A stretch of 64,000 bases of DNA, from assembly GCA_037138275.1 (NCBI GenBank), contig JBAXIR010000001.1:9916-73915 (forward strand), in the 5' to 3' direction. The translations under genes and the position numbers were made by a program. The notes beneath the pieces are model-generated. The model ran no database searches. It was not told the DNA's origin and saw only the letters and a list, made by a program, of their open reading frames with translations. Each line of letters starts with the position of its first letter. Position 1 is the stretch's first letter. Of this stretch, positions 1-64,000 are shown piece after piece. Origin of the DNA: Mycobacteriaceae bacterium (GTDB lineage Bacteria; Actinomycetota; Actinomycetes; Mycobacteriales; Mycobacteriaceae).

Positions 1-687
1 GGCGCGCGCAGCACCCCGGTCACCGGGGCTGAAGGTCTGCAGATCGACACCCGGATGCACGATATCGATACGCCGCGGGTCGGCATGATGCAGTGAAACC
101 AGTTGGTGCGCTTCGTCTTCGGTGTTGACGATCAGACGATCCGCCTCGTCGACCACCTGCTGTTCACCCACCGCCCGCAGCGGCGGCTCCGGGGCGTCAC
201 CATCGGCCAGCGCGGCATTCTTCACCGCAGCGAGGGTATGTGCGGTGTGTACCAGAGGCACCGCCCAGCGATCGCGGGCCAGCCAGCCGACCTGACCGGA
301 TAGCCAGTAGTGCGAGTGCACCACGTCGTAGTACCCCGGTTCGTGATTGGCTTCGGCGCGCAACACACCCGCGGTGAAGGCACATAGTTGCGTCGGCAGG
401 TCGTACTTGTCGAGGCCTTCGAATGGACCCGCAGCCACGTTGCGAACCAACACGCCGGGAGCCACCGGAACCACGGACGGTTCAGCAGAGGACGTCGCCC
501 TGGTGAAGATCTCGACCTCGACACCGCGGCGCGCCATATGCAGCGCGCTCTGCAGGACGTAGACATTCATCCCGCCGGCGTCGCCGGTACCGGGTTGGGC
601 CAACGGTGAGGTGTGCACCGACAAGACCGCCACCCGCCGGGGCATGACGGCAACCGGCAGATCGGTCAGGTCCCGGGGTTGCCGCAC
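1..687 (-). CDS. mshA: D-inositol-3-phosphate glycosyltransferase MshA (5' part; runs off the window edge)
   Basis: Manual translation of the minus strand gives [26 protein letters not shown], the MshA N-terminal signature. GTG at 687 and ATG at 645 are in frame. Not in the ORF track because it is truncated. Confidence 0.93.
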
Positions 688-706
688 ACTCTCATCTTTA
701 CACCCG

Positions 707-1756
707 TCAGAGCGTGCAGCCGACGAGTACCGGTTCGGGCACCAGGGTCACCCCGAAGGCGGCGTGCACACCGTCGCGGATGACGCGCGCCAGTGCCAGT
801 ACGTCGGCGGTGGTCGCCCCGCCGCGGTTGGTCAACGCCAGCGCGTGTCTGGTGGACAACCGGCATGGCCCGGCGCCGGGGAATCCCCTGCCGAACCCGG
901 CCTGTTCCACCAGCCAGCCAGCCGCAAGTTTCACCCCGTCGAGCGCCGGGTAGTGCGGAACCGGGCCCTCGGCGGCGGCCTGCAGAGCCTCGAACCGCTC
1001 GCGGCCGACCACCGGATTGGTGAAGAACGATCCCACACTCCAGGTGTCGTGGTCCGCGGCGTCAATCACCATGCCCTTGGCTGAGCGCAATGCCAGCACC
1101 GTCTCGCGAACCCTGCCCGGCTCCGTCCGCTCCCCGACCGGCACACCGAGTGCGGCTGCGAGTTCGGGGTATCGCACCGGAGCCGAGCGGCCCGTTTCAT
1201 CGAGATCGAACTCGACCTCCAGCACGATCGCCTCCGCTGAGTTCTTCAGCACGCTGTGCCGGTAGCCGAATGCCAGTTCGGCTGCCGCGACCCAGCGCAC
1301 ATCGCCGGTGGGCCTATCCAGCAGCTTCACCCGCGTCATACGGTCGGCAACCTCGACTCCGTAGGCGCCGACGTTCTGCACCGGCGTCGCGCCCGTCGAG
1401 CCGGGAATGCCCGAAAGGCATTCCAGCCCACCAAGATTGGCCGTCACCGAGGTATGGACAACGTCGTCCCAATCGGCACCGGCCTCGGCGCGAAGCAGCC
1501 CGGCCGCCACGGTGACCTCGGAGCTTGCCAGCCGCACCACGGTGAGGTCGGTCAGGGTGTCGGCGATCACCACGTTGGAGCCGCCACCGAGCACCAGAAC
1601 GGCACTGTCGCGGCGGTCGAGTGTGCTTAGCGTGGTGACGATCTGGTCGGTGGTGACGCAGGTGATGACGCGGCGCGCAACCGGACCGACCCGCAGCGTG
1701 GTCAGCGGGGCCAGCGGAACGTCCGCCGCGACTTGCGCGCCGCCGAAATCCTCCAC
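707..1756 (-). CDS. murB: UDP-N-acetylenolpyruvoylglucosamine reductase
   Basis: Motifs [45 protein letters not shown]. Start moved to GTG 1756, which lies 7 nt after a TACGTT -10 and avoids overlap with the divergent gene. Confidence 0.95.
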
Positions 1757-1763
1757 GCCCGCT

Positions 1764-1773
1764 AACGTAGCCT
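1764..1773. promoter_or_regulatory. Overlapping divergent -10 hexamers (TACGTT on minus for murB, TAGCCT on plus for DUF2505 gene)
   Basis: Both match the mycobacterial SigA TANNNT consensus and lie 7-8 nt upstream of start codons. Confidence 0.6.
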
Positions 1774-1781
1774 CACCAGCT

Positions 1782-2288
1782 ATGCCGCGTTCATTCGACA
1801 TGGCCACCGATTACGACTGCAGCGTCGATCAGGTGCACCGCGTCCTACGTGACAAGAAGTACTGGCTGGCCCGACTGGCCGACTCCGGCGCCGACGAGGC
1901 ACGACTGGACGCGATCGACCTCCGGGCCGACGGCGGTGTCACCGTGGTGACCACCCAGGTGCTGCGGGCCGGCCAGTTACCCGCACTGGTCTCCCAGTTT
2001 CACCGCGGCGACCTCGTGATCCAGCGGGAGGAGAGGTGGGCCCCCGTGCTCGACGGCATAGCCAACGCCGTCATCACCGGAAGCATTTCCGGTGCCCCGG
2101 TCTCAGTAACGGGTCGTGGCGATTTAACACCCTCGGGGACCGGCGCCCGCTTGGCTTTTCACGCCGACGTCGCGGTGCGGGTGCCTCTGGTGGGCGGCAA
2201 GCTCGAGAAATTCATCGGCAACCAGTTGATCGAACTTCTCGAAGCCGAACAACGCTTCACCACCGGATGGATTGACGGGGACCGCTGA
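1782..2288 (+). CDS. DUF2505 family protein (Rv0481c-like)
   Basis: Begins [11 protein letters not shown]; the Rv0481c-like sequence and position next to murB match. Confidence 0.85.
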
Positions 2289-2309
2289 ACCCACCGGTAC
2301 CGTGACACC

Positions 2310-2825
2310 ATGTCCCGCAGCATGGTCTACGACGTCGACGTCGCCGTGCCGGCCGCGGTGATGTACCGGAACTTCACCGGTATCGACTATTGGCGCGACC
2401 TCGTCGACTTCTACCGGGAGAACGGGGCCCGCACCGAAATCGCACACTTCAGCACCGATGCCAGCGGAACCGACGTCTCGTTCTCCCACATCATGAGCGC
2501 CCAGGACCTGCCGGCGATCGCCCGTCCCGTGGTCCCGGCATCCTTCACCATCATCCGGGTGCAGCATTTCGACCCGTTCTGTGAAGCCACCAACCGGGCC
2601 GCCGGCCACTATCGGGCCGAGGTACCCGTGGCACCGGTCGAGGTGACCGGCGACTACATCCTGGCCGATACCGCCGCCGGCAGCCAGATGCGGCTGGAGA
2701 CCCGGTGCAAGGCGCGGGTGCCCATTATCGGCGGCCAGATCGAGCAACTGCTCGTCAACGGCCTGCGGATACTGTTCGCCAACGAGGGTGAGTTCACCGC
2801 CGACTGGATCGACAGTCATCGGTAG
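2310..2825 (+). CDS. DUF2505 family protein, second paralog
   Basis: Same architecture; C-terminus CKARVPIIGGQIEQLL parallels [16 protein letters not shown] of the first copy. Confidence 0.8.
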   Translation: MSRSMVYDVDVAVPAAVMYRNFTGIDYWRDLVDFYRENGARTEIAHFSTDASGTDVSFSHIMSAQDLPAIARPVVPASFTIIRVQHFDPFCEATNRAAGHYRAEVPVAPVEVTGDYILADTAAGSQMRLETRCKARVPIIGGQIEQLLVNGLRILFANEGEFTADWIDSHR

Positions 2826-2835
2826 CCCCGGGCGC

Positions 2836-2897
2836 CCGATTGGCGTGCCCACGCGTGGCACGACTCCACCGATTGGCGTGCCCACGCGTGGCACGAC
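2836..2897 (+). repeat. Tandem duplication, 29-bp exact core at 33-bp period, containing the palindrome CCACGCGTGG
   Basis: ccgattggcgtgcccacgcgtggcacgac at 2836-2864 and 2869-2897. Confidence 0.95.
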
Positions 2898-3648
2898 CGG
2901 CGCCAACCGGCTCCGGCGGGCTGATCGATGGCTGATGCACTCGACTCGAGTGCGCGCCGCTTTGCACTCCACCGAAGTGCCGGTGGTCGTCGACCTCGGA
3001 TACGGACGTGTCCCGGTGACCACACTCGAACTCGCCGCGCGGCTGCGTAGGGTGGCCCCGGCGGTGCGCGTCGTCGGACTCGAGATCGACCCCGAGCGGG
3101 TGGCCGCGGCCCGCGACGCCGCCACCGACGGCGTGGAGTTCGCACTCGGCGGTTTCGAGTTGGCGGGTCTTCGACCGGTGCTGGTTCGCGCGTTCAATGT
3201 GCTGCGGCAGTATCCGCAGGAGTCCGTCGCCCAGGCCTGGCAGACCATGGCGGCACAGCTCGCTCCGGGCGGACTGATTCTGGACGGCACCTGCGATGAG
3301 GTGGGCCGGCGCTGCTGCTGGGTATTGCTTGACCGCGAGGGACCGGTGAGTCTTACGCTGGCGTGTGATCCGCGTGCCATCGACGCACCGTCGGATCTCG
3401 CCGAACGGTTACCGAAAGTGCTTATCCACCAAAACGTTCCGGGCCAACCCATCCATACGTTACTCACTGCCGCCGACCGCGCCTGGGCAGCAGCGGCAGG
3501 CCAGTCGGTATTCGGTCCGCGCGCGCGGTGGCGGGCCATGCTGTCGGCGCTGATTGATGCCGGTGTTCCGGTGGAAGCACCGCGTCGCAGTCTGCGCGAT
3601 GCGGTGCTGACGGTGCCGTGGACCACCGTGGCTCCGCCGCGCAACTGA
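2845..3648 (+). CDS. Class I SAM-dependent methyltransferase
   Basis: N-terminal TRGTTGANRLRR motif and VVDLGYG SAM-binding motif. Start is uncertain (GTG 2845 or ATG 2788). Confidence 0.8.
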   Translation: MPTRGTTPPIGVPTRGTTGANRLRRADRWLMHSTRVRAALHSTEVPVVVDLGYGRVPVTTLELAARLRRVAPAVRVVGLEIDPERVAAARDAATDGVEFALGGFELAGLRPVLVRAFNVLRQYPQESVAQAWQTMAAQLAPGGLILDGTCDEVGRRCCWVLLDREGPVSLTLACDPRAIDAPSDLAERLPKVLIHQNVPGQPIHTLLTAADRAWAAAAGQSVFGPRARWRAMLSALIDAGVPVEAPRRSLRDAVLTVPWTTVAPPRN

Positions 3649-3693
3649 CCCGTGGCTCCGCTGACCCGTTGATCTGCGGTTAGGCTGACGGGC

Positions 3694-4515
3694 ATGCGGA
3701 TCGCGTGCGCGCAGATTCTGTCGGGCACCGAGCCGGCCGCGAACCTGACGCTGGTCGCCGACTACACCCGGCGTGCGGCTGACGCCGGAGCCCGATTGGT
3801 GATATTCCCGGAGGCAACGATGTGCCGGTTCGGGGTCCCGCTGGCACCGATCGCCGAACCGATCGACGGACGGTGGGCCGACGCCGTACGCGGACTCGCC
3901 GGCGATGCCGGGATCACGGTGTTCGCCGGAATGTTCACACCGACTGGCGACGGCCGGGTCACCAACACGCTGCTGGCCACCGGAGCGGGCGTCGAGGCCC
4001 GCTACGACAAGATCCACCTTTATGACGCCTTCGGATTCGCCGAGTCGGCGACCGTCGCGCCCGGCCGCACGCCCGTCGTCGTGACCATCGACGGTGTCGG
4101 AGTCGGGGTGACGCTGTGCTACGACATTCGCTTCCCCGGCCTCTACACCGAACTGGCCGACCAAGGTGCGAGCCTGATCACGGTCAGCGCGTCGTGGGGC
4201 GCCGGCCCGGGCAAGCTGGATCAGTGGACCCTGCTCGCACGAGCCCGGGCACTGGACGCGACCTGTTTCATCGCCGCAGCCGGGCAGGCCTACCCTGGCC
4301 CGGAGTTGGCGAGGGCCTCGAGCGCGCCGACCGGCGTCGGGGGCTCGCTGGTGGCATCGCCAGTGGGCGAGGTGATCGAATCCGGCGGCCCGGGACCGCA
4401 ACTCGTGGTCTGCGATATCGACGTCGACACCATCCCGGCGATCCGGGACACCCTGCCCGTCCTGCGTAACCGCTCAGAGTTCGCACAGCGGGATAGGGCA
4501 GAATCGCCCGGGTGA
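3694..4515 (+). CDS. Carbon-nitrogen hydrolase / nitrilase-family amidohydrolase (Rv0480c-like)
   Basis: Catalytic triad motifs FPE, YDKIHLYD and LCYDIRFP. Confidence 0.93.
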   Translation: MRIACAQILSGTEPAANLTLVADYTRRAADAGARLVIFPEATMCRFGVPLAPIAEPIDGRWADAVRGLAGDAGITVFAGMFTPTGDGRVTNTLLATGAGVEARYDKIHLYDAFGFAESATVAPGRTPVVVTIDGVGVGVTLCYDIRFPGLYTELADQGASLITVSASWGAGPGKLDQWTLLARARALDATCFIAAAGQAYPGPELARASSAPTGVGGSLVASPVGEVIESGGPGPQLVVCDIDVDTIPAIRDTLPVLRNRSEFAQRDRAESPG

Positions 4516-5351
4516 CGTACCCGCCGCAGGGCCCGCCCCCCGGCCCGCCGCCGCAGGGCCCACCGCCCGAGCCACCCCCGCAGCGGATCCCGCAGTCTTT
4601 TCCCGAACCGCCCGTGCAGCCGTCGCGGCGCGACCCGGTATCAACGATCCTGATCCTCGTCATCGTGGCGGCGGTGGCATTGGCCGGCCTGCTGGGTGCG
4701 GAGTTGTACGCCCGCCGTACGGCGAACTCAATCGTCGCCAAGGCAGTCAGTTGTGTGGTGCAGGACAGCGCGAGCGCTTCATTCGGACTGCGACCGTTCC
4801 TGATTCAGCACTTCACCCACTCCTATCGCGATATGTCTGTGGAGACCGCCGGAAACCAGATCCGCGAGGCCAAAGGCATGAAGCTCAACCTGCGCCTCGA
4901 CGATGTGCGGATCAACCCGACCGCCGATTCGGCGGGCACGTTGGGCGCACTCGACGCCGACGTGACATGGTCCGCCGAGGGCATCCAGCAGACCGCGCAG
5001 GGAGTGATTCCGCTCCTGGGCGGTCTGGTGAGCGGCGTAAGTACCGATCCGTCGGCCGGAACCCTCGAAATCCAGGCCGCGCTGGGCACCGTGACGGTGC
5101 AACCTCAGATCATCGACGGCGGCCTGGTTCTAGAGGCGGTGCAGGTGAGCGGGCTTGGTTTCACCCTGCCTCGGGAGAGCGTGCAACCCGCGCTGGACTT
5201 ATTCACCACCGCGCTGACCAAGAACCTGCCGATGGGCATCCACGCCGACACCGTCGCTGTCACCGACACCGGCGTGACGGCGCGGTTCGTCACCCGCGAC
5301 GCGACCATTCCCAACGGCCAGCAGGATCCCTGCTTTGCCGGAGTCGGCTAA
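4512..5351 (+). CDS. LmeA/DUF2993 family membrane-anchored protein (Rv0479c-like)
   Basis: Pro-rich N-terminus, single TM helix, GNQIREAKGM motif, synteny. Confidence 0.8.
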   Translation: MTYPPQGPPPGPPPQGPPPEPPPQRIPQSFPEPPVQPSRRDPVSTILILVIVAAVALAGLLGAELYARRTANSIVAKAVSCVVQDSASASFGLRPFLIQHFTHSYRDMSVETAGNQIREAKGMKLNLRLDDVRINPTADSAGTLGALDADVTWSAEGIQQTAQGVIPLLGGLVSGVSTDPSAGTLEIQAALGTVTVQPQIIDGGLVLEAVQVSGLGFTLPRESVQPALDLFTTALTKNLPMGIHADTVAVTDTGVTARFVTRDATIPNGQQDPCFAGVG

Positions 5352-5749
5352 AAAACCTCTTCGGTACCGCCGGGGTTACAGCCCGACAGCACCATCGCGT
5401 TGTCGTCGACGGCGGGCCGCCAGACTTCAAGGTTCCAACTGGTCTTGCCCGGCTCGGCGAGTTCGGCGAAGTTCCAGTGGCAGACGAACTGGGACCGCAT
5501 TCCGGCAGTATTCGCATCCGGAGCCACGGCCAGCACCTCCAGCCAAGCCTGCTCAGCCTGCTCACCCGTCTTGTCGAGTTGACGGGCAACTTGGCGGCCA
5601 ACTGTGGTCGGGTAGACGCGCAGGCTGGACAGGCCGCCGTAGCTCACCCAGGTGGCATGGTCGATGTAGGCCGGGACGCCGACATCGGCAGACGCCGCCG
5701 GTGCCACTGCGACCGCCAGACACAGCGCGGTGACCGGGAAGACGCGCAT
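5348..5749 (-). CDS. DUF2599 family secreted protein (Rv0477-like)
   Basis: Signal peptide; QFVCHW and SWNLEVWRP motifs. Confidence 0.85.
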   Translation of the reverse strand: MRVFPVTALCLAVAVAPAASADVGVPAYIDHATWVSYGGLSSLRVYPTTVGRQVARQLDKTGEQAEQAWLEVLAVAPDANTAGMRSQFVCHWNFAELAEPGKTSWNLEVWRPAVDDNAMVLSGCNPGGTEEVF

Positions 5750-5751
5750 GG

Positions 5752-6033
5752 TCAGCGCGACTTCCCCTGGACCTCAAGCAGTTTGGGTCGCACGTCGACC
5801 AGATAGACACCGGCGGCCACCGCCGCAATGACCATTCCGGTGACGCCGAGCACCCAGGACAGCAACCCCGCGATACCGAGGATCGCCAGCCAGGCCGGCT
5901 TGGTCAATTTATCCGCCGCAGGAAAGGCGTCCGTCCGCTGCATCGCGGCGTTGATGAATGCGTAGATCGTCGAGGCGAGAACCGCCCAGAACACCACATC
6001 AAGAACGGCACCCGCCACACCCTCAAGCCTCAC
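5752..6033 (-). CDS. DUF2516 family membrane protein (Rv0476-like)
   Basis: [14 protein letters not shown] and [13 protein letters not shown] motifs; lies downstream of hbhA. Confidence 0.9.
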
Positions 6034-6093
6034 GGCTACAAGGGTAGGCGGATGCCGTCCCGATCGTCGAACCCGGTGGTTATTTTCGCGCGC

Positions 6094-6789
6094 TTACTTC
6101 TGGGTTACCCGCTTGGCCGGCGTGCGCCTGACGGCCTTCTTGACGGCCCGCTTGATGGCCTTCTTGGTCGGGGCCTTCTTGACGACCCTCTTCACGGGGG
6201 CCTTCTTGACGGCCTTCTTGACGGCTTTCTTGGTGGGAGCCTTCTTGACGACCCGCTTGGCGGGGGCCTTCTTAACGGCCTTCTTAACGGCCTTCTTGAC
6301 GGCCCTGGCCGGCGCCTTCTTGGCCGGCAGGTCAACGCCGACCAACTTCGCGGCGCGCTCGCCGACGGCCCGGGTCTGGGCCGACACGCTGCCCAGCGCG
6401 TCCTGGGTCAACTCGACAGCCTGGTCGACATAACCCTCGACACGGCCGGCGGCCTCTTTGAAGTCAGCCTGGCCCATCAACCGCTCGATGGCGGCCTCGC
6501 CACGCTCGATCAGGGAGTTGTAGGTCTCGGTCGCATCACCGCGGAACTCCTCGGCGGCGCGACGCAGTTCGTCGGGGCTGAGCCGGTCGCGAATGTCATC
6601 GGCATTCCGGGGAAGCCGTTCCTGCAACTTAGTCAGCGCGGCGCGACGGTCCTCGACTCGGTCGCCGGCGAACTCAGCCCGCTCGCGCAGCTTGAGCAGG
6701 ATCTCGTTGACGGTCGCCAGGGCGAGGTCGGCGGCGCCGACCGCGGCCAGCAGCGGGGCCTTGAGATCTTCGATGCTGTTGTCAGCCAT
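6094..6789 (-). CDS. hbhA: Heparin-binding haemagglutinin
   Basis: N-terminal [17 protein letters not shown], coiled-coil core, Lys/Ala/Pro tail ending VTQK. Confidence 0.92.
6097..6325 (-). repeat. Coding repeats of the HbhA tail, including two 22-aa (66-bp) units
   Basis: [22 protein letters not shown] followed by [22 protein letters not shown]. Confidence 0.85.
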
Positions 6790-6847
6790 GGGAATTTCCT
6801 CTCGTGATGTGGTTGTGGTTGTGAATCTGATTGATGGTGGATCGATT

Positions 6848-7222
6848 TCAGAGATCGGTCTCGTTCTGCATTTGGAACGAGCTGTAGATATCCAGCAGCA
6901 CCCGTTTCTGCCGCTCGGTGATGCTCACGTCGCCGACGATGGCGTCATTGACCTGGCTCACCACACCGGGTTCAAGAATCCCGGCTCGAACGTAGAGGAC
7001 TTCCGCCGACAGCCGCAGTGCCTTCGCGATCTGGCTGAGCACCTCGGCGGACGGCTTTCGCAATCCGCGTTCGATCTGGCTGAGATACGGGTTGCTCACG
7101 CCGGCCCGCTCAGCCAACTGACGCACCGATACCTGGGCTGCTTCGCGTTGACTCTTGATGAAGCTGCCGAGATCCTGCGCGGACTTGCTCACCACGGCGG
7201 CAATATCTGAATCCTGTGCCAT
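6848..7222 (-). CDS. XRE-family HTH transcriptional regulator (Rv0474-like)
   Basis: [30 protein letters not shown]; directly upstream of hbhA. Confidence 0.92.
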
Positions 7223-7277
7223 GACTCGCCTCCTCGCAGGTATGCCTTCGATGCGTACAGGCACCACGATACCGGCT

Positions 7278-7299
7278 AGTGCTAACTATTGCAAGCACT
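7278..7299. promoter_or_regulatory. Inverted repeat AGTGCT-N10-AGCACT, candidate operator
   Basis: Dyad in the AT-richer region upstream of the XRE regulator. Confidence 0.4.
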
Positions 7300-7311
7300 T
7301 GCTAGCGCAGG

Positions 7312-8637
7312 TCAGAATAGGAATTTGGCTATCACGTAGATAATCAGGCCGGCGAGTGCGCCCACCACGGTGCCGTTGATCCGAATGAACTGTAGGTCGC
7401 GGCCGACGTGCAGTTCGATGCGGCGACTGGCCTCGTCGGCGTCCCAGCGTTCGATGGTGTCGGTGATGATCGCGGTCGCTTCGCCGCCGTACTGCTCGAC
7501 GATGTGGCGTGCTCCGCGCACGATCCAGTTGTCGACCTTGTCGCGCAACTCGGTGTCGTCGCGCAACGACTCACCGATACGCATTACGGAATCGGCGATC
7601 CGGCCGCGCAGTGCACTGGACGGATCGTCGACGCCGTCCAGCACCAGTCGCTTGAGCGTCTTCCATGCGGTTTCGGCCGCGCGGGTCACCTCGTCGCGGG
7701 CCATCAGTTGTTCCTTGATCGCGTCGGCGCGCGCGATAGTCGCCTCGTCGTTCTGCAGATCGTCGGCGAACTCGAACAGGAACTTCGTGGCCGAGCGACG
7801 CAACTCATGATCGGGGTCGCGACGTACCTTGTCGGTGAAGTCCATCAACTCGCGATGGATGCGATCGCCCACCATGTGATCGACGAACTTCGGCGACCAG
7901 GTGGGTGAGTCCCGGGTGACAACCCGCTCAATCGTGTCGCCGGCATTCAGCGACCATTCGAAGGCACGGTCGCACAGCAGTTGGATGAGCGCTTCCTGAC
8001 GGTTCTCGGCCAGCAGCTGTCCCAGCACCCGGCCCACCGGCGGACCCCACTGCGGCTCGGCGAGCCGTTTGACGATGGTCCGGTCGATGACCTGCTGGAT
8101 GTCCTCGTCGTTAAGTAACTCCACACCGACCCGCAGCACCGTGGACGCCTCGCTGGCGACCCGGGCGGCATGCTCGGGCTCGGAAAGCCACTTACCGAGC
8201 CGGCTGGCCACTTCGGCGTCGCGCAGCTTGGTCTCGATCACGTCCGGTGACAGGAAGTTCTCCCGCACGAAGGAACCCAGGCCCTCGCCGAGTTGGTCTT
8301 TCTTGCGCTTGATGATCGCCGTATGCGGAATCTTCAGACCCAGCGGATGACGGAAGAGTGCGGTGACGGCAAACCAGTCGGCCAGCGCACCGACCATGCC
8401 GGCCTCAGCCGCAGCACTCACGTAGCCCAGCCAGTCCGGACCGCCCCGGGCCGCGCCCCAACGGCAGGCCAGGAAGATCACCGTGGCTCCGATCAGGAAG
8501 CCCAGCGCCACCGCCTTCATCTGACGCAGGCTGCGAAGCCGTTCGGCGTCGGCCTCCGGATCCGCCCCGGCGAAGGATTCAGCAAAGGAGGTACCGGTCG
8601 ATGCCAGAACGTCCGGAAGGCGATGATTAGCGGCCAC
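7312..8637 (-). CDS. DUF445 family membrane protein (Rv0473-like)
   Basis: AGMVGALADWFAVTALFRHPLG and GRDLQFIRINGTVVG motifs. Start approximate (GTG 8637 or ATG 8652). Confidence 0.92.
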   Translation of the reverse strand: MAANHRLPDVLASTGTSFAESFAGADPEADAERLRSLRQMKAVALGFLIGATVIFLACRWGAARGGPDWLGYVSAAAEAGMVGALADWFAVTALFRHPLGLKIPHTAIIKRKKDQLGEGLGSFVRENFLSPDVIETKLRDAEVASRLGKWLSEPEHAARVASEASTVLRVGVELLNDEDIQQVIDRTIVKRLAEPQWGPPVGRVLGQLLAENRQEALIQLLCDRAFEWSLNAGDTIERVVTRDSPTWSPKFVDHMVGDRIHRELMDFTDKVRRDPDHELRRSATKFLFEFADDLQNDEATIARADAIKEQLMARDEVTRAAETAWKTLKRLVLDGVDDPSSALRGRIADSVMRIGESLRDDTELRDKVDNWIVRGARHIVEQYGGEATAIITDTIERWDADEASRRIELHVGRDLQFIRINGTVVGALAGLIIYVIAKFLF

Positions 8638-8716
8638 GCCACCATCATCCATGGCCGACGGTCGCACGTCAGGCGACCCCGGACCGTTTGCCCGTAGACT
8701 CCCCGTTGGAGATGGT

Positions 8717-9448
8717 ATGGACCCGACGATCGTGATACCGAACACCGGCCCCGGCGTGGTCAAGACAGACGGGCGCAAGCGCCGCTGGCACCGGCACAAG
8801 GTGGAACGGCGCACCGAACTGGTCGACGGGGCCCTGGATGCCATTCGCCGTCGTGGCCGCGATATCAGCATGGACGAGGTGGCTGCCGACATCGGCGTGT
8901 CCAAGACTGTCCTCTACCGGTACTTCGTCGACAAGAACGACCTGACCACAGCCGTCATGATGCGGTTCGCCCAGACCACGCTGATCCCCAACCTGGCCGC
9001 CGCGCTGTCCACCGACCTCGACGGCTACGACCTGACCCACGAAATCATCCGGGCCTACGTCGAGACCGTCGCAGCCGAGCCGGAGCCCTACCGATTCGTG
9101 ATGGCGAGCGGCTCAGCGAGCAAGAACAAAGTCATCGCTGATTCCGAGCAGATCATCGCCCGGATGCTGGCCCTGGTGTTACGCAAACGGATGCAGATGG
9201 TCGGCATGGACACCCACGGGGTGGAGCCCTGGGCCTTCATGATCGTCGGCGGCGTGCAGTTGGCCACGCATTCCTGGATGTCGCACCCACGGATGAGCAC
9301 CGAGGAGCTCATCGGCTACCTGACGATGATGTGCTGGAGTTCGCTGTGCGGCATCGTCGAAGCGGGCGGATCGCTGGCGAAGTTCACCTCCGACCCGCAT
9401 CCCTCCCCGATCGTGCCGTCGGTATTGCCGCCCACCCCGGGGGTGTAA
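8717..9448 (+). CDS. TetR/AcrR family regulator (Rv0472c-like)
   Basis: ISMDEVAADIGVSKTVLYRYF HTH. Start approximate. Confidence 0.92.
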   Translation: MDPTIVIPNTGPGVVKTDGRKRRWHRHKVERRTELVDGALDAIRRRGRDISMDEVAADIGVSKTVLYRYFVDKNDLTTAVMMRFAQTTLIPNLAAALSTDLDGYDLTHEIIRAYVETVAAEPEPYRFVMASGSASKNKVIADSEQIIARMLALVLRKRMQMVGMDTHGVEPWAFMIVGGVQLATHSWMSHPRMSTEELIGYLTMMCWSSLCGIVEAGGSLAKFTSDPHPSPIVPSVLPPTPGV

Positions 9449-9465
9449 TCCCCTAGTCTTCGGCT

Positions 9466-10338
9466 ATGCCTGATCAGACGTCGACCGACCTTCCTTCGCA
9501 GTGGACTCACGAGCCCCACACGATCCTGCGCTTCCGTACCGGCGACAAGATCGCCGATATCGACACCGACGCCAGCCCCGGTTTCACCGGTAACCGCGCC
9601 GCCGCGGCCGAGATTCAGGCCGAACGCAACGAACATCTGGCCGGCTTGCAGGAGCTGCTCTATGCCGACGGAAAGGGCGGCAACAATCGATCGCTGCTCC
9701 TGGTGTTGCAGGGCATGGACACCGCCGGCAAGGGCAGCATCGTGAAGAACGTCTTGAGCGGCACCAACCCGATGGGGATCCGCTATACCGGGTTCGGGCC
9801 ACCCACCGAGGAGGAGCGGTCGCATCACTTCCTGTGGCGGATCAATAACGCGCTGCCGCCGGCCGGCCACATCGGGGTGTTCGATCGCTCCCACTATGAG
9901 GACGTACTGGTGGTCCGGGTGCACGATCTGGTGCCCCGCGACGTCTGGGAGGGCCGCTACGACGAGATCAACACCTTCGAGAAAGAGCTCGTCGAATCGG
10001 GCACCACCGTGATCAAGGTCGCGATGTTCGTCTCGCTCGATGAGCAGAAGCGCCGACTGGCCGAGCGGCTCGACCGGCCCGACCGGTACTGGAAGTACAA
10101 CCCGCGCGATCTTGACGAGCGCAAGCTGTGGCCCGCCTACCAGGAGGCCTATCAGGCAGTGCTGGATCGAACCTCCACGGACATTGCGCCGTGGTGTGTG
10201 GTGCCCTGCGACAAGAAGTGGTACAGCCAATTGGCCGTCACCGAACTTCTCATCGAGGCGCTCGAAAGCATGAAACTCACCTGGCCTCCCGCGACCTTCG
10301 ACGTCGAGGCCGAGAAGAAGAAGCTGGCTGGCGCCTGA
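9466..10338 (+). CDS. Polyphosphate kinase 2 family phosphotransferase (class III-like)
   Basis: LQGMDTAGKG Walker A, FDRSHYEDVL Walker B, RYWKYNPRD lid. Confidence 0.9.
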   Translation: MPDQTSTDLPSQWTHEPHTILRFRTGDKIADIDTDASPGFTGNRAAAAEIQAERNEHLAGLQELLYADGKGGNNRSLLLVLQGMDTAGKGSIVKNVLSGTNPMGIRYTGFGPPTEEERSHHFLWRINNALPPAGHIGVFDRSHYEDVLVVRVHDLVPRDVWEGRYDEINTFEKELVESGTTVIKVAMFVSLDEQKRRLAERLDRPDRYWKYNPRDLDERKLWPAYQEAYQAVLDRTSTDIAPWCVVPCDKKWYSQLAVTELLIEALESMKLTWPPATFDVEAEKKKLAGA

Positions 10339-11217
<879 letters not shown>

Positions 11218-11268
11218 CTAATTACCCTTCACAATCCCGCACCGGCATCACGATTTGATGATTCTAGT

Positions 11269-12132
11269 TCAGTACTTGTAGAAGCCTCGACCCGACTTCT
11301 TGCCCAGCCGACCCGCTTCGACCATACGCAACAGCAGGGGCGGCGCGGCGTACTGCGGATCCTTGAACTCCTCGTACATCTTGTCGGCGATGAGCTTGAC
11401 GGTGTCCAGGCCGATGAGATCCGATAGCCGCAACGGTCCCATCGGGTGGGAAAGGCCGGCGATGACGGCTTTGTCGACGTCGGCCACGGTGGCGTACCCG
11501 GCCTCCACCATCCGGATGGCCGCCAGCAGGTAGGGCACCAGCAGAGCGTTGACGACGAAGCCGGAACGGTCCGAACAACGCACCACCTGCTTACCGAGCA
11601 CCGAGGCGGCGAACTGCTCGGTGCGCGCGGCCGCAGCCTCATCGGTGACCAGCGTCGTCACCAACTCCACCAGCGGCAGCACCGGCACCGGGTTGAAGAA
11701 ATGCAGACCCAGCACACGGCCGGGGTTTTTGGTGGCCGCGCCGAGTTTCATGATCGGGATGCTCGAGGTGTTCGACGCGAGCACCGCGTCGGGGTCGCCG
11801 ATGATCTCGTCGAGCTGGCTGAAGATTCCGGCTTTGACGTGCTCGTCTTCTATCACCGCCTCGATTACCAGTTGGCGGTCGGCCAAGTCGGCCAGGGAGG
11901 TGGTGAACCGCAACGTGTCGGCCGCACGGTCACGTTCGCGCTCGGTGATCTTGCCGGCGCTGACCCCACGCTCCAGCGACGTGGAGATGCGGTTTCGGCC
12001 GGCGGTGACCAGCGACTCGGTGCTCTCGAAGACGACCACGTCCACGCCGGCCCGGGCACACACCTCGGCGATGCCCCCGCCCATCTGGCCGGCACCGATG
12101 ACGCCGACTCGTTGGATGGCTGATTCAGTCAC
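11269..12132 (-). CDS. fadB2: 3-hydroxybutyryl-CoA dehydrogenase
   Basis: VGVIGAGQMGGG, LASNTSS, GLHFFNPVP. GTG start at 12132. Confidence 0.95.
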   Translation of the reverse strand: MTESAIQRVGVIGAGQMGGGIAEVCARAGVDVVVFESTESLVTAGRNRISTSLERGVSAGKITERERDRAADTLRFTTSLADLADRQLVIEAVIEDEHVKAGIFSQLDEIIGDPDAVLASNTSSIPIMKLGAATKNPGRVLGLHFFNPVPVLPLVELVTTLVTDEAAAARTEQFAASVLGKQVVRCSDRSGFVVNALLVPYLLAAIRMVEAGYATVADVDKAVIAGLSHPMGPLRLSDLIGLDTVKLIADKMYEEFKDPQYAAPPLLLRMVEAGRLGKKSGRGFYKY

Positions 12133-12185
12133 GTGACCTCTTTCGGTCTGATTGTTGAGACGCTGGTCGAACTGGTCTGGTGACG

Positions 12186-13004
12186 TCAAATCGGGAAGAT
12201 CGACGCGACCGCTTTCGTCTCCTCGCCCACCACGTACGTGAGGGTTCTCACGGTCCGGTCGGCCAGTTCGGGACCGAACTTGTCGGTGGATCCGGGCGGG
12301 TACACATGCGACAGGATCTCCAACCTGTCGCCGTACGCGATGGGGGCGTCGTGCTCGATGGTCACCCGCAGTGGCACATCGAGAAGTTCGGGATTGGGCT
12401 CGAGGAACTCCTCGACAACCTTCCAGTAGACCGAGTTGTTGACATGATCGAACAGATCGATATCACTGACCCGGATGGGGAACTCGCGGATCTCGTCGGC
12501 GTCCGCACGCGATCCGGCCTTCAGGTAAGCCTTCCAGCGCAGTCGGTCGACGTCGGTGGTGCGCAGCAGGGCTTCCATGAAGTCGTCGGCGATGCGGGCC
12601 GGCCCCTCGGTCTCGCGATTGAAATTGATCCAGAATCCCTCGGACTCGATCAGTCCACCCCTGCGGCCTTCGATCCGTACCCGCATCTCGCACCACCGGT
12701 TGGAGGCACCCGAGCACCAGCGGCGCAATCGCAACGTGTCCTTGAACTCGATCGGGCTGATCATGTCCACCATCGTGCGCCGGACGATCCACAGCGGGTG
12801 GACGTCGTCGAACCCACCCTCCCGCAGATGGTCCTGGCCCATGTCCTGGATGAGTCGGACGGCCCCGTCGAGGCGCAGCCGGCCCAGCCGGTCGCTGTCC
12901 CCGGCCCGCAAGTGCCATTGCCGTTCGAATACGCCCGGGTGCGCATCGGGGACGGGCATCAACGCCTTGGCCAGACCGCTGTCGGTCGTCAAGTAGTTGC
13001 CCAT
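12186..13004 (-). CDS. Acyl-ACP thioesterase (Rv0466-like)
   Basis: Double hotdog pattern LWIVRRT ... DIDLFDHVNN. Start approximate. Confidence 0.9.
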   Translation of the reverse strand: MGNYLTTDSGLAKALMPVPDAHPGVFERQWHLRAGDSDRLGRLRLDGAVRLIQDMGQDHLREGGFDDVHPLWIVRRTMVDMISPIEFKDTLRLRRWCSGASNRWCEMRVRIEGRRGGLIESEGFWINFNRETEGPARIADDFMEALLRTTDVDRLRWKAYLKAGSRADADEIREFPIRVSDIDLFDHVNNSVYWKVVEEFLEPNPELLDVPLRVTIEHDAPIAYGDRLEILSHVYPPGSTDKFGPELADRTVRTLTYVVGEETKAVASIFPI

Positions 13005-13084
13005 TGGGGCGATCATGCCAAAACGCCCAGTTGATGCCAACAACCGGTTCACCGACCGAGGGGTCCTGCGGGTCGGGCATCCGA

Positions 13085-14491
13085 CTAAAACGGTGCCGGT
13101 TCGCTGGGTGGCGGCCGTTGGGCCGCGGCGTTGATTGCGGCCCGCACTCGTCGCTCGCGTGTGATGCGGTCCCGGCGATCGTCGTCGCGGGATCGCTTCC
13201 GGGTCGGCATCGCAAGTCCACGGTTCGGGGCGGGCGGTCCGTTGCCTGCCGACACGTCAGGTGTTCCGGTCGGTGTGGACAAGGCCGGATACAGCAGGGC
13301 GCCTGCTGGTTCGGTGGTGTACCGATGACCGGTCGGGGACGTGAAAATCACTGTGCCTTCGGTGGTTTGACTCTCGGTCCAGCCGTTCGGGCCGCTGTAA
13401 AAGGTCTTCACCAGATGATGGAGGCGGCAGTAGAGCTTGAGGTTGGAGGCGCGGGTCGGACCGGCGGGATAGGGCACCGTGTGGTCGACGTCGCAGACCG
13501 GCGCATCGCAACCCGGCCAACGACACGTGAGGTCGCGCCACCGGATGAACTCAGACAGCGCGGCCGACGGCCGATAGCCCGGCGCCGCGCCCGCACCGGG
13601 AACCGCTAGCGGCTTGAGCTTGGCGGTCGCCGCAATGCCCCGAACCGCCTCGGCGGGCTGGATGCCGAAACCGGGTAGGTAACCGGGCGTGGTTCCGGTT
13701 GCCTCGACTGTGGCCTGCTCGGCGAGCAGGTGAATGACTACTGGTGCAACGCCGCCGGCACCGATCGCGGGGCAGTCCGATGAACCGCACGTACACATGA
13801 GGCGGTCGGCGCCGGCAGCGAGTGCCCCCACCGCGTCGCTTCGGCGCTGCATCGTTGTGCGGGGGTCGTCCTTGCATACGGTGGCCGCCAGTGCATTAAG
13901 TTTCTGATCGAACGCGGCCGCGTCAGCCGCATGCACGTTGGCCCAGATGCCGGCCATCCCCGGTGTGGTCGGACCGACGTCGACATAGCGTTTGTCGTCG
14001 ATCTCCGGCGGAACCCGGACACCGTCGGCGTCGAACTTCGCGATCACGAAGTCGAGGCGATCAGCGAGCTTGGGATTCGAGAGTTTCATCCACTTCGGCG
14101 CAAGCCGAGCCAGTGCGGCATCCAAGTTCGGCATCGCAGAGTCCTCGACATTCGACGACCGGTTGATGATCATCGAGACCACTCGAAAGTCGATCTGCCC
14201 GGCGGCAAAGACCGCAGCGACTCGCGGCAGGTGCTCCCGTAACTCACGCGCGTAGCGGATCTGGCTACCGGCGCGCCCCCGGCTGATGTTCTGCGCGGCG
14301 GATACCTCGGCCGCCACGGCTTCGAACGGATCGGCGCACCACAGTTCGCGCTCCGCCCACTCGACGGCCCGGCGGGCGTACAGCTCGCCGACCGCGGCCA
14401 GTCGCTGCGCCACCGCGGCCGACTCGGTGCGGGCGGCGGCACCCATCGCATCGATAAGGAGCTCGTCGGCACCGCTCATGAATTCGAACAT
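13085..14491 (-). CDS. DUF222 + HNH endonuclease signature protein (REP13E12 family)
   Basis: [32 protein letters not shown] HNH motif; N-terminal DUF222-type region. Confidence 0.92.
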   Translation of the reverse strand: [468 protein letters not shown]

Positions 14492-14499
14492 ACATTCGA
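14484..14499. promoter_or_regulatory. LexA SOS box (1 mismatch)
   Basis: TCGAAC-ATAC-ATTCGA versus the mycobacterial consensus TCGAAC-N4-GTTCGA; overlaps the HNH gene start codon. Confidence 0.75.
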
Positions 14500-14520
14500 T
14501 ACTAATAGGAGCGGCCGACA
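14499..14520 (-). promoter_or_regulatory. PafBC / RecA-NDp DNA-damage promoter
   Basis: Minus strand reads TGTCGG-ccgctcctat-TAGTAT, an exact TGTCGG-N10-TANNNT match, 7 nt before the ATG. Confidence 0.85.
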
Positions 14521-14531
14521 TCATCAGGCCG

Positions 14532-14801
14532 CTACAGGTACGTCACCCCGAGCACGATGACGGTGAACACCACCGGCGAGAACGCCAGGCCGGCTAGAAA
14601 CGCCGACCAGGTCAACTCCCTGCGCTGATATCGCTGCCAGGCCAGGTATGCCATCGCGGCGGCGAAGAGCAGGCACAGTACGGACACGACGAGCACCGCG
14701 GTGCCCCGGGACGGCGACCCCGTCGCCATCGAGATACCGATCAGCCACAGCGCATGACCCAGTAGGACTCCGCCGATACCGGCGATGAGTGCGGGTTTCA
14801 C
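14532..14801 (-). CDS. Small membrane protein (Rv0463-like)
   Basis: Three hydrophobic segments; lies directly after lpd. Confidence 0.75.
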   Translation of the reverse strand: MKPALIAGIGGVLLGHALWLIGISMATGSPSRGTAVLVVSVLCLLFAAAMAYLAWQRYQRRELTWSAFLAGLAFSPVVFTVIVLGVTYL

Positions 14802-14805
14802 TGCA

Positions 14806-16200
14806 TCAGAAGTTGATCATGTGGCCGGCGAGGCCGTGGAAGCATTCCTGGAGAGCCTCCGACAGTGTCGGGTGGGTGTGGACGTTGCGGGCGAGTTCGT
14901 TGACGGTCAGATCCCACTTCTGCGCCAGAGTCACCTCCGGCAGGAGTTCGGAGACGTCCGGTCCGATCAGATGCGCGCCGAGCAGTTCGCCGTATTTAGC
15001 GTCGGCAATCACCTTGACGAACCCGGTCGGGTCGGCTAATCCGTGCGCCTTGCCGTTGGCGGTGAACGGGAACTTAGCCACCTTCACGTCGTAGCCCTCG
15101 TCGCGCGCCTGCTGTTCGGTCAGCCCGAAACTGGCGACCTGCGGCTGGCAGAACGTCGCCCTCGGCATCATCCGGTAGTCACCCAGCGTCATGGTCTCGG
15201 CACCGCCGATGGTCTCGGCGGCCACCACGGCCATCGCCTCAGCGACATGGGCCAGTTGCAATTTAGAGGTGACATCGCCGATGGCGTAGATGTGCCCCAC
15301 GTTGGTGCGCATGTAGTCGTCGATGGCGATGGCGCCGCGATCGGTCAGCGCGACGCCGGTGCTGTCCAGTCCGAAGCCGGAGATGTTGGGTGCGAAGCCA
15401 ATGGCTTGCATGACCTTGTCGGCCTTGAGTTCCTCGGTTACACCGTCCCTACTGACGACCACGGTGACCACGGATCCGTCATCGGTGATCGACTCCACCT
15501 TGGTACCGGTGCGGATCTTCACCCCGAGTTTCTTGTACTGCTTCTCGATCTCCTTGGAGACCTCGATGTCCTCATTGGGCAGCGCCCGCGGCAGGAACTC
15601 AACGACGGTGACGTCGACGCCGTAGTTGGTCAACACATAGGCGAACTCCATACCGATCGCACCGGCGCCGGCGATGATGATCGACCCGGGCAGTTCCCGG
15701 GTCAGAATCTGCTCCTCGTAGGTGACGACGTTGGCCGACAGCGACGTGCCCGGGATCAGCCGGGTGCTGCTGCCGGTGGCGATGATCGCGTTGGCGAAGG
15801 TGACGGTCTCGGTGCCACCCTCGTTGAGGTCGACAGTCATGGTGTTGGCATCGGTGAACCGGCCGTAGCCGTGAATCTCGGTGATCTTGTTCTTCTTCAT
15901 CAGGAAGTGCACCCCGGCCACGCGGCCGTCGGCCACCTTGCGGCTGCGGTCGAAAGCGGCGCCGAAGTCAAAACTCACCTGACCGCTGATGCCGAACGTC
16001 GCGGCTTCCTTGGTCACGATATGCGCCAGCTCGGCGTTGCGCAGCAGCGCTTTGGAGGGGATGCAGCCCACGTTGAGGCAGACTCCGCCCCAGTACTGGG
16101 GTTCGACGATTGCGGTGTTCAGGCCGAGTTGCGCGCAGCGGATCGCGGCGACGTATCCGCCGGGTCCGGCGCCGAGGACGACGACGTCATAGTGAGTCAC
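14806..16200 (-). CDS. lpdA: Dihydrolipoyl dehydrogenase
   Basis: GAGPGG FAD motif, [13 protein letters not shown] redox disulfide, HTHPTLSE C-terminus (Rv0462 ortholog). Confidence 0.98.
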
Positions 16201-16213
16201 GTCGCTACCCTAA

Positions 16214-16804
16214 CTAGCCGATTGCGGGGCGGGCGATCCATTCGAAGTAATAGGCGCCGTGGAGTATCGCGGCCGCCGCCGTCGACGCCAACGGCGCCGC
16301 CATCAAGACGATGGCCAGGGCTGTCACCCGGGGCCGGTCCGGCACCAGGGAGATCAGCAGGCTGGCCACCATGCAGGCGATCAGATATCCCAGGATGCCG
16401 GCCACCGGCACGGTCTTGTCCAAGGCGGTGTACCACCAGTGGTAGAGACCGAGTCCGGCCGCTGCCGACACCGCCCACACGCCGATCAGGATCAGCGCGA
16501 ACCTCCAGCGACTCACGAACTGATACGAACCGGGCACCACGACCGGTCGCGCGGGCACCGACCGCGGAGACACGTCGACGGGTTCGCTGAATTCCTGTGG
16601 CTCGGGCTCTTCGGCCCGCACCGGCTCTTCGGCCCCCAAAGGCAACGGATGCGGACCGGTGTCGAAGATCGGTGCCGAGTGGGGCTCGGTGTTAGTGGCC
16701 AGGGTGTTAGTGGCCAGGGTGTTAGGGGCCAGAGTGCCGTGCGCCCCGGTGGCGAACATCGGCGTCAGTTGGGATCCGGTGACGGGGTTTGCGGTATCAG
16801 TCAC
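16214..16804 (-). CDS. Membrane protein (Rv0461-like)
   Basis: VVVPGSYQFVSRW motif followed by TM helices; synteny. Confidence 0.8.
   Translation of the reverse strand: MTDTANPVTGSQLTPMFATGAHGTLAPNTLATNTLATNTEPHSAPIFDTGPHPLPLGAEEPVRAEEPEPQEFSEPVDVSPRSVPARPVVVPGSYQFVSRWRFALILIGVWAVSAAAGLGLYHWWYTALDKTVPVAGILGYLIACMVASLLISLVPDRPRVTALAIVLMAAPLASTAAAAILHGAYYFEWIARPAIG
16689..16733 (+). repeat. In-frame 15-bp tandem repeat x3
   Basis: gtgttagtggccagg, gtgttagtggccagg, gtgttaggggccaga; encodes LAPNT-LATNT-LATNT. Confidence 0.92.
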
Positions 16805-17075
16805 CGGAGACCACCTGGATCAGCAGCAGCACCGACAGCCAACCGGGCGCCATCGCGAGCACGAATGCACCCAGTGTGGTCACCCACCGGCGGCCGGAGG
16901 ACAGCACCAGAGCCAGCCCGATCAAGCTCGGCAATCCGACGACCAAGGCCACGACGAGATCGGGACGAATGGCCGAGTCGACCATCAGCTTGGCCACCAC
17001 GGCGGCAATCTGACCGGAGACGCAGCCCACGAGTAACGCGCTGGTGAGCAGCCATGCCCGAGGCAGGGGTATCAC
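16797..17075 (-). CDS. Small hydrophobic protein (Rv0460-like, often annotated putative holin)
   Basis: MIPLPRAWLL N-terminus, three TM helices, synteny. Confidence 0.75.
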   Translation of the reverse strand: MIPLPRAWLLTSALLVGCVSGQIAAVVAKLMVDSAIRPDLVVALVVGLPSLIGLALVLSSGRRWVTTLGAFVLAMAPGWLSVLLLIQVVSGD

Positions 17076-17105
17076 GATTACCGACGATACGGGCCGGTGA
17101 GCCGT

Positions 17106-17609
17106 CTATGGCTGAACAGCTCCGGCGTGCCGAACAGGTATTTGGCAGGCGTCGACGCCGTCGGCCACCACCAGATCGGTCCGGACGGGGGGCCTGGCGC
17201 CCCTCTCGTAGTCCGCACCGGTCAGCGGCGGGACACCGGCAAGTGCGTCGACCTCCGCGGCGCTGAAGGCTCGTCCGCGACTGAGGAAACGCAGACCCAC
17301 GGGTGCCTCCAGACTGAAGCCGCCACCACGACCCGGCACTACGTCGATCACCAACTGGGTGTGCTTCCAGGTCTCGAACTGCGGGCCGGAAATCCACACC
17401 GGGGCGCCCTCCAGGACGCCGAGAAGCACATCGCGGTCGCCGACGATGAACTCGCCGTCGGGATAGCACATCGGCGACGAACCATCGCAGCAGCCGCCGG
17501 ACTGGTGGAACATCACCGGCCCGTGCTGGTCTCGCAGACGGTGCAGCAGTTCGGCCGCGGCGACCGTGATCAACGCGCGCGGTGGCGGCAGGGTCGAGGC
17601 CGTACCCAT
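17106..17609 (-). CDS. DUF779 family protein (Rv0459-like)
   Basis: MFHQSGGCCDGSSPMCYP and VVPGRGGGFSLE motifs; AGGAGG RBS. Confidence 0.93.
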   Translation of the reverse strand: MGTASTLPPPRALITVAAAELLHRLRDQHGPVMFHQSGGCCDGSSPMCYPDGEFIVGDRDVLLGVLEGAPVWISGPQFETWKHTQLVIDVVPGRGGGFSLEAPVGLRFLSRGRAFSAAEVDALAGVPPLTGADYERGARPPVRTDLVVADGVDACQIPVRHAGAVQP

Positions 17610-17690
17610 CTGCGCCTCCTGCCATGCGAGCATGTAACGCAGTTCACACTACCGCTCCTCACACCACCGCTACCGACCAGAATGGCGGGC

Positions 17691-19712
17691 ATGGCCGACG
17701 ACCCGTACCTGTGGCTCGAAGATATCGACGGCGACGCCGCACTGGCCTGGGTGCGTGAGCGCAACGAGACCACCATCGCCGAGTTCAGCGATCAACGGTT
17801 CGAGCAGATGCGCACCGAAGCCCTGGCGGTGCTCGACACCGACACCCGGATCCCCTACGTGCGCCGCCGCGGCGAATACCTCTACAACTTCTGGCGCGAC
17901 GCGGCGAACCCGCGCGGGCTGTGGCGACGCACGACCCTGGCGAGCTATCGCGACCCGAGCCCCGACTGGGACGTGATCATCGACGTCGACGAGTTGGCCC
18001 GCACCGATGCGGAGAACTGGGTGTGGGCCGGCGCGGACGTGATCGAGCCCGACCATACGCGGGCGCTGATCTCGCTGTCCCGAGGCGGGTCGGATGCGGC
18101 CGTGGTGCGCGAATTCGATATGGGCACAAGGACTTTCGTAGTCAGCGGGTTTGCACTCGATGAGGCAAAATCACGAGTCTCGTGGTTCGACCATGACACC
18201 CTGCTGGTCGGAACCGACTTCGGCCCCGGGTCACTGACGGAGTCCGGCTATCCCCGGGTGGTGAAGCGCTGGCGGCGCGGCGAACCACTGGCCGAGGCGC
18301 AGACGCTGTTCACCGGATCACCGACGGATGTCATTGCCTCGGCCGGTGTGGACCGGACACCCGGCTACGAGCGCACGATGGTCTACCGCGCGGTCGACTT
18401 CTTCAACAACGAGGCCTACCAATTGCGCTCCGGCGAACTGGTGCGGATCGACGCGCCGACCGACGCTGGCATCTCCGTACACCGTGACTGGCTGCTGATC
18501 GAATTGCGCAGCGAGTGGTCAGGAGGTTCCTCGGTGTACCCGGCCGGTTCGCTGCTCGCCGCGGACTATGAGAAGTTCCTCGACGGCACAGCCGAATTGA
18601 GCGTGGTCTTCACCCCCGATGAACGCACCTGCCTGCATCAGTACGGATGGACGCGCGATCGGCTGGTAATGGTCACCCTCGCCGACGTCGCCAGTCGCGT
18701 GGAGATCGTCACACCCGGAACGTGGTCCCGGCAGCCGATCCTGGGAGCCGGTGCTGCCGATGCCTTCTCCAACACCGTCATCGTCGCCACCGACGACCTC
18801 GGCGACGAGATTTTTTTGGACTCCAGCGGATTTCTCACTCCGTCACGCCTTCTGCATGGCAGCGCCGGCGGCGAACTGACCGAGATCAAACGGGCACCGG
18901 CGTTCTTCGACTCCTCGGGCCTAGAGGTGTCGCAGTACTTCGCAACCTCTGATGACGGCACAGCGGTGCCCTATTTCGTTGTTGGACAGAAGGATTCACA
19001 AACTCCGGGTCCGACGCTACTGGGCGGCTACGGAGGGTTCGAGGTAGCCCAAACACCCGGCTACGGGGGCGTGCTCGGGCGGCTGTGGCTGGCCGAAGGC
19101 GGTACCTACGTGCTGGCCAACATTCGCGGCGGCGGGGAATACGGACCAGGCTGGCACACCCAGGCGATGCGGGAGGGCCGGCACAGGGTCGCCGAGGACT
19201 TTGCCGCCGTCGCGCGCGATCTGGTGGCGCGCGGGATCAGCACCGTCGGTCAACTGGGTGCACAGGGCGGCAGCAACGGCGGTCTGCTGATGGGGATCAT
19301 GGCGACCAAGTACCCGGAGTTGTTCGGCGCCCTGGTGTGCCAGGTGCCACTACTGGACATGAAGCGCTTCCACCTGTTGCTCGCGGGTGCGTCGTGGGTG
19401 GCGGAGTACGGCGATCCGGACAACCCGGACGACTGGGCGTTCATCTCCGAGTACTCGCCGTATCAGAACATCAGCACCGCCCCGCGCTATCCCACCATGC
19501 TGGTCACCACGTCTACCCGGGACGACCGGGTGCACCCCGGGCACGCCCGCAAGATGACCGCCGCCCTGGAGGAAGCCGGACACCCGGTCTGGTACTACGA
19601 GAACATCGAGGGCGGCCATGCCGGTGCGGCCGATAACGCCCAGACCGCGTTCAAATCGGCGCTGAGTTTCTCGTTCCTGTCGCGGACGCTGTCGAAGCCG
19701 ACGCCGGGCTAG
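17691..19712 (+). CDS. Prolyl oligopeptidase family serine peptidase (Rv0457c-like)
   Basis: DPYLWLED, GGSNGG nucleophile, DDRVHP, GGH catalytic His. Confidence 0.95.
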   Translation: MADDPYLWLEDIDGDAALAWVRERNETTIAEFSDQRFEQMRTEALAVLDTDTRIPYVRRRGEYLYNFWRDAANPRGLWRRTTLASYRDPSPDWDVIIDVDELARTDAENWVWAGADVIEPDHTRALISLSRGGSDAAVVREFDMGTRTFVVSGFALDEAKSRVSWFDHDTLLVGTDFGPGSLTESGYPRVVKRWRRGEPLAEAQTLFTGSPTDVIASAGVDRTPGYERTMVYRAVDFFNNEAYQLRSGELVRIDAPTDAGISVHRDWLLIELRSEWSGGSSVYPAGSLLAADYEKFLDGTAELSVVFTPDERTCLHQYGWTRDRLVMVTLADVASRVEIVTPGTWSRQPILGAGAADAFSNTVIVATDDLGDEIFLDSSGFLTPSRLLHGSAGGELTEIKRAPAFFDSSGLEVSQYFATSDDGTAVPYFVVGQKDSQTPGPTLLGGYGGFEVAQTPGYGGVLGRLWLAEGGTYVLANIRGGGEYGPGWHTQAMREGRHRVAEDFAAVARDLVARGISTVGQLGAQGGSNGGLLMGIMATKYPELFGALVCQVPLLDMKRFHLLLAGASWVAEYGDPDNPDDWAFISEYSPYQNISTAPRYPTMLVTTSTRDDRVHPGHARKMTAALEEAGHPVWYYENIEGGHAGAADNAQTAFKSALSFSFLSRTLSKPTPG

Positions 19713-19713
19713 G

Positions 19714-20085
19714 TCACCGAAGCAACACGATCCCGACGACCAACGCCAGCATCAGCAGCGCGGGCACCGACTTGGTCAGCGGGTCCTTGACCTTCACGTG
19801 CATCGCCAGCGCCCCGACCATCAATGCCGCGACGACCAGCGCCGCCGGCACCACCACCTGTGGCACCCAGATCCCGATGATCAGCAACACCGCGGACACG
19901 ATCTTGGCTCCGCCGACCGCGTAGAAGCACCATTCGGGCAGGCCGTAGGTGACGAACTCTTCTCTCAGCGACTGCGCTGAACCGCCACGAAATGCGGTCG
20001 CCGACTTGGGACGGACAAGCCACACGTTGAGGAGTCCGAGTCCGGCGATGACCTGGAGACCGATGGATACTGCCGAAGATGACAT
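19714..20085 (-). CDS. DoxX-like membrane protein
   Basis: Four TM helices; EEFVTYGLP and MHVKVKDPLTKSVPA motifs. Confidence 0.75.
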   Translation of the reverse strand: MSSSAVSIGLQVIAGLGLLNVWLVRPKSATAFRGGSAQSLREEFVTYGLPEWCFYAVGGAKIVSAVLLIIGIWVPQVVVPAALVVAALMVGALAMHVKVKDPLTKSVPALLMLALVVGIVLLR

Positions 20086-20145
20086 TCGATGCCTTCGCTG
20101 TAGGGTTGCAACCGATGAATGACAAATCCACCGACTGATGACTTC

Positions 20146-20496
20146 ATGAATACTCTCTATCAAACACTGAAGCCACTGTCGGCCATACTCTTCCTTTACT
20201 ACGGCGCGGCCGTACTGTTTTCCAACGCGATGGTGGCCGAGTTCGAACAATTCGGACTACCCAACTTCCGCAAACTCACCGGCGTCCTCGAATTACTCGG
20301 TGCTGCCGGGCTCATCGCCGGCTACTTCATACCGCCACTGGTGATTGCCGCGTCCGGTGGCTTGGCCCTGTTGATGGCCCTCGGCCTGGCCGTCCGCTTT
20401 CGGTCCAGGTCAACGCTGCCGGACTCCCTGGCAGCCCTGGCAATGTTGCTGATAAACCTGTTCATCTGTACCTACGCGCTGGGGCTTTTTTCCTAG
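20146..20496 (+). CDS. DoxX-like membrane protein
   Basis: EFEQFGLPNFRKLTGVLELLGAAGL motif; four TM helices. Confidence 0.75.
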   Translation: MNTLYQTLKPLSAILFLYYGAAVLFSNAMVAEFEQFGLPNFRKLTGVLELLGAAGLIAGYFIPPLVIAASGGLALLMALGLAVRFRSRSTLPDSLAALAMLLINLFICTYALGLFS

Positions 20497-20538
20497 CCGC
20501 GTAGGAAAACCCGTAATCGCTGAAGAATTCCCTGCCAA

Positions 20539-21402
20539 CTAGTCGTCGGCGGTGGCGCGGCCCACGATCAGCGGGTCGGGTTCGCCGACGATGTCATGGT
20601 CCTTGTTGTCGTAGTCGAACTTGCTGAGCACGTGACGCATTGCGTTGACGCGGGCCCGTTTCTTGTCGTTGCTCTTGATGACGGTCCACGGCGCGACCTC
20701 GGTGTCGGTCCAGGTGAACATGTCCTCCTTGGCCGCGGTATAGGCGTCCCACTTATCCAGCGAGGCCAGGTCCGTGGGCGAGAGCTTCCACTGCCGGACC
20801 GGATCAACGTGGCGGATGGTGAAGCGGGTGCGCTGCTCAGAAGGCGATACCGAGAACCACAGTTTGGTGAGGCTGATCGCGTCGTTGACGAGCATCTGCT
20901 CGAAAAGCGGTGCCTGCCGGACGAATTCGGCGTGTTGCTTGGGCGTGCAGAAGCCCATGACCCGCTCGACACCGGCCCGGTTGTACCAGGATCGGTCGAA
21001 CATCACGATCTCACCGGCAGCCGGCAGATGGTGGACGTAGCGCTGGAAGTACCACTGGGTGCGTTCCTTCTCGGTCGGCTTCTCCAGGGCGACCACCCGC
21101 GCGCCGCGCGGGTTGAGATGCTCCATGAACCGCTTGATGGTGCCGCCCTTGCCCGCGGCGTCGCGGCCCTCGAACACCAGAACGTGCCGCAGGCCGTTGG
21201 CCTGGGTCCACTTCTGCAGTTTGAGCAACTCGATCTGCAGGAGGCGCTTCTGCTCCTCGTATTCGGGGCGGCTCATGCGCTCCTCGTACGGGTAGTTCTC
21301 CCGCCAGGTGTCGACGGGGGCTCCGGTGGAATCGATCAGTACCGGGTCGTCATCGTCGTCGTCGAAGACGGAGAAACCTTTTTCAAACGGTGTCGTGGTC
21401 AC
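20539..21402 (-). CDS. ppk2: Polyphosphate kinase 2 (class I)
   Basis: FEGRDAAGKGG, FDRSWYNRAG, RQWKLSP. Confidence 0.95.
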   Translation of the reverse strand: MTTTPFEKGFSVFDDDDDDPVLIDSTGAPVDTWRENYPYEERMSRPEYEEQKRLLQIELLKLQKWTQANGLRHVLVFEGRDAAGKGGTIKRFMEHLNPRGARVVALEKPTEKERTQWYFQRYVHHLPAAGEIVMFDRSWYNRAGVERVMGFCTPKQHAEFVRQAPLFEQMLVNDAISLTKLWFSVSPSEQRTRFTIRHVDPVRQWKLSPTDLASLDKWDAYTAAKEDMFTWTDTEVAPWTVIKSNDKKRARVNAMRHVLSKFDYDNKDHDIVGEPDPLIVGRATADD

Positions 21403-21437
21403 GCGCGCGAAGTTAGCCCGTTAGGGCAACGGCTGGG

Positions 21438-22073
21438 TTACCGGAAGGTGAACGGACGTAGACGCCGCACTCGGCGCAGGACCGCCGCGGCCAGGCACAC
21501 CAGCGAGGTACCCAACAGCACCGAGCCCACCGAATCGGTGAAGTAGTGGTAGGCGGTGGCCTGGCCCAGGATTCCCAGCGCGGCGAATACCCCGACCGCT
21601 GCCAGGACCCAGCGCCGCGTACCCACCGCGAGCAGCAGCATGCCCAGTGCCACGACCATGAGCGTGGTGTGTCCACTCGGATAGGCCAGCGCATCGCCCT
21701 TCACCCTGCCGAACAGTGGCTTGAGCGCCTGACTCGCCCACACCCCGAGGTAGGGCGCCAGCACAATCATCGGAAGTAATGCCCACAGCCGACGGAAGAC
21801 CGCCACGCCCAGCGAGCCGAGCAACACCGCACTGACGGTGCGGGGGTCGGTGAAGAACAGCAGTGAATTCAGCGGGCCACCCCTGGCCTGCTGAAAAAAC
21901 CCGTCGATCGGCGCCGCGCCCTCGCGGACGCCGAACCCGAGCAGCACCATCAACGGCATGCCGACGAACGGCCACCCCAGCAGCGCCCTGTCGATCAGTT
22001 CGCGGTCCTCCAGACACAGGCCCGTCCCGTGCACCACATGGTATTGGCCAACCGGGGAGTTTTCCGGGAGCAC
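21438..22073 (-). CDS. PAP2-superfamily membrane phosphatase-like protein
   Basis: KPLFGR, YPSGH and YHYFTDS motifs. True start uncertain, possibly CTG 21998. Confidence 0.75.
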   Translation of the reverse strand: MLPENSPVGQYHVVHGTGLCLEDRELIDRALLGWPFVGMPLMVLLGFGVREGAAPIDGFFQQARGGPLNSLLFFTDPRTVSAVLLGSLGVAVFRRLWALLPMIVLAPYLGVWASQALKPLFGRVKGDALAYPSGHTTLMVVALGMLLLAVGTRRWVLAAVGVFAALGILGQATAYHYFTDSVGSVLLGTSLVCLAAAVLRRVRRLRPFTFR

Positions 22074-22100
22074 GCACCGGAACGTCGTAATCTGACTGCC

Positions 22101-23822
22101 ATGAGCTATGACCTGGTCATCCGGAACGGCACGATCGTCGACGGCCTCGGTGGTGAGCCGTACCGCGGGGACATCGCGGTGTCCGACGGCGTCATCGTCG
22201 CGATCGGCACCGTCGGTGGATCCGGCACCCGCGAGATCGACGCCGACGGGCTACTCGTCACGCCCGGATTCGTGGACCTGCACACCCACTACGACGGCCA
22301 GGCGATCTGGTCGGAGCGGATGAGCCCGTCATCGTCACACGGTGTCACCACGGCGGTGATGGGTAACTGCGGAGTGGGCTTCGCGCCCTGCCGGCCCGAG
22401 GACCACGACGTGCTGGTGGATGTGATGGCCGGTGTCGAGGACATCCCCGGCGTGGTGATGACCGACGGACTGCCGTGGGACTGGGAGACCTTTCCGCAAT
22501 ACCTGGACGCCCTGGAGGGCCGCCGCCGCGATATCGACGTGGCGGCCTACCTGCCGCACTCGCCACTGCGGGTGTACGTGATGGGCCAGCGCGGCGCGGA
22601 CCGTGAACCCGCGACGCCGGAGGACCTGGCGCTGATGCGCACGTTGGCGGCAGAGGCGATCGAGGTTGGCGCACTGGGTGTTTCGTCATCGCGATTCGCG
22701 TTCCACAAGACCGGCAGTGGCGAACCCATCCCGACCTATGACGCCTCTTACGACGAGATCGCCGCGATCGTCGGCGGGATGGCCGACGGCGGTGGCGGCC
22801 TGCTGCAGTTCATTCCGGACCTTCCGGCCGGCGGTTACGAACCGGTGCTGCAGCAGGTGTTCGAGGCGGCGGCCGACGCCGGGGTGCCGGTCACCTTCAC
22901 CCTGACGACCGGCAACTCCGGTGATCCGATCTGGCCGGGCGCGGTGAACCTGATCGAGAAGTTCAGGGCCTCCGGTGCCGAGATCACCGCACAGGTTTTC
23001 GCCCGGCCGATCGGCCTGGTGATCGGCTTGGAGCTGACCGCAAACCCGTTCGTGCTGTACCCGAGCTACCAGGAGATCGCTGATCTGCCACTGCCCGAGC
23101 GGGTGGCCGAGATGCGCAAATCGCAAGTGCGCGCGCGCATTCTGGCCGATAAGCCCGGGGTGGGGCATCCGTTCATGTACTTCGCGCAGTCCTGGGAGTG
23201 GATGTTCCCGTTCACCGAACCGGCGAACTACGAGCCCGCCGCTCAGGACAGCATCCTGGCCAGGGCGGCAGCCCGCGGGGTCAGCCCACTCGAGGAGGCC
23301 TACGACCGCCTGCTCGACGACGACGGGCACGCCATGATGATGGTGGCGCTGGCCAACTACGAGAACAATTCGCTGGACACCGTCGCCGAATTGATGCTCC
23401 GCGACGATGTGGTGCTGGGCCTGGGCGATGGCGGCGCGCACTACGGCATGATCTGCGATGCCAGCTATCCGACCTTCGTGCTGGCGCACTGGGCGCGCGA
23501 CCGTGCCTCGGGCCGGCTCAGCGTGGCCGAGGCGGTACGCCGGTTGACGTCGGTGCCCGCGCGGGTGGCCGGGCTATCCGACCGCGGCCGAATCGCGTTG
23601 GGCTACAAGGGTGATCTCAATGTCATCGATCACGAGGGGCTCAGCCTGCATCGGCCTGTCATCGCCCACGACCTGCCCGGTGGCGGACGCCGCCTCGACC
23701 AGAGCGCCGACGGCTACGTCGCGACCGTGGTCTCCGGTGAGGTGATCGCCGAGAACGGCGTGCCGACCGCGGCCCGGCCGGGTCGGCTGATCCGCGGGCG
23801 GCAGCCGGCACCGGTCGCCTAG
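22101..23822 (+). CDS. N-acyl-D-amino-acid deacylase family amidohydrolase
   Basis: DLVIRNGTIVDG, PGFVDLHTHYD, GNCGVGFAP, GLGDGGAH. Confidence 0.92.
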   Translation: MSYDLVIRNGTIVDGLGGEPYRGDIAVSDGVIVAIGTVGGSGTREIDADGLLVTPGFVDLHTHYDGQAIWSERMSPSSSHGVTTAVMGNCGVGFAPCRPEDHDVLVDVMAGVEDIPGVVMTDGLPWDWETFPQYLDALEGRRRDIDVAAYLPHSPLRVYVMGQRGADREPATPEDLALMRTLAAEAIEVGALGVSSSRFAFHKTGSGEPIPTYDASYDEIAAIVGGMADGGGGLLQFIPDLPAGGYEPVLQQVFEAAADAGVPVTFTLTTGNSGDPIWPGAVNLIEKFRASGAEITAQVFARPIGLVIGLELTANPFVLYPSYQEIADLPLPERVAEMRKSQVRARILADKPGVGHPFMYFAQSWEWMFPFTEPANYEPAAQDSILARAAARGVSPLEEAYDRLLDDDGHAMMMVALANYENNSLDTVAELMLRDDVVLGLGDGGAHYGMICDASYPTFVLAHWARDRASGRLSVAEAVRRLTSVPARVAGLSDRGRIALGYKGDLNVIDHEGLSLHRPVIAHDLPGGGRRLDQSADGYVATVVSGEVIAENGVPTAARPGRLIRGRQPAPVA

Positions 23823-23851
23823 TCGGTCCGCAGCTTACTCACCTCACCCCC

Positions 23852-23911
23852 GTCGCCGACTGTGCGGTTTTGCGCGGGACACGCTGTGTCTGTGCAGAAA
23901 TCCGCACAGTC
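23852..23911 (+). repeat. 60-bp imperfect palindrome (REP-like), left copy
   Basis: Perfect 11-bp stem CGACTGTGCGG (23857-23867) / CCGCACAGTCG (23902-23912), with imperfect pairing continuing inward. Confidence 0.88.
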
Positions 23912-23949
23912 GACTGGGCAGCGTCGGTGCCCGATGGCAGCCTCCGCCT

Positions 23950-24766
23950 ATGGAGGATGGCTGGCCCTTCCGGGGTGCAGAGGCGGTCGAAGCGGGCCGG
24001 GTGTCGGCCGGTCAGCTCCGGAAGTTCTACACCGCGATTTACCCCGGCGTATACGCGCCGCGGGGTGTGGAGCTATCGCCGATTCAGCGGGCCCGCGCCG
24101 GCTGGCTCTGGTCACGCCAGCAGGGCGTAGTCGCGGGCCTGTCGGCGTCAGCCATGCTGGGCTCGAAATGGGTCGAGCCGACATTGCCCGCCGAGCTCGT
24201 GCACGTCAATCGACGCACTCCCGCGATGCTGACCGTCCACAGCTACACGCTTCTGCCCTGCGAGGCAATTGAACTCGACGGCATGATGGTGACGACCGCT
24301 GCTCGCACCGCGTTCGACATAGGTCGGCGTCTACCGCTGACCAAGTCCGTACAACGACTTGATGCGTTGATGCGCGCGACGAAACTGAAAGTCGCCGATG
24401 TCGAAGAAGTCATCGCCGGTCACCCCGGGGTCCGCGGACTCTCGTCGCTGCGGAGGACCCTTGACTTCGTAGACGGTGGAGCGGAGTCCCCGTATGAGTC
24501 GCTAACCAGACTGACCTTGATCCGAGCGGGTCTGCCAGCGCCAGAGACGCAGCTTCGCGTCGATGACGAGTCAGGTTTCCCGGTGGCATACCTCGATATG
24601 GGGTGGCGGGAGCGCCGCCTGGGCGTGGAGTTCGACGGCGCTCAGCACTGGACCGATGCACAACCTGGAATCACTGGGCTGGCGGATCATTCGGGTCAGC
24701 AGTGACATGCTTCGCACGCCGGCGGTGATCATCGCCCGCGTCCGCGCAGCCCTCGAATCAGGGTGA
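23950..24766 (+). pseudogene. DUF559/Vsr-like nuclease-family gene (Rv3517/Rv1482c/Rv3555c-like), frameshifted near 24660
   Basis: Frame 1 encodes VTTAARTAFD, AESPYES, LDMGW and VEFDGAQHWTD. The conserved end LESLGWRIIRV...IARVRAAL continues in another frame (ORF 24563-24766). Confidence 0.85.
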
Positions 24767-24824
24767 GTGTGCGGATTTCTTAGGGCCGACGGCGTGTCAC
24801 GCATGAAACCGCACAGTCGCCGAG
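24765..24824 (-). repeat. 60-bp imperfect palindrome (REP-like), right copy, inverted
   Basis: Its reverse complement aligns without gaps to 23852-23911 at 44/60 identity (hand count). Confidence 0.85.
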
Positions 24825-24843
24825 CAGATCCGGCATGGGTGCA

Positions 24844-24883
24844 CGAAAAAGCCCGACTCGCGAAAGCGAGCCGGGCTTTTTCG
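24844..24883. terminator. Bidirectional intrinsic terminator downstream of groEL2
   Basis: CGAAAAAGCCCG-ACTCGC-GAAA-GCGAG-CCGGGCTTTTTCG hairpin with A and T tracts on either side. Confidence 0.9.
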
Positions 24884-24892
24884 CAAAGGGAC

Positions 24893-26611
<1,719 letters not shown>

Positions 26612-26624
26612 TCACCGTCCCGAC

Positions 26625-26651
26625 CTAGCACTCACCGGTCGTGAGTGCCAA
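26625..26651. promoter_or_regulatory. CIRCE element (HrcA site) 1
   Basis: CTAGCACTC-N9-GAGTGCCAA. Confidence 0.92.
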
Positions 26652-26659
26652 CACTATTT

Positions 26660-26686
26660 CTAGCACTCGCCCATGCCGAGTGCAAG
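26660..26686. promoter_or_regulatory. CIRCE element (HrcA site) 2
   Basis: CTAGCACTC-N9-GAGTGCAAG. Confidence 0.88.
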
Positions 26687-26790
26687 ATTGTTCACCCAGG
26701 GTGTACCCCCTCTTCGACACGCGTTCGTGGCGCAGTCCGCTCGGATGGGATTGCATTAGAGTCCGACTCGGTCAGAAGGGAGGCCTGCGG

Positions 26791-28476
26791 GTGCGGGCAG
26801 TCGAAGCGCCCAGCACGCAGGCATTGCGGGGCTGGCAGCGGCGGGCCCTAGTGCGCTATCTGACCGCCAGGCCGCGCGACTTTCTGCTGGTGGCAACGCC
26901 GGGAGCCGGAAAGACAGCGTTCGCCCTGCGCATCGCGGGCGAATTGCTGGCCGACGGCACCGTGGAGCGCATCACCGTCGTGGTGCCCACCGAACACCTC
27001 AAAACCCAGTGGGCCGGCGCGGGTGCGGCGGCCGGGATCTCGCTGGATCCGCGGTTCTCCAACTCCAATGCGACCACCTCGGATGACTATCACGGTGTCG
27101 TGGTGACCTACGCCCAGGTGGCCAGCCATCCGACGCGGCATCGGGTGCGCACCGAGAATCGGCGCACGCTGGTGATCTTCGATGAGATTCACCACGGCGG
27201 GGATGCCAAGAGTTGGGGTGAGGGCATCCGGGAGGCGTTCTCCGACGCGACCCGCCGACTAGGACTTACCGGTACGCCGTTCCGTAGTGACGACAGCGCC
27301 ATTCCGTTCGTCAGCTACGAAGCGGACGCTGCGGGCTTCCGACACTCCAGGGCCGATCACACCTACGGCTACTCCGACGCGCTCACCGACGCAGTGGTTC
27401 GCCCGGTGGTCTTCCTGGCCTACTCCGGCGAGGCCCGCTGGCGTAACAACGCCGGCGAGGAATTCGCCGCCCGACTCGGTGAGCCGCTGAGCGCAGAACA
27501 GACGGCGCGCGCCTGGCGGACCGCACTGGATCCGGACGGCGAATGGATGCCCGCGGTCATCAGTGCGGCCGACACCCGGCTGAGCCAGCTGCGCGACGGC
27601 GGCATGCCGGATGCCGGCGGCATGGTGATCGCCTCCGACCAGAATGCCGCGCGCGCCTATGCCGCACTGCTGACTGCCATCACCGGCGAATCCCCGACGC
27701 TGGTGCTCTCCGACGATCCCGGATCCTCGGACCGGATCAGCGCATTCGAGGCGGGAACGAGCCGCTGGCTGGTTGCGGTGCGGATGGTCTCCGAAGGCGT
27801 CGACGTGCCGCGCCTGGCGGTGGGTGTGTACGCCACCAGTGCCGCCACGCCTCTGTTTTTCGCCCAGGCGATCGGCCGATTCGTCCGCTCCCGGACGCAA
27901 GGAGAGACCGCGAGCATCTTCCTGCCGTCGGTGCCGTCGCTGTTGCAGTTGGCCAGTGAACTCGAGGCGCAGCGCGACCATGTGCTGGGCAAGCCTCACC
28001 GCGAGTCGCTCGGCTTCGACGAGGTCGACGATCGTCAGCGCACCGAGCCGACCGATTCCGATAACGGATTCGAGTTCCTGGGCTCCGACGCCGAACTGGA
28101 TCAGGTGATCTTCGACGGCTCATCGTTCGGCACCGCCACACCCGCCGGCAGCGCCGAGGAGGCGGACTATCTCGGCATCCCCGGTCTCCTCGACACCGCG
28201 CAGATGCGAGACCTGCTGCGCCGCAGGCAAGACGAGCAACTGGCGACGCGGTCGGCCTCCGGACTGCCCGTGCGGGTATCCACCCACGGACAGTTGCGTG
28301 ATCTTCGGCGCGAGCTCAACACCCTCGTGTCGGCGATACATCACCGCACCGGCAGGTCGCACGGCTGGATTCACAACGAGTTGCGCCGAGTGTGCGGTGG
28401 CCCGCCGGTTGCGGCCGCCAACAGCGATCAGCTGCAGGAACGCATTGAGAATCTGCGCGGTTGGCGCAGCGCCTGA
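26791..28476 (+). CDS. SF2 DEAD/DEAH-box helicase (Rv2917-like)
   Basis: ATPGAGKT, DEIHH, TGTPFRSD, SEGVDVP, QAIGRFVR; GGAGG RBS before GTG 26791. Confidence 0.9.
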   Translation: MRAVEAPSTQALRGWQRRALVRYLTARPRDFLLVATPGAGKTAFALRIAGELLADGTVERITVVVPTEHLKTQWAGAGAAAGISLDPRFSNSNATTSDDYHGVVVTYAQVASHPTRHRVRTENRRTLVIFDEIHHGGDAKSWGEGIREAFSDATRRLGLTGTPFRSDDSAIPFVSYEADAAGFRHSRADHTYGYSDALTDAVVRPVVFLAYSGEARWRNNAGEEFAARLGEPLSAEQTARAWRTALDPDGEWMPAVISAADTRLSQLRDGGMPDAGGMVIASDQNAARAYAALLTAITGESPTLVLSDDPGSSDRISAFEAGTSRWLVAVRMVSEGVDVPRLAVGVYATSAATPLFFAQAIGRFVRSRTQGETASIFLPSVPSLLQLASELEAQRDHVLGKPHRESLGFDEVDDRQRTEPTDSDNGFEFLGSDAELDQVIFDGSSFGTATPAGSAEEADYLGIPGLLDTAQMRDLLRRRQDEQLATRSASGLPVRVSTHGQLRDLRRELNTLVSAIHHRTGRSHGWIHNELRRVCGGPPVAAANSDQLQERIENLRGWRSA

Positions 28477-28477
28477 A

Positions 28478-29278
28478 TTACAGCCCCAGTAGCGCCGGAA
28501 GACCAGCAACCGAGTCGATGACGTGATTGGGTTGCATCGCGAATTCGTCTGCGGCCCAACGATCTAAGGTCTCCTGACGGAACTTCCCGGTTCGCACCAA
28601 CACGCCGGTCATGCCGACTACCTGAGCGGGTAGGACGTCGTTGTTGAGGTCATCGCCAACCATGTACGTCTCGTCGGGATCGACACCCAGCCGAGCGGCT
28701 GCGGCCTGGAATCCTGCTGGGGCGGGCTTTCCCACCGCGGTCACCGTGCGACCGGAGGCCTGCTCCATTCCGATCAGGTACATACCGGTGTCGATCAGCA
28801 GGCCCCCATCGGTCTCCCAGGCGGTGCTGCGGTGCATCGCCACCACCGGCACGCCGGAGGCCATCCACTCGTAGACCCGGCTCAGCGTCCGATGGTTGTA
28901 CTCCGGACCGGCGCCACCGAGCAGGATCACATCGGGTTTCGCGGCGTTCGCGGCGTCGCTGACAATGTCGAGGCCGGGCATATCGGCGGTGATGTCGCCA
29001 TTGTTGACCAGAAGGCATCGAGCACCCGGGTAGTGCGCGCGGACGTAATCGGCGGTCAGCACAGCGGCGGTGATCACCTCATCGGGCCGGACATTCATGC
29101 CGGCATCCGACAGCGCCGAGGAGATCTGCACTCGGGTCAGCGTCGTGGTGTTGGTGAGGTAGGAGCATGCGATCCGACGATCGGCGAGGACGCGCAGTGT
29201 CTCGACGGCGCCGGGGATGGCACGCCACGACGTCACCAGCACACCGTCGATGTCGAACACCACCGGGCCGACGGGCAT
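28478..29278 (-). CDS. HAD-IIA family hydrolase
   Basis: FDIDGVL, GKP and VGDD motifs. Confidence 0.92.
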   Translation of the reverse strand: MPVGPVVFDIDGVLVTSWRAIPGAVETLRVLADRRIACSYLTNTTTLTRVQISSALSDAGMNVRPDEVITAAVLTADYVRAHYPGARCLLVNNGDITADMPGLDIVSDAANAAKPDVILLGGAGPEYNHRTLSRVYEWMASGVPVVAMHRSTAWETDGGLLIDTGMYLIGMEQASGRTVTAVGKPAPAGFQAAAARLGVDPDETYMVGDDLNNDVLPAQVVGMTGVLVRTGKFRQETLDRWAADEFAMQPNHVIDSVAGLPALLGL

Positions 29279-29336
29279 GTCAATAGACCCTAGTGCTTGC
29301 CGCCGGGCCCACCGCGGCGGTGAGTATGTTCTAACC

Positions 29337-30251
29337 ATGACTTGGATTGAGAAAAACGTTCCCGACCAGAGCGGCCGGCTGGCCATCGTCACCGGCTCCA
29401 ACACCGGTCTCGGCTATGACAACGCACGAGCACTGGCCGCCCGCGGCGCGAAGGTGGTGATGGCGGTCCGCGACACCGCCAAGGGCGAGGAAGCTGCCGC
29501 CCGCATCCGGAAACTGACCCCGGGTGCCGAGGTCACGGTACACAAATTGGACCTGGGCTCGCTGACTTCGGTACGCACAGCAGGCGCCGAACTCGCCGCC
29601 GCCCACCCGCGCATCGACCTGCTGATCAACAACGCCGGCGTGATGTACCCGCCGAAGTCGACGACCGCGGACGGGTTCGAGCTGCAGTTTGGCACCAACC
29701 ACCTCGGCCACTTCGCGCTCACCGGACTCTTGCTGAAAAACCTTCTGCCGGTGGATAACTCCCGTGTCGTGGTAGTGGCCAGCATCGCCCACAAGATCAA
29801 GGCCAAGATCGACTTCGACGACCTGCACTGGGAGAAGCGCAGCTACGACAAGGTCGCCTCCTACGGCCAGTCCAAGCTGGCCAACCTGATGTTCGCCTAC
29901 GACCTGCAGCGGCGACTGGCCGCGGCCAAGGCCAAGACCATCGCGGTTGCCGCGCACCCCGGCGTGGCTGCCACAGAACTCAGCCGGCACGTCCCCGGCT
30001 ACGAACTGCCGGGCGTGGCGTGGCTGTTCGGCAAGGTGCTGAACACCTCTGAGGTCGGTGCACTCGCGACACTGCGTGCCGCGACCGACCCGAACGTCAA
30101 GGGTGGCCAGTACTGGGGTCCCGACGGCTTCCGGGAGATGCGCGGCTACCCCGAACTGGCGACGTCGAGCGAACAGTCCAGGGATGAGGCGATCCAGGAA
30201 CGACTCTGGAAGGTCTCCGAGGAACTCACCGGCGTCACCTATCCGGTATAG
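29337..30251 (+). CDS. SDR oxidoreductase (Rv0439c-like)
   Basis: TGSNTGLG, NNAG, YGQSK. Confidence 0.93.
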   Translation: MTWIEKNVPDQSGRLAIVTGSNTGLGYDNARALAARGAKVVMAVRDTAKGEEAAARIRKLTPGAEVTVHKLDLGSLTSVRTAGAELAAAHPRIDLLINNAGVMYPPKSTTADGFELQFGTNHLGHFALTGLLLKNLLPVDNSRVVVVASIAHKIKAKIDFDDLHWEKRSYDKVASYGQSKLANLMFAYDLQRRLAAAKAKTIAVAAHPGVAATELSRHVPGYELPGVAWLFGKVLNTSEVGALATLRAATDPNVKGGQYWGPDGFREMRGYPELATSSEQSRDEAIQERLWKVSEELTGVTYPV

Positions 30252-30262
30252 GGACTCCTCGG

Positions 30263-31468
30263 ATGCGTAGCGTGGCGGAGCATCAGCGCGTCGTCTCTGA
30301 GTTGATCACCGCACGCCCCGCTGTCACCGTCGGTCTGGTCGACGCTGCCGGACTGGTGCTCGCGCACGACGTGATCGCCGGGCTGTCGCTCCCGGTTTTC
30401 GATAACTCGTCGATGGACGGCTATGCGGTTCGCTACGACGACGTGACCGGGGCGAGTGTTGAGAACCCGGTGAAACTTCCTGTGGCCGAGGATATTCCGG
30501 CAGGCCGAACCGACGCACTCACGTTGGCGGCAGGCACGGCGCACCGGATCATGACCGGCGCGCCGATGCCCACGGGAGCAACGGCGGTGGTCGCCGTCGA
30601 GAGCACTGACGGCGGAGTCGAGACGGTCGCGATCACGGCAACTCCGAAGCCCGGGCAGCACATTCGTCGGGCCGGGGAGGATGTCGCAGCCGGCAGTACG
30701 GTACTGCACGCCGGGCAGGTCGTCGGGCCGGCCGCATTGGGCTTGGTGGCCGCGCTCGGAATCGGTGAACTGGAGGTCATTCCACGTCAGCGGGTGCTGG
30801 TGATCTCCACCGGATCGGAGTTGGTGGCGGCCGGAACTCCGCTGCGGCCGGGCCAGATCTATGAGTCCAACGCGGTGATGCTCGCCGCCGCGGTGCGCGA
30901 CGCCGGGGCCGAGGTGGTGGCCACGGTCACCTGTGACGACGACGCCGCGCGGTTCACCGCACTGCTCGACTCCTATGCGGATCGGACCGATCTGATCATC
31001 ACCTCAGGCGGCGTCAGCGCCGGGGCCTACGAGGTGGTCAAAGACGCCTTCGGCACCGGCGGTGGCGTCGAGTTCGTGAAGGTCGCGATGCAGCCCGGGA
31101 TGCCGCAGGGCGCGGGGCGAACCGCGACGGGCGCCGCGATCGTCACACTGCCCGGTAACCCGGTCAGCGCGCTGGTGTCCTTCGAGGTGTTCATCCGTCC
31201 CGCACTGCGCGCTGCGATGGGGTGCGCGCACCCACACCGCCCGGTATGCACCGCGGTGCTGGTCGAAGCGCTCACCTCACCGGCCGGCCGACGGCAGTTC
31301 CGCCGGGGTGTCTACGACCGCGACTCCGGGACCGTGGTCAGCTACGGCCCGCCCGCGTCGCACCACCTGCGCTGGCTGGCCTCGGCCGACTGCCTGCTCG
31401 ACATCAGCGAGGACGTCACCGCACTGGCCGTCGGTGAGCAGGTCGAACTGTGGGACCTGGCACCGTAG
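30263..31468 (+). CDS. moeA: Molybdopterin molybdotransferase
   Basis: [31 protein letters not shown]. Confidence 0.96.
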
Positions 31469-31479
31469 GATCATCCGTC

Positions 31480-32193
31480 GTGGCCCGACGCCCCCGCTCC
31501 GCGGACGATATCCCCGAGTCCGGCCCGCAACGTCTGCTCGCCCTGGTGCGATCCTCGGTACCACCCGTGCACCCGGCCGGACTGCCCTTCATCTCGGCGG
31601 GGCTGGCCGCGGCGGCGCTGGGCCGCAATCACCGCTGGGCCCGCAGAGTGGGCCTGACGGCCGCCGGTGCCAATGCCGTGTTCTTCCGGCACCCGTCCCG
31701 TGTTCCGCCGAGCGGGACCGGTGTCGTCGTCGCACCCGCCGACGGGGTGGTGTGTCTGCTGGAGACGGCCGCACCACCGGCCGAACTCGGCCTGGGATCG
31801 ACTCCGGTCACCCGGATCAGTATTTTCCTGTCCCTGCTGGATGCCCATGTGCAGCGCATTCCGGTCGGAGGCGAGGTGATCGCGGTGGCGCACCGCCCCG
31901 GCCGCTTCCATTCCGCCGACCTACCGGCCGCGAGTGGGGAAAATGAGCGCAACAGCGTCGCGATCCGCACGCCGGAAGGACACAGCGTGGTGGTGGTACA
32001 GATCGCCGGCCTGATCGCTCGGCGCATCATCTGCGATCTGCATGTCGGTGATCAGGTGGACATCGGCGAGACCTACGGGCTGATCCGGTTCGGCTCCCGG
32101 CTGGACACCTACCTGCCTGCGGGCGCGGAAGTACTCATCGAGTCGGGGCAGCGAACGCTCGCCGGCGAAACGGTGATGGCTCGGCTGCCGTGA
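31480..32193 (+). CDS. psd: Phosphatidylserine decarboxylase
   Basis: FFRHP, APADG and RFGSRLD autocleavage motif. Confidence 0.95.
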
Positions 32194-33044
32194 TTGCAAA
32201 CGGTACTCAACCCAATCGAGGACTACGCATCCTGCCCAGCGCCACGACGGTGCTGGCGATCTGCGCCGGACTGACGTCAATCAAGTTCGCACTGGACGGT
32301 CGGCCGCACATCGCACTGGCACTGATCGGCGCCGCCGCGGTACTGGATGGCATCGACGGCGGTATCGCACGCGCACTGCACGCCCAGTCCCCGATGGGCG
32401 CAGAGATCGACTCGCTGGCCGATGCGGTCAACTTCGGTGTCGCGCCGGCGCTCGTCATGTACATCACGCTGCTGTCGTCGTCGCCGATCGGCTGGATCTT
32501 CGTCCTGCTCTACGCGGTGTGCATCGTGCTGCGCCTGGCCCGGTTCAACACCCTGCTCGACGACGACACCCGACCGGCCTACACCCGGCAGTACTTCGTG
32601 GGCATGCCGGCACCGTGCGGCGCAGTCGGTGTGATCGGCCCGCTTGCGGCGATGTTGCAGTTCGGCCACGGGTGGTGGACCTCGACGTGGTTCCTCTGCC
32701 TCTGGCTGGCGGCGAACGCCGCCCTTCTGGTGAGCCGGGTGCCGACCCTGGCCTTGAAGTCGGTGTCGGTTCCTGCGAATGCAGCGCCGATGTTGCTGAT
32801 CGGAGTCGCGGGGGCCGCCGCCGGCCTGCTGCTGTTCCCCTACGTCCTGGTGCTGCTGATCATCGTGGGTTATCTGCTGATCATCCCGTTCACGATTCGC
32901 AGTCAACGCTGGGCCGCGGCACACCCGGAGGCATGGGAGGACAAGCCCCGGCAGCGGCGCGCGGCGCGACGCGCGGCCCGTAACGCAGAGAACCCCAATC
33001 GCCGATCGACGGCCCGACTGGGCCTACGCAAACCAGGAGGCTGA
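32190..33044 (+). CDS. pssA: CDP-diacylglycerol--serine O-phosphatidyltransferase
   Basis: DGIDGGIAR...[17 protein letters not shown]-alcohol motif. Confidence 0.95.
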
Positions 33045-33048
33045 GACC

Positions 33049-35256
33049 GTGTCCGACGCGTCCGAACTGATGCCCGCCAAGCCCGGGTCCACCTCGAGCC
33101 TCACGCTCACCGCGCGGCTTAACACCTCGGCTCTGGACTCCCGCCGCGGTGTTGTTCGTCTTCATCCGGAAGTCATTGCCGCACTGGGTATTCGGGAGTG
33201 GGACGCGGTTTCCCTGATCGGCTCGCGGACCACCGCGGCGGTGGCAGGTGTGGCACCGGCCGGCACCCCCACCGGAACCGCACTGGTGGATGACGTCACG
33301 CTGTCCAACGCCGGCCTGCGCGAGGACTCGGCCGTGATCGTCACCCCGGTGACGGTGTACGGCGCCCGGTCGGTCACCCTGAGCGGTTCGGCACTGGCCA
33401 CCCGATCGGTGTCATCGGCGACGTTGCGCCAGGCGCTGCTGGGCAAGGTCCTCACAGTCGGGGACACCGTGTCGCTGCTGCCCCGCGACCTCGGACCGGG
33501 CACGTCCACGTCGGAGGCAAGTTCGGCGTTGACGTCCGCGGTGGGAATCACCTGGACATCGGAGTTACTGACCGTCACCGGTACCGACCCGGCCGGACCT
33601 GTTTCGGTACAACCGAATTCGTCGGTCAGCTGGGGTGACGGTGGCACCGTCGGCACCGGTACGACGGCCGCCATCAGCCCGCCCACTCAGTGGCCGGCGG
33701 AACCCGAGGTCAGCATCGACGACCTCAAGGGCCAGCACGCACAGGCAGGCCGGCTCACCGAATGGCTCAAGCTCGCCCTCGACGAACCGGCGCTGCTGGA
33801 AAAGCTCGGCGCCAAACCGAATCTCGGCGTGCTGATCACCGGACCGGCCGGAGTCGGGAAGGCGAGGTTGGTGCGCGCCGTGTGCGCGGGCCGGCGTTTG
33901 ATCGACCTTGACGGCCCGGACACCGGCGCACTGGCGGCTACCGAACGCCACCAGGCGGTTGCCCGTGCAGTGGCCGACGTGACCAGTGGCGGCGGGGTTC
34001 TGCTCGTCACCGATATCGACGCACTACTGCCCGAACCGGCCGAGCCGGTGGCCACCATGATCCTCAGTGAGCTGCGCAAGGCCGTCGCCGCGCCGGGTGT
34101 CGCGCTGGTCGCCACATCCCAGGCACCAGATTCCGTGGATCCCCGGCTGCGGTCGCCTGAGCTGTGCGACCGCGAACTGGGCCTGAGCCTGCCCGATGGC
34201 GCCACCCGCAAGGCACTGTTGGAGGTGTTACTGCGTGACGTCCCGGCAGGCGAACTGACGTTGGATGAGATCGCCGACCGCACACCCGGATTCGTTCGGG
34301 CCGATCTTGCCGCTTTGGTTCGGGAGGCAGCCTTGCGTGCCGCCGCCCGGGCCAGCGACGACGGTAAACCCCCGGCGCTGACCCAGGACGACCTCACCGG
34401 CGCGCTAAGCGTGATCAGGCCGCTGTCGCGGTCCAATACCGAAGAGATTGCCGTCGGCTCGGTGACACTCGATGACGTCGGCGATATGGTCCACACCAAA
34501 CAGGCGCTCACCGAAGCCGTACTGTGGCCGCTCCAGCACCCCGATACCTTCGCCCGGCTCGGTGTCGACCCGCCCCGGGGTGTACTGCTCTATGGCCCAC
34601 CCGGCTGCGGCAAGACATTCGTGGTGCGCGCGCTCGCCAGTTCTGGCCGACTGAGTGTGCACGCCGTCAAAGGCGCGGAACTGATGGACAAATGGGTGGG
34701 CTCCTCGGAGAAGGCGGTTCGCGAATTGTTCCGCCGGGCAAGGGATTCGGCGCCATCGCTGATATTCCTCGACGAGGTGGACGCTCTCGCGCCGCGGCGC
34801 GGACAGAGCTTCGACTCCGGCGTCACCGACCGGGTGGTGGCCGCGCTGCTGACCGAATTGGACGGCGTGGAACCGCTGCGCGATGTGGTGGTGCTCGGCG
34901 CCACCAACCGACCGGATCTGATCGACCCGGCCCTGCTGCGCCCGGGCCGGATGGAACGATTGGTGTTCGTCGAACCCCCGGACGCTGACGCCCGTCGCGA
35001 CATCCTCAAGTCGGCCGCCAAATCAGTGCCGCTGAGCAAGGAAGTGGACCTCGGCGCACTGGCCGCCGACCTGGACGGCTACAGCGCGGCGGACTGTGTG
35101 GCACTGCTTCGAGAGGCCGCGCTGACCGCGATGCGCCGCTCTATCGACGCCGCGGACGTTACCGCCGCCGACGTCGCCACCGCGCGCGAAAACGTCCGGC
35201 CGTCACTGGATCCGGTCCAGGTCGAATCGTTGCGGGCATTCGCCTCCGAACACTGA
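33049..35256 (+). CDS. CDC48-like AAA+ ATPase (Rv0435c-like)
   Basis: Two AAA modules: degenerate GPAGVGKA, then GPPGCGKT / IFLDEVD / RPGRMER. Confidence 0.93.
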   Translation: MSDASELMPAKPGSTSSLTLTARLNTSALDSRRGVVRLHPEVIAALGIREWDAVSLIGSRTTAAVAGVAPAGTPTGTALVDDVTLSNAGLREDSAVIVTPVTVYGARSVTLSGSALATRSVSSATLRQALLGKVLTVGDTVSLLPRDLGPGTSTSEASSALTSAVGITWTSELLTVTGTDPAGPVSVQPNSSVSWGDGGTVGTGTTAAISPPTQWPAEPEVSIDDLKGQHAQAGRLTEWLKLALDEPALLEKLGAKPNLGVLITGPAGVGKARLVRAVCAGRRLIDLDGPDTGALAATERHQAVARAVADVTSGGGVLLVTDIDALLPEPAEPVATMILSELRKAVAAPGVALVATSQAPDSVDPRLRSPELCDRELGLSLPDGATRKALLEVLLRDVPAGELTLDEIADRTPGFVRADLAALVREAALRAAARASDDGKPPALTQDDLTGALSVIRPLSRSNTEEIAVGSVTLDDVGDMVHTKQALTEAVLWPLQHPDTFARLGVDPPRGVLLYGPPGCGKTFVVRALASSGRLSVHAVKGAELMDKWVGSSEKAVRELFRRARDSAPSLIFLDEVDALAPRRGQSFDSGVTDRVVAALLTELDGVEPLRDVVVLGATNRPDLIDPALLRPGRMERLVFVEPPDADARRDILKSAAKSVPLSKEVDLGALAADLDGYSAADCVALLREAALTAMRRSIDAADVTAADVATARENVRPSLDPVQVESLRAFASEH

Positions 35257-35268
35257 CGGCCCATTTTC

Positions 35269-35898
35269 TCACTCGCCGGACAGCTGGAATTCGACCATCG
35301 CGGTAACGGTTTCGATCGCATCGGTCAGCACATCGACGCGTTCGGCCAGAGTGGGTGCGGCCAGTACCGCGTACCGGTCCGCCTGACCCATCGGGACGCT
35401 GGATGCCAACGCGTAGACGTGGCGCGACGGATCGTCGGCGGTCGCCGCATCGACGGCCAACGCATCCGGTCGCAGCCGGCCACCCCTGGCCTCAATGACC
35501 TTTCCGAACAAGCCGAGGATGCCGTCCACCACCTCCCCGATCCGCTCCGGGCCGACCGGTGGTCCGGGCTCGTCGGGCCACTCCTCTACGACGGCGCGTG
35601 GGTACGGATCGTCGGGCAGCCATTCCGTCACCCGGAACCGCTCTCTGATCGAGGCCAGTAGTTGATACTGGCCCTCGCCGAGATCGACGCACTCGACGAT
35701 ATGCGCCAGAGTGCCTACCGCACTGCGGGTTTCGCCGCCGCCGACCTCACGGCCCTGGCTGATCAACACGACACCGAATGCCGGGTCATCGGCCGCCAGA
35801 CAGTCCTGCACCAGCCTTGAGTAGCGCGGTTCGAAAATCATCAGCGGTAATGTCTCACCGGGCAGCAACGCCGACTGCAGCGGAAACATGGCAGTCAC
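35269..35898 (-). CDS. LON peptidase substrate-binding domain protein (Rv0434-like)
   Basis: LLPGETLPLMIFEPRY; FGVVLISQGREVGG. Confidence 0.9.
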   Translation of the reverse strand: MTAMFPLQSALLPGETLPLMIFEPRYSRLVQDCLAADDPAFGVVLISQGREVGGGETRSAVGTLAHIVECVDLGEGQYQLLASIRERFRVTEWLPDDPYPRAVVEEWPDEPGPPVGPERIGEVVDGILGLFGKVIEARGGRLRPDALAVDAATADDPSRHVYALASSVPMGQADRYAVLAAPTLAERVDVLTDAIETVTAMVEFQLSGE

Positions 35899-35902
35899 GG
35901 CG

Positions 35903-36214
35903 CTACCTGATGCCGCCGGTCACGACATCTTTTACCGGCGCACTCGGGGAGGCGAAAGTGCACAGCGCAGCGGCCACCCCGGTCCACAGGTCCGGGTTGG
36001 TGGCAACCAGTTTGTTGCCGGCCGCACCGATTGCGTTGATCACATCACGGCGGGCCGCGGGAGTCAGGTCCGCGTAGTCCCGGCACGTGGTGGCCAGCAG
36101 TGGCGGACCGGGAGCGGCCACCGGGGTGCCGGAGATATCCCTGCTGCAACTCACGACGCCCAGTGCTACCGGAACCGCCAGCAGCGTCACCGTCGCGCGT
36201 CGGTACCACCTCAT
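35903..36214 (-). CDS. Small putative lipoprotein of unknown function
   Basis: Signal peptide with lipobox VVSC; ATG overlaps the upstream TGA (36211-36214). Confidence 0.7.
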   Translation of the reverse strand: MRWYRRATVTLLAVPVALGVVSCSRDISGTPVAAPGPPLLATTCRDYADLTPAARRDVINAIGAAGNKLVATNPDLWTGVAAALCTFASPSAPVKDVVTGGIR

Positions 36215-37362
36215 TGGCATCTGCCCCGATCCCTAGTGCTGGTATCCAATTCGCCGGCCAGCGCGTCAACCACGGCGCGGAGGTCTCCATCATGGACCTC
36301 GGCGACCCGGCGTTGCCGTTGATAGGACCCGCCGTCGCGCGGGATATCGGCGACCGCGGCCAACTCGTCGGCGCAATGCAGCGATGTCGCCACCGGCGCG
36401 AGGCGGGTCAGCAGATCGTCGAGATCCTCGGTCACCAGCCGCTCGTTGCTGTCAGCGTCAAGGATGATGATCGCATCGAGTCCGTAGCGGGCAGCCCGCC
36501 ATTTGTTCTCCTGCACGTGCCACGGCGGCATCACCGGCAGTTGTTCGCCGGCGTCGAGGCGTCGGTCCAGATCCACGATCAGGCAATGGGTCAGCGCCAC
36601 CAGCGATGCGAGTTCCCGAAGGTTGGAGATACCGTCGAAGACTCTGACCTCGATTGTTCCCAGCTGTGGCGATGGCCTTATGTCCCAACGGATTTCGTTG
36701 ACGTGATCGATGATTCCGGTCTTCTTCTGGTCATGCACGAAGCTCTCAAACTCGCGCCACGACCGAAATTGAAACGGCAGTCCGGCCGTCGGCAACTGCT
36801 GGAACATCATCGCCCGGTTACTGGCATAGCCGGTGTCCTCACCGGACCAGAACGGTGAGGAGGCCGACAGAGCGAGCAGGTGCGGGTACTGATTGAGCAG
36901 CGATGAGATGATCGGCATGACCTTGTGCGCAGAGGAGACGCCGACATGCACATGCACTCCCCAGATCAACATCTGGCGGCCCCACCACTGCGTTCTGTGG
37001 ATCAACTCGGCGTACCGCGCACCTTCGCTCAGTTTCTGCTCGGACCACTGAGCGAACGGGTGGGTGCCGGCACAGAACAGTTCCATTCCGCGGCCTTCGA
37101 CAACCGCACGTGTCGGGATCAGGGTTGAGCGTAGGTCGTCCATCGCCTCGGCGACGGTGTCGCAGACTCCCGTGACGACCTCGATGGTGTTGCGCAGCAA
37201 TTCTTTATGCACACACGGATTCTCACCCACGTCGGCGATTACCTCGGCGGCCTTGTTGCTGAGGTCACGACTGGCGACGTCGACGAGGGCGAACTCCCAT
37301 TCGACACCGAGTGTTGGTCGCGGCGAACCCGCGAAGTCGATCCTAACCGGCGCTGATGACAC
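36211..37362 (-). CDS. Glutamate--cysteine ligase family (YbdK-type carboxylate-amine ligase, Rv0433-like)
   Basis: [28 protein letters not shown]. Confidence 0.93.
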
Positions 37363-38113
37363 CGCAGGCGACCCGCTTACCGCCGTCGCCGGTAGCCAGC
37401 GTCGCCTCATCCGGTCCGGGTGCACCGCCGGCGATCTGTTGGTACCGATCAGCCGGGATGTTGGCGAAGTTATCGGAGTTCGCGTGAATGATGATTGCCG
37501 TTCCGGCACCGTCCAGCAGATCAGCCATATCGAAGGCATTGGTGGTGGTGACAAGAATCGCGCTGCCGTCGCCGCGAACCTGCAGGGAACTCAAATCACC
37601 GGCGTGGTTGGGGTGGGCATCCACGCCACCGCCCTGAAAGTGCCCTCCCGCGGACAGGAAATCACCGGGTGCGCCGCCGGTGGGTGCCACCGAATTGGCC
37701 TCGCACTTGCCGACGGTATGGATGTGCAGACCGTGCGCGCCCGGGGCAAGCAGGCCCGGTGCCGTGGTCTGGATGGTGACGGTGGCGAACGCGTCCCGAT
37801 CCCTGAACTCAATAGTGGCCGCGGCGACCTGGGTGCCGTCGGCGGCATTGATTTGCGCGGTCAGGGTGTTGGTAGGACTGGCGGCCGCGGGCATGCCGCC
37901 ATGGCCCATGGCGCCCATATCGCCGTGGCCCATCTCCATCCCGCCGTGGCCCATCTCCGCACCGGCCGGGGCGGGTGCTCCCGTCCAGATCGGCGGCGTG
38001 GTGCCGGGCTGCGTCGCGGTGGGCTCATAGGGCGAACAGCCGCTTAAAAAAGCGACGGGAACAACGAACAACACGGCGACGGCGGGCTTCAGCGAACCGA
38101 GGAGCGTGGGCAT
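37343..38113 (-). CDS. sodC: Cu(,Zn) superoxide dismutase lipoprotein
   Basis: Lipobox LSGC, HGLHIH, AGGH, IIIHA, RVACGVI. Confidence 0.96.
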
Positions 38114-38123
38114 GGCAGAAAGC

Positions 38124-38570
38124 CTAACCCGTCACCAACACGATCACGCCGGGTGGATCCTCGGAAATTTCGGGTATCCGCGGTTGTACCGCCGCCTCGA
38201 GAATCTTGCCAACGGATTCGGCTGCCGCCTGCTCACCTTCGGCGGTTCCGAAAAAGACCGTCGTGGCAGGCAACTCCGCCACCGTGGAGGTCGCCGTGGC
38301 GGTGACGTTCCAGCCCGCCTCCTTGAGTCGGTCGGAGACCCGGACGGCCGCCGCCTCATCGTCGGTGATGCTGTAGACACGGACGTCCGACTTGGGCACC
38401 GCGGGTGTGGTGCTACTGGTGGCCACCGATCGCGGCGGGTCGGCGGCGCCGTCACCATCGGAGGTCATCGCCTGGAACCCGACCAGCATGAAGATCAGAC
38501 CGAGGAACAGCAGCACCATCACCATGGCACGCAGGGGAAGCCCCGCGGAGTCGGGGACGCGCTCGTTCAC
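38124..38570 (-). CDS. LytR C-terminal domain protein (Rv0431/VirR-like)
   Basis: [25 protein letters not shown] segment and LytR_C-type domain. Confidence 0.88.
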
Positions 38571-38595
38571 CGGGCTCACTGTAACCGGGGCCCGG

Positions 38596-38904
38596 TCAGG
38601 GGAACTCGAAGCCCAGTCGGCGCGCAGCCCTGGCTTTCTGCCGGCTGGCCCGCAGCCGCCTAAGCCGCTTGACGAGCATCGGGTCGGCGGCCAGCGCCTC
38701 GGGCCGATCAACCAGTGTGTTGAGCACCTGGTAGTAGCGAGTGGCCGACATCGAGAAAAGATCCTTGATGGCATCTTCTTTCGCTCCGGCGTACTTCCAC
38801 CACTGCCGCTCGAAGGCCAAGATGTCGTACTCCCGGCGGGTCAGCCCCTCGGGCAGTTCGGCGTCGCCGTCAGACCGCTCAGCCCGTGCCATGGCGCCGT
38901 CCAT
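38596..38904 (-). CDS. DUF3263 family protein (Rv0430-like)
   Basis: LTRREYDILAFERQWWKYAGAKE...RYYQVLN. Confidence 0.93.
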   Translation of the reverse strand: MDGAMARAERSDGDAELPEGLTRREYDILAFERQWWKYAGAKEDAIKDLFSMSATRYYQVLNTLVDRPEALAADPMLVKRLRRLRASRQKARAARRLGFEFP

Positions 38905-39032
38905 GAGATCGACCGGCCCTTCCCGAAGATTTGATACTGACATCGCTGTAGTTCGGTCGTCATTCAATCACGCCTGAGTTGACCTGCCCGGCATCGAACC
39001 CCGCGCGTCGGCTCACTTTAAGCTAACCGATC

Positions 39033-39626
39033 ATGGCAGTCCGTCGCGTTGTGATCCTCGGCGATCCCGTCCTGCACGTCCCGACCGCGCCGGTGCCGGT
39101 CGGGCCCGACGGTTCGCTTCCGGCAGATCTGAGCGATCTGATCACCGACATGTACGACACCATGGCCGCCGCCAACGGAGTCGGTCTGGCCGCCAACCAG
39201 ATCGGCGTCGGATTGCGGCTTTTCGTCTACGACTGTGCCGAGGAACGTGGTAACGCGAACTACCGCCGCGGCGCGGTGATCAACCCGGTGCTGGAGACCT
39301 CGGAGATCCCCGAGACGATGCCCGATCCGGAAACCGATGACGAAGGTTGCCTATCGGTACCGGGTGAGTCATTCCCGTGCGGGCGCGCGACGTGGGCCCG
39401 GGTCACCGGACTCGACGCCGACGGCAACCCGGTCAGCCTGGAGGGCACCGGCCTGTTCGCCCGGATGTTGCAGCACGAGACCGGACATCTCGACGGACTC
39501 CTCTACGTCGACACGCTGATCGGCCGGCACGCCCGCTCAGCCAAGCGGGCGGTCAAGTCCAACGGATGGGGTGTCCCGGGGCTGTCCTGGTTGCCCGGTT
39601 CCGAACCCGATCCCTTCGGGCACTGA
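39033..39626 (+). CDS. def: Peptide deformylase
   Basis: [24 protein letters not shown]. Confidence 0.98.
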
Positions 39627-40522
39627 TGCCGAACTGGCCGTCGCGGGGCAGTCGGGTCAGCGTCCGGTACCGCGACACCGCCGGTGGCCAGACCGACGTC
39701 ATCGGCTACCTCTCGGCAGTGCGACCGTTGATCGACGTTCGCACGAAATCGGCGGGGACGGTGTCGATCTCACCGGGTGATGTACTGGCCGTGCGCGAAC
39801 TGAGCCACATCCCGGTTCGTACGTCGGAGATCCGCTCGCTCGAGCACGCCGCGGCGCTGGCCTGGCCGGGGATTGAACAGCACTGGCATCGGGGCTGGCT
39901 GTTACGAGCCGGTGGCGGCCACACCAGTCGAGCGAATTCCGCTGTACCACTCGACTTCTCGTCATCGATAGCCGATCTTGAGGGCGTCGTCTCCTGGTAC
40001 GACGAGCGTGGCCTGAACCCGTGGCTTGCGCTGCCGGATCGACTGCTGGCGGTGCGAACCGACGGCGTCAAGCGGTCCAGGGTGATGGTGCGCGATCTGG
40101 ACGGGGTCGGCCCCGAGGTGGCCGCCAGCCTGCACGACCGGCCGGATGCGGCCTGGCTGGCCTGCCATCCGCGTGCCGTTCCGGTGCAGGTGCTGACGGC
40201 GGTCGTCGACGGGGAGGTGGTGTTCGCCTCGGTCGCCGGTGTGGCCGTGGGCCGTGGCGCGATCACCGTGGCCCCCGACGGCACGGTCTGGCTGGGCATC
40301 TCGGCGGTCCACGTCGCCGATGCGCACCGGCGTGCCGGCCATGGCCGCGCGGTGTGCGGGGCATTGCAGGAGTGGGGACTCCGTCGCGGTGCGCAGCGCG
40401 TCTACGTTCAGGTTCTCGATGACAACACGGCGGGCATCGAGCTGTACGCCTCGCTCGGTTATGGGTTGCACCACCACCTTCGCTATGTGGACGCGCGCCG
40501 GTTGTTGCGCACTAGCCTGTAG
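39626..40522 (+). CDS. GNAT family N-acetyltransferase (Rv0428c-like)
   Basis: HTSRANSA, HRRAGHG acetyl-CoA motif, LYASLGY; TGATG coupling to def. Confidence 0.88.
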   Translation: MPNWPSRGSRVSVRYRDTAGGQTDVIGYLSAVRPLIDVRTKSAGTVSISPGDVLAVRELSHIPVRTSEIRSLEHAAALAWPGIEQHWHRGWLLRAGGGHTSRANSAVPLDFSSSIADLEGVVSWYDERGLNPWLALPDRLLAVRTDGVKRSRVMVRDLDGVGPEVAASLHDRPDAAWLACHPRAVPVQVLTAVVDGEVVFASVAGVAVGRGAITVAPDGTVWLGISAVHVADAHRRAGHGRAVCGALQEWGLRRGAQRVYVQVLDDNTAGIELYASLGYGLHHHLRYVDARRLLRTSL

Positions 40523-40524
40523 CC

Positions 40525-41358
40525 ATGGTCGGCCGGAGCCTGCGGGTAGCCACGTGGAATGTGAACTCGATTCGGACCCGGGTGGACCGGGTGGTCGACT
40601 GGATGGTGCGTGCCGAGGTGGACGTTCTGGCGATGCAGGAAACCAAATGCGCCGACGACAAGTTCCCGACGATGCCGTTCGTGGCAGCCGGATACGAAGT
40701 GGCGCACTGCGGCCACGACCAGTGGAACGGGGTGGCAATCGCCTCCAGGGTCGGACTCGACAACGTGACGACTGCATTCGACGGCCAGCCGGCCTGGGGT
40801 AAGGACGGCGCGGTGGCCAGGGCCGAGGCGCGCGCGCTGGGAGCGACCTGCGCGGGTGTGCGGGTGTGGAGCCTGTACGTCCCCAACGGCAGGAGTGTCG
40901 ACGATCCGCACTACCGCTATAAGTTGGATTGGCTTGCTGCACTGCGAGATTGCGCCGAGTCATGGATAGCGCGCGAACCGGAGGCACAGATCGCGCTGGT
41001 GGGAGATTGGAATATCGCGCCCACCGATGAGGACGTCTGGAATATGGATGTCTTTCGGGGCAGCACGCATGTCACCGAGCCGGAACGGGCCGTGTTCGCC
41101 GCGATCGAGGCCACCTTCGCCGACGTGGTCCGGCCGTTCACTCCCGGCCCCGGGGTCTACACCTACTGGGACTACACCCAATTGAGGTTCCCCAAACGCG
41201 AGGGCATGCGGATCGACTTCATCCTGGCGTCACCGGCGTTGGCACACCGGGTGACCAACGCCGAAATCGTCCGCGACGAACGCAAGACCGGCAAGGACCG
41301 GATCGGGTCGCCCAGCGACCATGCGCCGGTCTTTGTCGACCTAAACCCGTCGAGTTAA
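40525..41358 (+). CDS. xthA: Exodeoxyribonuclease III
   Basis: TWNVNS, QETK, GDWNIAP, RIDFIL, SDHAPV. Confidence 0.96.
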   Translation: MVGRSLRVATWNVNSIRTRVDRVVDWMVRAEVDVLAMQETKCADDKFPTMPFVAAGYEVAHCGHDQWNGVAIASRVGLDNVTTAFDGQPAWGKDGAVARAEARALGATCAGVRVWSLYVPNGRSVDDPHYRYKLDWLAALRDCAESWIAREPEAQIALVGDWNIAPTDEDVWNMDVFRGSTHVTEPERAVFAAIEATFADVVRPFTPGPGVYTYWDYTQLRFPKREGMRIDFILASPALAHRVTNAEIVRDERKTGKDRIGSPSDHAPVFVDLNPSS

Positions 41359-42353
41359 ACCCTGACTAACATTTTGCCGATATTGGCTCCGGTGAAGAGG
41401 CCGTTGAGCGCCTCGACACAGGAGTCCAAGCCCTCGAAGATCGTCTCCCGATGCCGCAGAGAGCCGTCGTTCTCCCAGCGGCGCAGTTGCCCGTAGGCCT
41501 CGTCGAAACGACCCCACTCCTGCAGTGCGTTGAACCCCTGCATGGAAGCGGTCTTGGCGAGCAGGTTGACGTAGTTGGCCGGCCCGGGGTGCTCACCGGT
41601 CAGATAACTGGAAATCACCCCGCACAGCACCACCCTGGCCCCGGGTGCCAATCGGCCGAGCACGGCGTTGAGAATGGGACCGCCGACGTTGTCGAAATAG
41701 ACACTGACACCCTTGGGGCAATGCTGTTTGAGCGCGGCCGGCATATCGTCGCTCTTGTAGTCGATGCACGCGTCAAACCCGAAGTCCTCCACAACAACTC
41801 GGCACTTCTGCGGCCCGCCGGCGATGCCGATCACCCGGGCCCCGGCGATCTTGGCGATCTGCCCGGCGATCGATCCGGTGGCACCGGCGGCCGCGGAGAC
41901 CACCACCGTCTCGCCGGGTTGTGGCCGACCGATATCGGTCATGCCGAAATAGGCGGTGGTGCCACTTGATCCGTACACCGACATGATCGCGACCTGATCG
42001 GTCTCACCGGGAATGACGGTGCTGAACACGTCATCGCGAATGATCGAATACTCCTGGAATCCGGTGAGTGTGGTGACGATATCGCCGACCTGGTATGCAG
42101 GACAGCGTGATTCGACCACCTCGCCGATTCCGGCCGACCGGATCACCTCGCCCAGTGCGACCGGTGGCAGATAGCCCGGCTGATCGTTGAGCCAGGTTCG
42201 CGCTGCGGCGTCGAGGCCGATGTAGGTGGTGCGCAGTAGTGCTTCGCCGTCAGCGGGCACCGGGGCGGCCGTGGTGACAGCCTCGGCATCCTCCGGACCA
42301 AGCAGACCACTCGGGCGGCGGCGCAGCAGGATCTGACGGTTGGTCAAGGGCAC
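41355..42353 (-). CDS. NADP-dependent oxidoreductase (prostaglandin reductase/CurA-like MDR)
   Basis: VSAAAGATG, YFDNVGG, GANIGK. Confidence 0.92.
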   Translation of the reverse strand: MPLTNRQILLRRRPSGLLGPEDAEAVTTAAPVPADGEALLRTTYIGLDAAARTWLNDQPGYLPPVALGEVIRSAGIGEVVESRCPAYQVGDIVTTLTGFQEYSIIRDDVFSTVIPGETDQVAIMSVYGSSGTTAYFGMTDIGRPQPGETVVVSAAAGATGSIAGQIAKIAGARVIGIAGGPQKCRVVVEDFGFDACIDYKSDDMPAALKQHCPKGVSVYFDNVGGPILNAVLGRLAPGARVVLCGVISSYLTGEHPGPANYVNLLAKTASMQGFNALQEWGRFDEAYGQLRRWENDGSLRHRETIFEGLDSCVEALNGLFTGANIGKMLVRV

Positions 42354-42381
42354 ACCAGGAAGTTACCCGAGAGTCTGGGCA

Positions 42382-44088
42382 CTACCCCGGAGATTGCGAG
42401 TAGCGGCCCGGGTTGAACAGCGAAGCGATTGCGCCGATCAGCATCATCGCGGCCGCGGCTCCGAACACGACCACAAGACCGGTGTGGAACGGCTCGGAGA
42501 TCAGTTGCGGGAAGAACGCCTGACCCGTCAAGACCTCGGCGTTGACTCCGGGCAGGGCCAGCCCGTTGGAGGGCGCCAGCAGTTCGGCCATCGGGTTATA
42601 GCCGAGGAAGGCGGCGAACAGACTTCCGACCGGCGGGGTATCGGCCACCTGGTGAGCCAGTGCCGCCGGAATGCCCTGCTGCTGCAGTCCACGGCTCATC
42701 GCATCGGGTAGGGAGTGCGCGAGTCCGGCGATCATGAGCGAGAAGAAGATCCCGATCGACAGTGATGCACCGGCATTGAAGAAGGTGGCGCGCACACCGG
42801 AGGCAGCTCCACGCTGGGCGGCCGGGACGCTACTCATGATCGCCGCGGTATTAGGCGCGGTGAAGATTCCGCCGCCGAGTCCGTTGAGGAAGATCAACCC
42901 CGCGAAGAGTAGATAGCTAAAATTAACCGGGATCATCACCAGGGCGACAAAAGAGAAGGCCGCCAACAGCATTCCGCCCACGGTGAACGGACGGGCGCCG
43001 TACCGGTCGGCAAGCGAGCCGGCCAACGGTCCGGCAATCAGATAGCCGGCAGTCATCGGCAGCATGTATATGCCCGCCCACAGCGGTGTGGACTCGAAGC
43101 TGTAGCCGTGCAACGGCAACCAGATGCCCTGCAGCCAGATGATGAGCATGAACTGCAAACCACCCCGGCCCACCGAGGCCATCAGACCGGCGAGGTTTCC
43201 CATCCCGAACGCCGCCGAGGAGAACAGTCGGACGTCGACCATCGGCTGGTCCACCCGACGCTCGATGACATAGAACGCCACGAGCAACAGCACACCGGCA
43301 CCGATCGCCCCGAGTACGACGGGGTTGGTCCAGCCGGTGCTGTGGTCGCCGTAGGGCTGGATACCGGAGGTGATCCCGACCAGCAGTACCGTCAGACCCA
43401 CGCCGAAGGTGATCGTGCCCGCCCAGTCGATCCGACCGGGTGTCCGCACCCCGACCTCGCGCAGCGAGCGCATGCTCCAGATGGTGCCGATGATTCCCAG
43501 CGGCACCCCAACCCAGAAGATGGCCTGCCAGTTGATCTCGGCCAGCACCCCGCCGATGAGCAGTCCGAGGAACGAACCGGCGACGGCGGCGACCATGTTG
43601 ACGCCCAGTGCCATGCCGCGCTGGGTGGCCGGGAAGGCGTCGGTGAGCACGGCGGAGGCGGTGGCCATCAGCATCGCACCCCCGACGCCCTGCACCACGC
43701 GCCATGCGATCAGCCAGATCGCACCGGCGTCGAGTCCGAACGGGTCGAAGGACAACGCGACCGCGGCGAGCGTGAACACGACGAACCCGAGGTTGTACAA
43801 CCGGACCCGGCCGTACATGTCACCGAGGCGACCGAAGGGAACCACCAGGACCGCGGTCACCACCAGATAGCCCATCAGCATCCAGAGCAGGTAACCGACG
43901 TTCGCCGGATGCAACGGGTTGAGGCCGATGCCGCGGAAGATGGCCGGCAGCGAGATCAGCACGATCGAGGCGTTGATGGTCGCCAGCAGGGTGCCCAGAG
44001 TCGTGTTGGACAGCACCACCCACTTGTAGCGGGGGTGCTCGTCGGAGGCCTCGGCAGCCGACATCCGCTGAAGTTGCGTCATCATCAT
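42382..44088 (-). CDS. MFS transporter (DHA2-like, 14 TM)
   Basis: GRLGDMYGRVR and GSLADRYGAR loop motifs; many TM helices. Confidence 0.92.
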   Translation of the reverse strand: MMMTQLQRMSAAEASDEHPRYKWVVLSNTTLGTLLATINASIVLISLPAIFRGIGLNPLHPANVGYLLWMLMGYLVVTAVLVVPFGRLGDMYGRVRLYNLGFVVFTLAAVALSFDPFGLDAGAIWLIAWRVVQGVGGAMLMATASAVLTDAFPATQRGMALGVNMVAAVAGSFLGLLIGGVLAEINWQAIFWVGVPLGIIGTIWSMRSLREVGVRTPGRIDWAGTITFGVGLTVLLVGITSGIQPYGDHSTGWTNPVVLGAIGAGVLLLVAFYVIERRVDQPMVDVRLFSSAAFGMGNLAGLMASVGRGGLQFMLIIWLQGIWLPLHGYSFESTPLWAGIYMLPMTAGYLIAGPLAGSLADRYGARPFTVGGMLLAAFSFVALVMIPVNFSYLLFAGLIFLNGLGGGIFTAPNTAAIMSSVPAAQRGAASGVRATFFNAGASLSIGIFFSLMIAGLAHSLPDAMSRGLQQQGIPAALAHQVADTPPVGSLFAAFLGYNPMAELLAPSNGLALPGVNAEVLTGQAFFPQLISEPFHTGLVVVFGAAAAMMLIGAIASLFNPGRYSQSPG

Positions 44089-44163
44089 CTCGTCGTCGCG
44101 GTGAACCCCTAACGACAAAAGCATATATTAGCTATGTAAATCGTTGGACGAGAGGAGTGCATC

Positions 44164-45000
44164 GTGAATTTCCTGCCGTTGCCGCAGGCGGGCCAGACCC
44201 CGGTACGGGTGCTCACCATCGCCGGGTCGGACTCCGGTGGCGGTGCCGGCCTGCAGGCCGATCTGCGCACCTTCGCCCTCTTGGGCGTGCACTCACTGGT
44301 CGCCGTCACCGCGGTGACGGTGCAGAACTCGTTGGGCGTCAACGGTTTCCATGAGATCCCCACCGATATCGTGGCCGGCCAGATCGAGGCGGTTGCGACC
44401 GATATCGGCATCCAGGCGGCCAAAACCGGAATGCTGGCATCCTCGGAGATCATCGAGGCCGTCGCAGACAGTTGGCGCGGCCTGGGACTGGCCGGCACGG
44501 TGCCCTTCGTCGTCGATCCGGTTTGCGCCTCGATGCACGGGGACCCGCTCCTGCATCCGTCGGCGCTGGAAACTCTGCGCACCCGGTTGTTCCCGCTGGC
44601 CAGTCTGGTCACACCCAACCTGGACGAGGTTCGACTGCTGGTGGGCATCGACGTCGTCGACGACGCGACCCAACGTGACGCCGCCCGGGCCCTGCACGAC
44701 CTCGGCCCGGCCTGGGCGCTGGTCAAGGGTGGCCACCTTCGTACCGCGTCGCACAGCACCGATCTGCTGTACGACGGCAGGGACTTTCACACCTTCGACG
44801 CGCCACGGGTGGACACCCGCCATGACCATGGCGCCGGCGACACCCTCGGTGCGGCTACCGCGTGCGCACTGGCGCACGGCTATTCGATGCCCGATGCGGT
44901 TGCGTTCGGCAAGGCCTGGGTGACCGAGTGCCTGCGCGCGGCCTACCAGATCGGACAGGGGCTGGGACCGGTCTCCGCGCTGTTCCGGCTGCAGGTGTGA
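44164..45000 (+). CDS. thiD: Hydroxymethylpyrimidine/phosphomethylpyrimidine kinase
   Basis: LTIAGSDSGGGAGLQAD, KTGML, VVDPV, HGAGD. Confidence 0.96.
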   Translation: MNFLPLPQAGQTPVRVLTIAGSDSGGGAGLQADLRTFALLGVHSLVAVTAVTVQNSLGVNGFHEIPTDIVAGQIEAVATDIGIQAAKTGMLASSEIIEAVADSWRGLGLAGTVPFVVDPVCASMHGDPLLHPSALETLRTRLFPLASLVTPNLDEVRLLVGIDVVDDATQRDAARALHDLGPAWALVKGGHLRTASHSTDLLYDGRDFHTFDAPRVDTRHDHGAGDTLGAATACALAHGYSMPDAVAFGKAWVTECLRAAYQIGQGLGPVSALFRLQV

Positions 45001-45671
45001 ACGATCACCTCGACGCGATGGCGGGCGTCGCGCACGCACCGGCGAACAGACCCGTCGGGGTGGTGGTGCTCACCCACGGCGCCGGCGGCAGCCGGGAGTC
45101 GCCACTGCTGATCGCGATCTGCGAGCAGTGGGCCGCGCGTGGCTGGCTGGCGATCCGGTACAACCTGCCCTACCGCCGACGTCGGGCCACCGGGCCGCCG
45201 TCCGGTTCTGCCGCCGCCGACCAGGCGGGCATCGTCGCGGCGATTACGTTGGCGTGCAGCATCATCGACTCGTTCGGCGGTGGGCCGGTGATCGCGGGCG
45301 GACATTCCTACGGCGGACGACTGACATCCATGGCGGTGGCGGAAGCGGACGGCCAGCACGACATCACTACGCTCACACTGTTCTCCTATCCGCTGCATCC
45401 GCCGGGCAAGCCGGATCGATTGCGCACCGAGCACTTCGGTGCGATCACGGTGCCCACGGTGTTCACCCACGGCACCGCCGACCCGTTCGGCAGCATCGCC
45501 GAACTGCGCGGCGCAGCCCGGCTCATCACGGCCCCAACGGAGATCGTCGAGATCACCGGTGCCCGACATGACCTCGCATCGAAGACACTCGATGTGCCCG
45601 CACTCGCCGTCGATGCGGCGCTGCGCCGCGGCGGTCTCGGCGACGGCGGGTCGGGTACCGTCGAAATATGA
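44997..45671 (+). CDS. Alpha/beta hydrolase (Rv0421c-like)
   Basis: LTHGAG, GGHSYGGR nucleophile, SYPLHPPGKP, GTADPFG. Confidence 0.88.
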   Translation: MNDHLDAMAGVAHAPANRPVGVVVLTHGAGGSRESPLLIAICEQWAARGWLAIRYNLPYRRRRATGPPSGSAAADQAGIVAAITLACSIIDSFGGGPVIAGGHSYGGRLTSMAVAEADGQHDITTLTLFSYPLHPPGKPDRLRTEHFGAITVPTVFTHGTADPFGSIAELRGAARLITAPTEIVEITGARHDLASKTLDVPALAVDAALRRGGLGDGGSGTVEI

Positions 45672-47155
45672 CCGCGCAACTGTTCGACGTGATCGTCGTC
45701 GGAGCCGGCTTCGGGGGTATCGGTGCGGCGATCCAGCTCAAGCGGCTGGGCTTCGAGAACTTCGTGCTCCTGGACCGCGAGGACGATCTCGGCGGCACCT
45801 GGTACGTCAACCACTATCCGGGCCTGACCGTGGATGTCCCGACCACCACCTACTCCTACTTCTTCGAGCCCAACCCCAACTGGTCGCGGGTGTACTCCAC
45901 GGGTGCGGAGATCAAGCAATACGCCGACGACGTCGCCAACAAGTACGGCATCCGGCGTCACATCCGGTTCAACACATCTGTCGAAGGCGCACGATGGGAC
46001 GCCGAGGCCGACCTCTGGCGGGTGGCGTTATCCGACGGCCAGACCCTGAGTACGCGGTACCTGATCACCGCGACCGGTTTCCTGTCCCAGCCGCACACCC
46101 CGGAGATTGCCGGCATCGGTGACTTCGACGGCACGGTGATCCACACCGCCGACTGGGATGACGACTTCGACCCCGCGGGCCGACGAATCGGCATCATCGG
46201 CACCGGCGCGACGGCTGTGCAGTTGATCCCGGAACTGGCCAGGCGGGCCGGTGAACTCACGGTGTATCAGCGCACACCGATCTGGGTGGTACCCAAGGTC
46301 GACATCCGTATCCCGCCGGCGGCCAAGCGATTGTTCGCCCGCGTGCCGATTACCCAGCGTGCGGTGCGCGCCGTCACCGACGCGATCTACGAGTTCTTCA
46401 TCTACGTGGGGTTGCACCACCGTCAGGCGCTGTTCCGCCGGCTGAATATCGGGGCGGCCGATCTGGCCAAGGTCCTGCGGAGAATCTCCATCCGGGACCC
46501 CGAGTTGCGCGCCAAACTGACTCCGGATTACGACCTGGGTTGTAAGCGGCCGACATTCTCCAACACCTACTACCGCACGTTCACCAAGCCCCATGTGCAC
46601 CTGCAGACCAGCGGGATCGAGCGGATCGAGTCAGACGGCATCGTGGCCGTCGACGGCACCAAGACGCACATCGACACCCTGGTACTGGCGACCGGATATG
46701 ACCTGTGGGAGGCCAACTTCCCGGCCATCGAGATCGTCGGCCGAGACGGACGCAATCTCGGCAAGTGGTGGCGGGAGAACAGGTTTCAGGCCTACCAGGG
46801 CGTCTCAGTCCCGTACTTCCCCAACTATCTCAGCCTGGCCAGTCCGTACGCGTTTCTGGGGTTGAACTTCTTCAACTCGATGGAATACCAGATGCGGCAT
46901 ATGGACCGGTTGTTCAGCGAGGTCAAGCGGCGCGGGGCGCACACGTTCGAGGTCACCGAAGAGGCCAACACCGCGTTCCTCGACGAGATGACCGAGAATA
47001 TCGGTAGCTCAGTATTCGCCGTGGGTAACTGCGCAACGTCGCGGTCCTATTATTTCAATCCGCACGGCGAGGCCACTCTGCTGCGCCCGATGACGACGCG
47101 CGCCGCCATCCAGGCGGCTGAGGAATTTCCCCTGACCGACTACAGCATCACCTAG
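45668..47155 (+). CDS. Flavin-containing monooxygenase (BVMO-type)
   Basis: GAGFGG, FDGTVIHTADW (FxGxxxHxxxW), GTGATA. Confidence 0.92.
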   Translation: MTAQLFDVIVVGAGFGGIGAAIQLKRLGFENFVLLDREDDLGGTWYVNHYPGLTVDVPTTTYSYFFEPNPNWSRVYSTGAEIKQYADDVANKYGIRRHIRFNTSVEGARWDAEADLWRVALSDGQTLSTRYLITATGFLSQPHTPEIAGIGDFDGTVIHTADWDDDFDPAGRRIGIIGTGATAVQLIPELARRAGELTVYQRTPIWVVPKVDIRIPPAAKRLFARVPITQRAVRAVTDAIYEFFIYVGLHHRQALFRRLNIGAADLAKVLRRISIRDPELRAKLTPDYDLGCKRPTFSNTYYRTFTKPHVHLQTSGIERIESDGIVAVDGTKTHIDTLVLATGYDLWEANFPAIEIVGRDGRNLGKWWRENRFQAYQGVSVPYFPNYLSLASPYAFLGLNFFNSMEYQMRHMDRLFSEVKRRGAHTFEVTEEANTAFLDEMTENIGSSVFAVGNCATSRSYYFNPHGEATLLRPMTTRAAIQAAEEFPLTDYSIT

Positions 47156-47185
47156 ACCGAACCACTAACGCGAAGGAGTTCGCCC

Positions 47186-47443
47186 ATGGCAGCACGCATC
47201 GGGATTGTGGGGGCGGTAATGGCCGCCGTCGGACTGTCCCATTTCGCACGGCCGCAGGCCTACGAGTCGATCACCTCGGCGGCGTTCAGTGACAACATCC
47301 GCCGGCACACCTACATCGACGGCGGAATCGAGACCGCAATCGGTGCCGGTCTGATCGCGCCCAAGACCCGGAAGCTGGCCCTGGCCGGGCTGGTCGGCTA
47401 CGCCATCTACCTGGGGGCCAACGTGGCCCGCAACCGCCGCTGA
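47186..47443 (+). CDS. Small membrane protein (DoxX-like)
   Basis: GLSHFARP...GGIETAIGAGL pattern; AAGGAG RBS. Confidence 0.65.
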   Translation: MAARIGIVGAVMAAVGLSHFARPQAYESITSAAFSDNIRRHTYIDGGIETAIGAGLIAPKTRKLALAGLVGYAIYLGANVARNRR

Positions 47444-48648
47444 ACCACCCCGAACTGGCGCGCCGCCTCGGCGTGGCCGACGCCGTCATCATCGGACTCG
47501 GGTCGATGATCGGGGCCGGGGTGTTCGTGGTGTTCGCCCCTGCGGCGGCGGCCGCGGGTTCGGCACTGTTGATCTCCCTGGCGGTGGCCGCCGCGGTCGC
47601 GTACTGCAACGCGACGTCCTCGGCACGACTGGCCGCCCGCTACCCGCAGTCCGGCGGCACCTACGTCTACGGCCGCGAACGCCTCGGCGAGTTCTGGGGC
47701 TATCTGGCCGGCTGGAGTTTCGTCGTCGGCAAGACGGCATCGTGCGCCGCGATGGCGCTGACCGTCGGGCTGTATCTCTGGCCCGCCCACGCCCACGGTG
47801 TCGCCGTCGCGGCGGTGGTGGCGCTCACCGCGGTCAACTACCGGGGAATCCAGAAGTCCGCGTTCCTCACCCGACTGATCGTCGCCGGCGTCCTCGCGAT
47901 ACTGGCCGGCGTGGTCGCGACGGTCGCCGTCTCCGGCCATGCCGATCGGATCACCCTGACCGGCGGCAGCGTGAGCGGTGTGCTGCAGGCGGCCGGATTG
48001 CTGTTCTTCGCCTTCGCCGGATACGCGCGTATCGCCACCCTGGGCGAAGAGGTGCGCGATCCGGCCCGCACCATCCCGAGGGCCATCCCGATCGCGCTGG
48101 GCATCACGCTGGCGGTGTACGCGACCATTGCGGTGACGTTGCTGGCCATCCTTGGTCCCGCGCAATTAGCCACTGCCACAGCACCATTGGCTGATGCGGT
48201 CCGCGCCGCCGGAGCGGGCGGGTTAGAGCCCGCGGTGCGCGCCGGCGCAGTCCTTGCGGCACTCGGATCCCTATTGTCGCTGATCCTCGGAGTGTCGAGG
48301 ACGACGTTGGCGATGGCCCGCGACGCACACCTGCCGACCGCGTTGGCGGCGGTACATCCGAGGTTCGGTGTTCCGCACCGGGCTGAGATGGCGGTGGGCG
48401 TCGTCGTCGCGGTGGTGGCGGCGGTGGCCGACGTCCGCTCAGCAATCGGCTTCTCGTCGTTCGCCGTGCTGGTGTATTACGGGATCGCCAACGCCTCGGC
48501 CGCAACCCTCGGCCGCCGTGTGGTGCCGGCAGTGGGTCTCGCCGGATGCCTGCTGCTGGCGATCTTTCTGCCAGTCGCGTCGGTGCTGTCCGGCACCGCG
48601 GTGCTGGCCTCAGGCGCGGCGATCTATGCGGTGCGCCGACTGCGGTAG
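47440..48648 (+). CDS. APC family amino acid permease
   Basis: DAVIIGLGSMIGAG, FFAFAGY, EEVRDPAR. Homology extends upstream of GTG 47473 to a CTG at 47440. Confidence 0.9.
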   Translation: MNHPELARRLGVADAVIIGLGSMIGAGVFVVFAPAAAAAGSALLISLAVAAAVAYCNATSSARLAARYPQSGGTYVYGRERLGEFWGYLAGWSFVVGKTASCAAMALTVGLYLWPAHAHGVAVAAVVALTAVNYRGIQKSAFLTRLIVAGVLAILAGVVATVAVSGHADRITLTGGSVSGVLQAAGLLFFAFAGYARIATLGEEVRDPARTIPRAIPIALGITLAVYATIAVTLLAILGPAQLATATAPLADAVRAAGAGGLEPAVRAGAVLAALGSLLSLILGVSRTTLAMARDAHLPTALAAVHPRFGVPHRAEMAVGVVVAVVAAVADVRSAIGFSSFAVLVYYGIANASAATLGRRVVPAVGLAGCLLLAIFLPVASVLSGTAVLASGAAIYAVRRLR

Positions 48649-50315
48649 GCCTGCACCGCGGTGGGCAGGGTCGGGAAGATGTGGTCCTCGCCGATGGTGT
48701 CGAGAAGTCCCGCGGCATCGAGGGCAACGCGCAGATGCCAGGTGACACGCGCCATCGCGAAGACGATCCCGCGCCGGGTGAGATCCCGGCGCAGTTGGTC
48801 GACGGCATCGAGTGCGGTGAGGTCCACTTCGACATTGGCCTCGGCGTTGAGCACGAACCACCGCACGGGATCCGGATTCGCGTCAACCGCCGCCATCGCA
48901 CGCGTGCGGAAATCCTCGGCGTTGGCGAAGAACAGTGGCGCGTCGTAGCGGTAGACCAGCAGCCCGGGTTCCAGTTGAGCTTGCGGATAGTCCGCTATGT
49001 CGTGCATGCCCGCAACCCCCGGCACGAAGCCCAGCACGCTGTCGTGTGGGCGGGCGACGCGGCGCAGCAGATCCAGAATCGACAACCCCACCGCGGCGAG
49101 CACGCCATACAGAACGCCGAATATCAACACCGCGCATGCCGTGAGTAGTGCGAGGATCAACTCGCTGCGCCGGAACTTCGCCAGCCGCCGGAAGGCCGCG
49201 ATGTCGATGAGCCGCACCGCCGCGTACACCACCATCGCGCCCAGTGCGGCCGTCGGGAAGGTGGCCAGCAGTCCGTGGGCGAAGAGCATGACGGCCAGCA
49301 GCAGACTCAGCGCCACCAGGGAGTACATCTGGGTGCGGGCACCCGCCAATTCGCCGAGCGCGGTGCGGCTCGCACTGCTGCTGACCGGAAAGCCATGGCA
49401 CACAGCGGATCCCATGTTGCACAGGCCGAGTGCCCGCAATTCGGCGTTGGCGTCGATGGTCTCGCCCTTTCGGGCGGCGAACACCCGGGCGTTGAGCACG
49501 CTGTCGGAGAATGCGACGAGTGCCACGCCGCCGGATGCCGCAGCCAGAGTCGCGAGATCAGACAGCGGCACGCTGCTGAGTCCGACCGGGGGCAAGCCCT
49601 CCGGCACGGCGCCGATGACCCCGATGCCATGCCGGTCCAGTGAGAACACGGCCACCGCCGCGGATGCGAGCGCTACCGCGATGAACGGCCCGGGTGCGCG
49701 CGGCACGATCCGTGCCAGTACGAGTAGCGCAGCAAGCACCGCGGCTGACAGCGCCAGGGTGGGCCAGTGCACGTTCGGCAGGGCGTGGGCCAACGAGCGC
49801 ACCTCTGCGATGAAGCCGTCGCCGGTGACGGTCGTGCCGGTCAACCTACCCAGCTGTCCCGCGACCATGATCAGCGCGACGCCGGCCATATAACCGATCA
49901 GAACCGGCCGGGACAGCAGATCGGCGATGAATCCGAGCCGCAACAACCCGGCGGCGACACAGAGCACCCCGACCAGGCCGGCCAGTGCCGCGGCCAACAT
50001 CGCGTAACGGCCGCTGTCCCCGGCAGCCAGTGGCGCCAGTGCGCTCGCCGTCATCAACGCGGTGGAGGACTCCGGGCCGGCCGATAGATAACGCGACGAT
50101 CCCAACACGGCATAGATCAGCAGGGGCAGTAGCGACGCCCACAACCCAGCGACCGGCGCCAGCCCCGCCAGCGTGGCGTAGGCCATCCCCTGCGGAACCA
50201 GGTAGGCCGCAACGGTCAGGCCGGCCATCACATCCCCGCGCAGCCAGGACCGCCGGTAGCCGCGAAACTGGGCCAGCCCGGGTGCGGCCGCGGCCCAGCC
50301 CGGGCGCAGGTTCAC
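48624..50315 (-). CDS. SulP family anion transporter with STAS domain (Rv1739c-like)
   Basis: GDVMAGLTV-PQGMAYA, GPES, SSASRT, LFFANAE, DLTALD. Confidence 0.93.
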   Translation of the reverse strand: MNLRPGWAAAAPGLAQFRGYRRSWLRGDVMAGLTVAAYLVPQGMAYATLAGLAPVAGLWASLLPLLIYAVLGSSRYLSAGPESSTALMTASALAPLAAGDSGRYAMLAAALAGLVGVLCVAAGLLRLGFIADLLSRPVLIGYMAGVALIMVAGQLGRLTGTTVTGDGFIAEVRSLAHALPNVHWPTLALSAAVLAALLVLARIVPRAPGPFIAVALASAAVAVFSLDRHGIGVIGAVPEGLPPVGLSSVPLSDLATLAAASGGVALVAFSDSVLNARVFAARKGETIDANAELRALGLCNMGSAVCHGFPVSSSASRTALGELAGARTQMYSLVALSLLLAVMLFAHGLLATFPTAALGAMVVYAAVRLIDIAAFRRLAKFRRSELILALLTACAVLIFGVLYGVLAAVGLSILDLLRRVARPHDSVLGFVPGVAGMHDIADYPQAQLEPGLLVYRYDAPLFFANAEDFRTRAMAAVDANPDPVRWFVLNAEANVEVDLTALDAVDQLRRDLTRRGIVFAMARVTWHLRVALDAAGLLDTIGEDHIFPTLPTAVQAYRSRRTA

Positions 50316-51799
50316 GGCTCGGTGATGACGTGGCGGGTGCGGTCGGCGCGCGTGGGCATTCCGTTTCGGCCGGCGAGATCCTGGGCGTACACGCCGACGA
50401 CGTAGGCGACGCCGCCGCCGTTGATACCCAACGCGGTCTCGTCAACGTGGTCGAGGGTGTCGGTGGCCCGGTGGTAGTTCGGGTCGAACGGCGCGTCAGC
50501 CTCCCCGCCCCACAGTTGGGCCTGCTCGGCGGTCATCTTCTCCTCGGCGCCGCTGAACAATCCCCCGGACGGGATACCGGCCATGGTGAAACCGTCGTAG
50601 TCCGAACGGCCGTCGAAGGAGGTGTCCTGCGCGGTCTTGCCGACTGACGTCAGATACGCGACCAGGGTCCGTTCGATCCCGGGCGATCCCTCCGGCACCC
50701 GGGGCGGGCCCTGCCCGGCCTCAAGTGCGGTCGACTGGTCGCCGTCGTAGGTGAAGTATCCCGGATTCGGTGAACCGATCATGTCGAAATTCAGATAGAG
50801 CGCAATGTCTTTGAGCTGATCGACATTGAGCGATTCGATGTACTTCTTCGAACCGACGATGCCGAGTTCCTCGGCACCCCAGAAGCCGAATCGGACAGCG
50901 TGCTTCACGTTCGGCGCGCTGCCGAGTTGCACGGCCGTCTCCAACACCGCCGCCACCCCGGAGCCGTTGTCGTTGATGCCCGGGCCGGCCGCGACGCTGT
51001 CGAGATGGGCGCCCACCATCACCACGTCCCCGGTGGCGCCGGTCCTGGTCTGGGCTATCACATTGCGGGCAGTGATCGTCTTGGTATCGGCGACAAGTTT
51101 GACGGTGGTCAGCCCCGGTTGCGCCCGTAGCCGGGCGCCGTCGGCCTTGCTCACACTGATCACCGGGATCGTCGCGTCGCTGTTATCGCCGAGGGTGCCG
51201 CCCATCTTCTCCTCGTCGACGTTATTGGCGACGACCATCGCGACGGCTCCGAGTCTGGCTGCGATACCAAGTTTCTCGACGAACGGGCAGCTGCCGCGAT
51301 CGACCAGCACCACCGAACCCTTGACCGGCAGACCGTCGTAGTCCGCGGGTGCGCAACCTGGCGTCTCGTCTGCGGGTGCGGCGACCAGGGGTCCGCTGAC
51401 ACCGGGGCTGCCGGCACTGTATTCCAGCGCGCGCGCGTCGATCGCGGCTCCACCCACCGTCAGTTCCGGCTTCTCGGTGGTGAAGACGCGGGTCTGAAAC
51501 TCCGGGGTCTGCACGTCGAATCCCCTGTCGCGCAACACCCCCGCGACGAAATCGACGCTGGCGTCATAACCCGGGGTGCCGACCGCGCGAGTGCCGTCGT
51601 GGCCGTCGGCGATGGTCTGCAGTGTGGTGAGGTGCGCCACCATCGCATCGGTGGTCACCCGATGGCGCAGGGATTCGCCGAATTCTGCTGCCGGCGTGCC
51701 GCCCAGCACCGGTTGCGCGGTGTCGGCCGTGCGGACACAGCCGAGTGCGAGCGCCGAAACAACAGCCACCACGGCCGCCGTTGGCCATACCCGAATCAC
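50312..51799 (-). CDS. M28 family lipoprotein aminopeptidase (LpqL-like)
   Basis: Lipobox ALGC, PA domain, GAHLDS, GINDNGSG, AEELG, RSDY. Confidence 0.92.
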   Translation of the reverse strand: MIRVWPTAAVVAVVSALALGCVRTADTAQPVLGGTPAAEFGESLRHRVTTDAMVAHLTTLQTIADGHDGTRAVGTPGYDASVDFVAGVLRDRGFDVQTPEFQTRVFTTEKPELTVGGAAIDARALEYSAGSPGVSGPLVAAPADETPGCAPADYDGLPVKGSVVLVDRGSCPFVEKLGIAARLGAVAMVVANNVDEEKMGGTLGDNSDATIPVISVSKADGARLRAQPGLTTVKLVADTKTITARNVIAQTRTGATGDVVMVGAHLDSVAAGPGINDNGSGVAAVLETAVQLGSAPNVKHAVRFGFWGAEELGIVGSKKYIESLNVDQLKDIALYLNFDMIGSPNPGYFTYDGDQSTALEAGQGPPRVPEGSPGIERTLVAYLTSVGKTAQDTSFDGRSDYDGFTMAGIPSGGLFSGAEEKMTAEQAQLWGGEADAPFDPNYHRATDTLDHVDETALGINGGGVAYVVGVYAQDLAGRNGMPTRADRTRHVITEP

Positions 51800-51837
51800 G
51801 TCACCCAGGTTAGTCGCTTGCGGCTACCCTTCAGCCG

Positions 51838-53741
<1,904 letters not shown>

Positions 53742-53745
<4 letters not shown>

Positions 53746-54764
53746 GGCGCGACCCCGACCAGTAACTCGGCGACGATTCGCTCGGCCGTCCACGGCGCCA
53801 GCAGGAATCCGGACCGGCCGTGGCCGGTGGCAACCAGAGTGCGCTCATCGAGGCGGCCGACGATCGGCATGTTGTCCGGTGTCATCGGTCGCAGGCCGGC
53901 CGCGGACTCGGCCAACTCGTACTCGCCGAGTCCGGGCAGCACCGCGCAGGCGTCGTCGAGCAGTTCTCGCACACCGGCCACCGACGGCGCGGTATCGCGA
54001 CCGTGTTCATACTGGGTGGCGCCGACCACCACACCGTCGTCGCGCGGCACCAGGTAGACCGCACGTCCGTGCACTCGGGCACGAATCACCCTCTGCGGCA
54101 ACGGCATACAGCCGCGGCGCCACCGCAGCCGCAGTACCTCACCCTTGACCGGGCGGACCTGCAGGCCGGGCCAGAGTGTGGGCGCGTCGATCCCGTTGGC
54201 GATCACCACGGAGTTGACGCCCGCGCGGGCATCATCGAGGCACCCCACCGGTCCGGCCCACCGCACGCCGAGGATGCCGCACTGCTGTTCCAGCGCCTCG
54301 ACAAGCCTGCGGTTGTCGACGGCCAGTTCGCCGACTGCCCGGAACCCGTGCCGGATGCCCTGGGCCAGAAGCGGTTCGACATCCCGCGCGGAGTTGGTCA
54401 TGGTGACCGGATGGCCCTGTTCGGCCAGCCAGTGGCCGACCGTCTGCAGATCAGCGGCGTCGGCGCGGTCGACCGCGACCACCAGGGACTCCCGCGCCGT
54501 CACGACATCGGTCGGCAACCCGTCCAGGAAACCGCCCGGGCCCGTCTCATGCCACAGCCGCAACGACTCAAGACCGATGGCGAGCAACTGCTCCTCCCCC
54601 GGCCAGGCCTCACTGTGCGGGGCCAGCATGCCGCCGGCCACCCACGAGGCGCCGCGCCGGTCGTCGGAGTGCAGGCGCACCGTCAACCCGGCCAGGGCGG
54701 CGCGCCGGGCCACCGAAAGGCCGATGACGCCGCCTCCGATGACGGCCAGCGATTCACCTGACAT
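53742..54764 (-). CDS. thiO: Glycine oxidase
   Basis: GGGVIG, AGGMLAP, PVKGE, GLRP, GHGRSG. Confidence 0.96.
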
Positions 54765-54783
54765 GATCCTCGACAATTCCCTT

Positions 54784-54876
54784 TCGCTTCCTTCGCCGGC
54801 ATGACCCGGATCAGGTTGTGACGGTCTGGGCTGTTGGCAAGCCCACTCTCAGCCCCCGCTCCCGGGACTCCCGTGT
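54784..54876 (-). ncRNA. TPP riboswitch upstream of thiO-thiS-thiG
   Basis: Minus strand contains GGGGCTGAGA ... ACCTGATCCGGGTCATGCCGGCGAAGGAAG, the hallmark TPP aptamer motifs. Ends approximate. Confidence 0.95.
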
Positions 54877-54908
54877 GTGCCCACAACGCTAGCCGCTACC
54901 GTCGCGGT

Positions 54909-55580
54909 GTGCACGAACCCCTCTCCAGGCTCAGTCACGCTCGGCTGTATTTGTGCACCGACGCCCGCCGCGAACGTGGTGATCTGGCCGAGTTCGCCGA
55001 TGCCGCCCTGGCAGGCGGAGTGGACATCATTCAGTTGCGCGACAAAGGCTCGGCCGGTGAGGCACGATTCGGCGCCCTGGAGGCCCGCGGTGAGCTTGCC
55101 GCCCTGGAAGTCCTGGCTGACGCCGCCCGCCGCCATGGCGCGCTGCTGGCGGTCAACGACCGCGCCGACATCGCCCGCGCGGCCGGTGCCGACGTGCTGC
55201 ACCTCGGCCAGGACGACCTGCCACTGCCGATCGCCCACGAGATCGTCGGCCCGATAGCGCTGATCGGCCGGTCCACCCACGCGATCGGGGAGGCCACCCG
55301 AGCCCTCAGCGAGGACGTCGACTACTTCTGCGTGGGCCCGTGCTGGCCGACGCCCACCAAACCGGGCCGTCCCGCACCCGGACTCGACCTCGTGCGGGAG
55401 GTGGCAGCGACCGACACGGCCAAGCCGTGGTTCGCGATCGGCGGAATCGACGAAGACCGACTCGGTGAGGTGCTCGACGCCGGTGCCCGGCGCATCGTCG
55501 TCGTCCGCGCCATCACCGAGGCGCCCGATCCGGGCGCGGCGGCCCGGCGATTGCGCGCGACGATCACAGCTGCGAGCTGA
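54909..55580 (+). CDS. thiE: Thiamine-phosphate synthase
   Basis: [39 protein letters not shown] 6 nt after TACCGT. Confidence 0.96.
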
Positions 55581-56037
55581 GCAGCTTCCAACTGGCCGCG
55601 AAGCCGGGGTGCAGTGGCAGGGCCGTCACCTGTTCCAGCGCAACCCAATTCAGCGCGGTGCTCTCCGGATTGAGCACCGTCGGCAGTTGTTCTGAGGTGT
55701 CGGCGACGACGGTCGTGTAGGTCCAGTGCACGCCGCCGGGGCCACGCACGTCGGCGGTGACGACGCTGAACCGGACCTGCAGGTGCTCGCGGGGAAGACC
55801 GGCCTCCTCGTGGGCCTCGCGGAGCGCGGCCTCCTCGGGCGTCTCATGACTGTCGCGGGCCCCGCCGGGCAGCCCCCAGGTGCCGCCCTGATGACTCCAC
55901 GGCGCGCGGTGCTGCAGCAGCACCGCCGCGGTGCCGTTGTCCACCGGCGCGAGAAGCAAGAGTCCGGCGGCGCCGTGCCGGCCCCAGTGGCGGGTGCCCT
56001 GGTGTGACACCACCCATCCGTCGCCGTCGCCTCGCAC
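55564..56037 (-). CDS. NUDIX hydrolase (MutT3-like)
   Basis: Nudix box [23 protein letters not shown]. Confidence 0.92.
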
Positions 56038-56131
56038 GCGTTCAGGATAAACACGCTATCGGTGGCGGCTGCTCTTAGACTTCCATGCAGAGAGTCGGGC
56101 GCACCGGCGATGGGAGCGAGGTCCGCGCGAG

Positions 56132-57447
56132 GTGACCGTCGAACTGGCGCACCCGTCGAGCGAACCGTTAGCCCAGCGGACGCCGGACCAGCCCACACAC
56201 CCGAGGTGGTCGTTCGCCAACACCACGCCAGGCCGGCTGCTCGCGATCGGGGCCGTCCTGGCGATGCTGGGTGTGCTCAGCGCGTTCGCCATCTCGACCA
56301 CGATCACCGAACGTCAACTGCAGCTGACCAACGTCCTCGACCACACCGAGCCGATGGCGTTCGCGGCCGGTCAGCTCTACACCACGCTGTCGGTGGCCGA
56401 CGCCGCCGCCGCAACCGCCATGATCTCCGGTGCCGAGCCGCGGGCCGTGCGGCAGCGCTACGAGCAGGCGATCACCGACGCGGCCGTCGCCGTCACCCGG
56501 GCATCGAGCGGGCTGACCGACCCGGCCCTGGTCGAACTTCTCGGCCGGACCAACGCGCATCTGGCGGTCTACACCGGATTGATCGAGACCGCGCGGACCA
56601 ACAACCGGGTGGGCAACCCGGTCGGCTCGTCGTACCTGTCCGAGGCCTCGGCCCTGATGCAGCAGACGATCCTGCCGGACGCGCAACGTCTCTACGAGGC
56701 GACGTCGGCGCGGGTGGATGCTGAGACGACCGCGTCAGCCACGATTCCCGCGCCGGTCATCATCATCGTCGCCATCACCCTGTTGTTCGGCGCCTTTGCC
56801 CACCGCTGGCTGGCCCGGCACACCAAACGACGGGTCAACGTCGGCCTGGTGATCGGCGGGCTGGCGATCGCGATCATGATCATCTGGGTGGGCACCGCGC
56901 TGGCCATCTCCACTGCGGGCAGTCGCGCCGCGAAGAACACCGCGGCCGAGTCGCTGCGCGCGGTGACCAGCCTCGCCATTACCGCACAGCAGGCCCGGGC
57001 CGATGAGACGCTGGCGCTGATCCGACGCGGCGACGAAGACGTCCGCAAACGTTCCTACTACCAGCGGGTCGATCAGATGCGCGACGAACTTCGCGACTAC
57101 CTCGGACGTACGAACACCGTCGACAAGAGCGGCCTGGCCCAGGCCGACCAGCTTCTGCAGAAGTGGCGCCAGGCCGATGAGCGGATCGACGACTACATCA
57201 GGGTGGGTAACTATCAGGCGGCGACCCAGGTGGCGTTGGGCACCGGCGACGACGATTCCACCCCGGCCTTCGACAGGCTCAATGATGCGCTGAACCAGGG
57301 AATCCAGCAGAGCCGAACGCAACTGCGCAGCGACATCTCGTCAGCCCGCCGGGTGTTGTCGGGCACGACGGTGGGTGGGGCGTTGCTGTCGATAAGCGCC
57401 GCGCTGGCGGTGGCGTTGGGCCTGTGGCCGAGGTTAAGTGAGTACCG

Positions 57448-57451
<4 letters not shown>
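56132..57451 (+). CDS. glnX: GlnX membrane protein with 4-helix sensor-type domains (Rv0412c)
   Basis: MTVELAHPSSEP N-terminus, four TM segments, LWPRLSEYR end; upstream of glnH-pknG. Confidence 0.92.
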
Positions 57452-60674
<3,223 letters not shown>

Positions 60675-60688
60675 TTCGCCGACTAGAA

Positions 60689-61828
60689 CTAGACGGCAGC
60701 CGCGGCGGCCCGGGCGATCGCCAGTTCCTCATCGGTGGGCATCACCAGAACCGTGATCCGCGAGGTTTTTGCGGAGATGCGGCGTGCGCCGCGATCGGCG
60801 CTGCCGTTGAGCGCGTTGTCGAGTTCGATGCCGAGGCTCTCCAGGCCGCTGAGGGAATCGCGACGCACCTGCGCATCGTTCTCGCCGACGCCTGCGGTGA
60901 AGGTGATGACGTCGGTGCGGCCGAGCACCGCGAGGTAGGCGCCGATGTACTTGCGAAGCCGGTGGATGTAGACGTCGTAAGCCAATTGCGCGGCCTCGTC
61001 GCCGGCGGCGATGCTGGCGTGCAGCGCACGGAAATCACTCTCGCCGGACAGCCCGAGCATCCCGGAGTGCCGATTCAGCATCGTCTCGATCTCATCGACG
61101 CCCATTCCACCCGTGCGCCAGAGGTAGCCGATGATTCCCGCGTCGATGTCACCGGAACGGCTGCCCATCACCAAACCCTCAAGTGGCGTGAGCCCCATTG
61201 AGGTGTCCACCGGCCGGCCACCGGCGATCGCCGACGCCGACGCTCCGTTGCCCAGGTGCAGCACGATCTGATTCAGCGACTCCGGACGTGAGCCGAGGAA
61301 CTCGGCGACCTGCTCGCTGACGAACCGGTGCGATGTGCCGTGGAATCCGTAGCGCCGGATCTTCCAGCGCGCGGCCACATCACGATCAATCGCGTAGGTC
61401 GCCGCCGCGGCCGGCAGATGGTGGAAGAAGGCCGTATCGAACACCGCTACATGCGGCAGGTCCGGCAACACCTTGCGGGCCACCTCGATACCAAGGACCG
61501 CCGGCGGATTGTGCAGGGGCGCCAGGGGCGCCAGGTCGCGGAGTTGTTCCAGTAGTTCGTCGTCGACGACTGTCGGCCGGTAAAGATCGGGGCCGCCGTG
61601 CACCACCCGGTGTCCGACCGCCACCAGTCCGAGGTCGGCGAGTTTCTGCCCTCCCGGCGCCAGTACGTCGAAGGCCGCTCGCAGAGCAGCCTCGTGGTCG
61701 GCGACTCCGCCCTCCTCCCCGATCCGTTCGACGATGCCGTCGACCAGTGACGCACCCGTATCGGGTTGCACCAGTGAATATTTCAGCGACGACGATCCGG
61801 AGTTGAGCACCAGCACGGTATCTGCCAT
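60689..61828 (-). CDS. ackA: Acetate kinase
   Basis: [36 protein letters not shown]. Confidence 0.98.
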
Positions 61829-63906
61829 CACAGCCCCTGGGCCTGAATCGCGGTGATCGCGACGGTATTGACGATGTCTTCGACCAACGCACCCCGGGAG
61901 AGGTCGTTGACCGGCTTGTTGAGGCCCTGCAGCACCGGGCCGATGGCGATCGCGCCGGCACTGCGCTGTACCGCCTTGTAGGTGTTGTTGCCGGTGTTGA
62001 GGTCCGGGAAGATCAGCACGGTGGCCTGTCCCGCGACCGGTGAACCCGGCATTTTGGCCTCCGCCACAACCGGATCGACAGCAGCGTCATACTGGATCGG
62101 GCCTTCCACCAGCAGGCTGGGCTCTCGTTGGCGAACGAGTTCGGTTGCGGCCCTTACCTTGTCCACCCCGGCGCCACTGCCTGACTCGCCGGTGGAGTAG
62201 CTCAGCATGGCCACCCGCGGGTCGATACCGAACTGGGCGGCAGTCCGGGCCGAACTGATCGCGATATCGGCCAGTTCCTCCGACGTCGGATCCGGCACGA
62301 TCGCGCAGTCGCCGTAGGCCAACACCCGGTCGGACAGGCACATCAGGAAGATGCTGGACACCGTTGAGACTCCGGGCTGGGTCTTGATGATCTCGAAGGA
62401 GGGTTTCACGGTGTGCGCGGTGGTGTGTGCCGCACCGGACACCATGCCGTCGACAATCCCGTTGTGCACCAACATCGTTCCGAAGTAGGAAACGTCGACG
62501 ACGATCTCGCGGGCCTGCTCGAGCGTGACCCCCTTGGCCTTGCGGAGTTCGGCGTACTGGGCGGCGAACTGCTCGCTCAAGTCACTGGCGTGCGGGTTGA
62601 TGACGGTGGCCGCACTGAGGTCGACACCCAGTTCAGCGGCCCGGGAACGCACCTTGACCTCGTCACCCAGAATCGTCAGCTCCGCTACGCCGCGCAGCAG
62701 CAGTCGGCCGGCCGCCTTGAGGATCCGGTCGTCGTCGCCTTCAGGGAGCACGATTCGCTTCCGATCAGCCCGGGCACGATCCATCAACCGATGGGTGAAC
62801 ATCTGCGGCGTGGTCACCGCCGGAATCGGAATCGCGAGCCGGGTGATCAGATCGTCCATGTCGACGTGGCGGTCCATCAACTCGATGGCGGTGTCGATCT
62901 TGCGTTGCGATGCCGCGGTGACCCGGCCGCGGGTGTTGGCCACCGCACCTGCCGCCTCGAAGGTGCGCAGGTCTGTGTAGATCACCGGAAGCCGAAGACC
63001 CAGGCCGGCAACGAGTTTGGCAATCAACGGGTTCAGCACCAATCCGCCGTTGAGGACGATCGTGGACAACGTGGGAAACCCGTCGGCGGCGTGCGCACTG
63101 GCGACCGCGAGCACCACGTCGGAACGGTCACCCGGGGTGATCACCGCAACACCCTCGGTCAGCCGCTCCAGAACATGGTCGACGGTCATGCCCGCGACGA
63201 TCACATCAAGCACCTCGCGGGACATCAGCGAGGCGTCGCCGTGGATCAGGGTGCCCTGCACCGCGGCGCACAGTTCAGCCACCGTCGGCGCCACCAGGAG
63301 CGGCTCCTCCGGCAGCACGTAGACGCGGGGTTCCAGATCACGACAGGCGGCCGCAACGGCCTCCATCTTCGCCAGTTCACAACGGTTGGCCACCACCGCG
63401 GCGGTGTGGGTGTGCTGCAGGGCCAACTCGGCTTGGCAGAGTTCGATCACCGCGGCAACCTCGTCGGGAGTGCGGCCGCTGGCCCGAACCGATAGCAGCA
63501 CCGGTGCACCCAGGTTGGCCGCGATGCGCGCATTGACGCTGAGTTCGGTCGGCGAGGCCACGTCGGTGTAGTCCGATCCGACGATCACCATGGCGTCGCA
63601 GCGTTCGGCCACGGCGTGATAGCGGTCCACGATGTCGGCGATCGCGGCATCGGGGTCGGCGTGCATGCGCTGATAGGTCACCCCGACGCACTCGGCATAG
63701 GTCAACCCGGCGTTGCTCTGGGCAAGCAGTAGCTCGAGGATATAGTCGGTGTCCTCACGCCGCGCGATCGGCCGGAACACCCCGACCCTGGGCACCATTG
63801 CGGTCAAGCGGTGCAGGATGCCCAGCGCGATGGTGGACTTGCCGGTCTCCCCTTCCGGGGACGCGATGTAAATAGATCTGGTGGGGCGCTCGTCGGTCAC
63901 CCGCAT
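61828..63906 (-). CDS. pta: Phosphate acetyltransferase (long form with DRTGG domain)
   Basis: [37 protein letters not shown]. Confidence 0.98.
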
Positions 63907-64000
63907 AGCTTTGCGCAGCCGGAGTGTCCATGGAAGCGACTTTTCAATTCATTCCTCAGTCAACTTTCTGTTCACTGTTCAGCCAACTAGCCGTCGGTTA

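Follow-up and report, generated by a model that had tools for sequence, protein, structure and literature searches.

We analyzed a window of 64,000 nucleotides from a Mycobacteriaceae bacterium (GCA_037138275.1, contig JBAXIR010000001.1, window position being contig position minus 9915), in which a unit of about 970 bp lies between an amidohydrolase gene and the groEL2 terminator. The unit consists of a single broken gene bracketed by two palindromes of about 62 bp, which are inverted copies of each other (Table 1).

Table 1 Features of the hairpin-bracketed unit and its immediate neighbors (window positions).
Position	Strand	Feature
23822		Stop of the amidohydrolase gene
23854..23915	+	5' terminal hairpin (R1 family, '+' orientation; arms CGACTGTGCGGTTT / AAATCCGCACAGTCG; loop box GACACGC on the outer side)
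23914..23949	+	Short leader with a degenerate CTGTGGA(T/C)(A/G) box remnant (CTGGGCAGC, 23914-23922) and TGGCAGCCT (23935-23943), the latter matching the clade's conserved TG(C/G)CAnnnT element just upstream of the start
23950..24766	+	Pseudogene of an AbiEi-wHTH + Vsr/DUF559-type endonuclease; ORF 23950-24705 (251 aa) truncated by a frameshifting 32-bp deletion at about 24664/24665; original C-terminal reading frame resumes after the deletion (frame 24563-24766) and ends at TGA 24764-24766
24761..24822	-	3' terminal hairpin (R1 family, '-' orientation, i.e. the same arms with the loop flipped), starting inside the last codons and the stop codon of the gene
24844-24883		groEL2 terminator

We first examined whether the two hairpins are related beyond chance. 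The best ungapped comparison of the left copy (from 23852) with the reverse complement of the right copy (ending at 24824) gave 44/60 identical positions, exactly as the earlier note had reported, whereas 200,000 random 60-mers of the window gave 16.1 ± 3.5. A repeat search revealed inter-hairpin arms at 23853-23887/24789-24823 (35 nt, 83%) and 23896-23911/24765-24780 (16 nt, 94%), in addition to the intra-hairpin arms. As single strands, the left and right copies fold at -21.0 kcal/mol (z -3.8) and -15.9 kcal/mol (z -2.6), and a covariance model built for the family (R1) scored them at 73.7 bits (E 4.6e-15) and, on the minus strand, 73.3 bits (E 6.3e-15), respectively. The stop codon overlapped by the right copy lies inside TGAGTGTGCGG. 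No other copy lies in the window, but the same assembly carries two more clear copies (C7:30985-31047 and C8:16515-16577). A search of Rfam with the region gave only sub-threshold noise, and a loose pattern search for the hairpin returned 578 meaningless hits; copies were therefore sought with nhmmer and the covariance model.

The earlier note described the gene as DUF559/Vsr-like, which is right at the fold level, but did not state that the gene is broken. Alignment with two other sampled genomes (G006 and G021; the assembly containing the window is G000) showed that the 32-bp deletion removes the invariant D244/R247 region. The two ORF fragments in the window gave no Pfam hit, and an intact ortholog scored below the curated cut-offs of PF18741 (REase_MTES_1575; 33.9 bits against 38.2) and PF04480 (DUF559; 17.4 bits against 20.6), although precomputed annotation lists PF18741 for many homologs. 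AbiEi models of the PADLOC library matched at E 1e-9 to 3e-12. The AF2 model (pLDDT 91.1, pTM 0.86) matched Rv2827c (1zel, probability 0.99, aligning over the whole chain), the catalytic domain of the homing endonuclease I-Bth0305I (3r3p, TM 0.78, rmsd 3.0 A), Vsr (1cw0) and a DUF559 protein (3hrl) in a Foldseek search. The core residues E184, D217, H234 and D244 are invariant, dN/dS is 0.13-0.25, and 25 of 26 sampled copies are intact, indicating purifying selection on the intact orthologs. The intact protein is an AbiEi-type winged-helix DNA-binding domain fused to a Vsr/DUF559-type (PD-(D/E)xK superfamily) endonuclease domain.

We then compared orthologous loci. Among 80 R1-clade cassettes from named Mycolicibacterium, Mycobacterium and Mycolicibacter genomes, 71 carry both hairpins; the 5' copy is present in 74 (68 of them '+') and the 3' copy in 76 (73 of them '-'), mostly starting 4 nt before the end of the stop codon, which is TGA in 72 of 80. 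The loop box ACACGC is invariant (consensus GACACGCCG). In an alignment of 66 orthologous upstream regions, the CTGTGGA(T/C)(A/G) box lies at -48 to -60 in 57 of 69 loci and the TGsCAnnnT element about 7-15 nt before the start; we infer that the latter is a possible extended -10 promoter of a leaderless mRNA. Within the R1 family the stem shows little compensatory change, and the data do not say whether DNA or RNA structure is selected.

Genome-wide, the R1 hairpin occurs in 78 of 101 genomes at 1-35 hits per genome, both at family genes and as intergenic solo copies, 24 of 26 of which lie within about 25 nt of a stop codon. The earlier note had proposed looking for solo doublets; the solos are single hairpins, each of which is itself a REPIN-like palindrome. 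All 18 genomes with an R1-clade gene have R1 hairpins (4-35 hits), and none of the 23 genomes without R1 hairpins has such a gene; however, several nearly complete genomes (G002, G066) have strong R1 hairpins but no R1-clade gene, so that hairpins persist, or spread, without the cognate gene. In five genomes, every gene at least 63% identical to the query has R1 hairpins at its ends, while paralogs at 40-50% identity have none and instead carry their own matching 5'/3' hairpins. Since an automatic hairpin finder was distracted by canonical terminators, we compared own with other flanks by alignment: the own-flank score has a median of 20.5 against 9.5 for non-cognate pairs, and the own pair ranks first in 19 of 36 loci. 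Each hairpin type has its own solos, and G000 itself has three family genes and three hairpin families. The protein family is present as 1-14 paralogs in 100 of 101 sampled genomes of the genus, annotated only as 'hypothetical' or 'DUF559'. Outside the genus, only 3 of 12 loci show matching flanks.

We also investigated whether the unit and its solos vary in position. The cassette occupies at least 17 flank contexts, with two copies in some genomes, whereas most paralogs are syntenic across species and mostly single-copy per clade, so movement, if any, is slow. The glmU/tRNA-Gln site is empty in G021, filled by a solo in G000 and G002, and decayed in G017. One site downstream of a conserved gene is empty in G002, G011 and G015, holds a solo R1-like hairpin in G001, and holds the full cassette in G024; the match rests on the left flank, as the right flank of the G024 cassette could not be matched, and gain of the gene at a solo and loss of the gene leaving a solo fit equally well. 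The G001 and G024 hairpins share the same unusual arm variant, GAACGTGCG. At the groEL2 site, gene-less sites were found in sister genomes, and 42 of 43 cassettes have the opposite orientation to G000, with G006 sharing the orientation of G000; the copy in this window is therefore inverted. No target-site duplication was visible at the ends of the unit or at the compared sites, and no cleavage signature was seen. Taken together, the computational predictions of the earlier note held, namely that the hairpin occurs at family genes and as solos, that sister genomes show empty sites, and that repeat variants co-vary with protein clades.

The 970-bp unit is a decayed and inverted copy of a conserved mycobacterial single-gene cassette, consisting of the palindrome, a short promoter region, the gene, and the same palindrome with its loop flipped. 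The interpretation we favor, which we hold to be about as likely as not, is a selfish nuclease-palindrome partnership organized like REP-RAYT: the N-terminal domain may recognize the cognate palindrome, and the nuclease may nick or cut in or next to it, although there is no biochemical evidence that the protein binds or cuts the hairpins. Vsr-type enzymes are known as hydrolytic nickases, and no strand-transfer activity is known for them. Because the enzyme is hydrolytic, spread would occur through host repair of the break (homing-like gene conversion or SDSA) rather than through transposase chemistry, which is our inference. Since an inverted copy of a palindrome has the same arms and only a flipped loop, a cut at the loop/arm junction of a solo copy, repaired from the cassette, would reproduce hairpin-gene-hairpin exactly, and recombination between the repeated arms would delete the gene again and leave a solo. 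In this window the partnership is dead: the gene lost catalytic-core residues with its 32 bp, and the unit was flipped in the G000/G006 lineage, most simply by recombination between its two terminal inverted hairpins.

A RAYT-like division of labor, in which an essentially immobile, vertically inherited and domesticated gene actively copies or transposes the solos as non-autonomous elements to new gene ends, and in which the flanking hairpins mark the enzyme's own recognition sites, is possible but doubtful. There are one (rarely two) gene copies per clade per genome against 5-50 solos, the paralogs are syntenic across species, the protein is under purifying selection, a solo inserts as a discrete 60-75-bp unit at the glmU/tRNA-Gln site, genomes with the gene have more hairpins (median about 10 hits against about 3), and the organization matches published REPIN-RAYT features (PMC3116915, PMC3733652). 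However, the enzyme lacks the HUH/Y1 chemistry that lets RAYT/IS200-type enzymes cut and rejoin single-stranded hairpin DNA, a hydrolytic nuclease alone cannot transpose DNA, the cassette itself occupies many contexts, and hairpins persist in G002 and G066 without the gene. We consider it less likely still that the protein autoregulates by binding an inverted repeat upstream of its own promoter, like AbiEi antitoxins, with the 3' copy and the solos acting as RNA 3'-end elements (stability or RNase III processing, as proposed for TRIT) and with operator-repressor co-evolution and gene conversion between nearby copies producing the matching flanks. This reading is consistent with the AbiEi-like N-terminal domain, the resemblance of the whole chain to Rv2827c (which probably binds inverted repeats in its promoter), the position of the 5' hairpin 55-130 bp upstream of the start next to a conserved promoter-like region, and the TRIT-like location of solos at gene 3' ends (PMC3152330, PMC13714241). 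It does not explain why the 3' end of the gene carries the same family-specific palindrome, why dozens of solos of the same family sit at unrelated gene ends rather than at promoters, why a conserved nuclease domain with invariant catalytic residues is attached, or why solos and cassettes show insertion polymorphism.

A defense or toxin-antitoxin-like role, as an AbiE-type abortive-infection or restriction-like nuclease whose gene happens to sit in repeat-rich intergenic DNA, appears improbable: the AbiEi matches, a weak NCBIfam match to an anti-phage ProA nuclease region (E 0.15) and the frequency of PD-(D/E)xK nucleases in defense systems speak for it, whereas there is no AbiEii partner or any second gene, the unit is monocistronic with neighbors that differ between contexts, no PHROG match was found, and such a role does not predict that each paralog has its own cognate palindromes. 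A phage origin was likewise rejected. Mycobacterial intergenic regions are rich in hairpins and a canonical terminator lies 20 bp away, but a chance pairing of two generic terminator-like hairpins around an ordinary gene is refuted by the 44/60 match, the fixed positions and orientations of the hairpins in 71 of 80 orthologs, and the family-wide pairing of flanks.

Like REPIN-RAYT systems (Bertels & Rainey 2011, PMC3116915; Di Nocera et al. 2013, PMC3733652), the unit has a single-copy gene flanked by inverted copies of a short palindromic repeat (direct copies in some other clades) that is also dispersed in extragenic space, mostly downstream of genes and between convergent genes, with several repeat families per genome each tied to its own gene clade, a hairpin-forming replicative unit of about 60-110 nt, and a gene that is mostly vertically inherited and under purifying selection. 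It is not a member of that family: Pfam, NCBIfam and PADLOC gave AbiEi plus REase_MTES_1575/DUF559 only and no HUH/Y1 (IS200/IS605-like) transposase, the R1 consensus CGCCGACTGTGCGGTTTC...GAAATCCGCACACTCG has no GTAG or CGTC tag, copy numbers are 2-50 per family per genome rather than hundreds, the 3' repeat overlaps the gene's own stop codon, and the host is an actinobacterium. IS200/IS605-family insertion sequences also have subterminal hairpins at both ends of a small element and a relation to REP-type derivatives, but here there is no TnpA (HUH) or TnpB, and the ends are inverted, or in some clades direct, copies of a full palindrome; with no transposase domain and no visible target-site duplication, the unit was also rejected as a classical insertion sequence. 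With Vsr-like (EDxHD) homing endonucleases and Vsr itself it shares the catalytic fold in the predicted structure, and with the former a modular layout of a DNA-binding region followed by a Vsr-like nuclease and a selfish-looking, free-standing gene, its presence/absence polymorphism leaving membership among homing endonuclease genes open; it differs in that the gene is not inside an intron or intein, is bracketed by dispersed palindromes and has an AbiEi-type DNA-binding module. Compared with AbiEi antitoxins, the C-terminal part is a nuclease with conserved catalytic residues, and the inverted repeats are complete 62-bp palindromes present at both gene ends and elsewhere in the genome.

The hairpins also behave, without established sequence identity, like TRIT ('Tuberculosis Rho-independent terminator', Gardner et al. 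2011, PMC3152330), which is probably the same as stem-loop family Myt-1 (Cozzuto et al. 2008, PMC2267715): the hairpins and TRIT are both sequence-conserved palindromic repeats restricted to Mycobacterium, with dozens to about 150 copies, whose position is tightly tied to gene ends and starts a few nucleotides before the stop codon. TRIT is not an efficient terminator and is now proposed to be an RNase III substrate (PMC13714241; 10.1101/2022.06.01.494293). Such palindromes have been known for over a decade with no mechanism proposed for their origin or spread, no gene has been linked to TRIT in the papers we read, and literature searches on DUF559 in mycobacteria, DUF559 with AbiEi, and RAYT/REPIN in Mycobacterium found nothing relevant. 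M. tuberculosis has at least 4 members of the protein family; a second protein search with another paralog (C93) surfaced no M. tuberculosis entry. It is possible, though tentative, that mycobacteria, including the M. tuberculosis complex, harbor a previously unrecognized class of mobile DNA in which a hydrolytic Vsr-type nuclease with an AbiEi-type recognition domain generates and maintains families of palindromic 3'-end repeats of the TRIT/Myt-1 type through nuclease-induced break repair, as a functional analogue of REP-RAYT that evolved independently from a different enzyme superfamily. If the protein does bind and cut its own palindrome, this would also explain local genome plasticity, as seen in the inversion of the unit in this window and in a solo copy that sits at a deletion junction elsewhere in this genome.

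We analyzed the two imperfect palindromes of about 62 bp that bracket a single gene in the window (Table of feature coordinates), and repeat analysis revealed both the arms within each hairpin and the long inverted match between the two hairpins. As single strands they fold at -21.0 kcal/mol (z -3.8) and -15.9 kcal/mol (z -2.6) for the left and right copies, respectively. The similarity reported in the earlier note, 44 of 60 identical positions without gaps between the left copy and the reverse complement of the right copy, was exact; whereas, random 60-mers of the window give 16.1 +/- 3.5. The observation is thus real and far beyond chance. Because each copy is itself a palindrome, an inverted copy here means the same arms with the asymmetric loop flipped, and this loop carries an invariant ACACGC box (consensus GACACGCCG). 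The unit lies between the stop of an amidohydrolase gene and the canonical terminator of groEL2, a nearly perfect 18-bp stem flanked by A and T runs (CGAAAAAGCCCGACTCGC / GCGAGCCGGGCTTTTTCG) that is distinct from the bracketing hairpins and conserved in relatives. The host assembly (G000) is a 2.86-Mb, 94.7%-complete, 66% G+C mycobacterial genome. In the same spacer between the amidohydrolase and groEL2, the relatives G002, G017, G018 and G013 (loci L003, L004, L011 and L012) carry a small conserved ORF (about 135 aa, starting MSVPVDLEQLAEALSDFTFAYLITVGDD...) that G000 lacks, and in G002 its stop codon is again TGA, inside a TGAGTGTGGG hairpin arm.

The bracketed gene is broken. Its ORF (251 aa) stops early, and the original C-terminus is read in another frame up to a TGA that lies inside the first arm of the right hairpin; alignment with two orthologs revealed a 32-bp deletion that removes a conserved segment and shifts the frame. 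The sister genome, G006, carries a different lesion (an in-frame TAA), so the gene died independently in two reduced genomes.

Table of feature coordinates. Positions in the window, in the host assembly G000 outside the window, and in other loci and genomes.
Feature	Sequence	Position
Stop of the amidohydrolase gene	window	23822
Region holding the hairpin-bracketed gene	window	23852-24824
Left (5') hairpin	window	23854-23915
Degenerate CTGTGGA(T/C)(A/G) box	window	23914-23922
Truncated ORF	window	23950-24705
32-bp deletion	window	about 24664/24665
Original TGA stop codon	window	24764-24766
Right (3') hairpin	window	24761-24822
groEL2 terminator	window	24844-24883
Solo R1 hairpin next to glmU	G000, contig C7	30985-31047
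Solo R1 hairpin between convergent genes	G000, contig C8	16515-16577
Two solo hairpins, C93 type and C221 type	G000, contig C42	10828-10894 and 11732-11800
Conserved CTGTGGA(T/C)(A/G) box	loci L078-L157	48-60 nt upstream of the gene start
Tandem array of three 3' hairpins	locus L146	2368-2644
Tandem array of three 5' hairpins	genome G024, contig C1	160935-161202
Protein family members (at least four)	G265 (M. tuberculosis complex)	about 1.197, 2.522, 3.953 (with one in-frame TGA) and 3.995 Mb

We then investigated the encoded protein in detail. Pfam searches with the fragments of the window gave no hit, whereas the intact ortholog of Mycolicibacterium litorale (genome G021, 290 aa) matched REase_MTES_1575 (E 3.4e-8) and DUF559 (E 0.004) in its last ~80 residues, both with scores below the curated cut-offs. 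Databases call its relatives 'hypothetical', 'DUF559 domain-containing', 'endonuclease domain-containing' or 'very-short-patch-repair endonuclease', with AbiEi_1 (PF09407) plus PF18741 as the precomputed domains. An AlphaFold2 model was confident (pLDDT 91.1, pTM 0.86), and its best structural neighbours were M. tuberculosis Rv2827c (1zel, an AbiEi-type protein, over 250 columns), the catalytic domain of the Vsr-like homing endonuclease I-Bth0305I (3r3p, TM 0.78, rmsd 3.0 A), Vsr itself (1cw0), and a DUF559 protein (3hrl). PADLOC AbiEi models matched residues ~32-146 at E down to 3e-12, and no phage family matched. A 24-sequence family alignment revealed invariant residues in the nuclease core (E184, D217, H234 and D244, in the pattern AESPxE...TQ...DMGW...vEYDG.qH...D..R); the copy in the window lacks the D244 region. 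Orthologs of the same clade, referred to as the R1 clade after its hairpin family, evolve at dN/dS 0.13-0.25, and 25 of 26 sampled copies are intact.

In G000 the R1 hairpin has four clear copies, the two that bracket the gene and two solos on contigs C7 and C8. A covariance model built from eight copies detected R1 in 78 of 101 sampled genomes of the genus, at 1-35 hits each. We cross-matched all hairpin hits and all protein hits in five genomes, and every gene at least 63% identical to the query has R1 hairpins at its ends, whereas paralogs at 40-50% identity have none. Among 80 loci of R1-clade genes from named Mycolicibacterium, Mycobacterium and Mycolicibacter genomes, 74 have a 5' hairpin 55-130 bp upstream of the start (68 of these in '+' orientation), 76 have a 3' hairpin (73 of these in '-' orientation, most starting 4 nt before the end of the stop codon), 71 have both, and the stop codon is TGA in 72. 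This is, therefore, a ~1.1-kb unit with ~62-bp terminal inverted hairpins. A conserved CTGTGGA(T/C)(A/G) box is present upstream of the gene in 57 of 69 R1-clade loci, and in other clades as GTTATCCACAG, sometimes inside the loop of the 5' hairpin; read on the other strand it is (T/C)(A/G)TCCACAG, which resembles a DnaA box (TTATCCACA / TTGTCCACA), and it could be a regulator site or a link to replication.

We next examined 36 loci of the wider protein family, in which almost every paralog is bracketed by a hairpin of its own sequence, with the 3' copy, or only a half-arm of it, abutting the stop codon. The upstream flank of a gene matches its own downstream flank far better than it matches those of other members (median score of 20.5 against 9.5), and the own pair ranks first in 19 of 36 loci, with most exceptions losing only to orthologs or same-clade loci. 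Both inverted and direct arrangements occur, even within the R1 clade. Six hairpin types taken from one genome each have their own solos, often 7-10 or more, and one solo is 97% identical to its cognate copy. In G000 the rule is complete: there are three family genes (the pseudogene studied here, C93 and C221) and three multi-copy hairpin families, each matching one gene. On contig C42 of G000, two solos of the C93 and C221 types lie about 840 bp apart, roughly the size of a family gene; a tblastn search found no family gene between them, so this may be a fully decayed cassette. Tandem arrays of three hairpins with a period of about 104-110 bp lie next to family genes in locus L146 and in genome G024. 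The outer ends of the different hairpin families share CGCCGAG...CTCGGCG. The protein family is in 100 of 101 genomes at 1-14 copies; outside the genus, however, only 3 of 12 loci show matching flanks.

The solos are intergenic and hug gene ends, with a high-GC3 ORF stopping within about 25 nt in 24 of 26 cases, often on both sides. The C7 solo of G000 is wedged between the glmU start region and the 3' end of a tRNA gene that we read as tRNA-Gln; at this site G021 has only a few bases between the two features, G000 and G002 have the full hairpin, and G017 has a decayed remnant, so a solo arrives as a discrete unit. The C8 solo of G000 sits where relatives have 3-5 kb of extra DNA: the two convergent genes on either side are 3.2 kb apart in G006 and 4.7 kb apart in G017, and on different contigs in G002, so in G000 the hairpin sits at the junction of a lineage-specific deletion. 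The R1 cassette occupies at least 17 different flank contexts, and some genomes have two copies. Downstream of one conserved gene we observed three states: no hairpin in G002, G011 and G015, a solo R1-like hairpin in G001, and the full cassette in G024, whose 5' hairpin shares the unusual arm variant GAACGTGCG with the G001 solo. At the groEL2 site, 42 of 43 cassettes face groEL2 with their 5' end, and only G000 (and G006) has the reverse, so the unit in this window was inverted in that lineage, most simply by recombination between its terminal inverted hairpins. All 18 genomes with an R1-clade gene have R1 hairpins (4-35 hits), and none of the 23 genomes without hairpins has the gene; however, G002 and G066 have strong hairpins without the gene.

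The clade-specific pairing of gene and palindrome, the solos at gene ends, the insertion polymorphism, the inversion, and a conserved nuclease with a DNA-binding domain of a type that probably binds inverted repeats suggest that the protein recognises its cognate palindrome and cuts in or next to it. Vsr-type enzymes hydrolyse DNA and are not known to rejoin it; we therefore favour spread through repair of the break, although we consider this reading only about as likely as not. A cut at the loop/arm junction of a solo (a-L | a'), repaired by synthesis-dependent strand annealing from a cassette (a-L-a'-gene-a-L*-a'), would regenerate a complete hairpin on both sides of the gene, and recombination between the repeated arms would later delete the gene and leave a solo. 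This would explain why cassettes sit exactly where solos sit, and why both ends carry full palindromes. The main rival, a RAYT-like division of labour with an immobile gene and mobilised hairpins, appears unlikely, and a purely regulatory reading, combining AbiEi-type autoregulation with RNA 3'-end elements, is more doubtful still.

In organisation this matches REPIN-RAYT systems point by point (PMC3116915, PMC3733652); it fails their defining feature, however, because the enzyme is not an HUH/Y1 transposase, and it also has no GTAG or CGTC tag, with copy numbers in the tens. The catalytic domain is closest to Vsr-like homing endonucleases, and the N-terminal part is closest to AbiEi antitoxins, but there is no AbiEii partner. 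The proposal of the earlier note, that the protein may recognise or process its own flanking hairpins and spread them as a REP-type system built on a PD-(D/E)xK nuclease, passed every computational test it proposed. The copy in this window is a dead, inverted relic, whereas the class it belongs to is widespread, conserved, unnamed in the literature we could search, and experimentally tractable; it has a REP-RAYT-like organisation with a different enzyme.

The hairpins behave like TRIT/Myt-1 of M. tuberculosis. TRIT is restricted to Mycobacterium and palindromic, has 147 copies that start about 8 nt before stop codons, is not an efficient terminator, and may be an RNase III substrate (PMC3152330, PMC2267715, 10.1101/2022.06.01.494293, PMC13714241). 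No paper that we could find links TRIT, or any mycobacterial palindrome, to a gene. An M. tuberculosis-complex genome (G265), identified by 40 copies of its CRISPR repeat, does contain at least four members of the protein family, at coordinates that fit Rv3517 and Rv3555c, both of which the earlier note had named as members of this multi-copy family.
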